From NCBI GenBank assembly GCA_024398665.1, contig JAKSIS010000002.1, positions 4,958 to 68,957 on the forward strand: a stretch of DNA of 64,000 bases. Reading direction: 5' to 3'. Both the position numbers and the translations under genes were made by a program. Positions 1 through 64,000 of this stretch are shown here, one piece after another. The number at the start of each line of letters is the position of its first letter. Position 1 is the stretch's first letter. This DNA is from Bacteroidaceae bacterium. GTDB lineage: Bacteria > Bacteroidota > Bacteroidia > Bacteroidales > Bacteroidaceae. The notes beneath the pieces are model-generated. The model did not search any database and had not been told where the DNA came from. It was given only the letters and a program-made list of their open reading frames with translations.

Positions 1-417
1 GCGCAGGTCACCTGCCTTGATGGCCTTCTTGAGCCAGTTTGTTCCCTGACGGAAATAAACGTCATTCTCCTTCTTGAGCTGCCAGAACATGTAGAAGTAG
101 TTGCCCATGTTGTACTGGGCGTCAACATAGTCCTGCTTGGCGGCAGTCTCAATGAGGTTCAGACCTATGGTCATGTTGCCTTTGACATTCTTGCCGTTCA
201 TGCATTCTATGCCCAGAAGCGTCATCGATTCAAGATCACCGGTCTTGAGGATATTCTTCTTGTACTTGTCAATGGTCTGTTTCATTGAGCCGTTGAGCAG
301 TTCAATCTTGTTAAGTTCAGCCTTGACTGAATCGGGATTGGCCAGCTGGGCCATTGCAGGGGCTGCCATGAATATGGTCAGCGACGCACAGATCAGTCCT
401 GTTTTAAAAAGTCGCAT
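1..417 (-). CDS. Secreted Sel1/TPR-like repeat protein, 5' part only (gene continues past the window start)
   Basis: Not in the ORF track because it runs off the edge. Manual reverse translation from the ATG at 415-417 gives MRLFKTGLICASLTIFMAAPAMA|QLANP (signal peptide), then DAQYNMGNYFYMF and LKKAIKAGD, open to base 1. AQYNxGxxY is a Sel1-like repeat signature. Confidence 0.55.
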   Translation of the reverse strand, partial: MRLFKTGLICASLTIFMAAPAMAQLANPDSVKAELNKIELLNGSMKQTIDKYKKNILKTGDLESMTLLGIECMNGKNVKGNMTIGLNLIETAAKQDYVDAQYNMGNYFYMFWQLKKENDVYFRQGTNWLKKAIKAGDLR

Positions 418-481
418 AAGCATTATATTCGCATTTTTTTACAAATATCGCAATTTGTGTGAAATGTAAAATATTTAAAGG

Positions 482-520
482 AAAAAAAATGGCCGGAATC
501 TGATTTCAGACTCCGGCCAT
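482..520 (-). terminator. Rho-independent terminator downstream of secDF
   Basis: Minus-strand RNA has arms AUGGCCGGAGUCUGA and UCAGAUUCCGGCCAU followed by U8 (A-run 482-489 on the plus strand). The single non-Watson-Crick pair is G-U on the minus strand but A-C on the plus strand. Confidence 0.8.
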
Positions 521-538
521 CGGTATATCGGATTGGAC

Positions 539-3526
539 TTACGCCTTTGCGGCAGCAAGTTCTTCCTTTTCCTTCTTGGTCTTCTTCATAACCAGATAAG
601 CTGTAGGAGCGGCAATGAACAGTGATGAGCATGTACCGAATACTACACCCAGAATCATGGCGAATGCGAAACTGCGTATGCTGTCTCCACCAAGGAAGAA
701 TATTGCCAGCAGCACGATAAGAGTAGAAACTGAAGTGTTGATTGTACGTGCCAGAGTGGTGTTCAGTGCATCGTTGAACAACTGTCTGCGCGGACGGTTG
801 GGATACAGATGTGAATATTCGCGGATACGGTCGAATATGACCACCTTATCGTTGATTGAGTAACCGATAGCTGTCAGCACAGCGCCTATGAATGTCTGGT
901 CAACTTCCAGAGAGAACGGCATCCAGCCGTGGCAGATGGCATACATACCTATTATTATAAGGGTATCGACTGTAAGTGCCAGTATTGCACCTACTGAGTA
1001 GGCCACGTTGCGGAAACGGATAAGGATATACAGGAAGATTGCTATCAGGGCAAGTATCACGGAGATGATGGCACCGCGTGTAATGTCCTCGGCAATGGAA
1101 GGACCGACCTTCTGTGATGAGATGATCGATCCGCCTTCACGGTTCTCACGGTCAATGAATGTGGCAAGGTCAAGATTGGAGCTCAGCTTGCCTGCATTCT
1201 TGAGTGATGTGAACAGGAACTCTTCGATTTCAGAATCGATTGTTTCCGATTCTTCAGCTATGCGGTAGTTGGTTGAAATGCGGATTGTCTTGTGGTCAGT
1301 ACCAAGGGCGATGGCCTGTACGTTGTCTTCTGTGATGACACCCTTGAGAATTGACGTCACTTCTTCCGGTTCAACCGGCTGTTCGAACTGTACCACGAAG
1401 TTACGGCCTCCGGTGAAGTCAATGCTCTTGTCCAGACCGCGTATTGCAAGCGCTGCAATGCATATCACAACAATGATTCCGAATACTGTGAATGACTTCT
1501 TTGCAATTTCCATGAACTTCACCTTGGTGTTCTGCATAAGGTTCTTTGAGAACTTGGTGGTGAAGGTGTAGTTCTGCATCTTGCCCTTGCCCAGGAAATG
1601 TTCATAGACGAGACGTGTCAGGAACACTGCGGTGAAGAATGAGCAGATGATACCGATAATCAGGGTCGTTGCGAATCCGCGGATAGGACCTGTACCGAAG
1701 TAGAACAGTATGATACCGGTGATGATTGATGTGAAGTTCGAGTCGAAGATGGCGCTGAAGGCGTTCTTGTAACCGTCAGTCAGGGCCGATGCAACACTCT
1801 TGCCGGAACGGAGCTCTTCCTTGGTGCGCTCATAGATAAGCACGTTGGCATCGACAGCCATACCAAGTGTAAGCACGATACCGGCAATACCTGACATTGT
1901 CAGAGCGGCCTGGAATGAGGTGAGAATACCCAGTGTGAAGAAGAAGTTGCACAGCAGGGCGCCGTTGGCTATCATACCCGGAACGAATCCGTAGATGACG
2001 CACATGTAGATCATCAGAATGATGAATGCTATGATGAATGACATGAAACCCTTCTGGATTGACTCCTGACCGAGTGACGGGCCTACAATGTCTTCCTGGA
2101 CAATCTTGGCGGGAGCCGGCATCTTACCTGACTTCAGGACGTTTGCAAGGTCCTGGGTGTCTTCAACGGTGAATGAGCCGGTGATCTGTGAATGTCCGCC
2201 GGTAATTTCGCCAAGCACGTTCGGTGCGCTGTATACATAACCGTCAAGTACGATGGCAATGCAGCGGTTAACGTTCTGCTTGGTAAGGTTGGCCCAGCGG
2301 CGTGCACCTTCAGTGTTCATAGTCATGCTGACGCAGGGGTTGCCGTACTGGTCAAAGTCTGACTTTGAGTCCGAAACGGCCTCACCTGACAGGGCGGCCT
2401 GACCGTTCCTGCTGGTAACCTTGATGGCATAGAGTTCGAAATACTGTCCAGCAGCGTCCATGGGCTTGACACCCCAGAGGAGCTTCATGTCACGCGGGAG
2501 AAGAGGCTTGACTTCAGGTGAAGCCAGCATCTTGTTGACCTTGGCAGTATCGGAATAGTGTGTGACACCTACTACGCATGTTCCCTGATAACCGGTGGGA
2601 CGGAGAAGTGCGAACAGCGGGTTGGTCTTCATGAGAGCCTCCTTCTGGGCTGCATCGGAAAGGTCTTCTTCGTCAGCGGGGACAAGCTGGCCGGCAAGAT
2701 CATCAGCGGGCTTTTCCTCTTCTGCAACTTCTGCATCGGATTCAGTTTCTTCAGTTTCATTTGAAAGGCCTGACATTGATGCGTGCAGGCGGCTGTCAGC
2801 TGCAGTGAAGATGTCTGAAATCTCTTCAATCTTATATGTCTCCCAGAATTCAAGGTTGGCTGATCCCTGAAGGAGCTTGCGTACTCGTTCGGGTTCCTTG
2901 ACGCCGGGAAGTTCAATCATGATGCGGCCCTGCTTGCCTGACAGTTCCTGGATGTTGGGCTGAGCCACACCGAAACGGTCAATACGGGTACGCAGCACGT
3001 TGAATGAATTTGCTACGGCAGCGTCAACTTCCTCCTTGAGTACTGAAATGACTTCTTCATTGGTGCTCTGGACATGAACGCGTTCCTTAAGCATCGAGGT
3101 TGCGAAAATGGTGCTCAACTTGCCGCCGGGATTCACTTCATTGTATTTCTTGGCGAAGATGTCAACGAAATTCTCCTGACTGCTTATGAATTCCTTCCTT
3201 GCCTGTGACATGGCCTCAGTGAAGGCTGCGTCATTGCTGTTGTTGGCAAGAGCCTTGACCACATCAGGAACTGACACTTCAAGAATGACGTTCATACCGC
3301 CCTTCAGATCAAGGCCGAGACCGATCTGCATTTCACGGCACTCTTTGAACGTGTAGATACCCATCCAGACCTTCTGGTTCATCACAGAGTCAAGATAGGC
3401 CTGTTCGTCCTGACTCTGGGCAGCAGCTTTCTCAATGCTGCGGGTCCTGAATGTAAAGGAGAGATAGAACAGACACACAAGTGTCAGAGCTATCGCGAAA
3501 ATCTTTACAAATCCTTTGTTCTGCAT
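539..3526 (-). CDS. secDF: Protein translocase subunit SecDF (fused)
   Basis: 995-aa ORF with an N-terminal TM segment, a large periplasmic domain and two 6-TM SecD/SecF blocks. The length and fusion are typical of Bacteroidota. Confidence 0.93.
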   Translation of the reverse strand: MQNKGFVKIFAIALTLVCLFYLSFTFRTRSIEKAAAQSQDEQAYLDSVMNQKVWMGIYTFKECREMQIGLGLDLKGGMNVILEVSVPDVVKALANNSNDAAFTEAMSQARKEFISSQENFVDIFAKKYNEVNPGGKLSTIFATSMLKERVHVQSTNEEVISVLKEEVDAAVANSFNVLRTRIDRFGVAQPNIQELSGKQGRIMIELPGVKEPERVRKLLQGSANLEFWETYKIEEISDIFTAADSRLHASMSGLSNETEETESDAEVAEEEKPADDLAGQLVPADEEDLSDAAQKEALMKTNPLFALLRPTGYQGTCVVGVTHYSDTAKVNKMLASPEVKPLLPRDMKLLWGVKPMDAAGQYFELYAIKVTSRNGQAALSGEAVSDSKSDFDQYGNPCVSMTMNTEGARRWANLTKQNVNRCIAIVLDGYVYSAPNVLGEITGGHSQITGSFTVEDTQDLANVLKSGKMPAPAKIVQEDIVGPSLGQESIQKGFMSFIIAFIILMIYMCVIYGFVPGMIANGALLCNFFFTLGILTSFQAALTMSGIAGIVLTLGMAVDANVLIYERTKEELRSGKSVASALTDGYKNAFSAIFDSNFTSIITGIILFYFGTGPIRGFATTLIIGIICSFFTAVFLTRLVYEHFLGKGKMQNYTFTTKFSKNLMQNTKVKFMEIAKKSFTVFGIIVVICIAALAIRGLDKSIDFTGGRNFVVQFEQPVEPEEVTSILKGVITEDNVQAIALGTDHKTIRISTNYRIAEESETIDSEIEEFLFTSLKNAGKLSSNLDLATFIDRENREGGSIISSQKVGPSIAEDITRGAIISVILALIAIFLYILIRFRNVAYSVGAILALTVDTLIIIGMYAICHGWMPFSLEVDQTFIGAVLTAIGYSINDKVVIFDRIREYSHLYPNRPRRQLFNDALNTTLARTINTSVSTLIVLLAIFFLGGDSIRSFAFAMILGVVFGTCSSLFIAAPTAYLVMKKTKKEKEELAAAKA

Positions 3527-3579
3527 ACTCTTATATTAATTAATTATTATAAAATTCCGCGTGTAAAATTACAAGGGTG

Positions 3580-3587
3580 CAAATATA
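3580..3587 (-). promoter_or_regulatory. -7 promoter box TATATTTG for secDF
   Basis: Plus-strand CAAATATA is the reverse complement of TAnnTTTG. It lies 54 nt upstream of the secDF ATG. Confidence 0.45.
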
Positions 3588-3649
3588 GGGAATTTTTCAA
3601 TTTCCCATACTCCAGACAGCGATTTATATATCAATAAGGAGAAAAAACG

Positions 3650-6751
<3,102 letters not shown>

Positions 6752-6757
6752 TCACAA

Positions 6758-7837
6758 TTATTTGAAATTCAGTTCCGATATTACGGGATAGTGGTCACTT
6801 TCACTTATTGAGCGGTCCACACGCGAACCTGCAGCGGTCATGTTCCTGCTGCAGAATATGTGGTCTATGCGGTAGAAAAGCCTGTGCTCATGGTATGTGA
6901 TTCCGGGGCCGTTGCCGGTCCTGGCATATGTGTCAGTCATGAAACGGTCAAAGACCCTGTGCGAATATGACAGCGGAGTGTCGTTGAAATCACCGCAAAC
7001 TATCACGTACCGGGCTGTTTCGCTCCTGGCCCTGTCTGCAACAAGTCTGGCCTGCCCGGCACGTGCCGAAGTTGACTTGAGCAGTTTTTTCAGCACTTTC
7101 TTCGATGTGTCATAATATGTGCTGTCAGTGGGGTTTTCAATGAAGCGCTGGTATTCGGCTATCTCATCGCCGCCAAGTCCGTTGGACTGCAGGTGGCAGT
7201 TGTATAGTGCCAGCGTGTCCTGCCCTATAAGAATACGGACATACTGGCAGCTGTTGCCTGACCCTTCAAAGGCGATGGTCTCATCGGATATTACAGGAAA
7301 GCGTGACATTACTGCCAGATTATGCCTGGTGTCAGACGTGGCGCAGTAAGGATAGGCGTCACCGAAACGTCCCGAACCGGACGCGCTCCGGACTATGCCC
7401 GTCGCGGCTTCCTGAAAGACCAGGATGTCAGCTCCGGTACCTGCGGCAAATGAAAGCACGGGATTGGTGTCAGACCAGTCTTTGTTGACTGCCGTTCCAA
7501 AACTGCGGGTGTTGTAGGTCAGTACGGTAAGGTCCGCCTTTCCGGCCGTTTCACCGTGGAAAATGTGGACAGGGAAACAGTCCAGGAGCGCCGGCAGACA
7601 CAGCAGAACCGTAATGGCCGGAAGAAGTGCTGCCTTCTTCCAGACAATCAGCCAGAGCACCAGGAACATGAGAACGGCGAAGAGCAGGAAAGGGAATGCC
7701 AGACCGGAAAGTGAAGCCAGCGGCCAACGGCCTGACGGGGCCGCAAGAGACCCGTAGCTGCTGAATATCATAAGCAGTGAAATTATGAAATTCACTGCAA
7801 GAATGGGGTATGCGACTATCTTTCCAATGAGTTTCAT
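6758..7837 (-). CDS. Endonuclease/exonuclease/phosphatase (EEP) family membrane protein
   Basis: N-terminal TM helices then EEP motifs DILVFQEA, VIVCGDFNDTP, DHIF and SDHYPV. Start moved to ATG 7835-7837 (MKLIGK...), which forms an ATGA overlap with the upstream stop. Confidence 0.8.
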   Translation of the reverse strand: MKLIGKIVAYPILAVNFIISLLMIFSSYGSLAAPSGRWPLASLSGLAFPFLLFAVLMFLVLWLIVWKKAALLPAITVLLCLPALLDCFPVHIFHGETAGKADLTVLTYNTRSFGTAVNKDWSDTNPVLSFAAGTGADILVFQEAATGIVRSASGSGRFGDAYPYCATSDTRHNLAVMSRFPVISDETIAFEGSGNSCQYVRILIGQDTLALYNCHLQSNGLGGDEIAEYQRFIENPTDSTYYDTSKKVLKKLLKSTSARAGQARLVADRARSETARYVIVCGDFNDTPLSYSHRVFDRFMTDTYARTGNGPGITYHEHRLFYRIDHIFCSRNMTAAGSRVDRSISESDHYPVISELNFK

Positions 7838-8544
7838 TGTCTTCTCTTCAGTCCGTACAGCCATACGAAGAATGCCGTCACAGGTTTGGTAAGGTCATGT
7901 CCTTTGGAAAGCATGCGGCAGAACAGCCACCCGGCAAGCACGGCTCCGGCATGTGCTGCATCGGTTGCAGGATTGATATGAGGCAGCAGCGCAGCGTCAA
8001 CCAGCGCAATTGCAATTACGATATACTTGACCTTCACGTTTCCAATAAGCGGAATCTGCTCCTGATGGTTGGGAGCCTTGAACGCCACAGCGGTTGAGAA
8101 TGCAAGAACGGCACATGATGTCATGGGCATGGCATCAGCCCAGTCCCTGTCAGCTGCAACCGATATGGTCTGGTACGTGGCCATATAGAACGCCATTCCT
8201 GCCAGCGCGCCCAGAATGTACAGGCCGCGCAGGTGGCTGTTGGTGTAGTACTGCTGGAAAATGCCGCCCATCCAGTACAGGACCAGCATATTGAAAAGGA
8301 AGTGCCACAGTCCGTAACTGGTGAACATCGATGTTATCAGCGTCCATGGTCTCAGTGCCAGACGGAAAGGACTGGCCGGAAACTGGAAGATTCCTGCGAC
8401 AGTGACATTTGAAGACATGGTGATGAGCGTGAAAAGGACATGCGCAAGCAGCACCAGTACGAACATTGCGCAGTTTATGAGAAGAAGACGTGTCAGAACG
8501 TCACCGGTCAGGAACTTGTCCCTGAATTCGTAAAGTATTTTCAT
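7834..8544 (-). CDS. Rhomboid-family membrane protein, divergent (GxSG replaced by MTSC)
   Basis: 236 aa with a 6-TM pattern. It has the TM2 HFLFN motif and the AAHAGAVLAGW His motif, but the Ser motif reads PMTSCAV. Confidence 0.7.
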   Translation of the reverse strand: MKILYEFRDKFLTGDVLTRLLLINCAMFVLVLLAHVLFTLITMSSNVTVAGIFQFPASPFRLALRPWTLITSMFTSYGLWHFLFNMLVLYWMGGIFQQYYTNSHLRGLYILGALAGMAFYMATYQTISVAADRDWADAMPMTSCAVLAFSTAVAFKAPNHQEQIPLIGNVKVKYIVIAIALVDAALLPHINPATDAAHAGAVLAGWLFCRMLSKGHDLTKPVTAFFVWLYGLKRRQ

Positions 8545-9248
8545 TACCAGGTGAAGTCAATATGGTTGTCACGGCTGCGCCGTTCCCTGCGCCGCCAGTA
8601 CAGGATTATCAGGAAGCCCACGAGCATGCCTCCCAGATGGGCGAAATGTGCCACGTTGTCTGCAGCACTGCCCCTTATTCCAAGTGCCAGTTCAAGAACC
8701 ACATATCCCACCACAAGCCATTTGGCCTTTATCGGGAACGGGAAAGGAATGATGAAGAGCTGGTTTTCAGGATATGTCATACCGTATCCCAGCAGTATGC
8801 CGTAAACCGCGCCTGACGCACCGACCGTAAGTATGCTGTCAAGATAAGTGCGCATGGGAATTATCACTCCGTCCAGATTAACAGAACTGTAAGCTGAAAG
8901 CGCTACTCCGTAGTGGACGAACTGGCAGATTTCCTGCATGACGCCCGCCCCCAGTCCGCACGCCAGGTAGAAGAACAGGAACTTCCTTGAGCCCCATGTC
9001 TGTTCCATGATACGGCCGAACATCCACACGGCGAACATGTTGAAGAAAATATGTTCAAAGCCCTCGTGGAGGAACATGTATGTCACAAGCTGCCATATCC
9101 TGAAACTTGGCGCCAGGATGAAATGCAGTCCGAACAGATTGTGGATGTCGATGCCGTATTTGCGCAGAGCGAGCGTGCCCATCCAGCACAGCACGTTAAT
9201 GATGAGCAGATTCTTCGTTACTGTCGGCAATTTGTTCATGTCCTGCAT
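8544..9248 (-). CDS. Rhomboid-family intramembrane serine protease (canonical)
   Basis: Motifs HEGFEHIFFNM, GASGAVYG (catalytic Ser) and AHLGGMLVG (catalytic His). Start set to ATG 9246-9248 (MQDMNKL...). The longer ORF would run into the argS promoter. Confidence 0.85.
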   Translation of the reverse strand: MQDMNKLPTVTKNLLIINVLCWMGTLALRKYGIDIHNLFGLHFILAPSFRIWQLVTYMFLHEGFEHIFFNMFAVWMFGRIMEQTWGSRKFLFFYLACGLGAGVMQEICQFVHYGVALSAYSSVNLDGVIIPMRTYLDSILTVGASGAVYGILLGYGMTYPENQLFIIPFPFPIKAKWLVVGYVVLELALGIRGSAADNVAHFAHLGGMLVGFLIILYWRRRERRSRDNHIDFTW

Positions 9249-9266
9249 TATTAAGGTGTCAGGCTG

Positions 9267-9274
9267 CAAAAGTA
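9267..9274 (-). promoter_or_regulatory. -7 box TACTTTTG for the rhomboid-rhomboid-EEP operon
   Basis: Plus-strand CAAAAGTA matches the reverse complement of TAnnTTTG, 19 nt upstream of ATG 9248. Confidence 0.45.
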
Positions 9275-9287
9275 GACATTTTTTCAG

Positions 9288-9295
9288 TAATTTTG
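9288..9295 (+). promoter_or_regulatory. -7 box TAATTTTG for argS
   Basis: Exact TAnnTTTG match 21 nt upstream of the argS ATG. Confidence 0.45.
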
Positions 9296-9315
9296 CGGTC
9301 CACAAGCCCGTTAAT

Positions 9316-11145
9316 ATGAAAATAGAGACACTAGTTGCCGAAATGACAGTCCAGGCTGTCAAGGCGTTGTACGGTCAGGACATTGAAGCCTCATCCGTAC
9401 AGGTACAGAAAACCAAGAAGGAGTTTGAAGGACACCTGACCATTGTTGTGTTCCCATATCTTAAGATGTCCCGCAAGGGTCCGGAGCAGACCGCCGGAGA
9501 AATAGGGACCTGGCTGCGTGAGAACGTGGAGGCTGTCAGTTCATACAATGTGATCAAAGGATTCCTGAATCTTGTCATTTCAACGGCAGAATGGGTGGAG
9601 ATACTGAACGGTATCAATTCCGATGAATCGTTCGGCTGCCGCAAGGCTGCGGACAACTCCCCTCTGGTCATGATAGAATATTCGTCACCCAACACCAACA
9701 AACCCCTGCATCTGGGACATGTGCGCAACAACCTGCTGGGCGGAGCACTGGCCAACATCATGGCTGCAAACGGTTTCCGTGTGGTCAAGACCAACATTGT
9801 CAATGACCGCGGAATACATATCTGCAAATCCATGCTGGCATGGCTCAAATGGGGTAACGGCGCCACTCCTGAATCTACAGGCAAGAAAGGTGACCACCTG
9901 ATTGGTGACTATTATGTGGAATTTGACAGGCATTTCCGTGCAGAAGTGAAAAGCCTTCTGCCCGCAGACTATGAAAACCTCGATGAAAAGGCAAAGGAAG
10001 AGGCCAAGGCTAAGGCCGAGAAACAGTCGCCGCTCATGCAGGAGGCCCACGCCATGCTGGTGAAGTGGGAAGCAGGCGATCCTGAGGTACGCGCTCTGTG
10101 GGAAAAGATGAACGGCTGGGTATATGCCGGATTCGATGAGACATACCGCCGTCTGGGCGTAAGCTTCGACAAGATATATTATGAGTCACAGACATACCTT
10201 GAGGGCAAGGGCAAGGTTCTGGAGGGCCTTGAAAAAGGTCTGTTCTTCCGCAAGGAGGACGGTTCAGTCTGGGCTGACCTTACTGAAAACGGTCTGGACC
10301 AGAAACTGCTTCTGCGCAGTGACGGAACATCGGTCTACATGACCCAGGACATAGGCACTGCAAAACTGCGTTTTCAGGATTTCCCCATTGACCGCATGAT
10401 CTACGTGGTCGGCAACGAACAGAACTACCATTTCCAGGTTCTTTCCATACTGCTTGACCGCCTGGGATTCAAGTGGGGCAAGGACCTGGTCCACTTCTCA
10501 TACGGCATGGTCGAACTGCCTGAAGGCAAGATGAAGAGCCGCGAAGGTACGGTGGTCGATGCTGATGACCTTATGGATGAAATGATTGAAACCGCCCGCC
10601 AGACCAGCGCAGAACTGGGCAAGTTGGACGGCATGTCGGAAGATGAAGTCAATGAGATAATGCGCATTGTCGGCATGGGTGCCCTGAAGTACTTCATACT
10701 CAAGGTCGACGCCCGCAAGAACATGACTTTCAATCCCAAGGAATCAATTGATTTCAACGGCAACACAGGCCCGTTCATCCAGTACACTTATGCCCGCATC
10801 CGTTCAATCATGCGCAAGGCAGCCGATGAAGGAATCGTTCTTGACAAGGCCATTTATTCCGATGGAAACGAGGTAATTTCAGAAAAGGAGATAAGTATTA
10901 TCCGCATGCTGAGCGGATTCCCCGATGTGGTGTGTCAGGCAGCTGATGACTACAACCCGTCCGTCATTGCAAACTACTGCTATGACCTGGCAAAGGAATT
11001 CAACCAGTTCTATCATGACTTCAGCATCATGCACGAACCCAGCCGCCAGCTCAAGCTGTTCCGTCTGACCCTGGCCGGCAACGTTGGCAAGATTATCCGC
11101 ACCGGCATGGGCCTGCTGGGCATTGAAGTCCCTGAAAGGATGTAA
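9316..11145 (+). CDS. argS: Arginine--tRNA ligase
   Basis: Class I HIGH motif PLHLGHVRN, a KMSKS-like KMKSREG, and an anticodon-binding C-terminus ending ...GIEVPERM. Start set to ATG 9316 (MKIETLV...). Confidence 0.93.
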   Translation: MKIETLVAEMTVQAVKALYGQDIEASSVQVQKTKKEFEGHLTIVVFPYLKMSRKGPEQTAGEIGTWLRENVEAVSSYNVIKGFLNLVISTAEWVEILNGINSDESFGCRKAADNSPLVMIEYSSPNTNKPLHLGHVRNNLLGGALANIMAANGFRVVKTNIVNDRGIHICKSMLAWLKWGNGATPESTGKKGDHLIGDYYVEFDRHFRAEVKSLLPADYENLDEKAKEEAKAKAEKQSPLMQEAHAMLVKWEAGDPEVRALWEKMNGWVYAGFDETYRRLGVSFDKIYYESQTYLEGKGKVLEGLEKGLFFRKEDGSVWADLTENGLDQKLLLRSDGTSVYMTQDIGTAKLRFQDFPIDRMIYVVGNEQNYHFQVLSILLDRLGFKWGKDLVHFSYGMVELPEGKMKSREGTVVDADDLMDEMIETARQTSAELGKLDGMSEDEVNEIMRIVGMGALKYFILKVDARKNMTFNPKESIDFNGNTGPFIQYTYARIRSIMRKAADEGIVLDKAIYSDGNEVISEKEISIIRMLSGFPDVVCQAADDYNPSVIANYCYDLAKEFNQFYHDFSIMHEPSRQLKLFRLTLAGNVGKIIRTGMGLLGIEVPERM

Positions 11146-11151
11146 ACCGCC

Positions 11152-11793
11152 ATGGCGTCAGGCAGCAGATACTATGTCGTTTGGATAGGACTGGAACCGG
11201 GCATATACGATTCCTGGGAAAAGTGCAGACAGCAGGTAGAAGGCTGGAAAGGCGCCGTTTACAAAGGGTTTGCCACAATTCAGGAGGCACGTGAGGCTTT
11301 CATGTCACCGCCTGAACTCTTCATTGAGAAGAAGGCTGCCGGCAGCGGCGGCAGGAAAAAAAAGAAAGAACGTGCTCCGCTGCCTCCTGAGGTATGTCTG
11401 CAGGCACTTGCTGTCGACGCCGCATGCAGCGGCAATCCCGGTCAGATGGAGTACCGCGCCGTTTATCTGGGTGACATGGAGGAAAAGTTCCATTTCGGCC
11501 CTATACTCGGAACGAACAACATAGGAGAATTCCTTGCCATAGTACACGCGCTTGCGCTTTACGGCAGCCGCGGTCTGGACTGGCCGGTGTACAGCGACAG
11601 CCGCAATGCCATAGCATGGGTCCGCCGCAAGCAATGCGGCACGAAACTGGAGCGCAATGAAGCCACGCGCGCCGTGTTTGAACGCATTGACAGCGCCGAA
11701 CGCTGGCTCAGGGAGAACAGCTACAGCAATCCCATCATAAAATGGGAAACTGACAAATGGGGTGAAATTCCCGCAGACTTTGGAAGGAAATGA
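11152..11793 (+). CDS. Ribonuclease H1-type protein with N-terminal hybrid-binding (viroplasmin-like) domain
   Basis: N-terminus reads YYVVWIGLEPGIYDSWEKCRQQVEGWKGAVYKGFATIQEAREAF, followed by an RNase H fold (AVDAACSGNPG, EFLAIVHAL). Confidence 0.8.
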   Translation: MASGSRYYVVWIGLEPGIYDSWEKCRQQVEGWKGAVYKGFATIQEAREAFMSPPELFIEKKAAGSGGRKKKKERAPLPPEVCLQALAVDAACSGNPGQMEYRAVYLGDMEEKFHFGPILGTNNIGEFLAIVHALALYGSRGLDWPVYSDSRNAIAWVRRKQCGTKLERNEATRAVFERIDSAERWLRENSYSNPIIKWETDKWGEIPADFGRK

Positions 11794-13637
11794 ACAGGAG
11801 TACAGTTTTCACTGACGGGCGTCTTTCAATGCTGATAAGGCATTATCTGCTTCTTTTAGCCCTTTTCATCGTGGAAAAGCCGCTGTTCATGCTTTATGCC
11901 GGAGGCGGTGGATACAGTCCTGTCGAATGGCTGGAAGTGATGCGCCACGGACTGTCCGTTGACCTTTCCGTTGCCGGATACCTTACATGTCTGCCCCTGC
12001 TCATGGTCATTACAGGCATATGGTGGGAGTCATTCCCCATCAAGACGGCAATGAAATGGTACGATGGAATCGTATCAGTCATACTGTCCCTTATTTTCTG
12101 CGGTGACTGTGCACTGTATCCATTCTGGGGTACAAAGCTTGACGCATCGGTCTTCTTCTATCTCAAGACGCCGGGCGAAGCCATGGCCAGCATATCCGTA
12201 CCTTTTCTCATAGCAGGCTTAGCAGCCGCAGCAGCCATAGCCTGGCTTGTATACAAGACTCTGACAATGGCGCTCAAGCCCTACGGGCACAAATACCCGC
12301 AGGTGCTCAGACGCATTCCCGCCACCGTTGTCATGGTTCTGCTGTACGCCCCTATTGTCCTTGCAATACGCGGAGGGCTGGGCGAATCGACAATGAATGT
12401 GGGACATGCCTATTTCAGTACGGACCAGTTCCTGAACCATTCGGCAGTCAACCCCGCATTCAGCCTGCTCAGTTCCATGGGAAAGTCCGATGACTACGCC
12501 TCATATTACGATTATTTCGATGAGGAGCAGCGTGCCGGACTGTTCGAGGGCCTCTTCCTTCAGGAGGACGGCAACACCGAAATGCTGCTCAAGACCCGCC
12601 GTCCCAACGTTCTGCTCATGATAATGGAGGGATATGGAGGCGATCTTGTGGAGCGTCTGGGAGGAACACCAGGCGTTTCGCCATGTCTGGACCGCATTTC
12701 ACGTGAAGGAGTCTTCTTTGAAAACTGTTACGCCGGCAGCTACAGGACTGACCGCGGTGTGGTATGCATACTGAACGGCCATCCGGGTCTGCCTGTCTCA
12801 TCCTACATGAAAATGCCGGTGAAAAGCGCAACTCTGCCTTCTTTCCCGTCCCGTCTGGCCCAGTTGGGATATGACACTGAATTCATGTACGGCGGTGACA
12901 TAAACTTCACGAACATGCAGAGCTACCTGTGGAGCAACGGGTACCGTAACATAATATCGGACACTGACTTCACCCCAGCCCAGCGCCATACCAACGCATG
13001 GGGTGTGAATGACGACATAACATTTTCAGCGCTTTATGACAGGATATGCGGAAAGGACCCTTCACAGCCTTGGATGACCACATTCCTGAGCCTGAGCAGC
13101 CATGAACCGTTCGATGTGCCGTTCAACAGGTTTGAAGACAAGATACCCAATTCTTTCGCATACACTGACAGCTGCCTGGGTTCACTCGTGGACAAGCTGA
13201 AATCCACTCCCGTATGGGACAGCCTGCTTGTCGTGATTATCCCCGACCACGGGTTCCCATACCCGCAGGAAGGCTTTTTCCAGGCACCGCACGTACGCCA
13301 CATCCCCGCCATATGGACCGGCGGCGCCGTACGTGAACCGCGCGTTGTGGAATGTCTTACCAACCAGTACGACATGGCCGCCACGCTGCTTGCCCAGATG
13401 GGACTGGACCACAGCGAATTCGGGTTCAGCCGCAATGTGCTGTCAAGTGCATATGAACGCCAGTTCGTGTTCTACACATACAACAACGGATTCTGTTTCA
13501 TCGATTCCACCGGTGTTTCGGTGTACGATGACGATGCCGGAAAATGTGTGATTGACGAAGGTCCTGACGGCAGGCGCAGGACTGATCTGGGCAAGGCCAT
13601 CCTACAGACCCTGTATGACGATCTGGGCAGCCGCTGA
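11790..13637 (+). CDS. LTA synthase / sulfatase-superfamily membrane phosphotransferase (paralogue 1)
   Basis: Five N-terminal TM helices plus an alkaline-phosphatase-fold domain (LLMIMEGYGG, SHEPF, PDHG). ATGA overlap with the upstream gene. Confidence 0.8.
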   Translation: MNRSTVFTDGRLSMLIRHYLLLLALFIVEKPLFMLYAGGGGYSPVEWLEVMRHGLSVDLSVAGYLTCLPLLMVITGIWWESFPIKTAMKWYDGIVSVILSLIFCGDCALYPFWGTKLDASVFFYLKTPGEAMASISVPFLIAGLAAAAAIAWLVYKTLTMALKPYGHKYPQVLRRIPATVVMVLLYAPIVLAIRGGLGESTMNVGHAYFSTDQFLNHSAVNPAFSLLSSMGKSDDYASYYDYFDEEQRAGLFEGLFLQEDGNTEMLLKTRRPNVLLMIMEGYGGDLVERLGGTPGVSPCLDRISREGVFFENCYAGSYRTDRGVVCILNGHPGLPVSSYMKMPVKSATLPSFPSRLAQLGYDTEFMYGGDINFTNMQSYLWSNGYRNIISDTDFTPAQRHTNAWGVNDDITFSALYDRICGKDPSQPWMTTFLSLSSHEPFDVPFNRFEDKIPNSFAYTDSCLGSLVDKLKSTPVWDSLLVVIIPDHGFPYPQEGFFQAPHVRHIPAIWTGGAVREPRVVECLTNQYDMAATLLAQMGLDHSEFGFSRNVLSSAYERQFVFYTYNNGFCFIDSTGVSVYDDDAGKCVIDEGPDGRRRTDLGKAILQTLYDDLGSR

Positions 13638-14582
13638 CTACTGTTTCAGATTATTGTCCCTGTCCCTCCTGACTGAAGCCAGCCAGTTGAGATAATCCTG
13701 ACGGGTCCTTTTCCAGCGGTTGTGTGTCCACAGCCACAGATACGGCTGCTCACATATGTTTTCTTCAAGAAGCCGCATATACTTTTCAGTCACGGCATAT
13801 TCAGGAAGGTCTGCGGTATGGGGGAACATGGGTATGAAGCGGCAGTTATAGTATCCGCGGCGCACCCTGGTCACCTTGCAGTAATAAACGGAGAGATCCA
13901 TCTTGCGGGCAATGCGCTCAGAACCGGTGAATACCGGCGTGTCATGGTTCATGAACCGGGTGAAATAATGTATGTTCCACAGAAGCGGAACCTGGTCGGC
14001 AATCATTCCCACAATGAACGGTTTTCCATCCCTTCGGAATTCGAGAAGCCTGCGCAGTGTATGCTCCATAGGAATGCTTTTTGCACTGTAACGTCCGCGC
14101 AGTTTCAGCATCAGCCTGTCAAAGGTACGGTTTTCAAGCGGGTGGTAAACCTGGCAGAACTCACGTGCGGAATCAAAATGCAGAGGCAGGGATGATATCC
14201 ATTCCCAATTGCCCGTATGCCCCAGATACAGAACGGCTGACCGGCCTTCTTCAAAATCCCTGCCTATGACTTCAGTATCGGAAAATGTCATGTGCCTGCA
14301 AATGCGGCGGCGGCCCATTGACGCCATCTTTAAAGTTTCGAAAATCTGGTCCAGAAACTGCCGGTAGAACCTGCGTTCAATGCTGCGCAGCTCACTGTCA
14401 TTCCTGTCGGGAAATGATTCCCGAAGATTCTTCTGAACAATCTTTCTGCGGTATCTCAGGGGAGGACATGCGAACATAACCAGCCAAATCAGGTCCGAAA
14501 GCAGATACATGAGCCTTAGCGGCAACAGTGAAAACAGCCAGACAATGACATATAGAATCCTATACAGAATATTTCCAATCAT
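13638..14582 (-). CDS. Lipid A biosynthesis (LpxL/HtrB-type) lysophospholipid acyltransferase
   Basis: N-terminal TM segment, an HX4-acidic motif LGHTGNWEW, and typical length. Start set to ATG 14580-14582 (MIGNILY...). Confidence 0.8.
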   Translation of the reverse strand: MIGNILYRILYVIVWLFSLLPLRLMYLLSDLIWLVMFACPPLRYRRKIVQKNLRESFPDRNDSELRSIERRFYRQFLDQIFETLKMASMGRRRICRHMTFSDTEVIGRDFEEGRSAVLYLGHTGNWEWISSLPLHFDSAREFCQVYHPLENRTFDRLMLKLRGRYSAKSIPMEHTLRRLLEFRRDGKPFIVGMIADQVPLLWNIHYFTRFMNHDTPVFTGSERIARKMDLSVYYCKVTRVRRGYYNCRFIPMFPHTADLPEYAVTEKYMRLLEENICEQPYLWLWTHNRWKRTRQDYLNWLASVRRDRDNNLKQ

Positions 14583-14586
14583 GTTG

Positions 14587-15816
14587 TCAGAAAACAAGTG
14601 AGAATTGAGTCCCGAATGTGAATGAAGTCCACACGCCGGCATAACAGTCCAGACCGGCATAAGCCTGCACGGCTGCGTTGTCTGCCGTTCTCAGAGACAG
14701 TCCGATGTTTCCCAGTGCCCGCATTGCGGCTGGCATTTCAAAAACCAGAGGTGTAGAGTCAGTATGTCTCAGGCTGTATTCATGTCCGTCGCTCCCGCCT
14801 ATCACGGCACGCGCACCAAGACTGGTCCTGCGGGCCAGGGGGATGTCAGCCACAATGCCCGCGCCAATGAAATGGACATCAGGCATGGTAGCGCCGTCAG
14901 GCAGCATAACCAGCGCATCCATCGCAGTTTCCCTCCTGTCAGGATTCCACTGCAGCTGTGTCAGCCCGGCCGACACCGTTGCACCAAGATACCATGGCAT
15001 ATAGTCAGCGTTCAGGTATATCGAACATGCCGGCCTTATGGCCAGTGATCCGCCGTAAAAGGTATTGGCACCAAGACTGTAGGATGACTGAAGACTGAAT
15101 GCCCATGTGTACCTGTCCCAAGCGTCAGATTGTGTCGGACTGCACTCCTTATGATGGCTGTCGCCCAGTATGATATCAGAAAGCGAATAGCCCATTTCAA
15201 CGGAAAAAATTCCTATTCCGGCACCAGCCAGAATATCTGAACACCAGTGCCTGTCCGATTCCACCCTGCTGAGAGCTGTCGCAGCTGCTATGCCGTAACC
15301 GGCCACACTGAACCATGGGCTTACAGTTTCCCCGTATTCCTTGTGCAGCAGTGTGGCGCACATGAATGAAGTTGCCGAATGCCCGGATGGGAATGAATTG
15401 CTGGCACGATGGTCAGGACGCTCTCTTCGGACCGTATACTTAAGTCCGTTTACTGCAACTGTCACTATCGCCGTGGACAATGCGCCCGACACGGTCATCC
15501 CAATCAGATCACTGCGGCTTTCAAGTCCGCAGGCCTTGAGTGAAAGCATTATTCCTGCTGGAGCATACTGTGTATAGTCGGCAAACTTCAGAAACGGTGA
15601 CTTCATGGCGCCTTCACGCACTATGCTGCGGTCAAGGACATTGTCATTGTACAGCGCACCGGCTGCAAACATGGCCGACGGAAGCACCCACCGTCCGACG
15701 GAACTGAACGCCAGACTGTCTGAACGGCCGTAAAGCAGTGCATCCGACCTTCCGGCACCGGAACCTGCAGCCGGCATAAGCAGCAGGAAAAAGGCTAGTA
15801 TTGCTCCAGTTCTCAT
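14587..15816 (-). CDS. PAP2-family phosphatase with beta-strand-rich C-terminal half ending in Phe
   Basis: PAP2 motifs are LKYTVRRERPD, PSGHS and SRVESDRHWCSD. The C-terminal ~190 aa show alternating hydrophobic strands and end ...TSFTFGTQFSLVF. Start at ATG 15814-15816. Confidence 0.8.
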   Translation of the reverse strand: MRTGAILAFFLLLMPAAGSGAGRSDALLYGRSDSLAFSSVGRWVLPSAMFAAGALYNDNVLDRSIVREGAMKSPFLKFADYTQYAPAGIMLSLKACGLESRSDLIGMTVSGALSTAIVTVAVNGLKYTVRRERPDHRASNSFPSGHSATSFMCATLLHKEYGETVSPWFSVAGYGIAAATALSRVESDRHWCSDILAGAGIGIFSVEMGYSLSDIILGDSHHKECSPTQSDAWDRYTWAFSLQSSYSLGANTFYGGSLAIRPACSIYLNADYMPWYLGATVSAGLTQLQWNPDRRETAMDALVMLPDGATMPDVHFIGAGIVADIPLARRTSLGARAVIGGSDGHEYSLRHTDSTPLVFEMPAAMRALGNIGLSLRTADNAAVQAYAGLDCYAGVWTSFTFGTQFSLVF

Positions 15817-15843
15817 ATTTGTGCCAATTCGTATACTTATCGG

Positions 15844-15851
15844 CAAAGTTA
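15844..15851 (-). promoter_or_regulatory. -7 box TAACTTTG for the PAP2-acyltransferase unit
   Basis: Plus-strand CAAAGTTA is the reverse complement of TAnnTTTG, 28 nt upstream of ATG 15816. Confidence 0.4.
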
Positions 15852-15913
15852 TTCATTTTCTTGGACAAATTCAGTAACTTCGCATTTCAAACAACTGTCA
15901 AGATCCTGTCCTG

Positions 15914-17761
15914 ATGAAAGACCTTTTCCGTTTCCTGAGACGCTTTGTACGGCCGTATCGCAAGAATCTGGTCGGAAGTATCGTATTCAACATCCTGTCA
16001 GCGCTGCTCAACGTAGTGTCATTCGCGCTGATTGTACCAATTCTTGAGATACTCTTCAAGATAAATACAAAGGTGTACGAATACATTCCGATAGCAGGAG
16101 GCATGAGCCTGGACGATATGGTCCAGGCATTCGGCAACAACTTCTACTACACAATCACGCAGTTCATTCAGACACACCATAACGGCGAATCCCTGACACT
16201 CCTGATACTGGGTCTGGTTCTGGTTGCAATGACGCTGGTCAAGACAGGCTGCTATTTCGCATCCACCGCAGTCATGGTCCCGCTGCGCACAGGCATAGTG
16301 CGTGACATGAGGGTCAAGATATATGACAAGGTTCTCAGCCTGCCCATGTCATTCTTCTCAAAAGAGCGCAAAGGTGACATCATAGCACGAATGAGCGGTG
16401 ATGTCAGCGAGATAGACAACTCCATAGCTTCATCGCTGGACATGCTCATCAAGAATCCCATACTCATTCTGGTATACATGACCACGCTGTTCCTGATCAG
16501 CTGGCAGCTTACAGTGTTCACCATAGTGGTAGGACCCGTTATCATCTGGGTAATGGGCAATATAGGCCGCAAGCTCAAGGCACAGTCACTTGATGTCCAG
16601 AACCGCTGGAGCGACACCATGTCACAGATGGAGGAAACGCTGGGAGGTCTCAGAATCATCAAGGCGTTTCTGGCAGAAGGGAAGATGTCCTCAAGGTTCG
16701 TCAGAACGAACGACGAACTGCGCAAGGCTTCAAACCGTGTCAGCCTGCGTCAGGCTCTGGCACACCCTGTAAGTGAATTCATGGGCACGGCCCTCATAGT
16801 CATTGTGCTGTGGTACGGAGGGACGCTCATCCTGGGCAACAATTCGTCAATAAGCGCTCCTGAATTCATCTATTACCTGACCATTCTTTACAGTGTAATC
16901 AACCCCATCAAGGATTTCTCAAAGGCCGGATATGCAATTCCCAAGGGCATGGCTTCCGTTGAAAGGATAGACAAGATACTGCTTGCCGACAATAACATCA
17001 CCGAACCTGAAAACCCCGTTGAAGCCGATTCTTTCCAGCATGAAATAAGGTATAACGGAGTATCATTCTCCTATGAGGCCGGTCGTGAGGTGCTATCCGG
17101 AATAGACCTGACCATTCCCCGCGGTAAGACCATAGCTCTGGTCGGCCAGTCGGGTTCTGGAAAATCAACCCTCGTTGACCTGCTTCCACGGTTCTATGAT
17201 GTCAGCGCCGGCTCCATCACAATTGACGGGACCGATATCAGGAACTTCTCACTGAAATCCCTGCGCGGCATGATGGGCAATGTGAACCAGGAAGCCATCC
17301 TGTTCAATGACACATTCTACAACAACATCACATTCGGCGTTAAGGACGCGACCATGCAGCAGGTCATAGCCGCTGCGAAAATCGCAAACGCCCATGACTT
17401 CATCATGGAGTCGGAAAACGGATATGACACCAACATCGGTGACCGCGGCTGCCTGCTTTCAGGAGGCCAGCGCCAGCGCATCAGCATTGCCCGCGCCATA
17501 CTCAAGAATCCGCCCATACTGATTCTTGACGAAGCCACATCGGCACTGGACACCGAATCGGAACGTCTTGTTCAGGAAGCGCTTGAACGCCTCATGAAGG
17601 ACCGCACTACAATAGCTATAGCCCACCGTCTGTCTACCATCAAAAATGCCGATGAAATCTGCGTAATGCATGAAGGTAAGATAGTGGAACGCGGCACTCA
17701 TGACGAACTGATTGCGCTTGACGGCTACTACAGGAAACTCAACGACATGCAACAACTGTAA
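15914..17761 (+). CDS. ABC transporter permease/ATPase, MsbA-like lipid exporter
   Basis: 6-TM domain plus Walker [10 protein letters not shown], signature LSGGQRQR and Walker [13 protein letters not shown]. Confidence 0.88.
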
Positions 17762-17772
17762 AAATCACGAAT

Positions 17773-18957
17773 ATGGTCAAGATTGGTACACCGCTTACAA
17801 AGGCAGCAAAGAAGGCTATGCTGTGCGGTTCCGGAGAACTGGGAAAGGAAGTGGCGATAGAACTGCAGCGCTACGGCGTTGAAGTCATTGCATTGGACCG
17901 TTATGAGAATGCTCCTGCCATGCAGATAGCACACCGCAGTTATGTGCTGTCCATGCTGGACGGTGCACGTCTCAGGGAAATCATCGAAAAGGAAAAGCCT
18001 GACCTTATCATACCTGAGGTCGAGGCCATTGCCACACCTACTCTCATCGAACTGGAAAAGGAAGGCTACCACGTCATTCCCACCGCCAACGCCACATTCC
18101 TGACCATGAACCGCAAGGGCATACGCCAGCTGGCAGCGGAGAAGCTGGGACTTCCCACATCAAAATACCGTTTCGCCGCCACGCGTGAGGAATTCGATGC
18201 CGCAATCGCCGAGATTGGAACGCCCTGCGTTGTCAAGCCCATAATGAGTTCGTCAGGCCACGGACAGAGCGTATGCAGAACCCCGGCCGATGCCGACAGA
18301 TCATGGCAGATATCGCAGGAAGGCGGACGTGCCGGAGGCGGTGAAGTCATTGTCGAGGGATTCGTCAAATTCGATTATGAGATAACCCTGCTGACCGTAC
18401 GTCACAGTGCAGGAACAACATTCCTCAATCCCATAGGCCACCATCAGGTTGACGGAGACTACCGCGAATCATGGCAGGCACAGCCCATGAGTGAAAGCGC
18501 ACTTGCCCAGGCTCAGGACATTGCAGGGATAATCACTGACGCACTTGGCGGCTGGGGCATATTCGGAGTGGAAATGTTCGTATGCGGGGACAATGTCCTT
18601 TTCAGCGAAGTCTCCCCCCGTCCGCACGACACCGGAATGGTGACCATGATCTCACAGGACCTTTCTGAATTCGCACTGCATGCACGCGCCGTTCTGGGAC
18701 TGCCCATACCCAAGGTCACATTCTACGGCCCCAGCGCATCAAAGGCCATTGTAGTTGAAGGAGACACGGATATGGTGGAATTCGAAAACCTGGACGAAGT
18801 GCTTTCCGAACCCGATGTCCAGATCCGGCTGTTCGGCAAGCCGTTCATAAAAGGTCACCGCCGCATGGGTGTGATTCTGGCAAAGGCCGAAACGGTGGAA
18901 AAGGCCCTGGAAAAGGCCGAACGCGCCTACGCCAAACTGAAAATCAAAGTTTACTGA
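17773..18957 (+). CDS. purT: Formate-dependent phosphoribosylglycinamide formyltransferase
   Basis: 394-aa ATP-grasp protein. N-terminus [26 protein letters not shown] and overall pattern are typical of PurT. Confidence 0.88.
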
Positions 18958-18970
18958 GCTTACAGAGCAT

Positions 18971-19004
18971 AAGGAACCGGTCAGATGACCAGTTCCTTTG
19001 TTGT
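18971..19004 (+). terminator. Possible purT terminator embedded in the 3' end of the convergent gene
   Basis: 12-position stem AAGGAACCGGTC / GACCAGTTCCTT with 11 pairs and one C-A mismatch, followed by TTTGTTGT. Confidence 0.4.
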
Positions 19005-20954
19005 CATGCACTCCATGTACTGCTGGATTATCGCTTTCAGCTGCCGGAGCATGCTTTCCTCCACATCGGGATTGCGTCCCAGAATATTGTGCTGCAGTCT
19101 GACATCGGTCCTGTATTCATAGGCTCCTATCAGTTTCTCCCCGTCAAACTTGACAAGCAGGTCACCCTTGTAGAAGAAGTATATCTCATTCGCGTAGTTG
19201 GCAACCCATATGTCATCAGGATCAGTACTGAAAATGTTCTGTCCGAAACTGATGAAAGGCCTGTCATATCCCAGATATCCCAGAATGGAGGGCAGTATGT
19301 CACTCTGCTGTGCCAGACAATCCATACGGCCGGCCTCCAGTTCTCCTGACGGGTCATAGAATATTATGGGAATGCGGTACTGCCCGTAGTCAGCCTGATA
19401 GTTGGGGTGTTCGGACAGGTTGGTATGGTCCGCAGTAAGCACGAACAGGGTGTTCTCAAACCATGGCTGACGGCTTGCGTTCTCGAAGAAAAGTCTCAAT
19501 GCATGGTCTGAATATTTGACTGTACGGTATACGGGAAGATTGCCTTCGTTGAGGAATGTGCCGCTGTAACGGTCGGGAATATTGAACGGATGGTGTGACG
19601 TGGCCGTGAAGCACGACGCGACGAAAGGCTGGCTGAAAGTGCCTATCCTGTCACACATGAACTGCAGGAACTCCTCGTCCCAAATGGCCCAGACGCCGTC
19701 AAATACGCTGCTGCCGCCATATGCCGGATCAGCTTCGAATTCATCGCGCCCGAAATAGTCATTGTAACCTATCACACGGGAATATGAACGGAAACCCATG
19801 GAATTGTTGTCAGCCCCATGGAAGAATGCCGAATAGTAGCCCTTGTGTCCAAGTTCTTCAGCCAGACCGCTCACATCCTTCTGCATCATGGTCGGTGTCA
19901 GGAAGAAATGGTCCCGGAGCATGGGAATGCCTGACAGCACTGACGGCATGGCGTCAATGCTCTTGCGTCCGTTTGCCATGGAATATTCGAAAGTCACGCT
20001 CTTCTCCATGAGTGAATCCAGGAACGGCGTGCAGTCATGTATGCCTTCCACTCCCCTGTTCTCATAACCTATGTATTCGGCACCGAAACTTTCAAGAATC
20101 ATGACCACCACGTTCTTCTGTCTGAAAGTTGCGGTGGAATCGGGCATTATCACAGGACTGTATATGGATTCCAGTTCCTCCTGGCTGTAGTACACGGGAA
20201 CTGTCATGCGTTTTCTGCCTATGGTACGTATTGCACAGAACGGTGTGTTCAGTATGGCAGCGGCATCGGCCGGACGGTTCGCGTACTGATATGCGGTGCT
20301 CATGGTTATCGGCCTGAGACTTGTGGACCAGCCGCCCCTGATTCCTACAACGCAGAACAGGCCGCATATGCACAGAGTCACGGTCTTTACAATATAGTAT
20401 GAGCCCAGACTGCGGAACTTCACGGCTTCCGGTATCCTTATCCGCCAGATGAACAGCGCCACAACCAGAATGAAGAACAGTATGAGCGGCCAGTTGTCCC
20501 TGATTGCATCGGCGAAAATCGTCCCCAGCTGCCCGCCGCCTTCATTGCTGAATTCGGCCAGAATCTGGAATGTGCTGCGGCAACCGGTGAACGGGTAATA
20601 GACCGTATCGGCAAGATTGGCCATAACACCGGCTGACACGAGTACTATGAACAGGACCCTGCAGAACCTGTAGAACCCCCTGTTCTCCTTGATGTGCAGC
20701 GGCAGCATCATGAGCGCAATGTACGGTACGGTCAGGTACATGATGCCTGATGTGTCAAACTTGAAGGCACCCTTCAGCATGGGCCATATCATGGAAGTGT
20801 CAAGCTGCCCCCTGAACACGTCCAGATTGTACAGGATGAATATTATATGGCACAGGAAGAATACAAGATACGCCCACGCAAGATTGATGAGCAATGTGGC
20901 CAACGGTGTCCTCAGTATTATCCCTTTCCGATTTTCCTCTGCTGCAGTTTTCAT
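18981..20954 (-). CDS. LTA synthase / sulfatase-superfamily membrane phosphotransferase (paralogue 2)
   Basis: Same architecture as 11790-13637 (TM block, VVMILESFGAEY, SHHPF, ADHT). Start set to ATG 20952-20954 (MKTAAEE...), a 4-nt overlap with the upstream stop. Confidence 0.8.
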   Translation of the reverse strand: MKTAAEENRKGIILRTPLATLLINLAWAYLVFFLCHIIFILYNLDVFRGQLDTSMIWPMLKGAFKFDTSGIMYLTVPYIALMMLPLHIKENRGFYRFCRVLFIVLVSAGVMANLADTVYYPFTGCRSTFQILAEFSNEGGGQLGTIFADAIRDNWPLILFFILVVALFIWRIRIPEAVKFRSLGSYYIVKTVTLCICGLFCVVGIRGGWSTSLRPITMSTAYQYANRPADAAAILNTPFCAIRTIGRKRMTVPVYYSQEELESIYSPVIMPDSTATFRQKNVVVMILESFGAEYIGYENRGVEGIHDCTPFLDSLMEKSVTFEYSMANGRKSIDAMPSVLSGIPMLRDHFFLTPTMMQKDVSGLAEELGHKGYYSAFFHGADNNSMGFRSYSRVIGYNDYFGRDEFEADPAYGGSSVFDGVWAIWDEEFLQFMCDRIGTFSQPFVASCFTATSHHPFNIPDRYSGTFLNEGNLPVYRTVKYSDHALRLFFENASRQPWFENTLFVLTADHTNLSEHPNYQADYGQYRIPIIFYDPSGELEAGRMDCLAQQSDILPSILGYLGYDRPFISFGQNIFSTDPDDIWVANYANEIYFFYKGDLLVKFDGEKLIGAYEYRTDVRLQHNILGRNPDVEESMLRQLKAIIQQYMECMTTKELVI

Positions 20955-21880
20955 TTCAATCTGTATTTTGATGCGAATCCGGGACTCACGTAGTTCGATG
21001 TGCCCAGACACACCTCAGTCCCGAACTCCACTCCCAGTTGTGCCAGTCTGTCCCATTTTTCGCGGGACAGTCCTGCTGACAGTTCCTCTTTTCCTATTTC
21101 CTCACGGACCAGTCCGTATATGGTGCCGGCATTGTAGTTGTCACCTGCCCCTATGGTGCTGACAGGTACTATTTCCTTTGCGGGGAAACTGTATTCACTC
21201 CCGCCGTCAAGTACAAAGACGCCGCGGGCACCGCGTGTACAGATGAAATTACGGCAGTATGGTGCTATGGCGCTGAGGTAAATGCTGCGGAAGTCGTCAT
21301 TCCCGTACAGGTTTACAAGATCCTCGTCACTGGCACGGACAATGTCGGCAAGTCTGTAATTTTCGGTGAATGTGTCAGAAAGCAGATGCGCCTCATGACT
21401 GTGGTTGCTGCGGAAATTAAGGTCATAATACAGTATGGCTCCACAGCTTTTGGCATATTCAAGAAATGGGCGGACCTTGTTTCTCAACACCGGATTCAGT
21501 GCAAAATAAGCCCCGAATGCCACAATGTCATCCTTTCTGATTTCCGGCATCCTGAAATCCAGACGGTTGTTGGGATAATCCTTGTAGAAACTGTAGTGCG
21601 CGTCACCGTTATCGTCCAGATATGCCAGTGAAATGGCGGTTTTCTTACCTTCATAGCATGAAATGCCATCGGTGTTTATCCCGTTATCGTGCATGAAATC
21701 CAGAATGTTCCGCCCCACCCTGTCATCACCTATTTCCGTTATGAAACTGCAGTTCAGGCCGCATCGGCCCAAAGAGATGAGACCGTTGAATACGGAACCT
21801 CCGGGTACCCCGGCCACAGGCTGTCCGTTACGGAACAGAATGTCATAAACGGTTTCACCTATGCCGAATATACGTCTCAT
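20951..21880 (-). CDS. PfkB-family carbohydrate kinase
   Basis: 309 aa with the ribokinase-fold motif TIGAGDNYNAG near the C-terminus. Confidence 0.8.
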   Translation of the reverse strand: MRRIFGIGETVYDILFRNGQPVAGVPGGSVFNGLISLGRCGLNCSFITEIGDDRVGRNILDFMHDNGINTDGISCYEGKKTAISLAYLDDNGDAHYSFYKDYPNNRLDFRMPEIRKDDIVAFGAYFALNPVLRNKVRPFLEYAKSCGAILYYDLNFRSNHSHEAHLLSDTFTENYRLADIVRASDEDLVNLYGNDDFRSIYLSAIAPYCRNFICTRGARGVFVLDGGSEYSFPAKEIVPVSTIGAGDNYNAGTIYGLVREEIGKEELSAGLSREKWDRLAQLGVEFGTEVCLGTSNYVSPGFASKYRLK

Positions 21881-22479
21881 AGCATTTTCTTTGAACGCTG
21901 TCCCAGATAACCGCCATGGTGGCGCTTGTTGTAGTCGTCAACCGTAAACCCTATCTTCTTCATCGTTTCGACCACAAGCGCATCACCTATCACGTTCATG
22001 ACCGTCGTGCTGGTGGTGGGAGCCAGACCAAGCGCGCATACTTCAGCCGGATTGCCAGTTCCTATCACCACATCGGCCCTGTCAGCCAGAGGACTGTCAG
22101 TGTTGCCGGTAACCACAATGAATTTCAGGGTCGGATCAAGTGAACGGGCCAGCTGTGCCAGTTCAAGTATTTCCCTGGTCTTTCCAGAATTTGAAACAAG
22201 CAGGAAGAGATCGTTCTTCTGAAGAATGCCCAGATCACCGTGCTGGGCTTCACTGGGATGAAGGAAAACAGACGGAGTTCCGGTCGACGAGAATGTCGTG
22301 GCCATGTTCATGGCTATCTGACCGGCCTTGCCCATTCCGCTGGTAACCAGCTTGCCTCCAAGCTGATGCACGTGGTGAACAATGAGGTCAACCGCCTTCT
22401 CATACTCAGGGCCGACAGGCATTTCCATGATAGCTCTGGCTTCAAGGGCCATCAGTTCCTTTACTGATTCTGTCATCAT
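21877..22479 (-). CDS. SIS-domain sugar-phosphate isomerase-like protein (no CBS pair)
   Basis: KpsF/GutQ-like SIS core with GKLVTSGMGKAG and LLVSNSGKTRE. Confidence 0.75.
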   Translation of the reverse strand: MMTESVKELMALEARAIMEMPVGPEYEKAVDLIVHHVHQLGGKLVTSGMGKAGQIAMNMATTFSSTGTPSVFLHPSEAQHGDLGILQKNDLFLLVSNSGKTREILELAQLARSLDPTLKFIVVTGNTDSPLADRADVVIGTGNPAEVCALGLAPTTSTTVMNVIGDALVVETMKKIGFTVDDYNKRHHGGYLGQRSKKML

Positions 22480-22632
22480 CAGGTTTCTTTCGCTTGTTTT
22501 CGGACTGCGAAGATACGCATATTTTTCTACACCCCGCCCACATTGATGGCGCCTATTATGTCATTTCCGGCTTCAAACGCGCTACACATACCTTTTTTAT
22601 AATAAAAGATTGCAGTTGTCGCACCGTTTTGC

Positions 22633-22640
22633 TAAATTTG
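22633..22640 (+). promoter_or_regulatory. -7 box TAAATTTG for pnp, with an ATTG -33-like element 20 nt upstream
   Basis: Exact TAnnTTTG match 53 nt upstream of the pnp ATG. Confidence 0.5.
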
Positions 22641-22692
22641 CGCCGTTTTATGCACTGATTTTTTATTCGAGTTTTTTTTAATAACTGAAAAG

Positions 22693-24957
22693 ATGAACAT
22701 TGTAACAAAGAAATTCCAGCTTCCCGACGGAAGGGAAATCACGCTGGAGACCGGGAAACTGGCAAAGCAAGCCGATGGAGCCGTAATGCTGACATGTGGC
22801 AAAACGATGCTTCTGGCCACTGTCTGCGCCGCAAAAGATGCAGTTCCCGGAACTGATTTCATGCCCCTGCAGGTAGAGTACAGAGAAAAGTATGCTTCAA
22901 TAGGCCGTTTCCCCGGCGGTTTCACCAAGCGTGAAGGCCGTCCTTCGGACTATGAGATTCTGACCTGCCGTCTGGTGGACCGCGCCCTTCGCCCCCTGTT
23001 CCCGGACAACTATCATGCAGAAGTATTCGTAAACATCATACTCTTCTCCGCTGACGGCGAGCAGATGCCTGACGCTCTGGCAGGACTGGCAGCATCGGCC
23101 GCTCTGGCCGTATCGGACATTCCTTTCCAGGGTCCGATATCGGAAGTGCGCGTTGCACGCATTGACGGCCAGTATGTCATCGACCCCACATTCAAGCAGC
23201 TTGAACAGGCCGATATGGACGTGATGGTCGCAGCAACCTATGACAACATCATGATGGTCGAAGGTGAAATGAAGGAAGTCAGTGAAACTGACCTGCTCGG
23301 TGCCATGAAGGCCGCCCATGACGAAATAAAGAAGCACTGCAGGATACAGATGGAACTGACTGAGGAAGTCGGCAAGACCGTCAAACGCGAATACTGTCAC
23401 GAAATCAATGACGAGGACCTTCGTGCTGACCTCAAGAAAGTCACCTATCCCCTGGCATATGACGTCACAAAGCAGGCTCTCGAAAAGCAGGCCCGCGCTG
23501 AAGCTTTCGAAAAGATTGCCCAGGACTACAAGGATGCCTATGCAGCTGCACATGCAGACCTCACAGAAGACGAACTTGCAGAAAAGAACGCTCTCATAGA
23601 CCGTTATTTCATGGATGTGGAACGTGACGCCATGCGCCGCTGCATCCTTGACGAAGGCATACGCCTTGACGGCCGCAAGACCACTGACATACGTCCCATA
23701 TGGTGTGAGGTAGGCTATCTGCCCGGCCCTCACGGCTCATCAATATTCACCCGCGGCGAAACACAGTCACTGTGCTCGGTCACCCTGGGAACAAAGGACG
23801 ATGAGAAGATGGTTGACGATGTTCTTGACCAGCATGACGAACGTTTCCTGCTGCACTACAACTTCCCACCGTTCTGCACCGGTGAAGCAAAGGCACAGCG
23901 CAGCACAGGCCGCCGCGAGATCGGTCACGGCCATCTGGCATGGCGCGCTCTCAAGGGCCAGATTCCTGAGAACTATCCTTACTGCGTACGCGTGGTGTCC
24001 GATATTCTTGAATCGAACGGTTCATCATCAATGGCAACCGTCTGCGCAGGAACACTTGCACTTATGGATGCCGGTGTGAAGATCAAGAACCCCGTATCAG
24101 GTATTGCAATGGGTCTTATCAAGAACCCGGGTGAAGACAAGTATGCAGTCCTTTCCGATATTCTGGGTGACGAAGATCATCTGGGCGACATGGACTTCAA
24201 GACCACCGGTACCGTAAACGGCCTTACCGCAACACAGATGGACATCAAGTGTGACGGACTGTCATATGAGATTCTCGAAAAGGCTCTCGCCCAGGCAAAG
24301 GCAGGCCGCGAATATATACTTGGAAAGATTACGGACTGCATTGCAGAACCCCGTGAAGACCTCAAGCCCCACGCTCCCCGCATTGAAACCCTCACCATAC
24401 CCAAGGAGTTCATCGGAGCAGTCATTGGCCCGGGCGGAAAGATCATCCAGGGCATGCAGGAGGAAACCGGCGCCAGCATCAACATTGAAGAGATTGACGG
24501 TGTCGGAAAGATTGAAGTGGCAGCATCGAACCGCGACAGCATTGAAGCCGCTCTGGCCAAGATACGCGCCATTGTGGCCATTCCTGAAGTCGGTGAAGTA
24601 TATGACGGCAAGGTCCGCAGCGTAATGCCTTACGGACTGTTCGTTGAATTCCTGCCCGGCAAGGACGGTCTGCTCCACATCAGCGAGATTGACTGGAAGC
24701 GTTATGAGACAATTGAAGAAACCGGAATCAAGGAAGGTGACAAGATCCAGGTCAAGCTGATTGACATCGATCCCAAGACCGGCAAGTTCAAGCTGTCAAA
24801 GCGCGCCCTTACCGAAAAGCCTGAAGGTTATGAGGAGCGTCCCGCACGCCAGCCCCGTCAGGACCGTGGTGACCGCCCCGAACGCGGCGAACGCCGTGAA
24901 CGTGGTCCCCGCCGCAATGATGAAAGGAAAAACGGACAGCCGGATGAAGAGAAGTAA
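22693..24957 (+). CDS. pnp: Polyribonucleotide nucleotidyltransferase (PNPase)
   Basis: Two RNase PH domains, a KH domain and an S1 domain ([20 protein letters not shown]). The C-terminal tail is Arg/Glu-rich. Confidence 0.95.
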
Positions 24958-26113
24958 TCTGCTCCTGCTGGCAGTGTCAATAATTGCAGCAGCCTGTCAA
25001 CCCGCAGTTGACAGGTTTGCTGTCAATGGACAGATATCCCAGGCCGACGGCAAAACCCTGTACCTTGACCACATGGGCCTTGACAAGGTTACCGTAACCG
25101 ATTCCGTAAAGCTGGGCGCCGACGGCTCATTCAGTTTCAGCCAGCCCGCACCGGACGGATGTTTTGACATATACCGCCTTCGTCTTGACGGACAGGTCAT
25201 AAGTCTTATCGTCGATTCGACTGAGACCATCACCGTCAGTGCATCCATGCCTGACATCCAGACCGGATACACCGTAAGCGGTTCAAAGGAATCGGCACAG
25301 CTCAAGGACCTGGTCATGTATCAGATGGACTTCATCAAGGAACTGAAACAGGCGTCGCAGCAATATGCCGGACCTGAAACAGGTGTCCGCCAGCAGCGTA
25401 TCAGTGAACTGGTCGATGTCTTCAAGTCAGACGTCATGATGGAGTATATCCTGCCGGACCCGTCAAGTGCTGTGGCCTATTACGCACTGTTCACGAGCGT
25501 GAACGGACAGTTGCTGTTCAATCCGCAGGCTGAACGCCAGGACGCCAAATGCTATGCCGCCGTCGCCACTCAGATGGACATGCTCTATCCCGATGCCGTG
25601 CGCACAAGACATCTGCACAATCTTGCACTCAAGTCAATGGGCAAGACAGCCCCTGCGGCACCTTTGTCGGATGAAAAGATACAGGAACTGTCCGCAAAGA
25701 TCAGCGAATCGGGACTCATTGACATTGAACTGCCTGACTATCAGGGAAAACAGCGTAAGCTGAGTGACCTGATAGGAAATGTAATTCTTCTTGATTTCAC
25801 GGCATTTGCAGCCAACTATTCCATCAATTACAATCTGAATCTGCGCCGTCTGTATGACATGTTCGCCGACAGGGGCCTGAGCATATATCAGATTTCATAT
25901 GACACGGACGTGCATTTCTGGACACAGTCAGCAGCCAATCTGCCGTGGACATGTGTCAGGGATGAAAGTTTCATGTCATCGGAATATCTGAAGCTGTACA
26001 ATGTACAGCAGCTTCCTACTGTATTCCTCATTGACCGTAACGGTGACATAGTTGACCGTCCGGCATCAACTGATGAACTGGAGGAGAAGATTGCAGCATT
26101 GCTGGACAAGTGA
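24944..26113 (+). CDS. Lipoprotein with thioredoxin-like (TlpA/AhpC) fold lacking a CxxC motif
   Basis: Lipobox [10 protein letters not shown]. The C-terminal thioredoxin-fold pattern (ILLDFTAF...[14 protein letters not shown]) reads TAFAANYS where WCxxC is expected. Start at ATG 24944 overlaps the pnp end. Confidence 0.65.
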
Positions 26114-26153
26114 AAAAAAAGGCTGAATTGTTGGGAAGGATAAGTTTTAATCC

Positions 26154-26161
26154 TATCTTTG
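26154..26161 (+). promoter_or_regulatory. -7 box TATCTTTG upstream of a short terminated leader before greA
   Basis: Exact TAnnTTTG match. A GTTG -33-like element lies 20 nt upstream. Confidence 0.45.
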
Positions 26162-26190
26162 CATAGACTTCTTCGACTGGATAAGTCAGG

Positions 26191-26228
26191 GTTCCAACAT
26201 AAGAACAAGTATGTTGGAATTCTTTTTT
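26191..26228 (+). terminator. Intrinsic terminator (greA leader and/or the upstream lipoprotein gene)
   Basis: Stem UUCCAACAU / AUGUUGGAA (9 bp, extendable by two G-U pairs), 10-nt loop, then UUCUUUUUU. Confidence 0.6.
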
Positions 26229-26274
26229 ATCCTTTCGATAAGCATCAATGTATAATTGACAAAATATTGATATT

Positions 26275-26739
26275 ATGGCATATATGTCAGAAGAGGGCTA
26301 CAAGAAACTGGTAGCCGAATTGCAGTATCTGGAGGGTGTTCGCCGTCCGGAAATAATCCAGCAGATTGCTGAAGCCCGTGACAAGGGTGATTTGTCCGAG
26401 AATGCAGAGTATGATGCAGCCAAGGAGGCTCAGGGTATGCTTGAGGCCAAGATAGCAACCATCAAGGCTCAGATAGCCGATGCGAAGATCATTGACGAAA
26501 CCAAGATTGACACGTCGACTGTCCAGATTCTTACAAAGGTCAAGATCCGCAACACGAAGAACAATGCCGTATTCACATACGCCATCGTTCCTGAAAGCGA
26601 AGCCAATCTCAAGGAGTTCAAGATCTCCAGCAACACCCCCATAGCCAAGGGACTTCTTGGCCGCAAGGTAGGTGAGGTTGCTGAAATCAGGGTCCCCAAC
26701 GGAATCCTCTCATTTGAAATTCTTGAAATTACACTCTGA
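26275..26739 (+). CDS. greA: Transcription elongation factor GreA
   Basis: 154 aa with an N-terminal coiled coil carrying DLSENAEYDAAKE and a C-terminal FKBP-like domain. Confidence 0.93.
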   Translation: MAYMSEEGYKKLVAELQYLEGVRRPEIIQQIAEARDKGDLSENAEYDAAKEAQGMLEAKIATIKAQIADAKIIDETKIDTSTVQILTKVKIRNTKNNAVFTYAIVPESEANLKEFKISSNTPIAKGLLGRKVGEVAEIRVPNGILSFEILEITL

Positions 26740-26741
26740 AC

Positions 26742-27131
26742 ATGACAATATTCAGCAGAATCATTGCAGGAGAAATACCCTGCTACAAGATAGCGGAAAC
26801 TGAAAGCTGTTTTGCATTTCTGGACATCAACCCTCTTGTAAAGGGTCATGTGCTGTGTATCCCCAAGCGTGAGGTTGACTATCTGTTTGACCTGACAGAT
26901 CAGGAACTTTGCGACCTGCAGCTGTTCGCCAGAAAGATTGCCGCAGCCCAGAAGAAGGTCTTCGGCTGTGTCAAGGTAGGCCAGGCCGTACTGGGTCTTG
27001 AAGTTCCCCACGCACACATCCACCTCATTCCCATGCAGTCGGAAAAGGATATGCTGTTCAGTAATCCGAAACTGAAACTGAGCGAAGAGGAATTCCAGAA
27101 AATTGCCGCTGATATCCGCGCTGCGCTTTGA
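26742..27131 (+). CDS. HIT-family nucleotide hydrolase/transferase
   Basis: Histidine triad VPHAHIHLIP; 129 aa. Confidence 0.9.
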   Translation: MTIFSRIIAGEIPCYKIAETESCFAFLDINPLVKGHVLCIPKREVDYLFDLTDQELCDLQLFARKIAAAQKKVFGCVKVGQAVLGLEVPHAHIHLIPMQSEKDMLFSNPKLKLSEEEFQKIAADIRAAL

Positions 27132-27165
27132 TTAATCGCAGAGAGAGAGAATGCCGCAAAGGTTC

Positions 27166-27199
27166 TCCCCGGGCTGTCAAGCCTGGGGATTTTTATTTT
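27166..27199 (+). terminator. Rho-independent terminator of the greA-HIT unit
   Basis: Stem UCCCCGGGC / GCCUGGGGA (one G-U pair on plus-strand RNA) followed by UUUUUAUUUU. The tail overlaps the stop of the convergent gene. Confidence 0.65.
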
Positions 27200-28680
27200 C
27201 TGCGGAAATACTTGCCGACCACCGGAAGGCTTGCAGCCGGCAGGTCCTTCTTTAGTATGAAGGCTATGTATATGCAGATCAGGACAGTGTTGATGAGCAG
27301 GCTCAGCCACGTTGCAAACGGTTTGCAACCAAGATAAATGACATATAGAACGGCAGCCAGCAGCACATACCGGCCTATCTCCTTCAAAGGATAGGCAATG
27401 TAGCCTTTTTTCTGACCAATGAAATAGGACATGAGCATACATGTGCCGTAACCTGCAAATCCGCCCCATGCACAGGCCATGTAACCAACTTTCGGAACGA
27501 ATATCACGTTGATGGCAATCATTACGGCAGCACCGGTTGCGCTCATGACGGCTCCCCACCAGGTCTGGTCGCTCAGTTTGTACCAGAACGAAAGGTTGAA
27601 ATAAATGCCCATGAAAAGTTCGGCCATCATGACTATGGGGACAACATCCAGTCCGACCCAGTATTCATGGTTGGTTACCAGATATCGGAATAGAGGCAGA
27701 TAGAACATGACTCCGAGAAATGCCAGTATGCCGAAAATTATGAAATACTTCATGCCCTGTGCCAGCGTCTCAGTAGAATTCCTGTCTTTTGACCCGCCGA
27801 ATACGAACGGTTCATAAGCATAGCGGAAAGCCTGTGTCAGCAGGCTCAGTATCATTGCGATCTTGCAGCATGCCCCGTAAATGCCAAGCTGGACACGTCC
27901 TTCTTCACCTTCAACAAGCTTGGGGTAAGCCATCTTGTCGAACACCTGGTTGAGTATTCCTACCAGTCCGAGAAGCAGGATTGGCCATGCGTATGCAAGC
28001 ATCCGTTTTGCAAGTTTTCCATCGAACCCGAATGTAATTCCCTTCAGTTCTTTAAGGAACCCGAATGTGACTAGGAAAGTACAGATCAGATTGACAAAGA
28101 ATATCAGTCCTACACCATAATCATACCTTATATATATGTCCTGGAGAGCGGGCATGATTCCGAACAGTTTGGGCAGGAGCCAGAATACGGCAACATTCAG
28201 GATTACATTGGGAATGATGAACGCCATTTTCAGCATCATGAACTTAATGGGACGGTGCTGCTGACGCAAGCGGCTGAACATGATGGCCTGGAACGCGTCA
28301 AGCACCCCGATTATGGCAAAGCATGCCACGTATTCCGGATGGTTCGTATACTCAAGATAACCGGCTATGGGGCCAAGGAAACAGAAAACCAGTGCAAGGA
28401 AAACAAGTCCGATGCCGCCCACCAGGCGCAGTGCGGTGCTGTATACCATATTCTGGTCCTCACCATCCTTGTTCGCGAAACGGAAGAAGGTGGTCTCCAT
28501 ACCGAACGTAAGCAGGACGAACAGCAAAGCAGCCCATGCGTACATGTTCGACACTATGCCGTATCCGCCGCTCCGGGGGTCAATATAGTGGGTGTGCAGC
28601 GGTACCAGCAGGTAGTTCAGGAACCTGCCTACAATGCTGCTGAGCCCGTAAATTGCCGTGTCCTTGGCCAGCGTGGCCAT
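27193..28680 (-). CDS. MOP-superfamily oligosaccharide/polysaccharide flippase (Wzx-like)
   Basis: About 14 TM helices. N-terminus LAKDTAIYGLSSIVGRFLNYLLVP is typical of polysaccharide biosynthesis flippases. Start set to ATG 28678-28680. Confidence 0.75.
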   Translation of the reverse strand: MATLAKDTAIYGLSSIVGRFLNYLLVPLHTHYIDPRSGGYGIVSNMYAWAALLFVLLTFGMETTFFRFANKDGEDQNMVYSTALRLVGGIGLVFLALVFCFLGPIAGYLEYTNHPEYVACFAIIGVLDAFQAIMFSRLRQQHRPIKFMMLKMAFIIPNVILNVAVFWLLPKLFGIMPALQDIYIRYDYGVGLIFFVNLICTFLVTFGFLKELKGITFGFDGKLAKRMLAYAWPILLLGLVGILNQVFDKMAYPKLVEGEEGRVQLGIYGACCKIAMILSLLTQAFRYAYEPFVFGGSKDRNSTETLAQGMKYFIIFGILAFLGVMFYLPLFRYLVTNHEYWVGLDVVPIVMMAELFMGIYFNLSFWYKLSDQTWWGAVMSATGAAVMIAINVIFVPKVGYMACAWGGFAGYGTCMLMSYFIGQKKGYIAYPLKEIGRYVLLAAVLYVIYLGCKPFATWLSLLINTVLICIYIAFILKKDLPAASLPVVGKYFRRK

Positions 28681-28723
28681 CTTTCCCTGTCCCATAGCCT
28701 TCCTCAACAAATCCGGCACATGA

Positions 28724-30052
28724 TCATTGCCGGTGTGCTTCGTCAAACATCCTGAGCCTTTCTTCCAGCAGCGGGAACTGGTCATCACGTATGTTCGATG
28801 AACAGCCGCGTATTCCCTGACGTGTACTGCCTGTTGATTTCAGTGTTATGCCGCTGATTCCGTAGTACAGCAGTTCGTGAAGCAGCTGGCCACCTTCCAT
28901 GGGTGTGCCGTCAGGCAGATTGTAGCTGAAGGTAAAGAAGAAACCGTCGCTGACATCCTCATCAAGGTCCTTGTCATAAGTGATGGAGAACCCGTTACGC
29001 AGCAGGGCGGCCTTGATTTTTTCAGTGCGGCGCGCATATTCGCGTATGTCCTCACGGAACCTGTAGTCACCGTCACATGCAGCCTTGAGCATTGCAGCCA
29101 TGGCAAACTGTACAGAATGGGTTACGCCCGATGACATGGCATACAGCATGTCGTAGGCATAAACGGCACCGAAACGCGAAATGCTGTAGCGTTTCTGCAG
29201 GGTCTCATAGCTGCGAACGAACAGTTTGTCCGATATGCATGCAACGGCAATGCGCTCACCGGCATAGCTGAATATCTTGCTGCCGGAAAGCATCATGATG
29301 TAGTTGTCCGTATAATGTGACACACTTACCTGATATGGTGCCTTGAACGGTACGCCAAGTCCTTCACGACGGAAATCCATGGTCATGTACGCAAGGTCCT
29401 CAAGTATTATTGTGTCATATTTTGTGGCCAGTTCACCGATGGTTTTTATCTCACCTTCTGTCAGACACATCCAGCTGGGGTTATTCGGATTCGAATAGAC
29501 TATGCAGCATATGTTGCCGTTCTTCAGGTAGCTTTCCAACTTTGGAGCCAGCTTTTCGGCTCGGAAGTCAGCCACATCGAATGATGCTGTCTTTACGCCC
29601 ATGACATTTGCCTGCATTTTCTGTACAGGGAAACCGGGATCGATGTAAAGGATTGTATCTTTCTTGGGGTCCAGTTGCGAGCACAGCAGGAATGCTGCAA
29701 ATGTGCCCTGCATAGCTCCGCAGGTGGGTGTGCAGTGGGCGGCCTCAATGTCCGTGTTGATGAATGCCTTGACAAAGCGGGCTGCCTGTTCCTTTAGTTC
29801 GGGTATGCCTTCAATGTTAGGGTATTTTGATGCGACTCCGCGGTCCAGAGCCTCTTTCTGGGCCTTGATACCGACAGCCGACGGCGGTATGCCGGGCACA
29901 CCCATTTCAAAATGGATGAACTCCTGACCGGTAACCTTTTCAGCATTCATTTCGCAGGCAAGCACCTGGCGTATCGATGCCCTGTTCAGGTCAGTTATCT
30001 CGATCTGCCTGAAGTAATCGTCAATGACGTTTGCAGGAATTAGCGTTTTCAT
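28724..30052 (-). CDS. Class I/II PLP-dependent aminotransferase
   Basis: 442 aa. The PLP-lysine motif is LSGSKIFSYAGERI. It lies 6 nt downstream of iorB on the same strand. Confidence 0.85.
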   Translation of the reverse strand: MKTLIPANVIDDYFRQIEITDLNRASIRQVLACEMNAEKVTGQEFIHFEMGVPGIPPSAVGIKAQKEALDRGVASKYPNIEGIPELKEQAARFVKAFINTDIEAAHCTPTCGAMQGTFAAFLLCSQLDPKKDTILYIDPGFPVQKMQANVMGVKTASFDVADFRAEKLAPKLESYLKNGNICCIVYSNPNNPSWMCLTEGEIKTIGELATKYDTIILEDLAYMTMDFRREGLGVPFKAPYQVSVSHYTDNYIMMLSGSKIFSYAGERIAVACISDKLFVRSYETLQKRYSISRFGAVYAYDMLYAMSSGVTHSVQFAMAAMLKAACDGDYRFREDIREYARRTEKIKAALLRNGFSITYDKDLDEDVSDGFFFTFSYNLPDGTPMEGGQLLHELLYYGISGITLKSTGSTRQGIRGCSSNIRDDQFPLLEERLRMFDEAHRQ

Positions 30053-30058
30053 CGGGAT

Positions 30059-30631
30059 TTATTCGCAGCTGCGGCCTATTTCCAGGGCCTTGATGTTCAT
30101 GTCAACTATTGCATCGCCCTTGGCGCCGAAAATGGTACGGACGCTTTCGCAGAGCTTTTCAAAACTTATGCTCTTCAAGGCCTTGGAAGCGGCGCCCAGC
30201 AGTATCATGTTAACGGCCTTGGGCATGCGGTTCTCCTTGCCCAGACTGTCCGTATCAATCAGAATGACGTTATCCAACTGCTTCAGCTCACCTATGACCG
30301 CATCAATGTCCGGATAGTTGCCTATATTGACGAACGGATTCGATGAAGTGATTATCCAGCCGTCAGTTGACAGGTACTGCTTGTAGCGCAGTGCCTCCAT
30401 CGGCTCCATTGCAATTATGATGTCAGCCTGCCCAAGAGCTATCAGGTCGCTTGCTATGGGTTTGTCCGATATGCGCAGATTGGACTGTACGTCACCACCG
30501 CGCTGGCTCATTCCGTGGACTTCGGCCTGCTTTATGTAAAGGTCCTCAGTAAGAGCGGCCTGACCTATGACGGTTGCTATTGAGAGGATACCCTGTCCTC
30601 CAACTCCTGCAAGAATAATGTCTGTCTTCAT
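30059..30631 (-). CDS. iorB: Indolepyruvate:ferredoxin oxidoreductase subunit beta
   Basis: MKTDIILAGVGGQGILS is typical of the OFOR gamma-like subunit. ATGA overlap with the iorA stop. Confidence 0.88.
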   Translation of the reverse strand: MKTDIILAGVGGQGILSIATVIGQAALTEDLYIKQAEVHGMSQRGGDVQSNLRISDKPIASDLIALGQADIIIAMEPMEALRYKQYLSTDGWIITSSNPFVNIGNYPDIDAVIGELKQLDNVILIDTDSLGKENRMPKAVNMILLGAASKALKSISFEKLCESVRTIFGAKGDAIVDMNIKALEIGRSCE

Positions 30632-32235
30632 TTCTGTGCGGCTTTTGCTTTTGCCTTGCGGGCAAGTGTCTGTATGCATTCGCGGCGCGGTATGATTACT
30701 GACAGTCCGCGGTATTCAATCTCTTCACGCAGCGTGCGTGTAATCTCCTCCATGTTCTGCGGCAGGGGAACGACAACCTTCAGGTGCTCAGGGTCAACTC
30801 CGATTCCACGGCATATGGCTTCGAACTTGTTCGTTCCAGCCGAATCCTGACCGCCGGTCATGCCTGTAGTCAGATTGTCGCTTATGATGACTGTAATGGG
30901 AGCGTTGGCATTCACGGCGTCAAGCAGTCCTGTCATGCCGGAATGGGTAAATGTGCTGTCACCTATTATTGCAACTGCCGGGAACACGCCTGCGTCACTG
31001 GCGCCCTTTGCCATGGTTATGCTGGCACCCATGTCAACGGTGCTGTCAAGGGCCTGGAAAGGAGGCAGGGCTCCAAGTGTGTAGCAGCCTATGTCACCGA
31101 ACACTTTTGCGTCCTTGTAGTCTTTCAGCACCAGGTTTATGGCCTCATATACGCTGCGGTGGCCGCAACCCTGACACAGTGCCGGAGGACGTGCCACAAT
31201 GTTTGCAGCAACTTCAGGATGCGGCAGCACAGGTATTCCCAGAGCGGCCTTCACAATGTCAGGATTCAGTTCACCCTGACGCGGAAGCGCACCTGACAGG
31301 CGTCCTGTAATTTCGCAGTCCGATGGAAGTATGCCCTTTATCTGCTCTTCAACAAACGGCTGTCCGTCTTCAATCACAAGTATCCTGTCACACTGTTCGG
31401 CCATTGTGCGTACGGTCTCAGCCGGTATTGGGTACTGTGAAAGTTTCATAACCGGGAAAGGAATGCCATCAGGATAGCATTCTGACAGGTAGTTGTATGC
31501 GTTGCCGCACGCAATGGCACCCATCTTGAATCTTTTGGCATCGGCCTTGAAACTGTTGAACGGCGATTCAACGGCCAGGCGCATTATTTCAGGCTGGCGC
31601 TCCAGCATTGAAGCGTAACGGCGTTTTGCTATTGCAGGGAGCAGCACCCAGTCACGGCTGCCGCTTACCGGATTCAAAGCGTTCTGATCCCGTTTTTCAC
31701 CAAGCGTCACCACGGCACGTGAATGGGCCAGACGGGTTACGGTACGCATCAGAACAGGAAGTTTCAAAGTTTCAGACATGTCATACGCATAAGCCATCAT
31801 ATTGTAGGCTTCCTGCTGTGAAGAAGGTTCCAGTATGGGGAGCAGTGCGAACTTGCCGTAGAAACGCGTGTCCTGTTCATCCTGTGATGAATGCATTGAA
31901 GGGTCATCAGCCACAAGAACGACAATACCACCGTTCACGCCGGTGATTGACGAGTTCACGAACGGGTCTGCGGCCACGTTCATACCTACATGCTTCATGC
32001 AGACCAGGGCGCGTTTTCCGGCAAATGACATGCCGAGCGCGGCTTCCATTGCGGTCTTTTCATTCACGCACCAGCGGTTGTGGATCTTTTCGTCAGGGTT
32101 CCTGCTGCAGTAGCCCTGAATATATTCGGTTATTTCAGTCGAGGGTGTTCCGGGATAGGCGTAGACTCCGCTCAGTCCGGCATCAATTGCACCCTGCGCA
32201 ATGGCTTCATCGCCAAGTAACAGTTTCTTTGCCAT
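30628..32235 (-). CDS. iorA: Indolepyruvate:ferredoxin oxidoreductase subunit alpha
   Basis: 535 aa with pyrimidine-binding and TPP-binding domains (GDSTFTHSG) and a Cys motif LCQGCGH. Confidence 0.9.
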   Translation of the reverse strand: MAKKLLLGDEAIAQGAIDAGLSGVYAYPGTPSTEITEYIQGYCSRNPDEKIHNRWCVNEKTAMEAALGMSFAGKRALVCMKHVGMNVAADPFVNSSITGVNGGIVVLVADDPSMHSSQDEQDTRFYGKFALLPILEPSSQQEAYNMMAYAYDMSETLKLPVLMRTVTRLAHSRAVVTLGEKRDQNALNPVSGSRDWVLLPAIAKRRYASMLERQPEIMRLAVESPFNSFKADAKRFKMGAIACGNAYNYLSECYPDGIPFPVMKLSQYPIPAETVRTMAEQCDRILVIEDGQPFVEEQIKGILPSDCEITGRLSGALPRQGELNPDIVKAALGIPVLPHPEVAANIVARPPALCQGCGHRSVYEAINLVLKDYKDAKVFGDIGCYTLGALPPFQALDSTVDMGASITMAKGASDAGVFPAVAIIGDSTFTHSGMTGLLDAVNANAPITVIISDNLTTGMTGGQDSAGTNKFEAICRGIGVDPEHLKVVVPLPQNMEEITRTLREEIEYRGLSVIIPRRECIQTLARKAKAKAAQK

Positions 32236-32260
32236 TTTGAAAGTTTGATGTCTTGGAATG

Positions 32261-32268
32261 CAAATATC
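32261..32268 (-). promoter_or_regulatory. Possible internal promoter for iorAB (GATATTTG, 5 of the 6 fixed positions of TAnnTTTG)
   Basis: Plus-strand CAAATATC lies 26 nt upstream of the iorA ATG, just downstream of the internal terminator. Confidence 0.3.
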
Positions 32269-32288
32269 CTAATTTTTCTTCTAAAGTC

Positions 32289-32320
32289 AAAAAGGGAAAC
32301 CGGCTATCAGGCCGGTCCCC
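32289..32320 (-). terminator. Intrinsic terminator between the SSS permease and iorA
   Basis: Minus-strand RNA has arms GGGGACCGGC and GCCGGUUUCCC (10 bp, one bulge) followed by UUUUU. It lies 30 nt after the permease stop. Confidence 0.55.
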
Positions 32321-32351
32321 TTGAAAAAGACTATTGTGTTTTAACGGTAAG

Positions 32352-33935
32352 TCAGTCTTTCCTTTCCTCTTCCATAAGAGAGGTCATTGCCCTTACGGTG
32401 ACTGTCTTCTCATAGCAGCCGAACATCTTTTCGACATTCTCCTTGTCATGGACACGGGTGAATGCACTTACTATCGGTACTATCACAAGGCCCATAAGCA
32501 TTGCCAGCACACCGGCATTGATGGGTGATGTGAAGTACGGACTGATGAATGTCTTATGTGTGAAGGTGCAGTACATGCAGCCGCACATTATGAGAATGCC
32601 ACAGATGAAACTTGCCCAAACTGAAGCCCTGGTGGTCTTCTTCCAGTACAGACCCCACAGGAAAGGTGCCAGGAATGCACCTGCCAGTGCGCCCCAGGAA
32701 ATACCCATGAGCTGAGCAATGAAGGTCACGGAACTCTTGGCCTGGATAATGGCCAGGACAGACGAAACTGCAATGAAGAACAGGACCAGCAGTCTGATTG
32801 ACAACAGCTGTGATTTTTCCGACATTTCCTTACCGGACTTGCTTACGGCAGGTTTGATTATGTCAAGTGTCAGTGTCGAGCCCGATGTCAGAACCAGCGA
32901 TGAAAGCGTTGACATTGATGCGGAAAGCACCAGTATTATCACAACGCCTATCATCAGGTCAGGCAGGGTCTGGAGCATTGACGGAACAATGCTGTCGAAT
33001 ATTGGCTTGCCGTTTGCTCCGTATTCTATCACGTCACCGTACAGGCGTCCGAATCCGCCAAGGAAGTAGCAGCCGCCGGCTACAATGATTGCAAAGAATG
33101 TTGAGATGAATGTGCCTTTCTTGATGGCGTTTTCATCGCGGATAGCGTAGAATTTGCCAACCATCTGAGGAAGTCCCCATGTGCCCAGTGAAGTCAGAAG
33201 GACAACTCCAAGCAGATATATGGGTTCAGGTCCGAAGAACGATGTGAAAGCACCGTTAAGGGCCGGAGCCGTCTCGGCAGGAATGGCTGAAAGTTTCTCA
33301 ATTGCTGCGGTGAAACCGCCGTTTCCGTTCAGTACGGCTATGATGACAGCAACAATGCCAACCAGCATGATCATGCCCTGTATGAAGTCATTGATTGCAG
33401 TGGCCATGTATCCGCCCACCAGCACATAAATGCCGGTCAGAACTGCCATTCCCAACACGCACCATGTGTAGTCAATGTTGAATGACATTCCGAACAGGCG
33501 TGACAGACCGTTGTAAAGTGATGCGGTGTAGGGAACAAGGAACACGAACACAATCACCGATGCGGCAACCTTCAGTGCGCCGGAATTGAACCTGGCCCCG
33601 AAAAAGTCAGGCATGGTGGCGCTTTTCAGGTACTGTGTCATAAGGCGTGTGCGGCGGCCCAGCAGCCTCCAGGCCAGCAGTGATCCTATCACGGCATTAC
33701 CTATTCCTATCCATGTCGATGCAATACCGTATTTCCAGCCGAACTGTCCTGCGTAACCTACAAAGATGACGGCCGAAAAATAACTTGTACCGAATGCGAA
33801 AGCTGTCAGCCAGGAACCTACGTTACGGTCTCCCAAAACAAAACCCTGCACATTGCTTGTGCTTTTGTGGCAGTAAACTCCAACGCCTATCATAACGGCG
33901 AAGAACAGTACCAGAATTAAAATCTTCAAAAACAT
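32352..33935 (-). CDS. Sodium:solute symporter (SSS) family permease
   Basis: 527 aa with about 13-14 TM helices and an SSS-type N-terminus. It lies between the ACT gene and iorA. Confidence 0.85.
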   Translation of the reverse strand: MFLKILILVLFFAVMIGVGVYCHKSTSNVQGFVLGDRNVGSWLTAFAFGTSYFSAVIFVGYAGQFGWKYGIASTWIGIGNAVIGSLLAWRLLGRRTRLMTQYLKSATMPDFFGARFNSGALKVAASVIVFVFLVPYTASLYNGLSRLFGMSFNIDYTWCVLGMAVLTGIYVLVGGYMATAINDFIQGMIMLVGIVAVIIAVLNGNGGFTAAIEKLSAIPAETAPALNGAFTSFFGPEPIYLLGVVLLTSLGTWGLPQMVGKFYAIRDENAIKKGTFISTFFAIIVAGGCYFLGGFGRLYGDVIEYGANGKPIFDSIVPSMLQTLPDLMIGVVIILVLSASMSTLSSLVLTSGSTLTLDIIKPAVSKSGKEMSEKSQLLSIRLLVLFFIAVSSVLAIIQAKSSVTFIAQLMGISWGALAGAFLAPFLWGLYWKKTTRASVWASFICGILIMCGCMYCTFTHKTFISPYFTSPINAGVLAMLMGLVIVPIVSAFTRVHDKENVEKMFGCYEKTVTVRAMTSLMEEERKD

Positions 33936-33957
33936 GACTATTGGTATTTATAATTCG

Positions 33958-34386
33958 TTATTCCCAACCCTGAACAAGTGTCAGACCTGATTCTGCAGCC
34001 ACCTCTTCAGCCTTCTCGAGACTTGCCGGACGGATAATGAGCACCAGTTTGCCGTCCTTATGGAATGTATACAGATAGCTTATTGAAACACCGCCTGCAG
34101 TGAGAGCGTCAACGGCATCGGCAAAAGCGCCGGTGGTGGGATCGACCTGAATGGCCATCACCTCATTGAGGCTTACCAGATGGCCCTTTGCTGAAAGCAG
34201 GCCGGCAGCCTTTGTCTGGTCCGATGTGATGAGACGCAGAATGCCGAATTCAGTGGTGTCGGCGACTGAAGCCGCCTGAATCTCTATGTTATCGTTCTTG
34301 AGTGCTGTGAGAATGTCTCCCAGCTTTCCCTGCTGGTTCTCAAGGAATATTGAAATCTGCTTGATAGTCTTCATAATAGTATTCAT
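33958..34386 (-). CDS. ACT-domain (amino-acid-binding) small protein
   Basis: Contains IKQISIFLENQQGKLGDIL and a second ACT-like repeat. Start at ATG 34384-34386, with an alternative at 34374. It lies 1 nt after the paaK stop. Confidence 0.8.
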   Translation of the reverse strand: MNTIMKTIKQISIFLENQQGKLGDILTALKNDNIEIQAASVADTTEFGILRLITSDQTKAAGLLSAKGHLVSLNEVMAIQVDPTTGAFADAVDALTAGGVSISYLYTFHKDGKLVLIIRPASLEKAEEVAAESGLTLVQGWE

Positions 34387-34387
34387 A

Positions 34388-35689
34388 TTAATGGTTCTGA
34401 CGCAAATCAACAACTCTCTTGGCCTTGCCGTCCGACTGCGGGATGACACCCTTGCCTACAAGCTTCACCTTTGGCGTGAGCAGGATTTCATCCTTCAGGC
34501 GGCGTGTGATTTCCCTGGTAAGATTCTGCAGCATTGCAAAATCATCAGTAGCCTGCTTGAGTTCGGCTTCAATGGTCATTTCATCATTGTCACCTATAGT
34601 TTCAATGGTGATCAGATAGTCACTGGCAAGTTCGGGGAACTGCATGAGAATCTTTTCGATCTGGATGGGATACGTGTTCACACCCTTGATGATCATCATG
34701 TCATCGCTGCGGCCCTGGAAGCGGTCCAGACGCCTGTGTGTACGTCCGCAGGGACAGTCACCGGGTATGATGCGGGTAAGGTCACGTGTACGGTAGCGGA
34801 ACAGCGGCATTGCCTCACGGTTCAGTGTGGTCAGCACCAGTTCGCCAAGTTCTCCTTCCGGAACGGGTTCCAGTGTCTCAGGATCGAGAATCTCAACAAT
34901 GTAGTTGTCTTCCCAGATATGCATGCCGTTCTGCTCCTGGCATTCTATTGCCACACCGGGGCCGCACATCTCGCTCATTCCGAAATTGTTGTATGCCTTG
35001 GCACCCCAGATTTCCTCAATGCGGCGACGCTGTGCTTCAGAATGCGGTTCGGCACCTATTATAAGAGTCTTCACCGTAGTGTCACGCGGGTTGATGCCTT
35101 CTTCCTCAAATGCAGCGGCCAGACGGGTGGCATATGAAGGGATGCAGTGCAGTGCGGTGGTTCCGAAATCGGTGATGAACTTCACGTGGCGTTTTGAGTT
35201 TCCTGCTCCGGCCGGAACTGTAAGCGCACCCAGACGTTCTGCGGCATACTGGATGCCAAGACCGCCGGTGAACATGCCGTAACCCGACGTATTCTGTATG
35301 ATGTCCGTGGAACGGAGTCCGATGCAGTACATTGAACGTGCCATGGCATCGGCCCATTCGTCCAGATCCTTCTTCGTATGCAGTATGACGGTGGGATTGC
35401 CGGTGGTACCGCTTGATGAATGAAGCCTGACAACCTTGTCAAGACCTACCGATGCTATGCCGAACGGATAGGTGGCACGAAGGTCATTTTTTGTCGTAAA
35501 GGGGAACCTCTTTATGTCCTCCACTGACTTGATGCTCTCAGGAGTAATGCCCAGTTCCTTGAACTTGGGAGCATAGAACTTGCTGCCCATTGCAATTTCA
35601 ACCGTCTTTCTGAGACGTTCGGCCTGCAGCTGCTCAAGCTGCTTGCGTGGCATTGTTTCAATCTCCTCATTCCAGAATTTGCTTTCCAT
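34388..35689 (-). CDS. paaK: Phenylacetate-CoA ligase family (arylacetate--CoA ligase)
   Basis: 433 aa. Has the PaaK-type N-terminus FWNEEIETMPRKQLEQLQAERL and the AMP-binding motif SSSGTTGNPTV. Confidence 0.88.
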   Translation of the reverse strand: MESKFWNEEIETMPRKQLEQLQAERLRKTVEIAMGSKFYAPKFKELGITPESIKSVEDIKRFPFTTKNDLRATYPFGIASVGLDKVVRLHSSSGTTGNPTVILHTKKDLDEWADAMARSMYCIGLRSTDIIQNTSGYGMFTGGLGIQYAAERLGALTVPAGAGNSKRHVKFITDFGTTALHCIPSYATRLAAAFEEEGINPRDTTVKTLIIGAEPHSEAQRRRIEEIWGAKAYNNFGMSEMCGPGVAIECQEQNGMHIWEDNYIVEILDPETLEPVPEGELGELVLTTLNREAMPLFRYRTRDLTRIIPGDCPCGRTHRRLDRFQGRSDDMMIIKGVNTYPIQIEKILMQFPELASDYLITIETIGDNDEMTIEAELKQATDDFAMLQNLTREITRRLKDEILLTPKVKLVGKGVIPQSDGKAKRVVDLRQNH

Positions 35690-35713
35690 TTTATTTTATG
35701 TTTTAGTTGTTGC

Positions 35714-35746
35714 AAAAAAAAGACCCGCCCTTGATGGGGCAGGTCC
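35714..35746 (-). terminator. Attenuator terminator in the paaK leader
   Basis: Minus-strand RNA stem GACCUGCCC (35745-35737) / GGGCGGGUC (35730-35722) has 9 bp. Its one U-G pair would be C-A on the plus strand. Loop is 6 nt, followed by U8 (35721-35714), 24 nt before the paaK ATG. Confidence 0.8.
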
Positions 35747-35791
35747 GTATGCTGTTTCAAATGCGATTCAAAATACACACCTCCTTGCCCC
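35736..35791 (-). promoter_or_regulatory. Candidate antiterminator (region 2 GGGGCAAGG pairs with region 3 CCUGCCCC)
   Basis: Positions 35791-35783 can pair with 35743-35736 (8 bp, one bulged A). This sequesters the 5' arm of the terminator. Region 2 can alternatively pair back into the leader ORF. Confidence 0.55.
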
Positions 35792-35795
35792 ACGG

Positions 35796-35843
35796 TTACG
35801 TGCGGTAATAATAATAGTAATAGGAGGCGCTTACAAATTTCAT
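35796..35843 (-). CDS. Leader peptide MKFVSASYYYYYYRT (six consecutive Tyr codons)
   Basis: Read directly as ATG AAA TTT GTA AGC GCC TCC TAT TAC TAT TAT TAT TAC CGC ACG TAA. It starts about 17 nt after the predicted TSS in an A-rich context, and its stop codon sits in the loop of a small hairpin. Confidence 0.75.
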   Translation of the reverse strand: MKFVSASYYYYYYRT

Positions 35844-35866
35844 ATTCTTATGTCCATTTGACGGTA

Positions 35867-35897
35867 CAAAGGTATACACGAATTTCCTGCCGGCAAA
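35867..35897 (-). promoter_or_regulatory. Promoter of the Tyr-leader/paaK unit (-33 TTTG, 19-nt spacer, -7 TACCTTTG)
   Basis: Plus-strand CAAAGGTA (35867-35874) and CAAA (35894-35897) match the Bacteroides TTTG-N19-21-TAnnTTTG consensus on the minus strand. Confidence 0.6.
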
Positions 35898-35966
35898 TTT
35901 TTTTGCATTTATTTTTACGATAACTGCATATTTGTATTTAAAACTGAATAAATATCGAACAGGTAT

Positions 35967-36710
35967 TCAAAGATTGAGAATACTGTCTGTCAAATGACTT
36001 ATACTTGCGTCATCCCCGTCAAACAATCCTACGTAATAGTACATACCTGTACCAGGTGCCACGGTCTGCCCCAGATAGGCATGGCCGGCTTCACCGTCAG
36101 CTGCATACCGGTCCGCCTCAGGCATAACGATGACAACATTTAGGTCATTAGCGTAGGTCACCTGGAGCACTCTGCCCTGTGAGCTGACAGTTGCAGTGTC
36201 CCCGCATACTGCTCCTGCTACAACATTAAGTCCTTCAAACACCCCGTCCCAATGGTCAATGACCTGGATGAAGGGACTTCCGGCAGTCATGGTTATCTGC
36301 TTGTCCAGGGAAACCTCTGTTCCAAGTATGTCAGTTTTCGGGTAGAAGACCGCCATGACTGCGCGGTCCGGCGAATGCATGAGCAGCTGATACTTCCTGT
36401 CAATCTTTTCAGGGAAGTAGAATCCGCTGGTACCCAACGGCGCCGATCCGCCTACTCCAAGACACATTCCGTCAAAACCTATGGAACTGCCTTCCTCTTC
36501 CTCCCGACCGGCCAGCCAGACATTGAAGCCCATTGATGTCAGGGTCTCCTGCTGCTGCAGGGACATGCTGTAACCGGCCAGGCTGTTCTGAAACGAGAAA
36601 CTGTTCTCCATTTCATCAACCGTTATCTCCCAATCGGCCTTGTTTGTCGCTCTGTTCCTGCAGGAGACAGCAATAACGGCCATTGCAGCCAGCAATAGTG
36701 TTCTTTTCAT
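35967..36710 (-). CDS. Hypothetical lipoprotein
   Basis: Lipobox MKRTLLLAAMAVIAVSC. I recognise no other motif. Confidence 0.6.
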   Translation of the reverse strand: MKRTLLLAAMAVIAVSCRNRATNKADWEITVDEMENSFSFQNSLAGYSMSLQQQETLTSMGFNVWLAGREEEEGSSIGFDGMCLGVGGSAPLGTSGFYFPEKIDRKYQLLMHSPDRAVMAVFYPKTDILGTEVSLDKQITMTAGSPFIQVIDHWDGVFEGLNVVAGAVCGDTATVSSQGRVLQVTYANDLNVVIVMPEADRYAADGEAGHAYLGQTVAPGTGMYYYVGLFDGDDASISHLTDSILNL

Positions 36711-37120
36711 TCCGAATATGCCAATGCGTAAGTTCTAATCTGTTTGAGCATGGACAGCAGTCCGTTGCTGCGCGTAGGTGAAAGGTGTGATGTCAGTCCT
36801 ATCTCATCAATGAAATGGACGTCACTTTCAAGAATTTCAGCCGGAGTATGGTCTGAAAGCGCCCTTATGAGCAATGCTATCAGTCCTTTCGTTATGATTG
36901 CGTCACTGTCCGCCTGAAATTTCAGAAGGCCGCCATCCATGTATGCATGAAGCCATACACGGCTCTGACAGCCGTCAATCAGGTTGTCATCGGTCTTGAA
37001 TGATTCATCCAAAGGAGGCTGTCCGTTTCCAAGATCGATTATATACTGATATTTGTCCATCCAGTCATCGAACTGTCCGAACTCTTCAATGATTTCTTCC
37101 TCTGTTTCCTTAATTGTCAT
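36707..37120 (-). CDS. sufE: SufE-family sulfur acceptor protein
   Basis: 137 aa with the GCQSRVWL active-site Cys motif. Confidence 0.88.
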   Translation of the reverse strand: MTIKETEEEIIEEFGQFDDWMDKYQYIIDLGNGQPPLDESFKTDDNLIDGCQSRVWLHAYMDGGLLKFQADSDAIITKGLIALLIRALSDHTPAEILESDVHFIDEIGLTSHLSPTRSNGLLSMLKQIRTYALAYSE

Positions 37121-38130
37121 TGTTTCTCGTTGTAGAGTACATACAGCAGGGTTTCGCCGACCGCTCCCAGAATGCGGCGGTCTATATGCGCGATATCGTC
37201 CTGTGAAGTATGCCAGGTAGGACCGAAACTGCTGTCTTCCAATCCTGGCAGATATGGGACTATGTCTATTGCGGGTATCCCTGCAATGGTATTTATGAAA
37301 TAATGGTCATCAGTGACGAAGGCTCCGTTCTCAGGAACGAAAAGGGAACCGTATCCCAGCTGTGCGCCGGCGTTCCATACTTTATCAACAGTATTCCTTG
37401 CATACATTACCGAGTAGGTCTCCTGGCTGAAACGTGCTCCCTGTCCGCCTACCATGTCAAGGAGTACGGCATAACGGGCCTTGTATCCTGCCTTGAATGC
37501 GTTCCGTGCCCAGTACTGTGTTCCCAGCCCCCAGTATTCGGAAAGGTGCCTGCCCTTGAAGTCCGGACCGGGTCCCCAGTCCTCGGCATCGAGGAATATG
37601 CAGTCAACGCCTATTTGCGGGGCCTTCAGCTGGAACTGGCGTGCAATCTCAAGAATCACGCCCACACCGCTGGCACCGTCATTCGCACCGTCAACCGGAG
37701 TTTTGTGCTTGCCCGGGTCGGGATCATTATCAGCCCACGGCCTGCTGTCCCAGTGCGAACAGATTATGACACGGACCGGACTGTCCGGATTTATTCTTCC
37801 AATGATGTTGCGGCAGTCCAGCACTGTGTTGTCAAAAGTGGTGGTCTGAAAACTCTGCACTACGGTTTCAGCACCGAACTGTTTCAGTTTTTCAGCCAGC
37901 CATGCGGCACATGCCCTGTGTGCCGGTGTACCAGGAACACGCGGACCGAAATCGGTCTGGGCCTTCACGAAAGCGAATGCGCTGTCTGCGTTGAACGCTG
38001 GTCTTGCAGGTGCGGCCGGCTCCTGAGACGTGCTGCTGACAGCGGCTTTCCTGCCCCCGCCGCATGACAAGAGCAGAGCCCATACGGCCACAATGAACGG
38101 AAGTTTCCTTATCATCTGTTCAGTTTCCAT
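37117..38130 (-). CDS. M28-family metallopeptidase fold, probable glutaminyl-peptide cyclotransferase (lipoprotein)
   Basis: Lipobox LLLSCGG. M28 metal-ligand pattern present (ICSHWDS, DGASG, LDAED). The size (~335 aa) matches Bacteroidetes type II glutaminyl cyclases. Alternative start at 38115. Confidence 0.7.
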
Positions 38131-39614
38131 GTTGCACCGTCCTTTGAGTCCTTTATTTCGAAACCGAGAGCGGTCAGTTCATTACGTATCCTGTCACTGG
38201 TGGCCCAGTCCTTGTCAGCCTTTGCCTTGGCACGCTGTTCCAGCAGCATGTCAACGACCTTGCTGAAGGCCTCTTCACGACCGCTTCCGCCACCTGCGGC
38301 CTGCTGTTCCCTTATGCCAAGTATCTCGAACAGGAATGTGTCGAACAGGGACTTAAGACCGGCAATCTGACTGCCGTCAAGATGAATCCTGCCGTCAGCA
38401 GCCTGGTTTATGTATCTTGTGGCGTCGAACAGATGGCTGATTACAATAGGTGTGTTCAGATCATCGTCCATAGCCTGATAGCAGAGAGCCTGGAAATCAG
38501 GAAGGTCAGTATCTGAAGATGAAGGTGTGATACGTCCTAAGGACTGGTATGCGTCCATCAGCTTTGACATTGCCTTCTCAGCAGCGATCAGTGCGTCATT
38601 GCTGAAATCGACCGTACCGCGGTAATGTGCCATAAGTATGAAGAAACGTATGGTCATGCCGCTGTAGGGCTGCTGCAGCATTTCCCGGCCCTCACTGTCC
38701 TTGTGGCTGCCTTTGAAGAATTCCTCAAGTGTTATGAAGTTGCCAAGTGACTTGCCCATCTTGGTGCCGTTGATGGTGATCATGTTGTTGTGCATCCAGT
38801 AACGGACCATGTCGCTGCCCTGGCTTGCCACTGCCTGCGCAATCTCACATTCGTGGTGGGGGAATATGAGGTCCATGCCGCCTCCGTGTATGTCAAAATG
38901 GTCACCCAGATACTTGCGTCCCATTGCCGTGCATTCGCAATGCCAGCCGGGGAAACCGTCGCTCCACGGTGACGGCCAGCGCATTATATGCTCGGGCTGC
39001 GCCTTCTTCCACAGTGCGAAGTCTGCCGGATTACGTTTCTCCTCCTGCCCGTCCAGTTCACGTGTGGTGTTCAGTACGTCTTCCAGATTCCGGCCCGAAA
39101 GCTTTCCGTAGGAATATATCTGATTGTACCTGTTCACATCGAAATAAATGCTTCCCTGACTTTCATATGCGAACCCGTTGTCCAGAATCTCCCTGACAAG
39201 CTGTATCTGTTCTATGATATGGCCCGATGCGTGTGGCTCTATGCTGGGCGGCAGTACGTTCAGTGCCTCCATGGCCTTATGATAGCGCAGTGTGTAGTAC
39301 TGGACGACCTCCATAGGCTCCAGCTGCTCAAGACGGGCCTTCTTTGCAATCTTGTCCTCACCTTCATCGGCGTCATGTTCAAGATGGCCTACGTCAGTGA
39401 TGTTGCGGACATAGCGTACCTTGTACCCCAGATGCGTGAGATACCTGAACAGAATGTCAAATGTGATGGCCGGTCGTGCATGGCCCAGGTGCGGATCGCC
39501 GTAAACGGTAGGACCGCACACGTACATTCCCACATGCGGTGCATTCAGGGGTTTAAACACCTCCTTCCTTCTGGACAGAGTATTGTAAATTGTCAGATTG
39601 TGTTCTTTTGTCAT
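38112..39614 (-). CDS. cysS: Cysteine--tRNA ligase
   Basis: HIGH motif [15 protein letters not shown] motif KMGKSLGN, and the N-terminus [14 protein letters not shown]. Confidence 0.93.
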
Positions 39615-40987
39615 ATGTCTGTATTTTCAATAAGTTCGAGAAGCCTTTCCACGGCATTCTCCTCAGGTATGTTCTTTTCTATGCACTCCTTGCCCCGGTA
39701 AAGGCTTACTTTTCCGCGGCCTGCGCCCACGTATCCGAAATCGGCGTCGGCCATTTCACCCGGACCGTTCACTATGCAGCCCATGATGGCAATCCGCACA
39801 CCTTTAAGATGTCCGGTTGCCGACTTGATGCGTGCTATCGTATCCTCAAGGTTGTACAGGGTCCTGCCGCATCCGGGACATGAAATGTATTCGGGTCTGG
39901 AGAAACGCAGCCGCGCGGCCTGCATTATGGCATCCTCAGTATCACGTATCTGCTGCTGCGTAATGCTGCCTTCATTTGAGAGTTTCAGGTCCCTGGCCCT
40001 TCCGTCAATGAGCAGAGCGCCGGCATCCATGGCGGCCTTCAGCTGGAAATCCTCAAGACAGTCCTCACTGTATGACAGTTTCAGGACTCCGTCTTCAATA
40101 AAGGCCGATGCCCTGACATGGGCACTCCTTTCAGCATAATCCACCAGTTTGCGTGCAACGGGAATCTCGCGTTCAGGGGCTTCTGACAGCGAAACGCGTA
40201 TGGTGTCGCCTATACCTTCGGCCAGAAGGGCGCCAATGCCCACAGCACTTTTTATACGGCCGTCCTCACCCTCACCGGCCTCAGTCACTCCAAGATGCAA
40301 TGGGAAAGCCATGCCTTCACGATCCATTTCGCGTACCAGAAGCCTGACCGTTTCAATCATTACAACAGTGTTGCTGGCCTTGATTGAAATGACCACATTC
40401 ATGAACTTCTGTTCAACAAATATCCTGAGAAACTCCATGCAGCTTTCAACCATACCGGCCGGAGTGTTCCCGTATCGGCTCATGATGCGGTCCGACAGTG
40501 AACCGTGGTTCACACCTATACGCACAGCGGTTCCATATTCCCTGCATATGTCGATGAAGGGAATGAGACGTTCACGGATACGCCTGATTTCAGCAGCATA
40601 CTCATCATCGGTATACTCCAGATGCTTGAAAGTGCGTGCCGGATCGACATAGTTGCCGGGATTGATACGCACCTTTTCCACATACCGGGCGGCGACATCG
40701 GCCACGGCTGGGTTGAAATGCACATCGGCTACAAGTGGAGTCCGGAATCCGCGTGCCTTAAGGGCTTCGCTTATGTTCTTGAGGTTCCCGGCCTCCATGG
40801 TCCCCTGTGCAGTCAGTCTCACCAGTTCTCCACCGGCCTGAATGATTCTCACTGCCTGATCCACGCAACCTTCCGTATCCATGGTCGATGTCGTGGTCAT
40901 GGACTGCAGGCGTATGGGACTGTCACTGCCTATAGTGATGTCCCCCACGCGTACCTGGACTGTCCTGCGTCTTTGATAGATTCCCAT
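39611..40987 (-). CDS. ispG: 4-hydroxy-3-methylbut-2-en-1-yl diphosphate synthase
   Basis: TIM-barrel N-domain plus the [4Fe-4S] domain motif ISCPGCGRT. Carries a ~90-aa insertion relative to the E. coli-type enzyme. Confidence 0.9.
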
Positions 40988-41493
40988 CAGTTGGTCTTGA
41001 ACCGGTATTTCACTTCGGCCAGTTCAGCATTGGCCTTCTCAATCTTGTCCTTCAGACCCTCCTTGTATGCAGCCAGCCTTTCAGAGAGTTCCGGGTCCGA
41101 TGTGGCCAGAATCTGGGCGGCAAGTATGGCTGCGTTCTGGGCACCGTTCACTCCTACAGTCGCCACAGGTATGCCTGGAGGCATCTGTATGATTGACAGC
41201 ATGGCATCCAGTCCGTCCAGCATGCCCTTAATGGGTACACCGATTACGGGAACTGAAGTGTTGGCGGCAATCACACCCGGAAGTGCGGCTGCCATGCCTG
41301 CCGCTGCGATAATCACTCTGATGCCGCGCTGGGCGGCACCTTTTGCAAACTGCTCCACTGCAACTGGTGTGCGGTGGGCTGAAAGGGCGTTCATTTCAAA
41401 CGGCACCTGGATGCTGTCCAGAAAAGCCGCTGCCTTTTCCATGACGGGCAGATCCGATGTGCTGCCCATGATAATGCTTACTGTAGGTTTCAT
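40987..41493 (-). CDS. purE: N5-carboxyaminoimidazole ribonucleotide mutase
   Basis: 168 aa with VSIIMGSTSDLPVM and GVPI motifs. Confidence 0.9.
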   Translation of the reverse strand: MKPTVSIIMGSTSDLPVMEKAAAFLDSIQVPFEMNALSAHRTPVAVEQFAKGAAQRGIRVIIAAAGMAAALPGVIAANTSVPVIGVPIKGMLDGLDAMLSIIQMPPGIPVATVGVNGAQNAAILAAQILATSDPELSERLAAYKEGLKDKIEKANAELAEVKYRFKTN

Positions 41494-41494
41494 A

Positions 41495-42961
41495 TCAGTG
41501 TCTTTTTCTCATTCTTGCCACAGGTATCCCCGTCTGTTCACGGTATTTGGCGACCGTACGACGGGCCACCCTGTATCCGCGTTTGGAGAGTTCCTGTGCC
41601 AGGTTCTCATCGGTCAGCGGACATTCCGGGTCCTCAGCGTCTGTCAGTTCGTGAAGTATGCGGTGTATCTCCTTGACCGACACCTCTTCACCGCTCTCTG
41701 ACATGATGCCGTCAGTGAAGAAGAACTTGAGCGGGAATGTGCCGAAACAAGTCTGCACGTACTTTCCGCTCGTGACTCTTGAGACGGTTGATATATCGTA
41801 TCCGGTCTTTTGTGCTATATCCTTAAGTATCATCGGTTTCAAGCGTGATTCGTCACCTTCCGTAAAGAATTCGCGCTGAATGTCCATAATGGCCTGCATG
41901 GTGCGCATCATGGTCTGCTCGCGCTGCCTGAGTGCCTGTATGAATCCGCGGGCAGCATCAAGTTTGCGCTTGATGTACAGGGCCGCATCGCGCTGGCTGC
42001 TGCTGCGGCCGCTGATCTGGCTGTCCAGCATATCGGAATACTCACGGCTTATCCTGAGATCCGGAATATTGAAGTTGTTCAGGCTGAAACGGAGCTGGTC
42101 CTCATAACCTTCCACTATGAAGTCCGGAACTATATGCTGACGGCTGTGTCCCACAGTCTCTCCCAACGAACTACCCGGGCGCGGATTCAGTTTGAGCAGT
42201 TCACGCATCACCTCATCGGCCTTCTCCCTGTCAATTTCCAGTTTAGCCGCGATTCTGTCCCAGCGCTTGTGGACAAATTCGTCGAACAGGGTACTTATGA
42301 CAGTCTCCTGTAGTCCCTTCGTAGGTGAGTCCGGTTTACGCCGTATCTGTATCAGAAGGCACTCCTGAAGGTTTCTGGCGCCCACTCCGGCAGGGTCAAA
42401 CTCCTGGATTGTCAAGAGTACTTCCTCAATCTCACCGACACTGGCATCCAGGTCGTGATAGAATGCCAGATCATCAGAAACTGACTGCAGGCTCTTGTCC
42501 AGAATGCCGTCATTGTCAATGGCACCTATCAGATATGCGGCTATCTTCATCTGCCTTTCGTCAAGGTCCTGTTCCCTGAGCTGTTCGGCAAGAATGTCAT
42601 AGAACGAACGTGTGTCAGCCAACGGCAGATCCGCTGCCTGTGAACCGGAATGCGGCTGGCGGTCATACCAGTCATCATCATCGCCGTAGTCATCGGCAGC
42701 GCTCTCTGACGCAGAATAGGAACTGTCAGCGTCCCATTCGTCTTCCTGAGCGTCCGGAACGTCGGTACTGCCGTCTGAAATGTCGGCAGGTCCCTCTTCC
42801 AACGCCGGATTGTCTCCAATCTCGTCACGCACATGCTGTTCCAGTTCGACAGTGGACATGGCAAGCAGACGGGCCTCAAGCACCTGCTGGGGTGAAAGGG
42901 TCTGGATCTGCTGCTGGGTCTGCAGCTGGGCCTGTACCTGAGAATTCTTCAAATCCGGCAT
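41495..42961 (-). CDS. rpoN: RNA polymerase sigma-54 factor
   Basis: Gln-rich N-terminus, an acidic linker, and the C-terminal RpoN box ARRTVAKYRE. Confidence 0.92.
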   Translation of the reverse strand: MPDLKNSQVQAQLQTQQQIQTLSPQQVLEARLLAMSTVELEQHVRDEIGDNPALEEGPADISDGSTDVPDAQEDEWDADSSYSASESAADDYGDDDDWYDRQPHSGSQAADLPLADTRSFYDILAEQLREQDLDERQMKIAAYLIGAIDNDGILDKSLQSVSDDLAFYHDLDASVGEIEEVLLTIQEFDPAGVGARNLQECLLIQIRRKPDSPTKGLQETVISTLFDEFVHKRWDRIAAKLEIDREKADEVMRELLKLNPRPGSSLGETVGHSRQHIVPDFIVEGYEDQLRFSLNNFNIPDLRISREYSDMLDSQISGRSSSQRDAALYIKRKLDAARGFIQALRQREQTMMRTMQAIMDIQREFFTEGDESRLKPMILKDIAQKTGYDISTVSRVTSGKYVQTCFGTFPLKFFFTDGIMSESGEEVSVKEIHRILHELTDAEDPECPLTDENLAQELSKRGYRVARRTVAKYREQTGIPVARMRKRH

Positions 42962-42971
42962 ATGGAACTGA

Positions 42972-44636
42972 TCAGTAGTGGAAACTGCTGCCTCCTATGA
43001 ATTCACGGACAAGCGATGTGGGCGGAAGATTCTGGCTGGGAATGGTCTGGAACATGTCCAGGAACATGCGCAGCTGGTTTGCCTTCACAAATTCCGGACA
43101 GTCCTCAGGGACTTCGGCCAGTATGGCTGACACCATATCCTTAATTACGGCTATCTCGAAAAGCATGGCCGAATTGAACATGGCATCAGCATTTTCCTGG
43201 AACGGGAATATCCACTTTTCCTCACCGGCACGGACCGATGCCCAGCGGTTGATAGTGTCACGGGCCGAATAGCTGCGGTATTTGTGGTCACGCGTGATGC
43301 GGCGCAGCAGACGGTTGTCCGTGGTGGGAATGTAGTTGTGGTCATCAATGCGTATGCTGGTAAGAGCTGAGACATAGATGAGGAAACGGGCTGCCTCAGG
43401 AATCTCGGGAATCAGTTCGGGATTCAGGGCGTGTATGCCTTCAATGAGCAGGATATCGTTTTCACCCAACTGCATTTCAGGTTTGTCGAATTCCCTTACG
43501 CCACCCTTCTTGAAGTTGTATGTAGGCGGCTGCACAGACTTGCCGGCCAGCAGATCCTTGAGCTGTTCATTGAAGAACGGAAGGTCAATGGCGTACAACG
43601 ATTCGAAATCATATTCGCCGTTTTCATCAAGAGGAGTCTTGTCGCGGCCAACGAAATAGTCATCAAGGGACAGCACCTTCGGGGTGAGGCCATGAGCCAT
43701 GAGCTGTACCTGCAGGCGCTTGCTGAATGTGGTCTTGCCCGATGATGAAGGTCCTGAAACGAGAACAAGCTTGAGAACCTTTCCGGCATTGCGGCGCTCC
43801 ACAATCTGGTCTGCAATGTGCACTATCTTCTTGGACTGCAGTGCCTCAGCCACGTTGATTATCATGTTGGACTGCTTGTCCATGACGGCCTCATTAAGTT
43901 CACCCACGGTTGAAAAGCCCAGAATGTCCATCCATGAGTGATGCTCGTCAAATATGCCGAACATCTTGTCCTGATGCACCATGGGTTCAAGGCGTGTGGG
44001 ATCAGTCTTGTCAGGAACACGGACCAGAAGACCGGTACCCATCATTTCAAGGCCGAAGACCTTGAGGCAGCCGGTATCATGGGGAAGGCAGCCGAAATAC
44101 CAGTCAGGCATATCGTCAAGAGTGTAATAGGTGCTGTATATCTTCCCGCTGGTTGCAAGCAGACGCACCACGTCTTCACGTCCGGCGTTGCGCATAATCT
44201 CCACGACATCGCATGTATGGGCTGTGTGGCGTACGAAAGGTCTGGCATCGGCAATGATTTCACCCATACGGGAATAAATGGCCTGCAAATCGGACTGTTC
44301 CAGTTTGCGTCCTATGAAAATCGGGCAGTAGAAACCTTTTGATATGGCATTTGAAACAAGTACCCTGCCACCCGGATACAGTTCAGCTACAGCTTTTGAA
44401 AGTACGAACACAAGTCCAAGCTGATAAATGCGTGCTCCGACTGATGTCGTTTCATCCAGGAATTCGACGTCAGTTTCGCTGTATGCGCATGCCCCCATGT
44501 CCTTTATCAGGCCGTTGGCACATACGCATATAGGTGATCCCTTGAGCGTTACGTCAAACTTTGTGAACATTTCTGAAAAAGAAGTGCCTGGCGCGAAGTC
44601 TGCCGTTTTTTGGTTATTTTTGCAAAGAATTTCCAT
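42972..44636 (-). CDS. Uridine kinase-family nucleoside kinase with N-terminal TGS/ThrRS-like extension
   Basis: Walker A VSGPSSSGKTT lies mid-protein. 554 aa. Confidence 0.7.
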   Translation of the reverse strand: MEILCKNNQKTADFAPGTSFSEMFTKFDVTLKGSPICVCANGLIKDMGACAYSETDVEFLDETTSVGARIYQLGLVFVLSKAVAELYPGGRVLVSNAISKGFYCPIFIGRKLEQSDLQAIYSRMGEIIADARPFVRHTAHTCDVVEIMRNAGREDVVRLLATSGKIYSTYYTLDDMPDWYFGCLPHDTGCLKVFGLEMMGTGLLVRVPDKTDPTRLEPMVHQDKMFGIFDEHHSWMDILGFSTVGELNEAVMDKQSNMIINVAEALQSKKIVHIADQIVERRNAGKVLKLVLVSGPSSSGKTTFSKRLQVQLMAHGLTPKVLSLDDYFVGRDKTPLDENGEYDFESLYAIDLPFFNEQLKDLLAGKSVQPPTYNFKKGGVREFDKPEMQLGENDILLIEGIHALNPELIPEIPEAARFLIYVSALTSIRIDDHNYIPTTDNRLLRRITRDHKYRSYSARDTINRWASVRAGEEKWIFPFQENADAMFNSAMLFEIAVIKDMVSAILAEVPEDCPEFVKANQLRMFLDMFQTIPSQNLPPTSLVREFIGGSSFHY

Positions 44637-44665
44637 GTTAGTCCGTTTGCGTTTAGTTTAGGATT

Positions 44666-44673
44666 CAAAAGTA
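44666..44673 (-). promoter_or_regulatory. -7 box TACTTTTG for the kinase-rpoN-purE-ispG-cysS gene string
   Basis: Plus-strand CAAAAGTA lies 30 nt upstream of ATG 44636. Confidence 0.4.
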
Positions 44674-44751
44674 CAGCAAATTTTGCTATTGAAAAAACCG
44701 CGCGCACGAAAAGTGGAAACATTGCGGTGTTATTTTTAACGCTACACATAG

Positions 44752-46458
44752 ATGACTTTCTTTGATGCTGTAATGGTGCTGGGCTGTCTGGCACTGCTGA
44801 TGTTCGGAATGAAGACCATGAGCGAAGGTCTTCAGAAGTTTGCCGGAGGGACGCTCCGGAAAGTGTTGGGAGCCATGACCACCAACAGGTTTGCCGGGGT
44901 TGCAACAGGCGCCGGTGTCACGGCAGCCATTCAGTCTTCGACTGCAACCACGCTGATGACAGTCAGTTTCGTGAACGCCGGACTGCTTACGCTTGTTCAG
45001 GCCATTTCGGTCATTATGGGTGCCAATATAGGCACAACCTTCACAGCATGGATCATGGCGGTATTCGGCTTTTCTGTCGACCTGTCGAAACTTTCATGGC
45101 TGCTATTCGCGTGCGCTATTCCATTTTTCTTTTCAAAATCCAGTTCCCGCAAGTCACTTGGCGAATTCATTTTCGGTTTCGCATTCATGTTCCTTGGCCT
45201 GATAACGCTCAGGGTGCACGCTTCGGACATGAACCTGCAGGACAATGCGGCAGTGGTGAACTTCTTCAAGGTTACGGGTGACTGGGGCTTCCTTTCCATC
45301 CTGCTCTACGTGGTCATAGGCGGCCTGCTCACGCTGTGCGTACAGTCATCGGCCGCAATCATGGCAATCACCATGATTCTGTGTTCGACAGGCGTACTGC
45401 CTATATACCAGGGCATTGCGCTGGTCATGGGTGAAAACATAGGTACAACCCTGACGTCGAACATTGCGGCCATGTCAGCCAACACGTCGGCACGCCGCGC
45501 GGCACTGGCCCACCTCACGTTCAACACGTTCGGCGTAATATGGGTGCTGTGCGTATTCAAACCGTTCGTACGCCTTATATGCAGCCTGTGGGGGGTCGAT
45601 GCCGATGCCACGGACATGACGCCTGACATGAACATGAAACTGACCTACATACTGGCAACTTTCCATACGGCTTTCAATGTGATCAATACCGGCATACTCA
45701 TCGGATTCATAAACAGGATAGAACAGTTCGTATGCCGCATGATTCCGAACAGGGAGGATGAGGAGGATTTCCGCCTCAAATTCATACATCAGGGCATTAT
45801 GTCAACCAGCGAAATGTCCCTGCTCGAGGCACAGAAGGAGACGGCCCACTTTGCTGTTCGTGCTCATAGAATGTACGGATTTATTTCCGAACTGCTGCAC
45901 ATGAAAGATGAATCAGAATTTGCCGCGCTGTTTGCCCGCACTGAGAAATATGAGAACATCAGTGACAACATGGAGATTGAGATTGCGGCTTATCTGACTA
46001 AGGTATCAGAAGGACGCCTTAGCAATGACGGCAAGCAGAAAGTACAGAATATCATGCGTGAAGCATCGGAATTGGAGAGCATTTGCGATGGCATCTACAA
46101 CCTGGCCCGCACCCTGAACCACAAGTTCAAGTATTCTGAAGACTTTACCGCCGAACAGTATGAGAACATTCACAACATGATGGGTCTGGTCGACAGGGAT
46201 CTCGATCTGATGTCAATAATATTGGAAACCGGAAATCATCAGATTGACGCATCGGAAATAATCAGTCAGGAGCATGAGATAAACCGTATGCGCACTTTGC
46301 TCAGAGACAGGAACATGGCCGATGTCAACAGTCACAAGTACGCATACCAGACAGGTGTGTATTATATGGACATCATATCTGAACTGGAAAAGATCGGAGA
46401 CTATGTGGTCAACGTGTGCGAGGCACGTCTGGGCGGCCAGAAAATCAATACTGACTGA
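44752..46458 (+). CDS. Na/Pi cotransporter family protein with PhoU-like C-terminal domain
   Basis: Duplicated Na/Pi repeat (GANIGTT and GENIGTT) and a helical PhoU-like tail. Confidence 0.85.
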   Translation: MTFFDAVMVLGCLALLMFGMKTMSEGLQKFAGGTLRKVLGAMTTNRFAGVATGAGVTAAIQSSTATTLMTVSFVNAGLLTLVQAISVIMGANIGTTFTAWIMAVFGFSVDLSKLSWLLFACAIPFFFSKSSSRKSLGEFIFGFAFMFLGLITLRVHASDMNLQDNAAVVNFFKVTGDWGFLSILLYVVIGGLLTLCVQSSAAIMAITMILCSTGVLPIYQGIALVMGENIGTTLTSNIAAMSANTSARRAALAHLTFNTFGVIWVLCVFKPFVRLICSLWGVDADATDMTPDMNMKLTYILATFHTAFNVINTGILIGFINRIEQFVCRMIPNREDEEDFRLKFIHQGIMSTSEMSLLEAQKETAHFAVRAHRMYGFISELLHMKDESEFAALFARTEKYENISDNMEIEIAAYLTKVSEGRLSNDGKQKVQNIMREASELESICDGIYNLARTLNHKFKYSEDFTAEQYENIHNMMGLVDRDLDLMSIILETGNHQIDASEIISQEHEINRMRTLLRDRNMADVNSHKYAYQTGVYYMDIISELEKIGDYVVNVCEARLGGQKINTD

Positions 46459-46488
46459 AACAGTTGTACAACATATTCAAAATAAGAC

Positions 46489-46496
46489 TAAATTTG
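46489..46496 (+). promoter_or_regulatory. -7 box TAAATTTG for the FKBP gene
   Basis: Exact TAnnTTTG match 41 nt upstream of ATG 46537. Confidence 0.45.
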
Positions 46497-46536
46497 CACT
46501 CACATTTTGAAAAACAGTAATTTAATAATAACAGAA

Positions 46537-47388
46537 ATGAAGAAGATCAACGTTTTGTTTGCCGGCATGGCTGTCATTCTCATGTCATCATGCGGCGGTG
46601 TTTCCACCGGTAAGGTATCGTTCAACGATGTGCGCGACACTGTTTCATATTCAATGGGTATGGGCCGCGCCGTACGTGCATACAAGCCTCAGCTTGAGGG
46701 ACAGTATGGCATTGATTCTGTCGCAATGAAGTCATTCGTAAAGGGTTTTGCCGATGCCGCCAAGGATCCTGAAAACCTGAGCAAGCTGGCATATGCCATA
46801 GGTTACGAAATAGGTTGTGATGAAATGACCAGTGCCTTTGAAGGACTGAGCGCACAGCTTTTCGGTGCAGAGTCTGGAACCAAGTTCAATAAGGACAACT
46901 ACCTTAAGGGTTTCATTGACGGTATGCTTGAAAACTATGACATCATGACATTTGAAGAAGCCGATGAGACATCGGACCGCCTCTACACATATCTCAGCGA
47001 ACAGCAGTTCGAATCAAACCGCAAGGCCGGTGAAGAGTATCTCGCCAAGAAGGCTCAGGAGGAAGGTGTTGTAAAGACTGAAAGCGGTCTTCTCTACAAG
47101 ATCATCAAGGAAGGTGAAGGTCCCCATCCTACAGAAGAGAATGAAGTTGAGGTGAACTACCGCGGTTCTCTCATCAACGGAACTGTCTTCGACCAGTCCA
47201 AGACTCCCGCACATTTCCGTCTCGGCGGTGTCATTCCCGGATGGACCGAAGGTCTTCAGCTTATGAATGCCGGTGCAAAGTATGAATTCTACATTCCTTA
47301 CGAACTGGCATACGGCGACCGCAACAACGGTCAGATCAAGCCTTACTCAGCACTTGTTTTCGAAGTTGAGCTGATCAGCTTCAAGTAA
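46537..47388 (+). CDS. FKBP-type peptidyl-prolyl cis-trans isomerase lipoprotein (Mip/FklB-like)
   Basis: Lipobox ILMSSCGG and an FKBP core (VIPGWTEGLQLMNAGAKYEFYIPYELAYG). The track ORF begins at an upstream TTG; ATG 46537 is preferred. Confidence 0.88.
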   Translation: MKKINVLFAGMAVILMSSCGGVSTGKVSFNDVRDTVSYSMGMGRAVRAYKPQLEGQYGIDSVAMKSFVKGFADAAKDPENLSKLAYAIGYEIGCDEMTSAFEGLSAQLFGAESGTKFNKDNYLKGFIDGMLENYDIMTFEEADETSDRLYTYLSEQQFESNRKAGEEYLAKKAQEEGVVKTESGLLYKIIKEGEGPHPTEENEVEVNYRGSLINGTVFDQSKTPAHFRLGGVIPGWTEGLQLMNAGAKYEFYIPYELAYGDRNNGQIKPYSALVFEVELISFK

Positions 47389-47406
47389 TCCTGAAGATAA
47401 CGGCAT

Positions 47407-47443
47407 AAAAAGAATCCGGCCTTTCGGGTCGGATTCTTTTTTT
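47407..47443. terminator. Bidirectional intrinsic terminator between convergent genes
   Basis: A5, then stem GAATCCGGCC / GGGTCGGATTC (10 bp including one G-U pair on the plus strand), then T7. Confidence 0.7.
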
Positions 47444-49262
47444 ATGCCTTGTTCCAAACATTCAGGAAATTCTCTCCCCAGACTTTCTTAAGGTCATTGT
47501 CCGTCAGGCCATTGGCTGCCAGCCTGCGTGTCAGCGTAACCAGCCATGACGCATCCTCAAGTCCGGGAACTCCACCGCCTCCGTCAAAGTCAGTGCCTAT
47601 ACCCACGTGACAGACACCCATGACATCGATCATATGCATTATGTGCCTTACCGCATCATCCACTGTGGCTCCGCCTCCTTTTTTCAGAAATCCGTCATAC
47701 ATGCAGACCTGTGCCACACCGTCCCTGGCCGCAAGTGCGCGCATCTGGTCATCGGTCAGGTTCCTGGGATGGTCGCAGAGTGCCCTGCTTGACGAATGTG
47801 AGCAGACAATCGGTTTCCGGCTGGTTTCCAGAGCGTCATAGAAACTCTTTTCCGATGCATGTGACAGATCGACCATCATCCCGACACTGTTCATTCTTCC
47901 TATGACCTGCTTTCCGAACTCCGACAGTCCGCCATGTTCGGAATTTCCCTTTGCGGAATCACATATGTCATTGTCTCCGTTATGGCACAATGTCATATAT
48001 GCAACTCCACGCCTGCGGAACCTGTCCACATTGTCAAGGTCCAGTCCTATTGCATAGCCGTTTTCAATGCCCATCACCACTGATTTCACTCCGGCAAGCT
48101 TGTTGTCCAGAATATCCTGAGGCGTGTATGCTATCTTTGCATATCCACGGCATTCGCCTATACGCTGCTCTATGAGTGTGAGCAGTCTGCCGGCCTTTTC
48201 AGTTGCGGCCGCAAGTGACTTGACATCACGTTCATACTGGTGAAGATATGCCACCATGAAACTGGCGTCAAGCATACCTTCATGCATTTTGTGAAGGTCA
48301 ACCAGCGGATTGTAGCGGAAGGTGGGTTTTCCGTCCGGCGACTGTTCACCCACATAATCATAACTGACTTCTATTCCCGGATTCTTCTCGTAGAAATGCG
48401 CACCGCAATCGAAGAACATCGGGCTGTCGCAGTGACTGTCCAATGTTACTATGCTCTCATGAAGCTTTCTGGCATGACGGAATGATCTGGATTCTTCAAC
48501 CAGCCATTGGAAAATAGGCATCATGGAGTCATCACCACCCAGAATGAAACATTCCGGGTGCCACTGTACTCCCAGAACAGATCTGTAGCTGTCTGATTCC
48601 ATTGCCTCAATGATACCGTCCGATGAACATGCTGCGACCTTGAAACCCGGCGGGGCCTTACGGACAGCCTGATGATGAAAAGAATTTACATGCAGAACGT
48701 CCTTACCGCCCATGATTCTGTACAGAAGTGTACTTTTTTGAACATTTACATCATGTGACGGCAAATGTCTTGCAGTTTTCTGGTCATGGTCCAGACAAGG
48801 AGAATCATGCTGTGAAACGATGTCCTGCCAAAGTTCTCCGCCTAGTGCTGCCGCCAGGATCTGAATGCCCCTGCATATACCCAGAATAGGGATATGCCTA
48901 TCCATTGCAAGACGGACCAGAAGCAGTTCCGGGGCATCGCGACGAGGGTTGACTGATACGCACGGAAGTGACTCTTCGCCCAGGTATTCCGGATCGATAT
49001 CCGCACCTCCTGAGAGTACCAGACCGTCAAGCCTTTCTGTCAGCGAAAGAATTGAATTTTCATCAAGATATGGAGGAATTATTACAGGTGAAGCACCGGC
49101 ACGCAGCACCGACATGAAATAGCCTTCAGCCAGAGTGCAGTCTCCTTCACGAAAATTGCCGCTTATTCCAATCAGCGGCCTGTCTGACACAGTGGCATCG
49201 GTATTGGAACTGATACCGGATATGAGTGATTCAAGCCGCTGCGCCTTCTCCATACTGTCCAT
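47442..49262 (-). CDS. Fusion protein: peptidase C26 / class I glutamine amidotransferase-like hydrolase (N) plus M19 dipeptidase (C)
   Basis: N-terminal half has GICRGIQ (Cys nucleophile) and VQWHPE (His). C-terminal half has the M19-like metal motif LDSHCDSP and a TIM-barrel dipeptidase pattern. Confidence 0.8.
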   Translation of the reverse strand: MDSMEKAQRLESLISGISSNTDATVSDRPLIGISGNFREGDCTLAEGYFMSVLRAGASPVIIPPYLDENSILSLTERLDGLVLSGGADIDPEYLGEESLPCVSVNPRRDAPELLLVRLAMDRHIPILGICRGIQILAAALGGELWQDIVSQHDSPCLDHDQKTARHLPSHDVNVQKSTLLYRIMGGKDVLHVNSFHHQAVRKAPPGFKVAACSSDGIIEAMESDSYRSVLGVQWHPECFILGGDDSMMPIFQWLVEESRSFRHARKLHESIVTLDSHCDSPMFFDCGAHFYEKNPGIEVSYDYVGEQSPDGKPTFRYNPLVDLHKMHEGMLDASFMVAYLHQYERDVKSLAAATEKAGRLLTLIEQRIGECRGYAKIAYTPQDILDNKLAGVKSVVMGIENGYAIGLDLDNVDRFRRRGVAYMTLCHNGDNDICDSAKGNSEHGGLSEFGKQVIGRMNSVGMMVDLSHASEKSFYDALETSRKPIVCSHSSSRALCDHPRNLTDDQMRALAARDGVAQVCMYDGFLKKGGGATVDDAVRHIMHMIDVMGVCHVGIGTDFDGGGGVPGLEDASWLVTLTRRLAANGLTDNDLKKVWGENFLNVWNKA

Positions 49263-49747
49263 CAGTCTGAAATGGGTATTTCCTTCTTTATGCTCTCGTC
49301 AAGCGAAATCAGCGTTTCAGTGGCGGTAACGCCCTTAATCTCCTGAATGTGACCGTTTATAAGTTCCATCAGGTGCGAATTGTCACGGGCATAAAGCTTT
49401 ATCATCATAGTATAACGTCCTGTTGTGAAATGACTTTCCACAACTTCAGGAATCTGGTCAAGTTCAGATACGACCTGACGGTACATGGAACCCTTTTCAA
49501 GGGTCAGTCCCACATATGTGCAGGTGTTGTAGCCTATGCTGCGCGGATTGACATGATAGCCGGAACCGGTAATGATTCCTTCATCGAACATGCGCTGTAC
49601 ACGCTGGTGGATTGCAGCACGGGATACGCCGCACTGCTGTGCAACGTCACGGAAAGGGATGCGTGCATTCTGCGATATGATATTCAGAATCTTTCTGTCA
49701 AGATCATCCATCCTGTCATTGCCAGGAACCGTCTTCTTAGTGTTCAT
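49262..49747 (-). CDS. Lrp/AsnC-family transcriptional regulator
   Basis: HTH (LDRKILNIISQNARIPFRDVAQQCGVSRAAIHQRV) plus a RAM domain. Confidence 0.88.
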   Translation of the reverse strand: MNTKKTVPGNDRMDDLDRKILNIISQNARIPFRDVAQQCGVSRAAIHQRVQRMFDEGIITGSGYHVNPRSIGYNTCTYVGLTLEKGSMYRQVVSELDQIPEVVESHFTTGRYTMMIKLYARDNSHLMELINGHIQEIKGVTATETLISLDESIKKEIPISD

Positions 49748-49750
49748 ATC

Positions 49751-51754
49751 TCAACGATTTTCCTTGTTCTTCTGTCTTCTTTCCTGTCTCTCGCGTTTCT
49801 TGTCAGCCTTCTTCTTCTCCTCCTTGGCCTTCAGGTCAGCCTTCTTCTCCATACGCTCCACATTCTTGCTGTGGATATCCTTCTGCTTCTTGCTTCCCTT
49901 CTGCTTTATGAGATTCTCCGGTTTCTGCCTGAAACGCGGTGTTTCACTGACATTCCATATTTCAGTCTCATGATACCAGTCTGCCTTGAGAGTGAAGTCC
50001 TTGCTGATATACCATACATCCTCAGGCTGCAGGCGGTTCTCATATTCACCTGTGTCCCATACGCCGTTACGGTTCACGTCATTGAACATTGCGACATAAT
50101 ACTGACCCGGCTTCAAGAAGAAAAAGTCAACACTTCCATCCTTAAGGACTCCCTGCTTTACAGTCTTGCCTGACGGATTGAGCAGCATGACCGTATAGCC
50201 GGGCTTGGGATTGGCCACATTTACGGTAAGTGTGCTGTACTTGTCAAGCGGATCAAATTTCAGTTCACCGCTCATCCTGTTGTTGTGAAGTCCGTACAGT
50301 CCTATAATCTGTGCGGAATCAACATCTATCCTGAAAGTCTCATCAGGCCTCCACTCGGCCAGAATGTTGTATTTGAAAATGTCCAGGCTGTCCTGCTCGA
50401 AAAGGAAAGGAACCTCAACCCAAAGCGAATCGGATTTCTTGTACACCTGAATCACTGAATCGGAAAGGAATGTGACAGGTTCCTGGAACTGAAGAGTGAC
50501 TTTGTCTGCCACACTCATTGAAGCACCCTGAGTAAGGGTTGCAGCAAGGAACTTGGTCTTAGGTGCCAGCAGTTTGGCAAGACCGATGGAGTCGTTCAGG
50601 CGTTCAAGCCTCTTGATGTCCTTCTCAAGCTGTTTGGCATCCTCTTCGGCCTTACGTGCCGCATCCTTCAGGATTCTAGCCCTGCTCTTTTTCGGAACCA
50701 GCCTGAGTGTGTCAGTCGTGGGAACCAGAACACCGGCTGTGTCAGTTGCCAAATATGTCAGACTGATACTCAAAGTGTCATTGTAGTACACTGCAGTATC
50801 CTTCATCCAGAATGTCAATGTGTCGTAACGTGCAGTATGCTGGACAATGTAAGCATCAGACTCATCAAAATCAAGACCCTTGACAAGGGGCATGGAATCC
50901 AGAGGCATGGCAAACTGGAGTGTGAACTTTTCATGTGCCGCACGCTCGTACTTTGTCAGATACTGCTGGTTCGGCGCAGCCTTGAATGCAAGCAGCGTGA
51001 TATCGTCAGGCATATATCTGATGTACGGCACTGTCAGGACCGTGTCAACTGAAAGGTCATCATTGAAGACAGTATCGTTTCTGTAACGGAGTTCGCTGGA
51101 AGGCACAATGACTGAATCAAGCCATGCAATCTGTTCGTTACGCTGGGAATACCCGAAAGTCTGATCCATGTCTTTGACGGCATATATCCTGTATTTTCCG
51201 GGTGACAGTCCGCGTATTGTAAAATGGCCGTCATCATCCGTACGGGATATCCTTTCAAAAACTTTTGTCGTGAAAGACGAATCTGCCAGGTCGCTGTGAA
51301 CGCCCACGGTCATTCCCTTCAAAGGTTCAAGGTCCATTGCATTCAGGACATAGCCGGAAACCTCCAGCGAATCGATCACGTCGCCGGTCGAGAACCTGAA
51401 ACAATAGTCGCCCAACGGATTTCCCTCATTGTTGTCTACAATGCCATCTGCAAAATCAATGGTGTATGTGGTGTTCGGCTTGAGCGAATCGAAAAGTTCG
51501 ACCTGTATCCTTTTGCCGTTAACCTTAATTTCCGGCTGCTCGATCTGAGGCGGTGAAACGACCACCTTCTCGCTGGCATTTTCAATTTTTATGAATTCGT
51601 CAAATTCAATGGAAACCTTGTGCCCGCCTACTCCGGTTGCACCGGCTTTTGGTGAACTGCCTGTGATTGAAGGAGGTGTCTCGTCATAAGCGCCTCCGTC
51701 AGGAGTACCGACTACAGCACAACCATGAAATGCGGCAATGACCAGTACTGTCAT
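49751..51754 (-). CDS. Ig-like (SbsA-type) domain lipoprotein with highly basic Lys/Glu/Arg C-terminal tail
   Basis: Lipobox-like VIAAFHGC and an N-terminal Ig-like domain (DETPPSITGSSPKAGATGV). The tail reads KKADLKAKEEKKKADKKRERQERRQKNKENR. Start at ATG 51752-51754. Confidence 0.6.
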   Translation of the reverse strand: MTVLVIAAFHGCAVVGTPDGGAYDETPPSITGSSPKAGATGVGGHKVSIEFDEFIKIENASEKVVVSPPQIEQPEIKVNGKRIQVELFDSLKPNTTYTIDFADGIVDNNEGNPLGDYCFRFSTGDVIDSLEVSGYVLNAMDLEPLKGMTVGVHSDLADSSFTTKVFERISRTDDDGHFTIRGLSPGKYRIYAVKDMDQTFGYSQRNEQIAWLDSVIVPSSELRYRNDTVFNDDLSVDTVLTVPYIRYMPDDITLLAFKAAPNQQYLTKYERAAHEKFTLQFAMPLDSMPLVKGLDFDESDAYIVQHTARYDTLTFWMKDTAVYYNDTLSISLTYLATDTAGVLVPTTDTLRLVPKKSRARILKDAARKAEEDAKQLEKDIKRLERLNDSIGLAKLLAPKTKFLAATLTQGASMSVADKVTLQFQEPVTFLSDSVIQVYKKSDSLWVEVPFLFEQDSLDIFKYNILAEWRPDETFRIDVDSAQIIGLYGLHNNRMSGELKFDPLDKYSTLTVNVANPKPGYTVMLLNPSGKTVKQGVLKDGSVDFFFLKPGQYYVAMFNDVNRNGVWDTGEYENRLQPEDVWYISKDFTLKADWYHETEIWNVSETPRFRQKPENLIKQKGSKKQKDIHSKNVERMEKKADLKAKEEKKKADKKRERQERRQKNKENR

Positions 51755-51800
51755 AGCCGCATTCCGGAAATGTGCTGTTATGTTACCGCTATGTTTCAAG

Positions 51801-53078
51801 TCAGTCTGAAGTATACTTCTTGAAAATGATGCAGGAATTGTGTCCGCCAAAACCGAATGTGTTCGACAGGGCGGCACGAACTGTTCTTTTCTGTGCCTTG
51901 TTAAATGTGAAGTTCAGACTGTAGTCAATATTTTCGTCATTGTCACCGTCCTCATGATTGATTGTGGGAGGTATGGTGTCGGTGCTTACCGCCATTATTG
52001 ATGCAACGGCTTCAATTGCGCCGGCACCGCCAAGCAGATGGCCTGTCATTGACTTTGTAGAACTCAGGTTCATTTCATAGGCATGCTGTCCGAACACTGA
52101 CTGTATCGCCTTGCATTCGGCAATGTCCCCAAGCGGGGTAGATGTACCGTGCATATTGATGTAGTCTATGTCTTCAGGTGACATTCCGGCATCGTCAAGC
52201 GCTTCTTTCATGACCCGGATTGCACCTTCACCTTCAGGTTCCGGAGCAGTCATATGGTACGCGTCGGCTGTTGCGCCCCATCCGGCCACTTCAGCATAGA
52301 TCCTGGCACCACGCGCTTTTGCATGCTCATATTCCTCCAGCACCAGAGCACCGCCGCCCTCACCCATGACAAAACCGTCGCGGCTGGCGCTCATGGGGCG
52401 TGAAGCCGTTTCAGGTGAATCATTCCTGGTAGAAAGTGCGTGCATGACACTGAAGCCGCATACACCGCTGTCTGTCAGCGCAGCCTCGGCGCCTCCAGTC
52501 ACTATGGCATTGGCCCTGCCAAGCCGTATCAGGTTGATGGCGTCAATGATTGCATGTGTGCTGGATGCGCAGGCCGATGAAGTGCAGTAGTTGGGACCTT
52601 TCAGCTTGTACATTATTGAAATGAGTCCCGATGCGATCGAGCCTATGATTCTGGGCACGAAAAATGGAGTCACCTTAAGTTCCTGACCGTTCAGTTTCTG
52701 GTCGTGAATCGTATCAATGCCTTCTTCGAATGATTCTATGCCGCCCATTCCGAAGCCCATGACGACCCCTATGCGGTTCAAATCCTCATTCTCAAGATCC
52801 ATTCCTGAATCCCTGATGGCCTGAACGGCTGACGCAATGGCGAAATGTCCGTACTTGTCAACCTTGCGCGACTCCTTGCGGTCCATGTACTGGGACACGT
52901 CGAAGCCCTTGACTTCACATCCGAAGGTAACTTTGGTCAGTATCCGGGCTGTGTCATAATTGGTGATGGGTGCCGCACCGCTTACACCGGCAACGGCGTT
53001 ACTCCAGAATTCGGGAACGCTGTTGCCAATTGGAGTGACCGCACCAAGACCCGTTACGACTACTCTTTTCAAATCCAT
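51801..53078 (-). CDS. fabF: Beta-ketoacyl-ACP synthase II
   Basis: Active-site ACASSTHAI, with HGTSTP and GHLLGGAG motifs. Confidence 0.93.
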   Translation of the reverse strand: MDLKRVVVTGLGAVTPIGNSVPEFWSNAVAGVSGAAPITNYDTARILTKVTFGCEVKGFDVSQYMDRKESRKVDKYGHFAIASAVQAIRDSGMDLENEDLNRIGVVMGFGMGGIESFEEGIDTIHDQKLNGQELKVTPFFVPRIIGSIASGLISIMYKLKGPNYCTSSACASSTHAIIDAINLIRLGRANAIVTGGAEAALTDSGVCGFSVMHALSTRNDSPETASRPMSASRDGFVMGEGGGALVLEEYEHAKARGARIYAEVAGWGATADAYHMTAPEPEGEGAIRVMKEALDDAGMSPEDIDYINMHGTSTPLGDIAECKAIQSVFGQHAYEMNLSSTKSMTGHLLGGAGAIEAVASIMAVSTDTIPPTINHEDGDNDENIDYSLNFTFNKAQKRTVRAALSNTFGFGGHNSCIIFKKYTSD

Positions 53079-53096
53079 TGTCTAAAAGACAGTATG

Positions 53097-53345
53097 TCAC
53101 TTGGCTGCAATAGCCTCAGCAATCATATTGATAGCTTCACCTACAGTTGTGATCTTTTCAGCCTGATCGTCAGGAATTGAGATACCGAATTCCTTTTCGA
53201 ATTCCATAATCAGTTCAACGGTGTCAAGAGAATCAGCGCCAAGGTCACTTGCGAAATTTGCTTCGGGGGTAACTTCTGATGCTTCTACACCAAGTTTGTC
53301 AACGATGATAGCCTGAACTCTCTCTGCGATCTGTGAATCTGCCAT
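53097..53345 (-). CDS. acpP: Acyl carrier protein
   Basis: Phosphopantetheine site [12 protein letters not shown]. Start set to ATG 53343-53345 (82 aa); the 141-aa track ORF is an upstream extension. Confidence 0.93.
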
Positions 53346-53411
53346 AATCTTAAAATTTAAATGGTTTTGGAATAAATTTCCTGCAAAGTAACCGATTTTG
53401 CGGGTGCATGA

Positions 53412-53419
53412 CAAATTTA
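53412..53419 (-). promoter_or_regulatory. -7 box TAAATTTG for acpP-fabF
   Basis: Plus-strand CAAATTTA lies 67 nt upstream of the acpP ATG. Confidence 0.45.
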
Positions 53420-53427
53420 AAGGAATC

Positions 53428-53477
53428 CAAATCCACAATTTTGCACATAACCTGTCATTTTGTGCAAAACGGATTTG
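53428..53477. promoter_or_regulatory. Long inverted repeat between the divergent acpP and DUF4254-like promoters
   Basis: CAAATCC-ACAA-TTTTGCACA, a 13-nt spacer, then TGTGCAAAA-C-GGATTTG. That is 7 + 9 complementary positions. Confidence 0.5.
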
Positions 53478-53511
53478 CATACCGAAACGTTTGAAGTTAC
53501 TGAAATTGTAG

Positions 53512-53519
53512 TATTTTTG
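53512..53519 (+). promoter_or_regulatory. -7 box TATTTTTG for the DUF4254-like/GT9 unit
   Basis: Exact TAnnTTTG match 10 nt upstream of ATG 53529, so the real start may be ATG 53541. Confidence 0.4.
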
Positions 53520-53528
53520 CAAATCAAT

Positions 53529-54152
53529 ATGAAAATAGTCATGTCATTCAGCAAAGACAGTATATCGGTTTTTGACCGTGCCATAGCAGATTACCACAAA
53601 GAGGACAACATAGATACCCCCATAGCCAACCCGTATCCGGAAAAAAGCATCGAATTCTACCTGTATCTCAAGAATTGGATCGATACCGTACAGTGGCATC
53701 TTGAGGATATCATACGTGACCCGAACATTGATCCAATCAAGGCTCTTTCAATCAAGCGCCGCATTGACAGGTCAAACCAGGACCGGACTGATCTGGTCGA
53801 ACTGATTGACAGCTATTTCCTTGACCGTTTCAAGGATGTCTGTGTCAGGCCTGACGCCACTATCAATACCGAAAGTCCCGCATGGGCCGTTGACCGCCTG
53901 TCAATTCTGGAACTGAAATTATACCATATGGGCATTGAAGCGGCCCGCACTGACACAACGGCTGAACAGAAGACACGTTGCCAGGCAAAGTTTGACGTGC
54001 TCAATGAACAGAAGAAGGATCTCTCCGAAGCCATTGACATGCTTCTTGACGACATGGCTGCAGGCCGCAAGTACATGAAGGTCTACAAGCAGATGAAAAT
54101 GTACAACGACCCCTCACTGAATCCCGTACTGTACGCTCAGAATGGCAAATAA
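53529..54152 (+). CDS. Conserved hypothetical protein (DUF4254-like), co-transcribed with GT9
   Basis: About 207 aa, soluble and helical. It overlaps the GT9 start by 11 nt. The family assignment is from memory of this gene pairing in Bacteroidetes, not from a search. Confidence 0.55.
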
Positions 54153-55182
54153 CGGCAAAGCGCTCAACATTCTTGCCATTCGCTTTTCCGCAATAGGTGA
54201 TGTGGCCATGACTGTTCCTGTGGTGGACAGTTTTCTCAGACAGTATCCGCAGCACCATCTTACATTCCTGAGCAACCCGCGCTTTGAGCCCTTCTTCCAG
54301 GGCATGCCTTCAAATTTCACATTCCTTGGTGCCGATGTAAAACGGGAATACCATGGAAATGCCGGTCTCAGCAGACTGATAAAGGAACTCAGTGCACATG
54401 ATTTCGATCTTGTCCTTGACCTGCACGGAGTACTGCGCAGCGAACGTATTGGACTCGGGCTGGTTCTGCGCGGTGTCAGAGTTAGGAAAATACACAAACA
54501 CCGCATTGCGCGCAAAGCTCTGACACGACGGCACATGAAACGTCGCAAACCGCTGGAACCGGCTTTTGAACGTTACTGCAACGTGTTCTACGCTGCCGGA
54601 CTGCCTGTAAATGTGGATTTCACTTCAATATTCCATCAGGCGCCCCAGGGAGTGCTGGCGCTGACCGGCCCCAAACAGGGTGGCCGGTGGGTTGGAGTCG
54701 CCCCTTTTGCAGCACATCAGGGAAAGGTATATCCGCTGCATCTCATGGACCGGGTCGTTGCCGGACTGCAGTCCGATGACAGCATAAGCCGCATATTCGT
54801 TTTCGCCTACGGAAAGGAAAAGGAACAGGTAGCCGGCTGGCCTGAAATATACAATAAAGTCGAATTCACCAGCGGCCGTTTCACTTTCAGTCAGGAACTG
54901 GAACTGATGTACTGGCTTGACGTCATGCTGGCAATGGATTCAGCCAACATGCACCTGGCTTCACTTGCCGGGACACGTGTGGTATCCGTATGGGGAGCAA
55001 CGCATCCTGTTGCCGGTTTCCTTGGATACGGCCAGAATGAATCGGACTGCATCCAGCTTGACATGACCTGCCGTCCGTGTTCCATATACGGAAAGAAAGC
55101 CTGCCTCTACGGCGACTGCCGCTGCATGACAGGCATATCGCCCGCCATGATACTGCGTAAGCTGGAGATAAGACAGAAATGA
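54142..55182 (+). CDS. Glycosyltransferase family 9 (heptosyltransferase-like)
   Basis: N-terminus ILAIRFSAIGDVAMTVP and the C-terminal segment DSANMHLASLAGTRVVSVWGATHP are typical of GT9. Confidence 0.85.
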   Translation: MANNGKALNILAIRFSAIGDVAMTVPVVDSFLRQYPQHHLTFLSNPRFEPFFQGMPSNFTFLGADVKREYHGNAGLSRLIKELSAHDFDLVLDLHGVLRSERIGLGLVLRGVRVRKIHKHRIARKALTRRHMKRRKPLEPAFERYCNVFYAAGLPVNVDFTSIFHQAPQGVLALTGPKQGGRWVGVAPFAAHQGKVYPLHLMDRVVAGLQSDDSISRIFVFAYGKEKEQVAGWPEIYNKVEFTSGRFTFSQELELMYWLDVMLAMDSANMHLASLAGTRVVSVWGATHPVAGFLGYGQNESDCIQLDMTCRPCSIYGKKACLYGDCRCMTGISPAMILRKLEIRQK

Positions 55183-55224
55183 TCATGCGCAGTGCAGCAG
55201 ACCAGCTGCAACCTGCAGCAACGT

Positions 55225-55821
55225 TCAAATGAAATTCCTGAATTCCGGACCCATGTTAAAGAGCAGGTCAACGGCGCTGAGATTGGGTATGAAACCGTGT
55301 TTCTGCCTGAAAACCTGCCAATAAGGCGTAAACGGCACTGCCGTTTCCTGCGGCTCGGCCAGTCCGCGCAGGTCACTCATACCATCAGTGTTTCTGCAGT
55401 AGGTACCGGTAAGATCCATGCTGACACCAATATGTGCCAGATCCAGTATGACCCGGGTCAGTTCCATGTTGAAGTCCAATAGGAAATCATACTTCTTTTC
55501 ATAGAACGGACGGAAATCATCAGCATAATAAATGAAAAAAGGAGAGTTCATATAAGCTGATTCCAGCGCGTTCCAGTGCTGTTTCCGCCAGTCGCCGTGA
55601 TCGCTGATGCGGACGTCCTTCATCAGCTGCTTCGGCCCGTCGGACTTGACTACAGGTATGGTCAGTGTCTGCACGCCGTTTGCTGTTGCAATATGGCAGC
55701 GGTTACGGTATGTCTGTTTGCAGTAATTGTCATACTGTTCAATCAGGACATCGCAGTTCTTCATTGCGGAAAAGAACTGTACAGGCGGCAGGTATGCCGA
55801 TGGAAGCAGTACCGTTGGCAT
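55225..55821 (-). CDS. WbqC-family protein
   Basis: Contains LLPSAYLPPVQFFSAM and YDNYCKQTYRNRCHI. Start at ATG 55819-55821 overlaps the lepB stop by 1 nt. Confidence 0.8.
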   Translation of the reverse strand: MPTVLLPSAYLPPVQFFSAMKNCDVLIEQYDNYCKQTYRNRCHIATANGVQTLTIPVVKSDGPKQLMKDVRISDHGDWRKQHWNALESAYMNSPFFIYYADDFRPFYEKKYDFLLDFNMELTRVILDLAHIGVSMDLTGTYCRNTDGMSDLRGLAEPQETAVPFTPYWQVFRQKHGFIPNLSAVDLLFNMGPEFRNFI

Positions 55822-57263
55822 CAGTTGTATCTGCTGACGCTGCGGAACTGCCTGTCCCAGCGTATCTTGCCCTTCTGTCCCCATTTCTTGTCCTGATCAA
55901 GGGACAGCCAGATGAATACGGGACGACCCACAATGTGATCTTCAGGTACATATCCCCAGAATCGTGAATCGGCACTGTTCTGCCTGTTGTCACCCATCAT
56001 CCAGTAATAGTCCATTTTGAAAGTATAACTGTCGGAAATCTGGCCGTTGATGATAATGGAACCGTCTTCACCCACCTTCAGGTCATTGCCCTCATACACT
56101 CCGATGATACGCTCGTAGAAAGGCAGGTTCTCCAGATCAAGCTGCACTGTCGCTCCCTTTGCCGGAATCCAGACGGGGCCGTAATTGTCAACGGTCCAGT
56201 CCTTGTACTTGTTGAGCGGGAACAGCCATTCCTCCTTGAAAGTGACGGGCTTCACCTCCTGTGCAATCTCCTTGGCCGCAGCAAGTTTTTCAGCGGCACT
56301 GACGGTAAGCGGGACAATTACCGTGCCCGGACGGTTGTACTGCTGTGGCAGTCCTTCGAAACTCAGGTTCAGCTCCTTCCTCAGCTTGTCGGGAATGGCA
56401 TGGGTGAGTGTCACCTGATAGTTGCTCTGGGCCGCATCGGGCTGTTTGTTGGCAACGCCGTCAAGATACACTATACCGTCCTTTATCTCCAAAGTCTGCC
56501 CGGGAAGTCCCACACAGCGTTTCACATAGTTCTCCCTGCGGTCAACGGGGCGTGTCATGACCTTTCCGAACTCCTGTTCATTCTGATCGATGACCTTGCG
56601 TCCCACCTGATAGTATATGTCATAGACATGACGCTGTTCCAGCAGGGACAGGCTGTCCATATCAATCTCCCTGCAGTGCCTCTTCCCCTCGGGATATGCA
56701 ATCATACCGTAAAAGTCAGCACTTGTCCAGCGGTCAGCGGTAACTATCGTGTCACCTGCAGGATAATTGAATACGACAATGTCATTAAGTTTGATCCGCC
56801 CGAAACCCTTCACCCGTTCATATGGCCACTGCGGCTTGTCAAAATAGCTCTTTCCTCCACCCGGGAACTTGTTCTGGGTAAGCGGCATGGTAAGCGGAGT
56901 CATGGGCTTGCGCGGTCCGTAAGCCACCTTGCTCACATAAAGGTGGTCACCGATGAGCAGGGACTTTTCAAGTGAAGAGGACGGAATGGCGTAGTTCTGG
57001 AACAGGTACAGGTTCACAAAGTACACGGCTACAAGTGCAAACACCAGGGCGTCAACCCAACCCATAATCGAATACAGTGTCCTGTTCTTGAGCTGTTTCC
57101 ACCAGTCCCATCGGATTATGCGTGTAATGCACGCGTCAAAGATGAACGGAATGACAATGACACCCATCCAGCTTTTCACCCAGATAAGGAACAGGATATA
57201 GAGAACCAGGTAGACGGCCAGTTTTATCCAGCTTTTCTTCGATGCTTCGCCAATCTTCTTCAT
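55821..57263 (-). CDS. lepB: Signal peptidase I (long Bacteroidetes form)
   Basis: Ser box SSSLEKSLLIGDHLYVSK and box E GDNRQNSADSRFWG. Confidence 0.9.
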   Translation of the reverse strand: MKKIGEASKKSWIKLAVYLVLYILFLIWVKSWMGVIVIPFIFDACITRIIRWDWWKQLKNRTLYSIMGWVDALVFALVAVYFVNLYLFQNYAIPSSSLEKSLLIGDHLYVSKVAYGPRKPMTPLTMPLTQNKFPGGGKSYFDKPQWPYERVKGFGRIKLNDIVVFNYPAGDTIVTADRWTSADFYGMIAYPEGKRHCREIDMDSLSLLEQRHVYDIYYQVGRKVIDQNEQEFGKVMTRPVDRRENYVKRCVGLPGQTLEIKDGIVYLDGVANKQPDAAQSNYQVTLTHAIPDKLRKELNLSFEGLPQQYNRPGTVIVPLTVSAAEKLAAAKEIAQEVKPVTFKEEWLFPLNKYKDWTVDNYGPVWIPAKGATVQLDLENLPFYERIIGVYEGNDLKVGEDGSIIINGQISDSYTFKMDYYWMMGDNRQNSADSRFWGYVPEDHIVGRPVFIWLSLDQDKKWGQKGKIRWDRQFRSVSRYN

Positions 57264-57269
57264 ACTGAT

Positions 57270-58031
57270 TTAAGAGAGTGAGTCCATAAGGTCATTCATA
57301 GTCAGGAATCCCTTGCGGGAGACTGTGTATTCAGCTGCCAGAACGGCTCCGAGAGCCAGTCCGCTGCGGTCTTTCGCGCTATGTATGATCTTGATGAAGT
57401 CCGAACTGGAATCATATTCGATGACATGAATGCCGGCAATTTCGCCTTCGCGGACTGAGTCAATGCGAATATCCTGAGGAGCATTGTCCCTGCTGCCGGA
57501 AACAGTTCCGTCTGCCCCTGTCAGCGTCCCCTTTGACCACCCTGTCTTACGGTCCAGATTATCAATAATTCCCTGTGCAAGAGTAATTGCCGTTCCGCTC
57601 GGTGCGTCCAGCTTATGTATATGGTGGACTTCTTCCATGGAGACATCATACATGGGATAGCCGTTCATCAGTCTGGCAAGATATTCGCTGACTCTTGAGA
57701 ACAGGGCGACTCCGATGCTGAAGTTGCTGGACCAGAAGAGAGTGTTCTCTCCGTCACGGCACAGGTACTTCATTTCCTCATTGTGCTGTTCCATCCAGCC
57801 GGTGCTGCCGCTGACCACCTTCATGCCTTTGCTGAAACATTTCAGTATATTGCCATAGGCCTGAGTGGGCGCAGTGAACTCAATGGCTACGTCGGCACTG
57901 CGGAAAGCAGGGCTGTCAAAGTCCTGCATGTTGTCAATGTCAATCCTGCAAACCACATCATGGCCGCGTGACAGTGCTATGCGCTCAATCTCGTGGCCCA
58001 TCTTGCCGTATCCTATAAGGGCTATCTTCAT
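57270..58031 (-). CDS. dapB: 4-hydroxy-tetrahydrodipicolinate reductase
   Basis: Rossmann segment MKIALIGYGKMG and substrate motif HHIHKLDAPSGTA. ATG 58029-58031 is preferred over the TTG at 58043. Confidence 0.9.
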   Translation of the reverse strand: MKIALIGYGKMGHEIERIALSRGHDVVCRIDIDNMQDFDSPAFRSADVAIEFTAPTQAYGNILKCFSKGMKVVSGSTGWMEQHNEEMKYLCRDGENTLFWSSNFSIGVALFSRVSEYLARLMNGYPMYDVSMEEVHHIHKLDAPSGTAITLAQGIIDNLDRKTGWSKGTLTGADGTVSGSRDNAPQDIRIDSVREGEIAGIHVIEYDSSSDFIKIIHSAKDRSGLALGAVLAAEYTVSRKGFLTMNDLMDSLS

Positions 58032-58048
58032 GTCTTCAGTCAATTATA

Positions 58049-58600
58049 TCAGAAAAAGCTTTCAGTATTATCCTGCACATGCTGCAGAATACTGCTGAAC
58101 TTGTTGTCAAGTGTCGTTCCGGACAGTTCCTTCCAGGTCTCGTACTGTTCGTCCGATATTGCCTTGCTGAAACGTTTGTTATACTTTTCAATTATCTGAT
58201 TGTAGGTCTTCCTCGCAGCTTCAGTGTCAAAAACAGCGGTGGACTGGGGCTGTGTTCCGGCAGGCAGGTTACGGTCGCGGTTGAAACGTCCGTTTGAACT
58301 CATCTGGAATTCCATGACGGCCATCTGGAGGTTACGGCACAGTTCTTCAAATTCCTGCGCATAAAGTTTCACCATCTTGTCAAACTGCTTTTCATTCAGG
58401 TCAAGACGGCCGGCGACATCGGTAATGCGTGCCGTGGCAATTGAATCCGATTCCTGCTGATAGAAAGGTTTCTCCATTCCCGGCCCCATGGGACCGCCCA
58501 TAGGAGGCATGCCGCCCATAGGAGGTCTGCCACCCATAGGCTGGGCCTGTGCACAGAGTGCCATAAGGCATGCTGCAGCAACAATGATAAGTTTCTTCAT
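58049..58600 (-). CDS. Secreted protein with Met/Pro/Gly repeat and LTXXQ-like (Spy/CpxP-like) helices
   Basis: Signal peptide ends ...LCAQA|QP, followed by MGGRPPMGGMPPMGGPMGPGM. Later segments are LNEKQFDKM and ISDEQYETW. Confidence 0.6.
   Translation of the reverse strand: MKKLIIVAAACLMALCAQAQPMGGRPPMGGMPPMGGPMGPGMEKPFYQQESDSIATARITDVAGRLDLNEKQFDKMVKLYAQEFEELCRNLQMAVMEFQMSSNGRFNRDRNLPAGTQPQSTAVFDTEAARKTYNQIIEKYNKRFSKAISDEQYETWKELSGTTLDNKFSSILQHVQDNTESFF
58481..58545 (-). repeat. In-frame imperfect 18-nt tandem repeat encoding the (P)PMGG units
   Basis: CCGCCCATAGGAGG occurs at 58494-58507 and 58512-58525, with degenerate copies on each side. Confidence 0.7.
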
Positions 58601-58628
58601 ATTTGTACTGTTTGATCAGTTCTTAAAA

Positions 58629-58636
58629 CAAAGATA
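58629..58636 (-). promoter_or_regulatory. -7 box TATCTTTG for the secreted-protein/dapB/lepB string
   Basis: Plus-strand CAAAGATA lies 29 nt upstream of ATG 58600 and overlaps the U-rich tail of the pckA terminator. Confidence 0.4.
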
Positions 58637-58663
58637 CTCTTTCCGGCTTGAAACCGGAAAGAG
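58637..58663 (-). terminator. pckA terminator
   Basis: Perfect 10-bp stem CTCTTTCCGG / CCGGAAAGAG with a 7-nt loop. The minus-strand tail is UAUCUUUGUUUU. Confidence 0.65.
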
Positions 58664-58694
58664 CATCTGGATTATTTCATGTTTCCTATGAACA

Positions 58695-60299
58695 TCAGAG
58701 CTTCGGTCCGGCAGCAACCAGAGCCTTACCGGCTTCGTTGCCTTCGTACTTCTTGAAGTTCTTGATGAAACGGCCTGCCAGATCCTGTGCCTTCTCTTCC
58801 CATTCGGAAGCGTTCTTATAGGTATCACGGGGATCAAGGATCTCAGTAGCAACGCCCTCAAGCTTGGTGGGAACCTGGAAATCGAAATAAGGAATCTGCT
58901 TGGTGGGAGCCTTGTCGATTGAACCGTTCAGGATAGCGTCAATGATGCCGCGGGTGTCGCGGATGGAGATGCGCTTGCCTGTGCCGTTCCAGCCGGTGTT
59001 GACCAGATAAGCCTTGGCACCGCTCTTTTCCATCTTCTTAACCAGCTCTTCTGCATACTTTGTAGGATGCAGCTCCAGGAATGCCTGGCCGAAGCAGGCT
59101 GAGAATGTGGGAGTAGGTTCGGTGATACCGCGCTCCGTACCTGCAAGCTTTGCAGTGAAACCGCTCAGGAAGTAGTACTTGGTCTGCTCCGGAGTCAGGA
59201 TTGATACGGGAGGCAGAACGCCGAATGCATCGGCTGAAAGGAAGATGACCTGCTTTGCTGCGGGACCTTCTGATGCGGGACGTACAATCTTGTTGATGTG
59301 ATAGATAGGATAGCTTACGCGGGTGTTTTCGGTAACGCTCTTGTCAGCGAAATCAATCTTGCCCTCAGCGTCAACGGTAACGTTCTCAAGGAGAGCGTCG
59401 CGACGGATTGCGTTGTAGATATCGGGTTCTGATTCCTTGTCAAGGTTGATGACCTTTGCATAGCAGCCGCCTTCCAGGTTGAATACGCCTTCGTCGTCCC
59501 AGCCGTGTTCGTCATCACCGATGAGCAGACGCTTGGGGTCAGTTGAAAGGGTGGTCTTGCCTGTGCCTGACAGACCGAAGAAGATGGCAGTGTTCTTGCC
59601 CTGCATGTCAGTGTTGGCTGAGCAGTGCATTGAAGCGATGCCCTGCAGCGGGAGGAAGTAGTTCATCATTGAGAACAGACCCTTCTTCATTTCACCGCCG
59701 TACCATGTGTTCAGGATAACCTGTTCCTTGCTGGTGACGTTGAAAGCGACTGCAGTCTCTGAACGCAGACCCATTTCCTTGTAGTTGTCAACCTTTGCCT
59801 TAGCAGCGCAGAATACTACGAAATCGGGTTCCAGATCAAATTCAGCCTGATTCTGGGGACGGATGAACATGTTGGTCACGAAATGTGCCTGCCATGCAAC
59901 CTCCATGATGAAGCGGACCTTCATGCGGGTGTCCTTGTGGGTGCCGCAGAAACCGTCAACAACGAACAGACGCTTGCCTGACAGCTGCTTGATGGCAAGT
60001 TCCTTCAGGGTCTTCCAGTTCTCCTGTGAGAGAGCATGGTTGTCATTGTGATACTCTTCAGAATCCCACCATACGGTGTTCTTTGACTTTTCATCCATTA
60101 CGATGTACTTGTCCTTGGGTGAACGTCCGGTGTAGATACCGGTCATTACGTTGATTGCACCGAGTTCGGTAACCTGACCCTTGTCAAAGCCTTCCAGACC
60201 GGGCTTGGTTTCCTCATTGTAGAGAACTTCGTAGGAGGGGTTGTAGAGAATCTCGCTGACGCCGCTGATTCCGTACTTGCTTAAATCAATTTTTGCCAT
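58695..60299 (-). CDS. pckA: Phosphoenolpyruvate carboxykinase (ATP)
   Basis: Kinase-1a motif [13 protein letters not shown] and the PckA-specific segment IGDDEHGW. Confidence 0.95.
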
Positions 60300-60382
60300 T
60301 GTTTTATAAGTTGAGTGTTAAAATCCTATCAGTTTCCAGCGGTTTTAGGGCGTGGTTTCCATGCACCCTTGTAAACCGGATA

Positions 60383-60390
60383 CAAAATTA
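60383..60390 (-). promoter_or_regulatory. -7 box TAATTTTG for pckA
   Basis: Plus-strand CAAAATTA lies 84 nt upstream of the pckA ATG. Confidence 0.45.
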
Positions 60391-60446
60391 CTTTCTTTCC
60401 TAAAAAATGAGAATAAGCCCCGTACTATTTTACTCCGATGCGCACA

Positions 60447-60464
60447 TTATTTAATATTAAATAA
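60447..60464. promoter_or_regulatory. 18-bp perfect palindrome TTATTTAATATTAAATAA in the pckA/lipoprotein divergent region
   Basis: Read directly; the two 9-nt halves are exact reverse complements. Confidence 0.4.
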
Positions 60465-60541
60465 CGAAATTGACTACCGGACATGACAATATCGGAAATA
60501 AGTTTTCCGCCTGTATATTTTGACATTGTATGATTTCCGTA

Positions 60542-60549
60542 TATTTTTG
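60542..60549 (+). promoter_or_regulatory. -7 box TATTTTTG for the lipoprotein gene
   Basis: Exact TAnnTTTG match 19 nt upstream of ATG 60568. Confidence 0.4.
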
Positions 60550-60567
60550 TGCCGGATTATTGTCCCA

Positions 60568-61110
60568 ATGAAAATGAAAATGAAAAAGATCACATTGTTT
60601 GCCGTATTGGCACTGGTTTTGACGTCCTGCTCGCAGCAGGCTGTAATAACTGTCGATGATTTCGCATCAAAGGCTCCCGGACTGGAAGGACAGACCGTAA
60701 TACTTCAGGGTACAGCTACACACGTATGCTCAAAGAGCGGTCGCAAGGTGTTCCTGGCCGGTGAAAGTGAAGACGCATCAGTTACCGTATTTGCAGGTGA
60801 AAACATGGGCAAGTATGATCCTGAAACCATAGGAAAGGTATATACGGTTAAAGGTAAGGTCATTGAGACCGCAAGAATTGACAATGCCTATCTTGACGAA
60901 TGGCAGAATGAGGTCATGGAAGGTGCTGCCGCTGAAGGTCATGACTGCGAACATGAGCAGAGTGCCATGGGACTTGACGCTGAAGCCATTGCCCTGGCGG
61001 AAGATCCCCAGCTTGCCGAGATACGCCAGTACCGCGAAAAAATAGCCGCAAACGGCGGCAACGACCTGGTTTTCTACGGTCTTGAGGCCAAAAGCTTTAC
61101 GGTGAAATAA
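60568..61110 (+). CDS. Hypothetical lipoprotein
   Basis: Lipobox MKMKMKKITLFAVLALVLTSC. I recognise no other motif. The start could also be 60574 or 60580. Confidence 0.6.
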   Translation: MKMKMKKITLFAVLALVLTSCSQQAVITVDDFASKAPGLEGQTVILQGTATHVCSKSGRKVFLAGESEDASVTVFAGENMGKYDPETIGKVYTVKGKVIETARIDNAYLDEWQNEVMEGAAAEGHDCEHEQSAMGLDAEAIALAEDPQLAEIRQYREKIAANGGNDLVFYGLEAKSFTVK

Positions 61111-61138
61111 AACATATCCGCCTGGAGACATAATGAAA

Positions 61139-61168
61139 AACGGCCCTGCATACCTGCGGGGCCGTTTT
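61139..61168 (+). terminator. Intrinsic terminator after the lipoprotein gene
   Basis: Stem AACGGCCCUGC / GCGGGGCCGUU (11 bp). Its one U-G pair on plus-strand RNA would be A-C on the minus strand. A U-rich tail follows. Confidence 0.6.
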
Positions 61169-61189
61169 CCGTTCTGTCTTCAGGAAAGG

Positions 61190-63511
61190 TCATTTCACTG
61201 CAATTTCCTCAACTGGAGTCTCAGGAAGCATGAGAGTCTTGACAGGCCAGCTCTTTGCCTTGCCCTTGAATGTGGCCATCTGGCGCACATCCAGAGCGCT
61301 TGCAGCGAACTTGACGGTATAGGTACCGGCAGCTGTCTGCCATTCGGATGCCTTTTCGTTGAATGAAGCAAGTGTGTAGGCATCGGCCTGGAATGTCAGG
61401 GTCTGACTTTCTCCGGGCTGGAGCAGGCGTGTCTTGGCGAATGCCTTAAGTTCCGATTCAGGCTTTACAAGACCGCCTTCCGGTGCGCTGACATAAACTT
61501 CAACAGTCTCCTTGCCGGCAACCTTGCCTGTGTTGGTCACTGTAACTGATGCGGTGAAACCGCCGTTCTTTGCGCTGACCTTGGGCTTGCTGTATTCGAA
61601 TGTGGTGTAGCTCAGGCCGTATCCGAACGGGAAGGAAACCTCCTTCTTTGCGGTATTGAAATAACGGTAGCCTACCCAAATGCCTTCAGCGTAGTTGGTG
61701 TAGTCAATGTCCTTGACCGGTTCGCGCTGCTGGCCCGGTACACCGCGCTGGCGTGCGGGCTGTCCGTTGTACGGGAAGTTGGCCGATGAGGGAATGTCCA
61801 GATAGTTCACCGGGAATGTCATTGACAGCTTGCCGGAAGGATTGGACTTGCCTGTTATGATGTCAGCGACTGAATTGCCCACCTCCTGTCCGGGAGTCCA
61901 TGCCAGAAGTATTGCATCGGGCTGTTCTTTCCATGAAGCGGTTTCAATGACGCCTCCAATGTTAAGTACGACTATGACCTTCTTGCCGGCCTGATGATAA
62001 GCGGCGCAGGCATCATTCAGAAGCTGTGTCTCAGCAGCGGTAAGGTTGAAGTCGTCAGTCATGCGGCGGTCATCGCCTTCACCGGCATTGCGTCCTATGA
62101 CAATGACAGCGGCGTCATTGCGCTGTGCTGTCGCACGTACGGCCTGCGAATTCACTGCAATCTCCGGCAGGACGGCTTCGCCCAGCAGGACATTGCGGCC
62201 GCCGGCTCCAAGAGCGCGTTCGCTGGCTGCAAAGTCACGGTACTTGGCATAGTAGTCAACAAGGCGGGCGTCAAGTGTGAAACCTGCAGCTTCCAGACCC
62301 TCGCTTATGTTGCGCACATATGCCTTGTTCACGTTGCCCGAACCTGTACCGCCCGCAATTGACTTGTATGCGGTCAGACCGAACAGTGCAATGTTTCCGC
62401 CCTGAAGCGGCAGTGCATCGGACTGGTTCTTGAGCAGTACCATACCTTCTGCAGCGGCCTCACGGACCAGTTTGGCATGACCCTCCAGGTCAGGCTTGTT
62501 AGAAAAATCATAACCCTTGAAGCGCGGGGTCTTGACAATGTACTGCAGCATGCGCTTGACGTTGCGGTCAAGATCCGCAATATCCAGCGTACCGTTGTTC
62601 ACTGCTTCAATCACGCGCTGTGTCTCATTGGGTGCACCCGGTTCCATCAGGTCATTGCCGGCCTTGACGGCGTCAACCGTTCCGGCCTTGTTGCCCCAGT
62701 CAGTCATGACAATGCCGTCAAAACCCCATTCGTCACGCAGGAAACCTGTCAGCAGGTCATGGTTCTGCTGCGTATACTTCCCGTTGATTTTGTTGTATGA
62801 TGACATGACGGTCCACGGTTTGCCTTCACGCACGGCAATCTCAAAGTTCTTCAGATAGAGTTCACGAAGCGCGCGCGGATTGATACGGGCATCGTTCTCC
62901 ATACGGTTTATCTCCTGGTCGTTGCCGGCAAAATGTTTGACGGATACGCCCACGCCCTGGCTCTGTATACCGCGGACATATGCAGCGCTTATCTTGCCGC
63001 TCAATAGGGGATCTTCACTGAAATATTCGAAATTGCGCCCGTTCAGCGGGTTGCGGTGCAGGTTCATGCCAGGTGCCAGAAGCACGTCAACTCCGTATTC
63101 GTGAACTTCCTCACCCATTGTGGCCAGCAGTTCCTCAACCATCGGGGTGTTCCATGTACATGCAAGCACTGTACCGATAGGATAGCCGGTGCAGTAATAG
63201 GTCTGGCTGTCACCCTGACGTACAGGTTCTATGCGAAGTCCCGCAGGACCGTCGGAAAGGACAGTAGCCGGTATTCCCAGACGAGCAATTGGCTGTGTCG
63301 TACCAGCAGCACCGGGAACAAGACGTGTGTCCGATGCGGTAACGCTGCCTGCATTCATGCTGCCCCATCCGGCGCCCACAATCAGAGTGGCCTTTTCCTC
63401 AAGGGTCATCTCTCTGACAATCTGATCTATGTTGTCAGCCGTCAGTTTCAACTGTGCCGATGCGGTGACAGCAGCGGCAAGTGTCATAACAGTAACAAAA
63501 GTTTTCTTCAT
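61190..63511 (-). CDS. Glycoside hydrolase family 3 beta-glucosidase (BglX-like), secreted
   Basis: Signal peptide ends ...AVTASA|QL. GH3 nucleophile region GIVMTDWG and a C-terminal fibronectin-like domain. Start at ATG 63509-63511. Confidence 0.9.
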   Translation of the reverse strand: MKKTFVTVMTLAAAVTASAQLKLTADNIDQIVREMTLEEKATLIVGAGWGSMNAGSVTASDTRLVPGAAGTTQPIARLGIPATVLSDGPAGLRIEPVRQGDSQTYYCTGYPIGTVLACTWNTPMVEELLATMGEEVHEYGVDVLLAPGMNLHRNPLNGRNFEYFSEDPLLSGKISAAYVRGIQSQGVGVSVKHFAGNDQEINRMENDARINPRALRELYLKNFEIAVREGKPWTVMSSYNKINGKYTQQNHDLLTGFLRDEWGFDGIVMTDWGNKAGTVDAVKAGNDLMEPGAPNETQRVIEAVNNGTLDIADLDRNVKRMLQYIVKTPRFKGYDFSNKPDLEGHAKLVREAAAEGMVLLKNQSDALPLQGGNIALFGLTAYKSIAGGTGSGNVNKAYVRNISEGLEAAGFTLDARLVDYYAKYRDFAASERALGAGGRNVLLGEAVLPEIAVNSQAVRATAQRNDAAVIVIGRNAGEGDDRRMTDDFNLTAAETQLLNDACAAYHQAGKKVIVVLNIGGVIETASWKEQPDAILLAWTPGQEVGNSVADIITGKSNPSGKLSMTFPVNYLDIPSSANFPYNGQPARQRGVPGQQREPVKDIDYTNYAEGIWVGYRYFNTAKKEVSFPFGYGLSYTTFEYSKPKVSAKNGGFTASVTVTNTGKVAGKETVEVYVSAPEGGLVKPESELKAFAKTRLLQPGESQTLTFQADAYTLASFNEKASEWQTAAGTYTVKFAASALDVRQMATFKGKAKSWPVKTLMLPETPVEEIAVK

Positions 63512-63536
63512 AAGTATATTTGGTTGTAAGATTGCA

Positions 63537-64000
63537 TCACTTTTCGCCGAAACACAGGTCACCTGCATCACCCAGACCCGGAATGATATATGCATGACTG
63601 TTCAGTTCAGGGTCAATGGCAGCGCACCACAGGGTAGTGATATCCTGGGGGAACATCTTCGTGACATAGTCTACTCCAGCCTGGGCTGCAATGACAGAAC
63701 AGAGATGGATGCGTGCAGGAGTACCCTTGAGCAGCAGGGCACGGTATGCCAGATACATGCTGTTGCCGGTAGCCAGCATGGGGTCTACAAGAATAAGTGT
63801 CTTGCCGTCAAGTTTTGGCGATGCCATATATTCAATGTGCACGTCGAAATTGACTTCATCCAGATACTTGCGGTAGGCCGATACGAAAGCGTTCTCGCAG
63901 TGGTCGAAATAGTTGTGGAAACCCTGATGAAGCGGAAGACCGGCACGGAATACGGTACCCAGCACGATATCCTCTTCAGGAACGTTTATGGTGGCTACGC
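63537..64000 (-). CDS. upp: Uracil phosphoribosyltransferase, 3' part (5' end beyond the window)
   Basis: PRPP motif ILVDPMLATGNS and C-terminal IIPGLGDAGD. The frame stays open upstream of the GTG listed in the track (...VATINVPEEDIVLGT). Confidence 0.88.
   Translation of the reverse strand, partial: VATINVPEEDIVLGTVFRAGLPLHQGFHNYFDHCENAFVSAYRKYLDEVNFDVHIEYMASPKLDGKTLILVDPMLATGNSMYLAYRALLLKGTPARIHLCSVIAAQAGVDYVTKMFPQDITTLWCAAIDPELNSHAYIIPGLGDAGDLCFGEK

Follow-up and report, generated by a model that had tools for sequence, protein, structure and literature searches.

An uncultured Bacteroidales bacterium of the horse gut/rumen carries, within a 64,000-nt stretch of its DNA (the window), a putative gene cluster for making aromatic amino acids out of arylacetates. 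Six minus-strand ORFs encode, in order, a phenylacetate-CoA ligase-type protein (paaK), a protein with two ACT domains, an SSS permease, the two subunits of an indolepyruvate/arylpyruvate:ferredoxin oxidoreductase (IOR; iorA and iorB) and a class I/II aminotransferase (AT). The gaps between them are, in the same order, 13, 22 and 116 nt, a 2-nt start/stop overlap (iorA/iorB, ATGA) and 6 nt. A preliminary description had placed six genes on a single strand with gaps of 1-116 nt, which is essentially correct, and the domain and HMM family assignments bear out its gene identities. The ligase, IOR and aminotransferase that it proposed as the set for such a pathway are likewise all represented at family level, in a neighbourhood that is conserved. 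The features of the locus are collected in Table 1.

Table 1. Genes and regulatory features of the cluster, listed in the direction of transcription (positions refer to the window)
Feature	Position	Strand	Evidence
-33 TTTG element, Bacteroides-type leader promoter	35894..35897	-	Sequence: TTTG, 19 nt, TAccTTTG
-7 box TAccTTTG, leader promoter	35867..35874	-	Sequence; box kept across aligned leaders
Leader ORF MKFVSASYYYYYYRT*	35796..35843	-	Six consecutive Tyr codons 35805-35822; stop TAA 35796-35798
Antiterminator 5' strand GUGGGGCAAGG (GGGG box)	35783..35793	-	Starts 3 nt past leader stop codon
Intrinsic terminator GGACCUGCCCC AUCAA GGGCGGGUC + U8	35714..35746	-	Hairpin 35746-35721; covariation
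paaK-type AMP-forming arylacetate-CoA ligase, 433 aa	34388..35689	-	HMMs; 4R1L alignment
Stand-alone ACT domain pair protein, 138 aa	33958..34374	-	ACT_8, PF19571, 108 bits
SSS permease, PutP/PanF-like, 527 aa	32352..33935	-	PF00474
Terminator-like hairpin + T5, SSS-iorA gap	32295..32320	-	Hairpin 32320-32295 read from sequence
Near-consensus Bacteroides -7 box GATATTTG, TTTG 19 nt upstream	32261..32268	-	Sequence; other loci's boxes
iorA, IOR alpha subunit, 535 aa	30628..32235	-	TIGR03336
iorB, IOR beta subunit, 190 aa	30059..30631	-	NF005324
Class I/II PLP aminotransferase, 442 aa	28724..30052	-	PF00155

PaaK carries the AMP-binding (PF00501) and AMP-binding_C_2 (PF14535) domains of the AMP-forming adenylation fold. 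It scores 459.5 bits against the equivalog model TIGR02155, under the curated cutoff of 646.3, and 668 bits against the Bacteroides thetaiotaomicron PaaK structure 4R1L, to which its identity is high as judged from the alignment by eye. Therefore, it belongs to a Bacteroidales group of PaaK-like arylacetate ligases and not to the proteobacterial equivalog. The ACT protein (true start 34374, end 33958) matches PDB entry 2F06, annotated as a 'conserved hypothetical protein', at 81 bits; it is a candidate amino-acid sensor on the basis of its domains, and the pairing of paaK with an ACT gene recurs in many of the Syntrophales/Deltaproteobacteria loci compared. The family of the SSS permease had been noted to include the acetate permease ActP and a Pseudomonas phenylacetate permease, but the protein itself does not resemble these: the models for PutP and PanF give 195 and 157 bits and ActP-type models 36-39, every score lying under the model cutoff. 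This weakens the earlier argument for arylacetate import, and by its family affinities the permease could have an amino acid as its cargo.

IorA has POR_N and TPP_enzyme_C domains and covers positions 2-540 of the 595 in TIGR03336, with 520 bits against a cutoff of 650.9; the IorA proteins of Bacteroides have 530 aa. IorB scores 289 bits against NF005324, over the cutoff of 222, and its start codon overlaps the iorA stop codon. The aminotransferase reached the cutoff of no NCBIfam equivalog model, matching PF00155 only, and its nearest structure (PDB 3G0T, 454 bits) is an uncharacterised 'putative aminotransferase'. The one pointer to its specificity is its invariant place, after iorB in every locus with both genes on the contig.

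Gene order in related genomes is far from random, paaK-ACT-SSS occurring in about 50 and iorA-iorB-AT in about 40. Judged from these comparisons, the cluster is made up of two modules, leader-paaK-ACT-SSS and iorA-iorB-AT, which have been rearranged independently between species. In all of the roughly 50 genomes the order paaK-ACT-SSS is unchanged, its genes spaced about 15-70 nt apart, and the leader, where present, is always attached to it. The iorA-iorB-AT module lies, depending on the species, adjacent to the paaK module, convergent or divergent to it, or more than 10 kb away. The six genes had previously been taken as a unit; their common strand stands, whereas one fixed operon does not. 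Yet the modules are adjacent in about 40 of the 56 loci; certain species have them closely spaced, at 13-21 nt, or joined in a seven-gene string that includes DUF975. Such adjacency and tight packing elsewhere count for functional coupling, as does the compact iorA-iorB-paaK operon of genus Bacteroides. Each of the loci compared has a single paaK/ior set.

The 116-nt gap between the SSS gene and iorA contains both a terminator-like hairpin and a -7 box, so that a shared strand need not mean a shared transcript. A near-identical copy of the hairpin occurs in one other locus (L002), and it is missing where the gap is 13-67 nt. Since it separates the SSS gene from iorA, control of the IOR and aminotransferase by the leader may be doubtful in this window. 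The GATATTTG box is a probable internal promoter for iorA-iorB-AT: this module is usually preceded by its own promoter box in the loci compared, and the equivalent gap elsewhere holds closer consensus matches (TAcTTTTG, TAatTTTG). None of the loci showed an aromatic-rich leader ORF in the 1.2 kb that precede iorA.

The entry module is preceded by a leader with its own promoter. The Bacteroides -7 promoter consensus is TAnnTTTG, and such a box lies upstream of every aligned leader. MKFVSASYYYYYYRT is the sole ORF in the window with such a residue run plus a downstream T-run on the minus strand; residue runs in other window ORFs consist mostly of Arg, Lys or Ala. Of 56 related Bacteroidales loci, 22 have a homologous Tyr-run leader, over a range of 82-97% PaaK identity. 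Their Tyr run is conserved while the N-terminal residues vary, and within the run Tyr is occasionally replaced by Phe, Cys or His, and never by Trp in the loci compared. In the majority of the related loci a plain promoter stands in place of the leader, so Tyr control is dispensable. On the PaaK tree the leader is confined to the clade that gained the SSS gene, which follows paaK-ACT in every locus of that clade; basal loci have neither.

By in silico criteria, the MKFVSASYYYYYYRT region is a well-formed leader-peptide transcription attenuator. The terminator has compensatory changes in six of its nine pairs, with 90.6% of cells paired, values reached by none of 500 shuffles, and the whole-leader fold has a z-score of -3.29. 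The GGGG box is complementary to the 5' arm of the terminator: 86% of cells are paired, whereas slid controls give 44-52%. Covariation in this antiterminator is weak, two sequences showing a change from U-A to C-G. GUGGGGCAAGG doubles as the 3' half of an anti-antiterminator hairpin with CCGCACG (35797-35803). In constrained folds, placing the ribosome on the Tyr codons led the GGGG box to pair with region 3 in all 19 leaders, and placing it on the stop codon did so in none of the 19. The Tyr-codon leader that the preliminary description had reported upstream of the genes is thus a real and conserved attenuator, and its prediction of induction under Tyr starvation agrees with the modelled geometry, which predicts read-through when Tyr-tRNA is scarce.

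Taken together, we consider it rather probable that the locus encodes a two-module salvage of aromatic amino acids, with the entry module under a ribosome-mediated Tyr attenuator. With ample Tyr-tRNA, the ribosome would run on to the leader stop codon and mask the GGGG box that starts 3 nt beyond it; the terminator hairpin would form and transcription would end ahead of paaK. With Tyr-tRNA scarce, the ribosome would stall at the six Tyr codons, the GGGG box would stay available for pairing with the terminator's 5' arm, and RNA polymerase would proceed into paaK-ACT-SSS. For what follows, namely the substrates of PaaK and the permease, what the ACT protein does and which way the flux runs, we infer a course from these features. 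The permease would bring in an arylacetate, most likely 4-hydroxyphenylacetate, and PaaK would form its CoA thioester, spending ATP to AMP, a step on which the ACT protein may exert feedback. IorAB, expressed from a promoter of its module and, in certain species, by read-through as well, would then carboxylate arylacetyl-CoA reductively with reduced ferredoxin, and the aminotransferase would convert the resulting arylpyruvate to the amino acid. The route probably leads from 4-hydroxyphenylacetate to tyrosine; at the locus we found no sequence feature favouring 4-hydroxyphenylacetate over phenylacetate or indoleacetate.

The type of pathway is already known from methanogens and from classic rumen physiology, and was suggested in 2026 for Bacteroides (PMC13285125). 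PMC4162585 cites Porat et al. 2004 for the entry of aryl acids into aromatic amino acid synthesis in Methanococcus maripaludis via the IOR MMP0713/0714. We propose identical chemistry here, from exogenous arylacetate through aryl-CoA and, via IOR, arylpyruvate to the amino acid; the host, however, is bacterial, the permease, ACT protein and aminotransferase are clustered, and a Tyr attenuator precedes the entry module. Bacteroides itself has a tight iorA-iorB-paaK operon (gaps of 3-17 nt) with orthologous PaaK, IorA and IorB, the ligase-IOR linkage thus being common to both, but this operon lacks the ACT, SSS and aminotransferase genes and the leader, having only a plain promoter. As the 'PPFOR' of Zhu et al. 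2023, it is described as studied in the oxidative, phenylacetate-producing direction. An anabolic role has been put forward for the Bacteroides IOR/ligase pair, and the AMP-forming type of ligase, to which the PaaK behind the leader belongs, is argued to favour thioester synthesis (PMC13285125). The IOR-linked AMP-forming ligase of Bacteroides behaved as an arylacetate-CoA ligase in assays in which 4-hydroxyphenylacetate (HPA), phenylacetate (PA) and indoleacetate (IA) were tried (methods 4.14, PMC13285125), activity on all three being explicit only for a Clostridioides difficile ligase.

The new parts are the Tyr attenuator and the addition of the ACT, SSS and aminotransferase genes. The trpL, pheL and hisL leaders of Escherichia coli are the classic leader-peptide attenuators, and a Bacteroid-trp leader has been predicted. 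With the classic systems the present leader shares a small ORF in which codons for the regulatory amino acid are repeated, alternative antiterminator and terminator hairpins and a U-run just before the first structural gene; it differs in that the regulatory codons are for Tyr and that it controls a salvage ligase, sensor and transporter instead of a de novo operon. It matched no Rfam family at the gathering thresholds (Leu_leader 19 bits against 50, Thr_leader 15 against 55), and a Tyr-codon leader attenuator of this kind was absent from Rfam and from the literature searched. Rumen bacteria, reportedly in work by Allison in 1965 and by Allison and Robinson in 1967, carboxylate phenylacetate and indoleacetate reductively. 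The habitat (rumen/hindgut Bacteroidales) and the conversion proposed are the same here, and whereas that work gave physiology without genes or regulation, the present locus adds candidate genes and a regulatory signal.

Such loci had been said to be normally annotated as catabolic, which is correct as to usual annotation and yet not the whole story, given the anabolic role proposed for Bacteroides (PMC13285125). Fermentation would run from amino acid through arylpyruvate and arylacetyl-CoA to arylacetate, with the permease as exporter. IOR is reversible, and the B. thetaiotaomicron enzyme contributes to phenylacetate, being required for its formation from Phe (Zhu et al. 2023, cited in PMC13285125), so IorAB-AT can work catabolically; that iorA-iorB-AT has its own promoter also fits. 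The clusters of Clostridium scatologenes (hpdDEFG-hpdJ-hpdK) and C. difficile (IOR/VOR) share with ours an arylpyruvate:ferredoxin oxidoreductase at the arylacetyl-CoA node, but these catabolic clusters carry a phosphate acyltransferase (Pta) and acyl kinase or an ADP-forming ligase, gaining ATP (PMC13285125). Our cluster instead combines an ATP-consuming, AMP-forming ligase with a predicted starvation-induced switch, and the domain and HMM assignments revealed no Pta, acyl kinase or ADP-forming ligase in it, which counts against a catabolic cluster. Predicted induction of an arylacetate ligase by Tyr starvation supports the anabolic reading, since a pathway that degrades Tyr would need the reverse, and we regard fermentation as very improbable here.

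Two further alternatives accept the starvation signal. The permease might serve for Na+-coupled uptake of tyrosine or of aromatic amino acids, with PaaK and the ACT protein secondary, as its PutP and PanF affinities and the restriction of the leader to the SSS-gaining clade would suggest. We find this improbable because the leader precedes paaK rather than the SSS gene, the closely spaced gene order of the module is invariant and an AMP-forming arylacetate ligase has no part in Tyr import; PanF, moreover, is evidence of a carboxylate cargo in the same SSS branch. Less easily set aside, and still unlikely, is a salvage of arylacetates for Phe, Tyr and Trp alike, running in the same direction through a broad-specificity PaaK, IOR and aminotransferase with Tyr-tRNA charging as a proxy. 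Characterised IORs accept phenyl-, hydroxyphenyl- and indolepyruvate, the IOR-linked ligase of Bacteroides is described simply as an arylacetate-CoA ligase (PMC13285125), and there is the single paaK/ior set per locus. Yet mixed codons would be expected of a sensor for aromatic amino acids in general, and Tyr is the sole repeated residue of the leader, without Trp. Salvage under Tyr control, the reading we prefer, can be extended, though only tentatively. A Tyr leader of a new kind might gate a non-shikimate, cross-feeding route to tyrosine in rumen and hindgut Bacteroidales that depend functionally on 4-hydroxyphenylacetate given off by their neighbours; the PutP-like permease might be a new arylacetate:Na+ symporter and the ACT pair an end-product sensor that throttles the ligase, the permease and leader having joined paaK-ACT in one clade, with repeated deregulation thereafter in rumen lineages.

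IOR/PaaK loci of gut Bacteroidales are now mainly viewed as sources of phenylacetate, the precursor of the cardiovascular risk metabolite phenylacetylglutamine, and opinions differ on which way the flux runs. A conserved attenuator predicted to switch on the ligase and permease at Tyr starvation constitutes independent sequence-level evidence for the anabolic direction, as well as a simple experimental handle. The locus ties the sixty-year-old physiology of arylacetate conversion to amino acids in the rumen to specific genes, and nominates a candidate transporter and a candidate ACT sensor for the pathway. It suggests that cross-feeding on arylacetates shapes the amino acid economy of the rumen and hindgut.

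The six genes that the preliminary description had placed on a single strand were confirmed at their positions, all on the minus strand, with intergenic gaps from paaK to the aminotransferase gene of 13, 22 and 116 nt, a start/stop overlap and 6 nt. The PaaK-type ligase matched the B. thetaiotaomicron PaaK structure 4R1L at 668 bits. The sole solved relative of the ACT domain pair protein is 2F06, annotated as 'conserved hypothetical protein', and the nearest structure to the aminotransferase, 3G0T, is uncharacterised. The match of IorA to TIGR03336 stops at model position 540 of 595, and the Bacteroides IorA proteins (530 aa) stop there too, so this lineage lacks the C-terminal segment found in the archaeal-type model. 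A same-strand ORF of ~495 aa (27193-28680, minus) lies 44 nt 3' of the aminotransferase gene; it had no Pfam or NCBIfam match at the thresholds used, and no terminator was detected between the two. The leader promoter is directly preceded by a lipoprotein-like ORF of 247 aa (35967-36710, minus), which matches only the C-terminal part of the DUF4861/BT3233 family (23-31 bits) and which, lying between sufE and paaK, is kept in some relatives and missing from others. A Pfam scan of ~40 kb of the window returned housekeeping genes only.

Features of the proposed arylacetate cluster and its leader, in order of transcription
Feature	Position	Strand	Basis or remark
Bacteroides-type promoter (TTTG, 19 nt, TAccTTTG)	upstream of leader ORF	-	sequence reading
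Leader ORF (ATG AAA TTT GTA AGC GCC TCC, then six TAT/TAC codons, then CGC ACG TAA)	~150 nt upstream of paaK	-	encodes MKFVSASYYYYYYRT
Terminator hairpin and U8	35746-35714	-	3' of leader ORF
paaK, AMP-forming ligase	34388-35689	-	PF00501 and PF14535; TIGR02155 at 459 bits, below equivalog cutoff
ACT domain pair, 138 aa	33958-34374	-	PF19571
Sodium:solute symporter (SSS) family permease	32352-33935	-	Pfam/NCBIfam
10-bp terminator-like hairpin, then T5	32320-32295	-	in 116-nt SSS-iorA spacer; also in related locus L002
Near-consensus -7 box GATATTTG, TTTG 19 nt upstream	116-nt SSS-iorA spacer	-	also in L002
iorA	30628-32235	-	Pfam/NCBIfam
iorB	30059-30631	-	NF005324 at 289 bits, above cutoff
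Class I/II aminotransferase	28724-30052	-	Pfam/NCBIfam

The leader is, with near certainty, a tyrosine-codon attenuator. A tyrosine-codon leader had been proposed upstream of the cluster, and terminator covariation, a conserved antiterminator and modelled switching now bear this out. Homologous leaders were found in 22 of 56 Bacteroidales loci; L038 has a further, decayed copy, and that of L040 is truncated where the contig ends. Their N-termini are free to vary (MNVRFASA-, MNFSHT-, MISQQTYS-, MKFIKNLYA-) while the Tyr run and the subsequent CGC-ACN-stop are conserved, matching the expectation for selection on codons and RNA rather than on the peptide. When 19 distinct leaders were aligned, 6 of the 9 pairs of the terminator helix carried compensatory changes and 90.6% of cells were paired; none of 500 shuffles reached values as high as those observed. 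A conserved GUGGGGC box, which starts 3 nt past the stop codon in the window, is complementary to the terminator 5' arm (GCCCCAC), with 86% of cells paired versus 44-52% with a slid partner; double changes occurred at two antiterminator pairs only, so support for this helix comes chiefly from conservation. The window leader folds at -42.9 kcal/mol (z-score -3.29) and has the textbook architecture of the trp, phe and his attenuators, here built to sense tyrosine.

Switching was modelled co-transcriptionally, with transcripts that stop short of the terminator 3' arm and with the ribosome footprint masked. A ribosome placed over the Tyr codons left the GGGG box (the antiterminator 5' strand) paired with the terminator 5' arm in all 19 leaders, and one placed over the stop codon covered the box in all 19. 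Without a ribosome, the box was sequestered in 10 leaders, through a CCGC(AC) hairpin and through base-pairing between AGGAGG and the GCCUCCU codons, and paired with the terminator 5' arm in the other nine. In equilibrium minimum free energy folds of the entire leader, the terminator persists in most sequences even when the ribosome is stalled. Since attenuation takes place during transcription, these folds were discarded as a test and the shortened transcripts were used in their place.

A PaaK protein query against species-representative genomes yielded 80 loci. The top match (97%), with identical gene order, was a horse-faecal metagenome-assembled genome of Candidatus Colenecus caballi (JAGHSY01), which the NCBI taxonomy assigns to Bacteroidaceae; L003-L058 come from uncultured rumen and hindgut Bacteroidales, and L059-L081, at ~55% identity, from Syntrophales and other Deltaproteobacteria. 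Many of the latter have paaK and ACT directly adjacent (~55% and 25-30% identity, respectively), with no iorAB, permease or aminotransferase gene detectable near the pair, so the ligase-ACT partnership appears to be old and independent of oxidoreductase adjacency. In L058, tblastn matched the permease in two abutting stretches (11767-12375 and 12375-13337), which suggests a frameshift, reflecting either a pseudogene or an assembly error.

Mapping of the window proteins onto all loci by tblastn showed that the cluster consists of two modules. The genes of the claimed six-gene cluster are present on the same strand, but they do not form one fixed operon, since the two blocks rearrange across loci. 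paaK-ACT-SSS occurs together in ~50 loci and iorA-iorB-AT (AT, aminotransferase) in ~40; the second block lies directly 3' of the first on the same strand in most loci, is convergent to it in L003-6, L034 and L055, is divergent from it in L050 and L053, is separated from it by M28 and sufE genes in L035/36, and is absent within 10 kb of it in L038-L049. Their shared neighbourhood nevertheless indicates that the blocks are functionally linked. The SSS-iorA spacer varies widely: at 13-21 nt (L007, L011, L018) it implies co-transcription, spacers of 48-67 nt contain a well-matching Bacteroides -7 box (TAcTTTTG or TAatTTTG), and in roughly a dozen loci spacers of ~840-1140 nt carry an inserted gene for a DUF975 membrane protein. 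This ~260-aa gene was seen between SSS and iorA in L014, L016, L017, L019, L021, L024, L025, L027-L029 and L032; in L017 (13373-14164) its flanking gaps of 18 and 23 nt give a seven-gene string. In the window, the two blocks are probably separate or merely partly coupled transcripts.

The leader belongs to the first of these modules, as a search of the 1.2 kb upstream of iorA gave no convincing aromatic-rich leader ORF at any of the loci. In a neighbour-joining PaaK tree, the basal loci L057, L054, L053 and L050 are without permease and leader, and both are present in the clade from L047 on. On this tree, the leader looks to have been repeatedly lost in the derived rumen clade, where it is kept in L020, L026, L030 and L031; it is lost in L003 too, and over half of the related loci lack it. 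Where the leader is missing, paaK retains a plain TAaaTTTG promoter at a distance of 30-40 nt, which immediately follows sufE or the DUF4861-like gene; loci without a leader in the ~200 nt upstream of paaK include L007-L019, L021-L025, L027-L029, L032, L033, L051, L052 and L058. The decayed leader of L038, MKGNGYTAYSYCSLT, which lies ~160-40 nt before paaK (locus position 10001), has three scattered Tyr codons only and an intact terminator-like hairpin, and may be an attenuator being lost or retuned.

Neither the window nor the set of 56 Bacteroidales loci yielded another convincing same-residue leader ORF followed by a T-run; the non-Tyr runs resembled chance or coding-region matches. Scanning metagenomes with CCGCACNTAANCGTGGGG for leaders with other codon runs gave at least 120 chance matches, none leader-like among the matches listed, the pattern being too short for the collection scanned. 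No Rfam family matched the leader at gathering or permissive thresholds, and searches of the accessible literature turned up nothing combining tyrosine codons, leader peptide and attenuator and no account of a paaK attenuator.

Leader-peptide attenuators increase expression when the cognate tRNA is uncharged, so paaK-ACT-SSS is predicted to be induced by tyrosine starvation, a regime that would suit a supply pathway and not tyrosine fermentation. The ligase independently points the same way. Catabolic arylpyruvate oxidoreductase clusters have Pta and an acyl kinase, or ADP-forming ligases, and the Bacteroides IorAB is linked to an AMP-forming ligase shown by assay to be an arylacetate-CoA ligase (assayed on 4-hydroxyphenylacetate, phenylacetate and indoleacetate); an anabolic function of the pair, 'similar to methanogenic archaea', is suggested in the same work (PMC13285125); the aryl-acid/IOR route of M. 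maripaludis is the methanogen precedent (Porat et al., as cited in PMC4162585). In genus Bacteroides, the same ligase-IOR pair has a different architecture, iorA-iorB-paaK with 3-17 nt gaps, without the ACT, permease and aminotransferase genes and the Tyr leader that the window has; in L203-L206 (Bacteroides spp.) it sits after yceG (locus positions 3795-7308). The B. thetaiotaomicron IOR is cited as oxidative in vivo (Zhu 2023, via PMC13285125), which fits a scheme in which iorAB-AT is a reversible core with its own promoter and paaK-ACT-SSS provides the anabolic entry. It also means that an anabolic function of the entire cluster is likely rather than proven. The claimed biosynthetic role is supported by the attenuator and by the AMP-forming ligase.

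The permease had been likened to ActP and a phenylacetate permease, an analogy that fails: its best scores are with PutP (195 bits) and with PanF (157 bits), and those with ActP-type models are far lower (36-39 bits). Import of tyrosine itself is a live alternative to arylacetate uptake, and the homologue search gave no leverage on substrate, as all relatives returned were at least 80% identical.

The pathway type is already known, and an anabolic reading for Bacteroides is already in print (PMC13285125). What is new is the tyrosine-codon attenuator and its attachment to the ligase-ACT-permease module, the dedicated aminotransferase, and the modular evolutionary history. In the 1960s, Allison reportedly described the formation of Phe and Trp from phenylacetate and indoleacetate in the rumen. 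Most likely, then, tyrosine starvation would induce uptake and CoA activation of an arylacetate, for which 4-hydroxyphenylacetate is the natural candidate, and reductive carboxylation by IorAB followed by transamination would yield tyrosine, with the ACT protein as a candidate feedback sensor. The anabolic direction is likely, and a putative specificity for 4-hydroxyphenylacetate and tyrosine is plausible.

Follow-up and report, generated by a model that had tools for sequence, protein, structure and literature searches.

A predicted tyrosine-codon leader-peptide attenuator upstream of a paaK-ACT-symporter unit in rumen and hindgut Bacteroidaceae

The minus strand of the 64-kb stretch of Bacteroidaceae DNA analysed here (the window) carries, between a Bacteroides-type promoter and a paaK-like gene, what is very probably a ribosome-mediated leader-peptide transcription attenuator sensing charged tRNA-Tyr. 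The preliminary description of this DNA had proposed such an attenuator with the 1:2 / 2:3 / 3:4 layout, and conservation, covariation of the 1:2 and 3:4 helices and folds with a masking ribosome now support it. The case is built on observations of the layout of the element, its conservation, the covariation of its helices, the coding signature of its Tyr run, its spacing and its linkage to the downstream genes.

The features of the locus are collected in Table 1. On the minus strand, a spacer of 19 nt separates TTTG from TACCTTTG, and the latter fits TAnnTTTG, the consensus of Bacteroides promoters. Past the Tyr run the leader ORF closes with CGC ACG TAA. No other run of at least four TAY codons occurs on either strand of the 64-kb window, so the feature goes beyond chance. 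Unconstrained folding of the minus-strand RNA gave exactly the 1:2 helix, the small hairpin and the terminator, with a minimum free energy (MFE) of −49.4 kcal/mol (z = −3.76; none of 200 shuffles folds as well). In this fold, GCGCCUCC(U) (35830-35822) pairs with (A)GGAGGUGU (35785-35777), and the small hairpin, which has one G.G mismatch, sequesters the GGGG of region 2. The terminator stem contains 10 pairs, 7 of them G-C, with a loop of 6 nt and T8 after it, and ends 24 nt before the paaK ATG (35689). The alternative 2:3 antiterminator joins GUGGGGCAAGG (35793-35783) to CCUGCCCCAU (35743-35734) through 10 pairs and one bulged A; region 3 thereby shares 7 nt with the 5' arm of the terminator and takes in 3 nucleotides of its loop. 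The promoter with its spacer, the 15-codon ORF with six consecutive Tyr codons, the small hairpin, the 1:2 helix and the terminator all lie where the preliminary description had placed them; the bulged 2:3 pairing it had claimed is also present, but the 8 bp given for it were too short. The plus strand was rejected as the functional strand because of its weaker fold (−42.4 vs −49.4 kcal/mol) and its C-A mismatches in the terminator, the latter bearing out the earlier remark that a terminator pair fixes the strand.

Table 1. Coordinates of the leader, its RNA elements and the neighbouring genes in the window.
Feature	Position	Strand	Basis or remarks
-33-like promoter element TTTG	35894..35897	-	sequence
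-7 promoter element TACCTTTG	35867..35874	-	sequence; fits Bacteroidetes consensus TAnnTTTG
Leader ORF MKFVSASYYYYYYRT plus stop codon	35796..35843	-	15 codons; ATG 35843-35841, TAA 35798-35796
Run of six Tyr codons (predicted sensing codons)	35805..35822	-	TAT TAC TAT TAT TAT TAC
Region 1 GCGCCUCCU, 5' strand of 1:2 helix	35822..35830	-	MFE fold; ends at first Tyr codon
Small hairpin CCGCACG 35805-35799 / CGUGGGG 35794-35788	35788..35805	-	MFE fold; stop codon in loop
Region 2 GUGGGGCAAGGAGGUGU	35777..35793	-	3' part pairs with region 1, 5' part with region 3
Region 3 CCUGCCCCAU	35734..35743	-	partner of region 2 in antiterminator
Intrinsic terminator (3:4)	35714..35746	-	stem 35746-35737 / 35730-35721; U tract 35721-35714
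paaK-like aryl-acetate (phenylacetate)-CoA ligase	34388..35689	-	Pfam AMP-binding and AMP-binding_C_2; predicted first regulated gene
ACT-domain-pair protein, 138 aa	33958..34374	-	Pfam ACT_8; gene call in source contig
Sodium:solute symporter (SSF family)	32352..33935	-	profile matches
Terminator-like hairpin 3' of symporter gene	32295..32320	-	probable end of attenuated unit
iorA, iorB, PLP aminotransferase	28724..32235	-	functionally linked neighbours

To place the element in an evolutionary context, 56 Bacteroidaceae paaK loci were surveyed, and 24 of them carry the module, as 22 distinct sequences. Metagenomes contributed at least five further distinct variants; in a pattern scan covering at least 120 stretches, seven of the matches listed were true and nearly all others were chance occurrences from unrelated environments. 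The 27 distinct versions analysed come from uncultured rumen and hindgut Bacteroidaceae. All of them have an ATG-initiated ORF of 13-21 codons plus a terminator, with the in-frame ATG 5-10 codons (typically 6-8) before the Tyr run and an in-frame stop after it. The run itself holds 4-7 Tyr codons in 26 of the 27, the exception being the degenerate leader L037 (MKGNGYTAYSYCSLT), and in some other leaders Phe, His or Cys codons interrupt it. Leader peptides such as MKFNVTSYYYYYYRT, MNVRFASAYYYYYYRT, MRVNSYIGYYYYYYRT, MNFSHTYYYYYYRT, MISQQTYSYYCYCYYRT and MKFIKNLYAYYYYYYRTELVG keep the Tyr run while their N-termini diverge. Upstream, a TAnnTTT[G/A] motif ends 18-28 nt before the leader ATG in 26/26 homologues, and 17 of the 26 also have TTTG 12-30 nt upstream of this -7 motif. 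A covariance model made from the homologues gives the window element 126.9 bits and detects no other copy in the 64 kb. Its match in L145/L156 (41.5 bits) falls within the coding sequence of a permease, in a different frame, and was discarded as a false positive.

Within the Tyr run, the first two codon positions hardly vary among homologues and position 3 alternates only between T and C (minor-allele frequency 0.08-0.46), adding up to 89 TAT and 71 TAC codons; A or G, either of which would give a stop codon, never occurs there. The Tyr codons thus appear to be under purifying selection as codons. Spacing is constrained as well: from the last Tyr codon to GGGG there are 13-21 nt, and exactly 16 nt in 15/26 sequences. 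The position of the stop codon is less fixed: stops ahead of GGGG are 4-9 nt from it, whereas in some relatives the leader ORF reads through GGGG and ends up to 9 nt beyond the first base of this tract.

These data bear on two readings in which attenuation by a translating ribosome plays no part. One is that the UAY repeats bind a protein or another trans-acting factor in a TRAP-like or PyrR-like manner, for instance the ACT protein of the operon, with no ribosome involved. Triplet repeats in a helix-closed loop do resemble protein-binding attenuators, the regulated operon encodes an ACT-domain protein, a small-molecule-sensing fold, and translation of the leader ORF is predicted from sequence. 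We nevertheless hold this to be very unlikely, given that the in-frame ATG and stop are kept in 27/27 variants, that variation in the run is strictly of the synonymous T<->C type, that region 2 follows the last Tyr codon at a spacing that fits a ribosome footprint and that the leader is also found at stand-alone symporter loci with no ACT gene nearby. The other is that the mini-ORF encodes a functional Tyr-rich micropeptide, the hairpin being its own terminator and read-through into paaK incidental. It draws on a conserved C-terminal YYRT/YYRD motif and on the abundance of small-protein genes, poorly annotated, in gut Bacteroidales. However, the conserved CGC ACG / CGC GAC codons supply the 5' strand of the small hairpin, so that their conservation is explained at the RNA level, and the N-terminal half shows no conservation as a peptide, while its RNA covaries with region 2. 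With no linked modifying enzymes, and with the module always placed after a promoter and ahead of paaK or the symporter gene, a micropeptide seems highly improbable.

Covariation is strong for the 1:2 and 3:4 helices and weak for 2:3, which shows few compensatory changes. The 1:2 helix forms in every homologue, through at least nine different complementary sequence pairs (for example CCUCC/GGAGG, CACACC/GGUGUG, CAUCGGC/GCCGGUG, UACGCUUA/UAAGUGUGUA and AUCAACAGCUAU/AUAGCUGUGUGAU). A MAFFT alignment puts this helix out of register (64% paired); it was assessed from per-sequence duplexes and permutation, and the mean energy was −14.8 kcal/mol for cognate strands against −9.6 (sd 0.56) for permuted ones (0/20,000 permutations, p<5e-5). 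For the terminator, the small hairpin and the terminated state as a whole, paired percentages and covariation scores were taken from a model-guided alignment. The terminator is 91% paired with compensatory changes at 7/10 pairs, and its loop sequence CAC is conserved; the small hairpin is 92.9% paired over 26 sequences, with changes on both sides at 2 pairs. Taken together, the terminated-state structure is 83.6% paired, compared to 37-50% in slid controls, and reaches a covariation score of 0.338, compared to 0.225 in shuffles (0/500). As for the antiterminator, its GUGGGGC/GCCCCAC pairing is conserved, it is 83-85% paired over 10 pairs (43-53% when slid) and its mean energy is −17.7 kcal/mol (−10.0 with shuffled partners). 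Both sides have changed at 3 pairs, as in L037, where GUGUGGA/UCCACAC replaces GUGGGGC/GCCCCAC, yet the observed number of double-change pairs was reached by 77 of 500 shuffles (26 sequences), and comparison of cognate with permuted partners gave only p = 0.05, the sequence being highly conserved. Neither the length nor the sequence of the linker joining regions 2 and 3 is constant, and this speaks against a ligand-binding aptamer. The comparison suggested in the preliminary description, which asks whether relatives conserve the Tyr-run mini-ORF while it drifts at synonymous sites and its stems change in a compensatory way, has thus come out in favour of the attenuator.

We then examined how a ribosome would affect the nascent RNA by masking its footprint in the folds of 26 sequences. 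A mask on a Tyr codon leads to the antiterminator in 26/26 nascent folds, and in 25/26 it does so on every codon of the run. With the mask at the stop codon the antiterminator forms in 0/26, a near-trivial result since the mask itself covers region 2. When no ribosome is placed, the antiterminator is part of the nascent-RNA MFE structure of 12/26 sequences, so the expectation that a lack of translation leads to termination rests on folding order and not on thermodynamics. In full-length MFE folds the terminator is retained under every ribosome mask; it is always thermodynamically favoured at that length, and the switch must therefore be kinetic.

The mechanism that we propose would work as follows. 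Transcription would start a few bases after TACCTTTG, and a ribosome would load on the 15-codon leader ORF. If Tyr-tRNA is scarce, the ribosome would stall within the six-codon Tyr run; its footprint would cover region 1, melt the small hairpin and end some 3-4 nt before GUGGGGC. Region 2 would then be free as region 3 emerges, the 10-bp antiterminator would form in place of the terminator, and RNA polymerase would read into paaK, the ACT gene and the symporter gene. If Tyr-tRNA is plentiful, the ribosome would proceed to the stop codon, 7 nt before GGGG (in some relatives, through GGGG), and by sitting over region 2 would let the 3:4 terminator form, ending transcription at the U tract. In the absence of translation, region 1 would pair with region 2 first, and termination would be expected. 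Translation of the leader ORF, its coupling to transcription and the response to tyrosine are parts of this scheme that we infer.

A simpler origin for the hairpin and U tract has to be considered, namely that they terminate the upstream lipoprotein/sufE operon and that the Tyr ORF is a chance or decaying one. A co-oriented operon (M28 peptidase, SufE and a DUF4861-like lipoprotein) does lie upstream, and the stretch from the lipoprotein stop (35967) to the leader promoter showed no strong terminator. Yet leaderless relatives with the same upstream operon lack the terminator, paaK following after 30-70 nt, and elsewhere the module comes after unrelated genes, stands beside a divergently transcribed upstream gene (L201-204) or precedes a stand-alone symporter gene. 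In 26/26 cases a promoter motif separates the leader from the upstream gene, and the ORF bears a coding signature. The preliminary description had named this scenario among those that would undo its model, and the comparative data contradict it: the module travels with the downstream gene, has a divergent neighbour in some genomes and is missing from leaderless relatives, so we regard it as excluded for practical purposes, its probability being minimal.

The distribution of the leader is patchy. It is absent from 31/55 complete close paaK loci of the same gene order, and the module appears to be dispensable for such loci; comparing the gene content of leader-bearing and leaderless loci revealed no difference. 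There is no leader at the more distant paaK loci (61-80% identity: L049, L052, L053 and L056) or at the deltaproteobacterial paaK loci examined. Conversely, it lies directly upstream of stand-alone symporter orthologues that are 81-84% identical (L158/L120 and L190), while two others (L205 and L206) have none.

Regarding the genes under control, the attenuated unit is most likely paaK-ACT-SSF symporter. The terminator-like hairpin after the symporter gene is followed by a TAnnTTTG-like motif, GATATTTG, ahead of iorA; promoter motifs occur in the SSF-iorA gap at many loci, and iorA is non-adjacent in several leader-bearing genomes. The hairpin, the promoter-like motif and this non-adjacency argue for leaving ior out of the unit, and iorA, iorB and the aminotransferase gene probably have their own promoter. 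Of the paaK/ior target claimed previously, paaK therefore stands, and ior is set off by hairpin and motif. The paaK product scores 459 bits with the NCBIfam PaaK model, under its equivalog cut-off, and the symporter is closest to the PutP/PanF branch (195 and 157 bits, vs 36-64 bits for acetate/phenylacetate-type permeases).

What the unit does can be read in two ways, since the gene content of the window (ligase, IOR, aminotransferase, symporter) is compatible with either an aryl-acid-to-tyrosine route or tyrosine uptake. In the first, tyrosine starvation would induce aryl-acid uptake by the symporter and CoA activation by PaaK, the acid being most plausibly 4-hydroxyphenylacetate; IOR and the aminotransferase would then make tyrosine by reductive carboxylation and transamination. 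Conversion of aryl acids to aromatic amino acids via IOR is known for Methanococcus maripaludis (cited in PMC4162585), and formation of Phe from phenylacetate for the rumen (cited in PMC7356843). A ligase of this type is expected to take several aryl acids, yet the leader would answer to Tyr alone, a point against that should be kept in mind.

Alternatively, the attenuator would respond to Tyr but the symporter could import tyrosine itself, with PaaK-ACT put to some other use, for instance to detoxify or break down aryl acids under a control tied to aromatic amino acid status. The affinity of the symporter to PutP/PanF, its occurrence alone under the leader in some genomes and the apparent promoter of iorAB all fit this option. 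On the other hand, the ligase, both IOR subunits (alpha and beta) and the aminotransferase are clustered in the window as a full conversion set, induction on starvation suits a supply pathway and PaaK is AMP-forming, a class of ligases that favours the activating direction according to established enzymology. We judge this second reading to be unlikely, if far from negligible. The aryl-acid route enters our broadest proposal, that this is the first Tyr-codon leader attenuator and that it governs a paaK-ACT-symporter tyrosine-starvation regulon in rumen and hindgut Bacteroidales, by which 4-hydroxyphenylacetate would be imported and activated for conversion to tyrosine via IOR and transamination; we advance it tentatively, at somewhat less than even confidence.

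Leader-peptide attenuation is textbook knowledge for Trp, Phe, His, Leu, Thr and Ile/Val, and the element is most likely a tyrosine-specific, apparently undescribed example of it. Like the enterobacterial trpL, pheL, hisL, leuL and thrL, it has a short ORF in which the regulatory codons form a run, three mutually exclusive helices, the last of which is a terminator just before the first structural gene, and a stop codon placed so that a terminating ribosome would cover region 2. It differs from them in having no sequence relationship, in its predicted sensing of tyrosine, in the position of the Tyr codons (in the loop between regions 1 and 2 instead of within region 1), in the extra small hairpin carrying the stop codon, in its Bacteroidetes-type promoter and translation-initiation context and in its targets, a CoA ligase, an ACT protein and a symporter instead of a canonical biosynthetic operon. 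The Tyr T-boxes of Firmicutes (tyrS, aromatic biosynthesis, transporters) follow the same logic, as uncharged or scarce tRNA-Tyr favours an antiterminator over a terminator ahead of tyrosine-supply genes, transporters included; these RNAs bind the uncharged tRNA themselves and involve neither an ORF nor a ribosome.

With Rfam at a permissive E-value the only leader-type match at the locus was Leu_leader (19.1 bits vs a threshold of 50, E = 1.5), and at gathering score the whole 64-kb window contained no leader family and nothing relevant. Bacteroid-trp (RF01692) gave no match in the region at E <= 10 and none window-wide at the gathering threshold. No T-box features were seen and no Rfam match indicated a T-box or riboswitch architecture. 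Searches of the literature on Tyr leaders, paaK leaders and Bacteroides attenuators retrieved no description, so that literature and Rfam agree with the earlier statement that no Tyr-specific or paaK leader had been described.

Two published leaders are also close. The Bacteroid-trp motif, a candidate leader-peptide attenuator of Bacteroidetes (RF01692; Weinberg et al. 2010, PMC2864571), concerns an aromatic amino acid in the same phylum and gives a precedent for the mechanism, but uses Trp codons and precedes trp biosynthesis genes. In Corynebacterium glutamicum, the aroR leader (Phe-Tyr-Phe) upstream of aroF is reported to respond to Phe limitation, with no effect of Tyr (PMC11802643). It shares with our element a Tyr-containing leader peptide, an aromatic amino acid gene and attenuation, but has a single Tyr codon where the leaders found here have 4-7.

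Very few attenuators of any kind have, to our knowledge, been characterised in Bacteroidota, a dominant gut phylum, whose promoters and translation initiation are unusual. The leader would act as a functional label, marking the paaK-ACT-symporter unit as wanted when tyrosine is short, which suggests that the unit serves synthesis or salvage and not catabolism, and it yields a first substrate hypothesis for the orphan sodium:solute symporter and the paaK-linked ACT protein. The 130-nt module is also a compact candidate for a tyrosine-responsive switch in Bacteroides engineering. As the paaK and IOR genes of gut Bacteroidales are now attracting attention as a source or sink of aryl acids such as phenylacetate, clues to direction and timing are useful. 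Aryl-acid-dependent synthesis of aromatic amino acids has been seen in rumen bacteria since the 1960s; if our broadest proposal is true, this "phenylacetate degradation" cluster would have been widely mis-read, and the leader and its genes would provide a genetic and regulatory basis for that synthesis.

A re-reading of the minus strand of 35600-36100 bore out every coordinate in the preliminary description of a tyrosine-codon leader upstream of paaK. Left unconstrained, the minus-strand RNA folded into a helix 1:2 (region 1 with region 2; GCGCCUCCU/AGGAGGUGU) around the Tyr run, a small hairpin whose loop holds the leader stop codon, and the terminator (helix 3:4), reproducing the terminated state that had been proposed. 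The energy of this fold is -49.4 kcal/mol (z = -3.76), a stability reached by 0/200 shuffles, and the plus strand of the region folds more weakly. On the minus strand the terminator is followed by T8 and then by 24 nt up to the paaK ATG at 35689. The alternative antiterminator pairing (helix 2:3) is two pairs longer than had been counted. In the 64-kb window, both strands considered, the leader ORF contains the sole run of at least four TAY (TAT or TAC) codons.

Features of the tyrosine-codon leader and of the genes around it
Feature	Position	Strand	Remarks
Promoter elements	TTTG 35897-35894, 19-nt spacer, TACCTTTG 35874-35867	minus	sequence reading
Leader ORF, peptide MKFVSASYYYYYYRT	ATG 35843-35841, TAA stop 35798-35796	minus	sequence reading
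Six Tyr codons of the leader ORF	35822-35805	minus	sequence reading
2:3 pairing	35793-35783 with 35743-35734	minus	10 pairs, one bulged A
G+C-rich terminator hairpin	35746-35721	minus	10 pairs, 7 of them G-C, 6-nt loop
PaaK-type aryl-acetate-CoA ligase	34388-35689	minus	downstream of leader
ACT-domain-pair protein	33958-34374	minus	downstream of leader
Sodium:solute symporter, SSF family	32352-33935	minus	downstream of leader
Strong terminator-like hairpin GGGGACCGGCC...GGCCGGTTTCC with T-rich tail	32320-32295	minus	directly 3' of symporter gene
TAnnTTTG-like promoter motif GATATTTG	32263-32290 region	minus	after hairpin, before iorA
IorA, indolepyruvate:ferredoxin oxidoreductase subunit	30628-32235	minus	downstream of leader
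IorB, indolepyruvate:ferredoxin oxidoreductase subunit		minus	after IorA
PLP aminotransferase	28724-30052	minus	downstream of leader

Scanning one genome per species for PaaK relatives yielded 57 Bacteroidaceae/Bacteroidales loci, all from uncultured members of herbivore gut communities (rumen, horse and others), and an additional 23 distant loci, deltaproteobacterial and other. A Tyr-run mini-ORF with a terminator precedes paaK in 24 of the 56 Bacteroidales loci with upstream sequence (22 distinct sequences; PaaK identity 82-97%), and was not found at more distant paaK loci (61-80% identity). The remaining Bacteroidales loci keep the paaK-ACT-symporter order behind a short promoter-bearing spacer. 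Among these, the retrieved loci L002, L006-L018, L020-L024, L026-L028, L031, L032, L036, L050, L051 and L057 encode PaaK proteins 88-96% identical and show, upstream of paaK (~2900-3000 in each), no more than a promoter motif (e.g. TAAATTTGC) at a distance of 30-45 nt from the gene. Since such close relatives with the same gene order lack it, we infer that the ~150-nt leader-terminator module has been lost or gained repeatedly inside one clade. In one leader-bearing locus (L045, 2775-2976) a ~200-bp insertion flanked by imperfect inverted repeats (GTTAAGAAACTGTTTAAATTT... / ...AAATTTAAACAGTTTCTAAAC) lies between the attenuator terminator and paaK, placing the leader 306 nt from the gene; it looks like a miniature transposable element.

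The matches listed in a metagenome pattern scan were mostly chance, with at least three true variants upstream of paaK (L148, L197 and L181). At least two more (L120 = L158, and L190) stand directly upstream of a stand-alone symporter orthologue 81-84% identical to that of the window, which makes the symporter an additional target of the leader. A look-up of symporter orthologues returned a further variant, MNLCHTNSYFYYYYYRS, in L201-204, present in many samples, where the upstream neighbour of the leader is transcribed divergently. Two other stand-alone orthologues (~82% identical; L205 3001-4587 and L206 3001-4644) have neither paaK nor a Tyr leader; a DUF2490 gene adjoins both. To judge from these loci, the symporter has evidently changed its genomic setting. 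A covariance model built from 26 leader sequences gave every true instance a score of 71-131 bits (126.9 for the one in the window) and, applied to the window and to ~1.3 Mb of retrieved loci, detected no further copy; its single intermediate match, inside a coding sequence, was a false positive. The leaders appear to form a well conserved, phylogenetically narrow and patchy family of tyrosine-codon attenuators.

All variants of the leader ORF start with ATG and span 13-21 codons, with N-terminal residues that vary freely and a retained run of 4-7 Tyr codons, interrupted by occasional Phe, His or Cys codons, each one base from a Tyr codon. Across the last six run codons, positions 1 and 2 are nearly invariant while position 3 alternates between T and C (minor-allele frequencies 0.08-0.46; 89 TAT and 71 TAC among run codons overall). 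A or G at the third position of TAY makes a stop codon; the sole A or G seen there is in a GCA codon of the degenerate L037 leader. With that one exception, the synonymous drift looked for within a conserved Tyr run was found, and this three-base periodicity is what would be expected if Tyr codons, rather than an RNA motif, were under selection.

In a model-guided alignment the terminator is 91% paired and the small hairpin 93%. The 1:2 helix is only 64-69% paired in column-based alignments, where it falls out of register; no sequence lacks it, however, and it stops at the first Tyr codon without exception. The complementary sequences that compose it fall into at least nine unrelated pairs. 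The mean energy of cognate region 1/region 2 duplexes is -14.8 kcal/mol, against -9.6 (sd 0.56) when permuted, with 0/20000 permutations as good. For the whole terminated state, the structure-fitted alignment, which favours the result, gives 83.6% of cells paired against 37-50% in slid controls, 15 pairs with double-sided changes, and a covariation score of 0.338 against 0.225 in shuffles (0/500). The 2:3 helix was left out of building every alignment, and is 83-85% paired over 10 pairs (43-53% when slid), with a mean of -17.7 kcal/mol against -10.0 with shuffled partners. Compensatory changes, sought in both stems of the switch, occur at 7/10 terminator pairs and are thin in the antiterminator: double changes affect three pairs, the clearest being GUGUGGA/UCCACAC in L037, and the cognate-versus-permuted test gives p = 0.05 only. 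This is because the GUGGGGC/GCCCCAC sequence is itself highly conserved. The conserved CAC of the terminator loop indirectly supports the 2:3 helix, since this helix would need such a sequence and a plain terminator would not.

Counted from the first base of the last Tyr codon, the GGGG of region 2 follows after 13-21 nt (16 nt in 15/26), whereas the stop codon falls short of GGGG by 4-9 nt in 22 sequences and lies 4-9 nt past its start in four. Because the stop wanders while the run spacing holds, the constant distance is that from Tyr run to region 2, as a ribosome-footprint model predicts. We folded nascent transcripts up to the terminator loop with a ribosome mask of -15/+12 nt around the A-site codon. 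When a run codon was masked, the 2:3 helix formed with at least 5 bp, for any such codon in 26/26 sequences and for every one of them in 25/26; masking the stop codon gave it in 0/26, a result partly built in, as the mask covers region 2. With no ribosome the antiterminator appeared in the equilibrium nascent fold of 12/26, and untranslated termination must therefore depend on 1:2 forming first. Full-length folds always retained the terminator, as expected of a kinetic switch. We consider classical leader-peptide attenuation highly probable. A ribosome stalled on Tyr codons would free region 2, letting 2:3 form and polymerase read through; one at the stop codon would mask region 2, leaving 3:4 to form and end transcription; an RNA free of ribosomes would fold into 1:2 and 3:4, again with termination.

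The hairpin could instead merely terminate the upstream operon, whose co-oriented genes encode CysS, an M28 peptidase, SufE and a DUF4861-like lipoprotein. This reading, raised at the outset, is contradicted by the contexts of the module, which also occurs behind unrelated genes, behind a divergent gene and before a different downstream gene (the symporter), while relatives with the sufE/lipoprotein operon directly upstream of paaK lack it. A TAnnTTT[G/A] motif, which matches the Bacteroides -7 consensus, precedes the leader ATG in 26/26 sequences, with its end 18-28 nt from that codon. A sub-threshold Rfam ribosomal S15 leader match at the M28 peptidase/sufE junction (37067-37185, minus; 22.2 bits vs 39.5, E = 0.046) falls within a coding region and most likely arose by chance.

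Downstream, the proposed paaK/ior target stood in part: a terminator-like hairpin and a promoter-like motif lie between the symporter gene and iorA. A TACTTTTG or TAATTTTG motif occupies the symporter-iorA gap in many related loci, and iorA lies away from paaK-ACT-symporter in several leader-bearing genomes. Because of the hairpin and motif, and because iorA is not always adjacent, the unit directly under the leader is most likely paaK-ACT-symporter; the arrangement points to iorAB-aminotransferase as a neighbouring transcription unit, linked in function but served by a separate predicted promoter. The same gap is expanded in L021 (~6366-6498) by tandem units of the GAGAATTGA type that together make up a long inverted repeat, and in L011 (~6342-6489) by an unrelated ~120-nt insert.

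The Tyr leader shares its working principle with the trp, phe, his and leu leaders, and by sequence falls outside every Rfam family (Leu_leader, 19.1 bits vs threshold 50; Bacteroid-trp, no match). No Rfam family reached its gathering score in the whole window, and no tRNA gene was found in 1-64000. The window sequence corresponds to a 97-kb metagenome contig in ENA (ERZ27247193 k141_245196). The only other match in a crude leader-peptide screen of the window, a short ORF (MPVQSMNSTFLTNWHTATATTVRSSLTQHLFSKLS; 47267-47374, plus) in which 4 of 7 successive residues are Thr and which is followed 62 nt later by a T-run, is probably chance. Among Tyr-containing precedents, the closest one found was the aroR leader (Phe-Tyr-Phe) of C. 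glutamicum, which reportedly answers to Phe but not to Tyr (PMC11802643). Tyrosine genes are listed as under T-box, not attenuator, regulation elsewhere in a comparative survey of Actinobacteria (PMC1262725), and the B. thetaiotaomicron transcriptome map mentions unvalidated sORFs 'reminiscent of leader peptides' and nothing further (PMC7366714). The full-text literature, incompletely covered, was found to describe neither a Tyr-run leader nor any leader ahead of paaK, which is absence of evidence only.

By the logic of attenuation, scarcity of charged tRNA-Tyr would induce the unit. All the steps from an aryl acid to an aromatic amino acid are encoded in the cluster: the symporter possibly takes up the acid, PaaK is predicted to activate it with CoA in an AMP-forming reaction, and IorAB and the aminotransferase are predicted to carry out the reductive carboxylation and the transamination, respectively. 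Such a route is documented in Methanococcus maripaludis (Porat et al., as cited in PMC4162585), and rumen bacteria are known to make phenylalanine from phenylacetate (references cited in PMC7356843). The symporter may instead import tyrosine itself, being closer to the PutP/PanF branch than to acetate or phenylacetate permeases, and sometimes the leader's sole target. Tentatively, and with rather less confidence than we place in the attenuation mechanism, we propose that tyrosine starvation may induce the salvage of 4-hydroxyphenylacetate to tyrosine.
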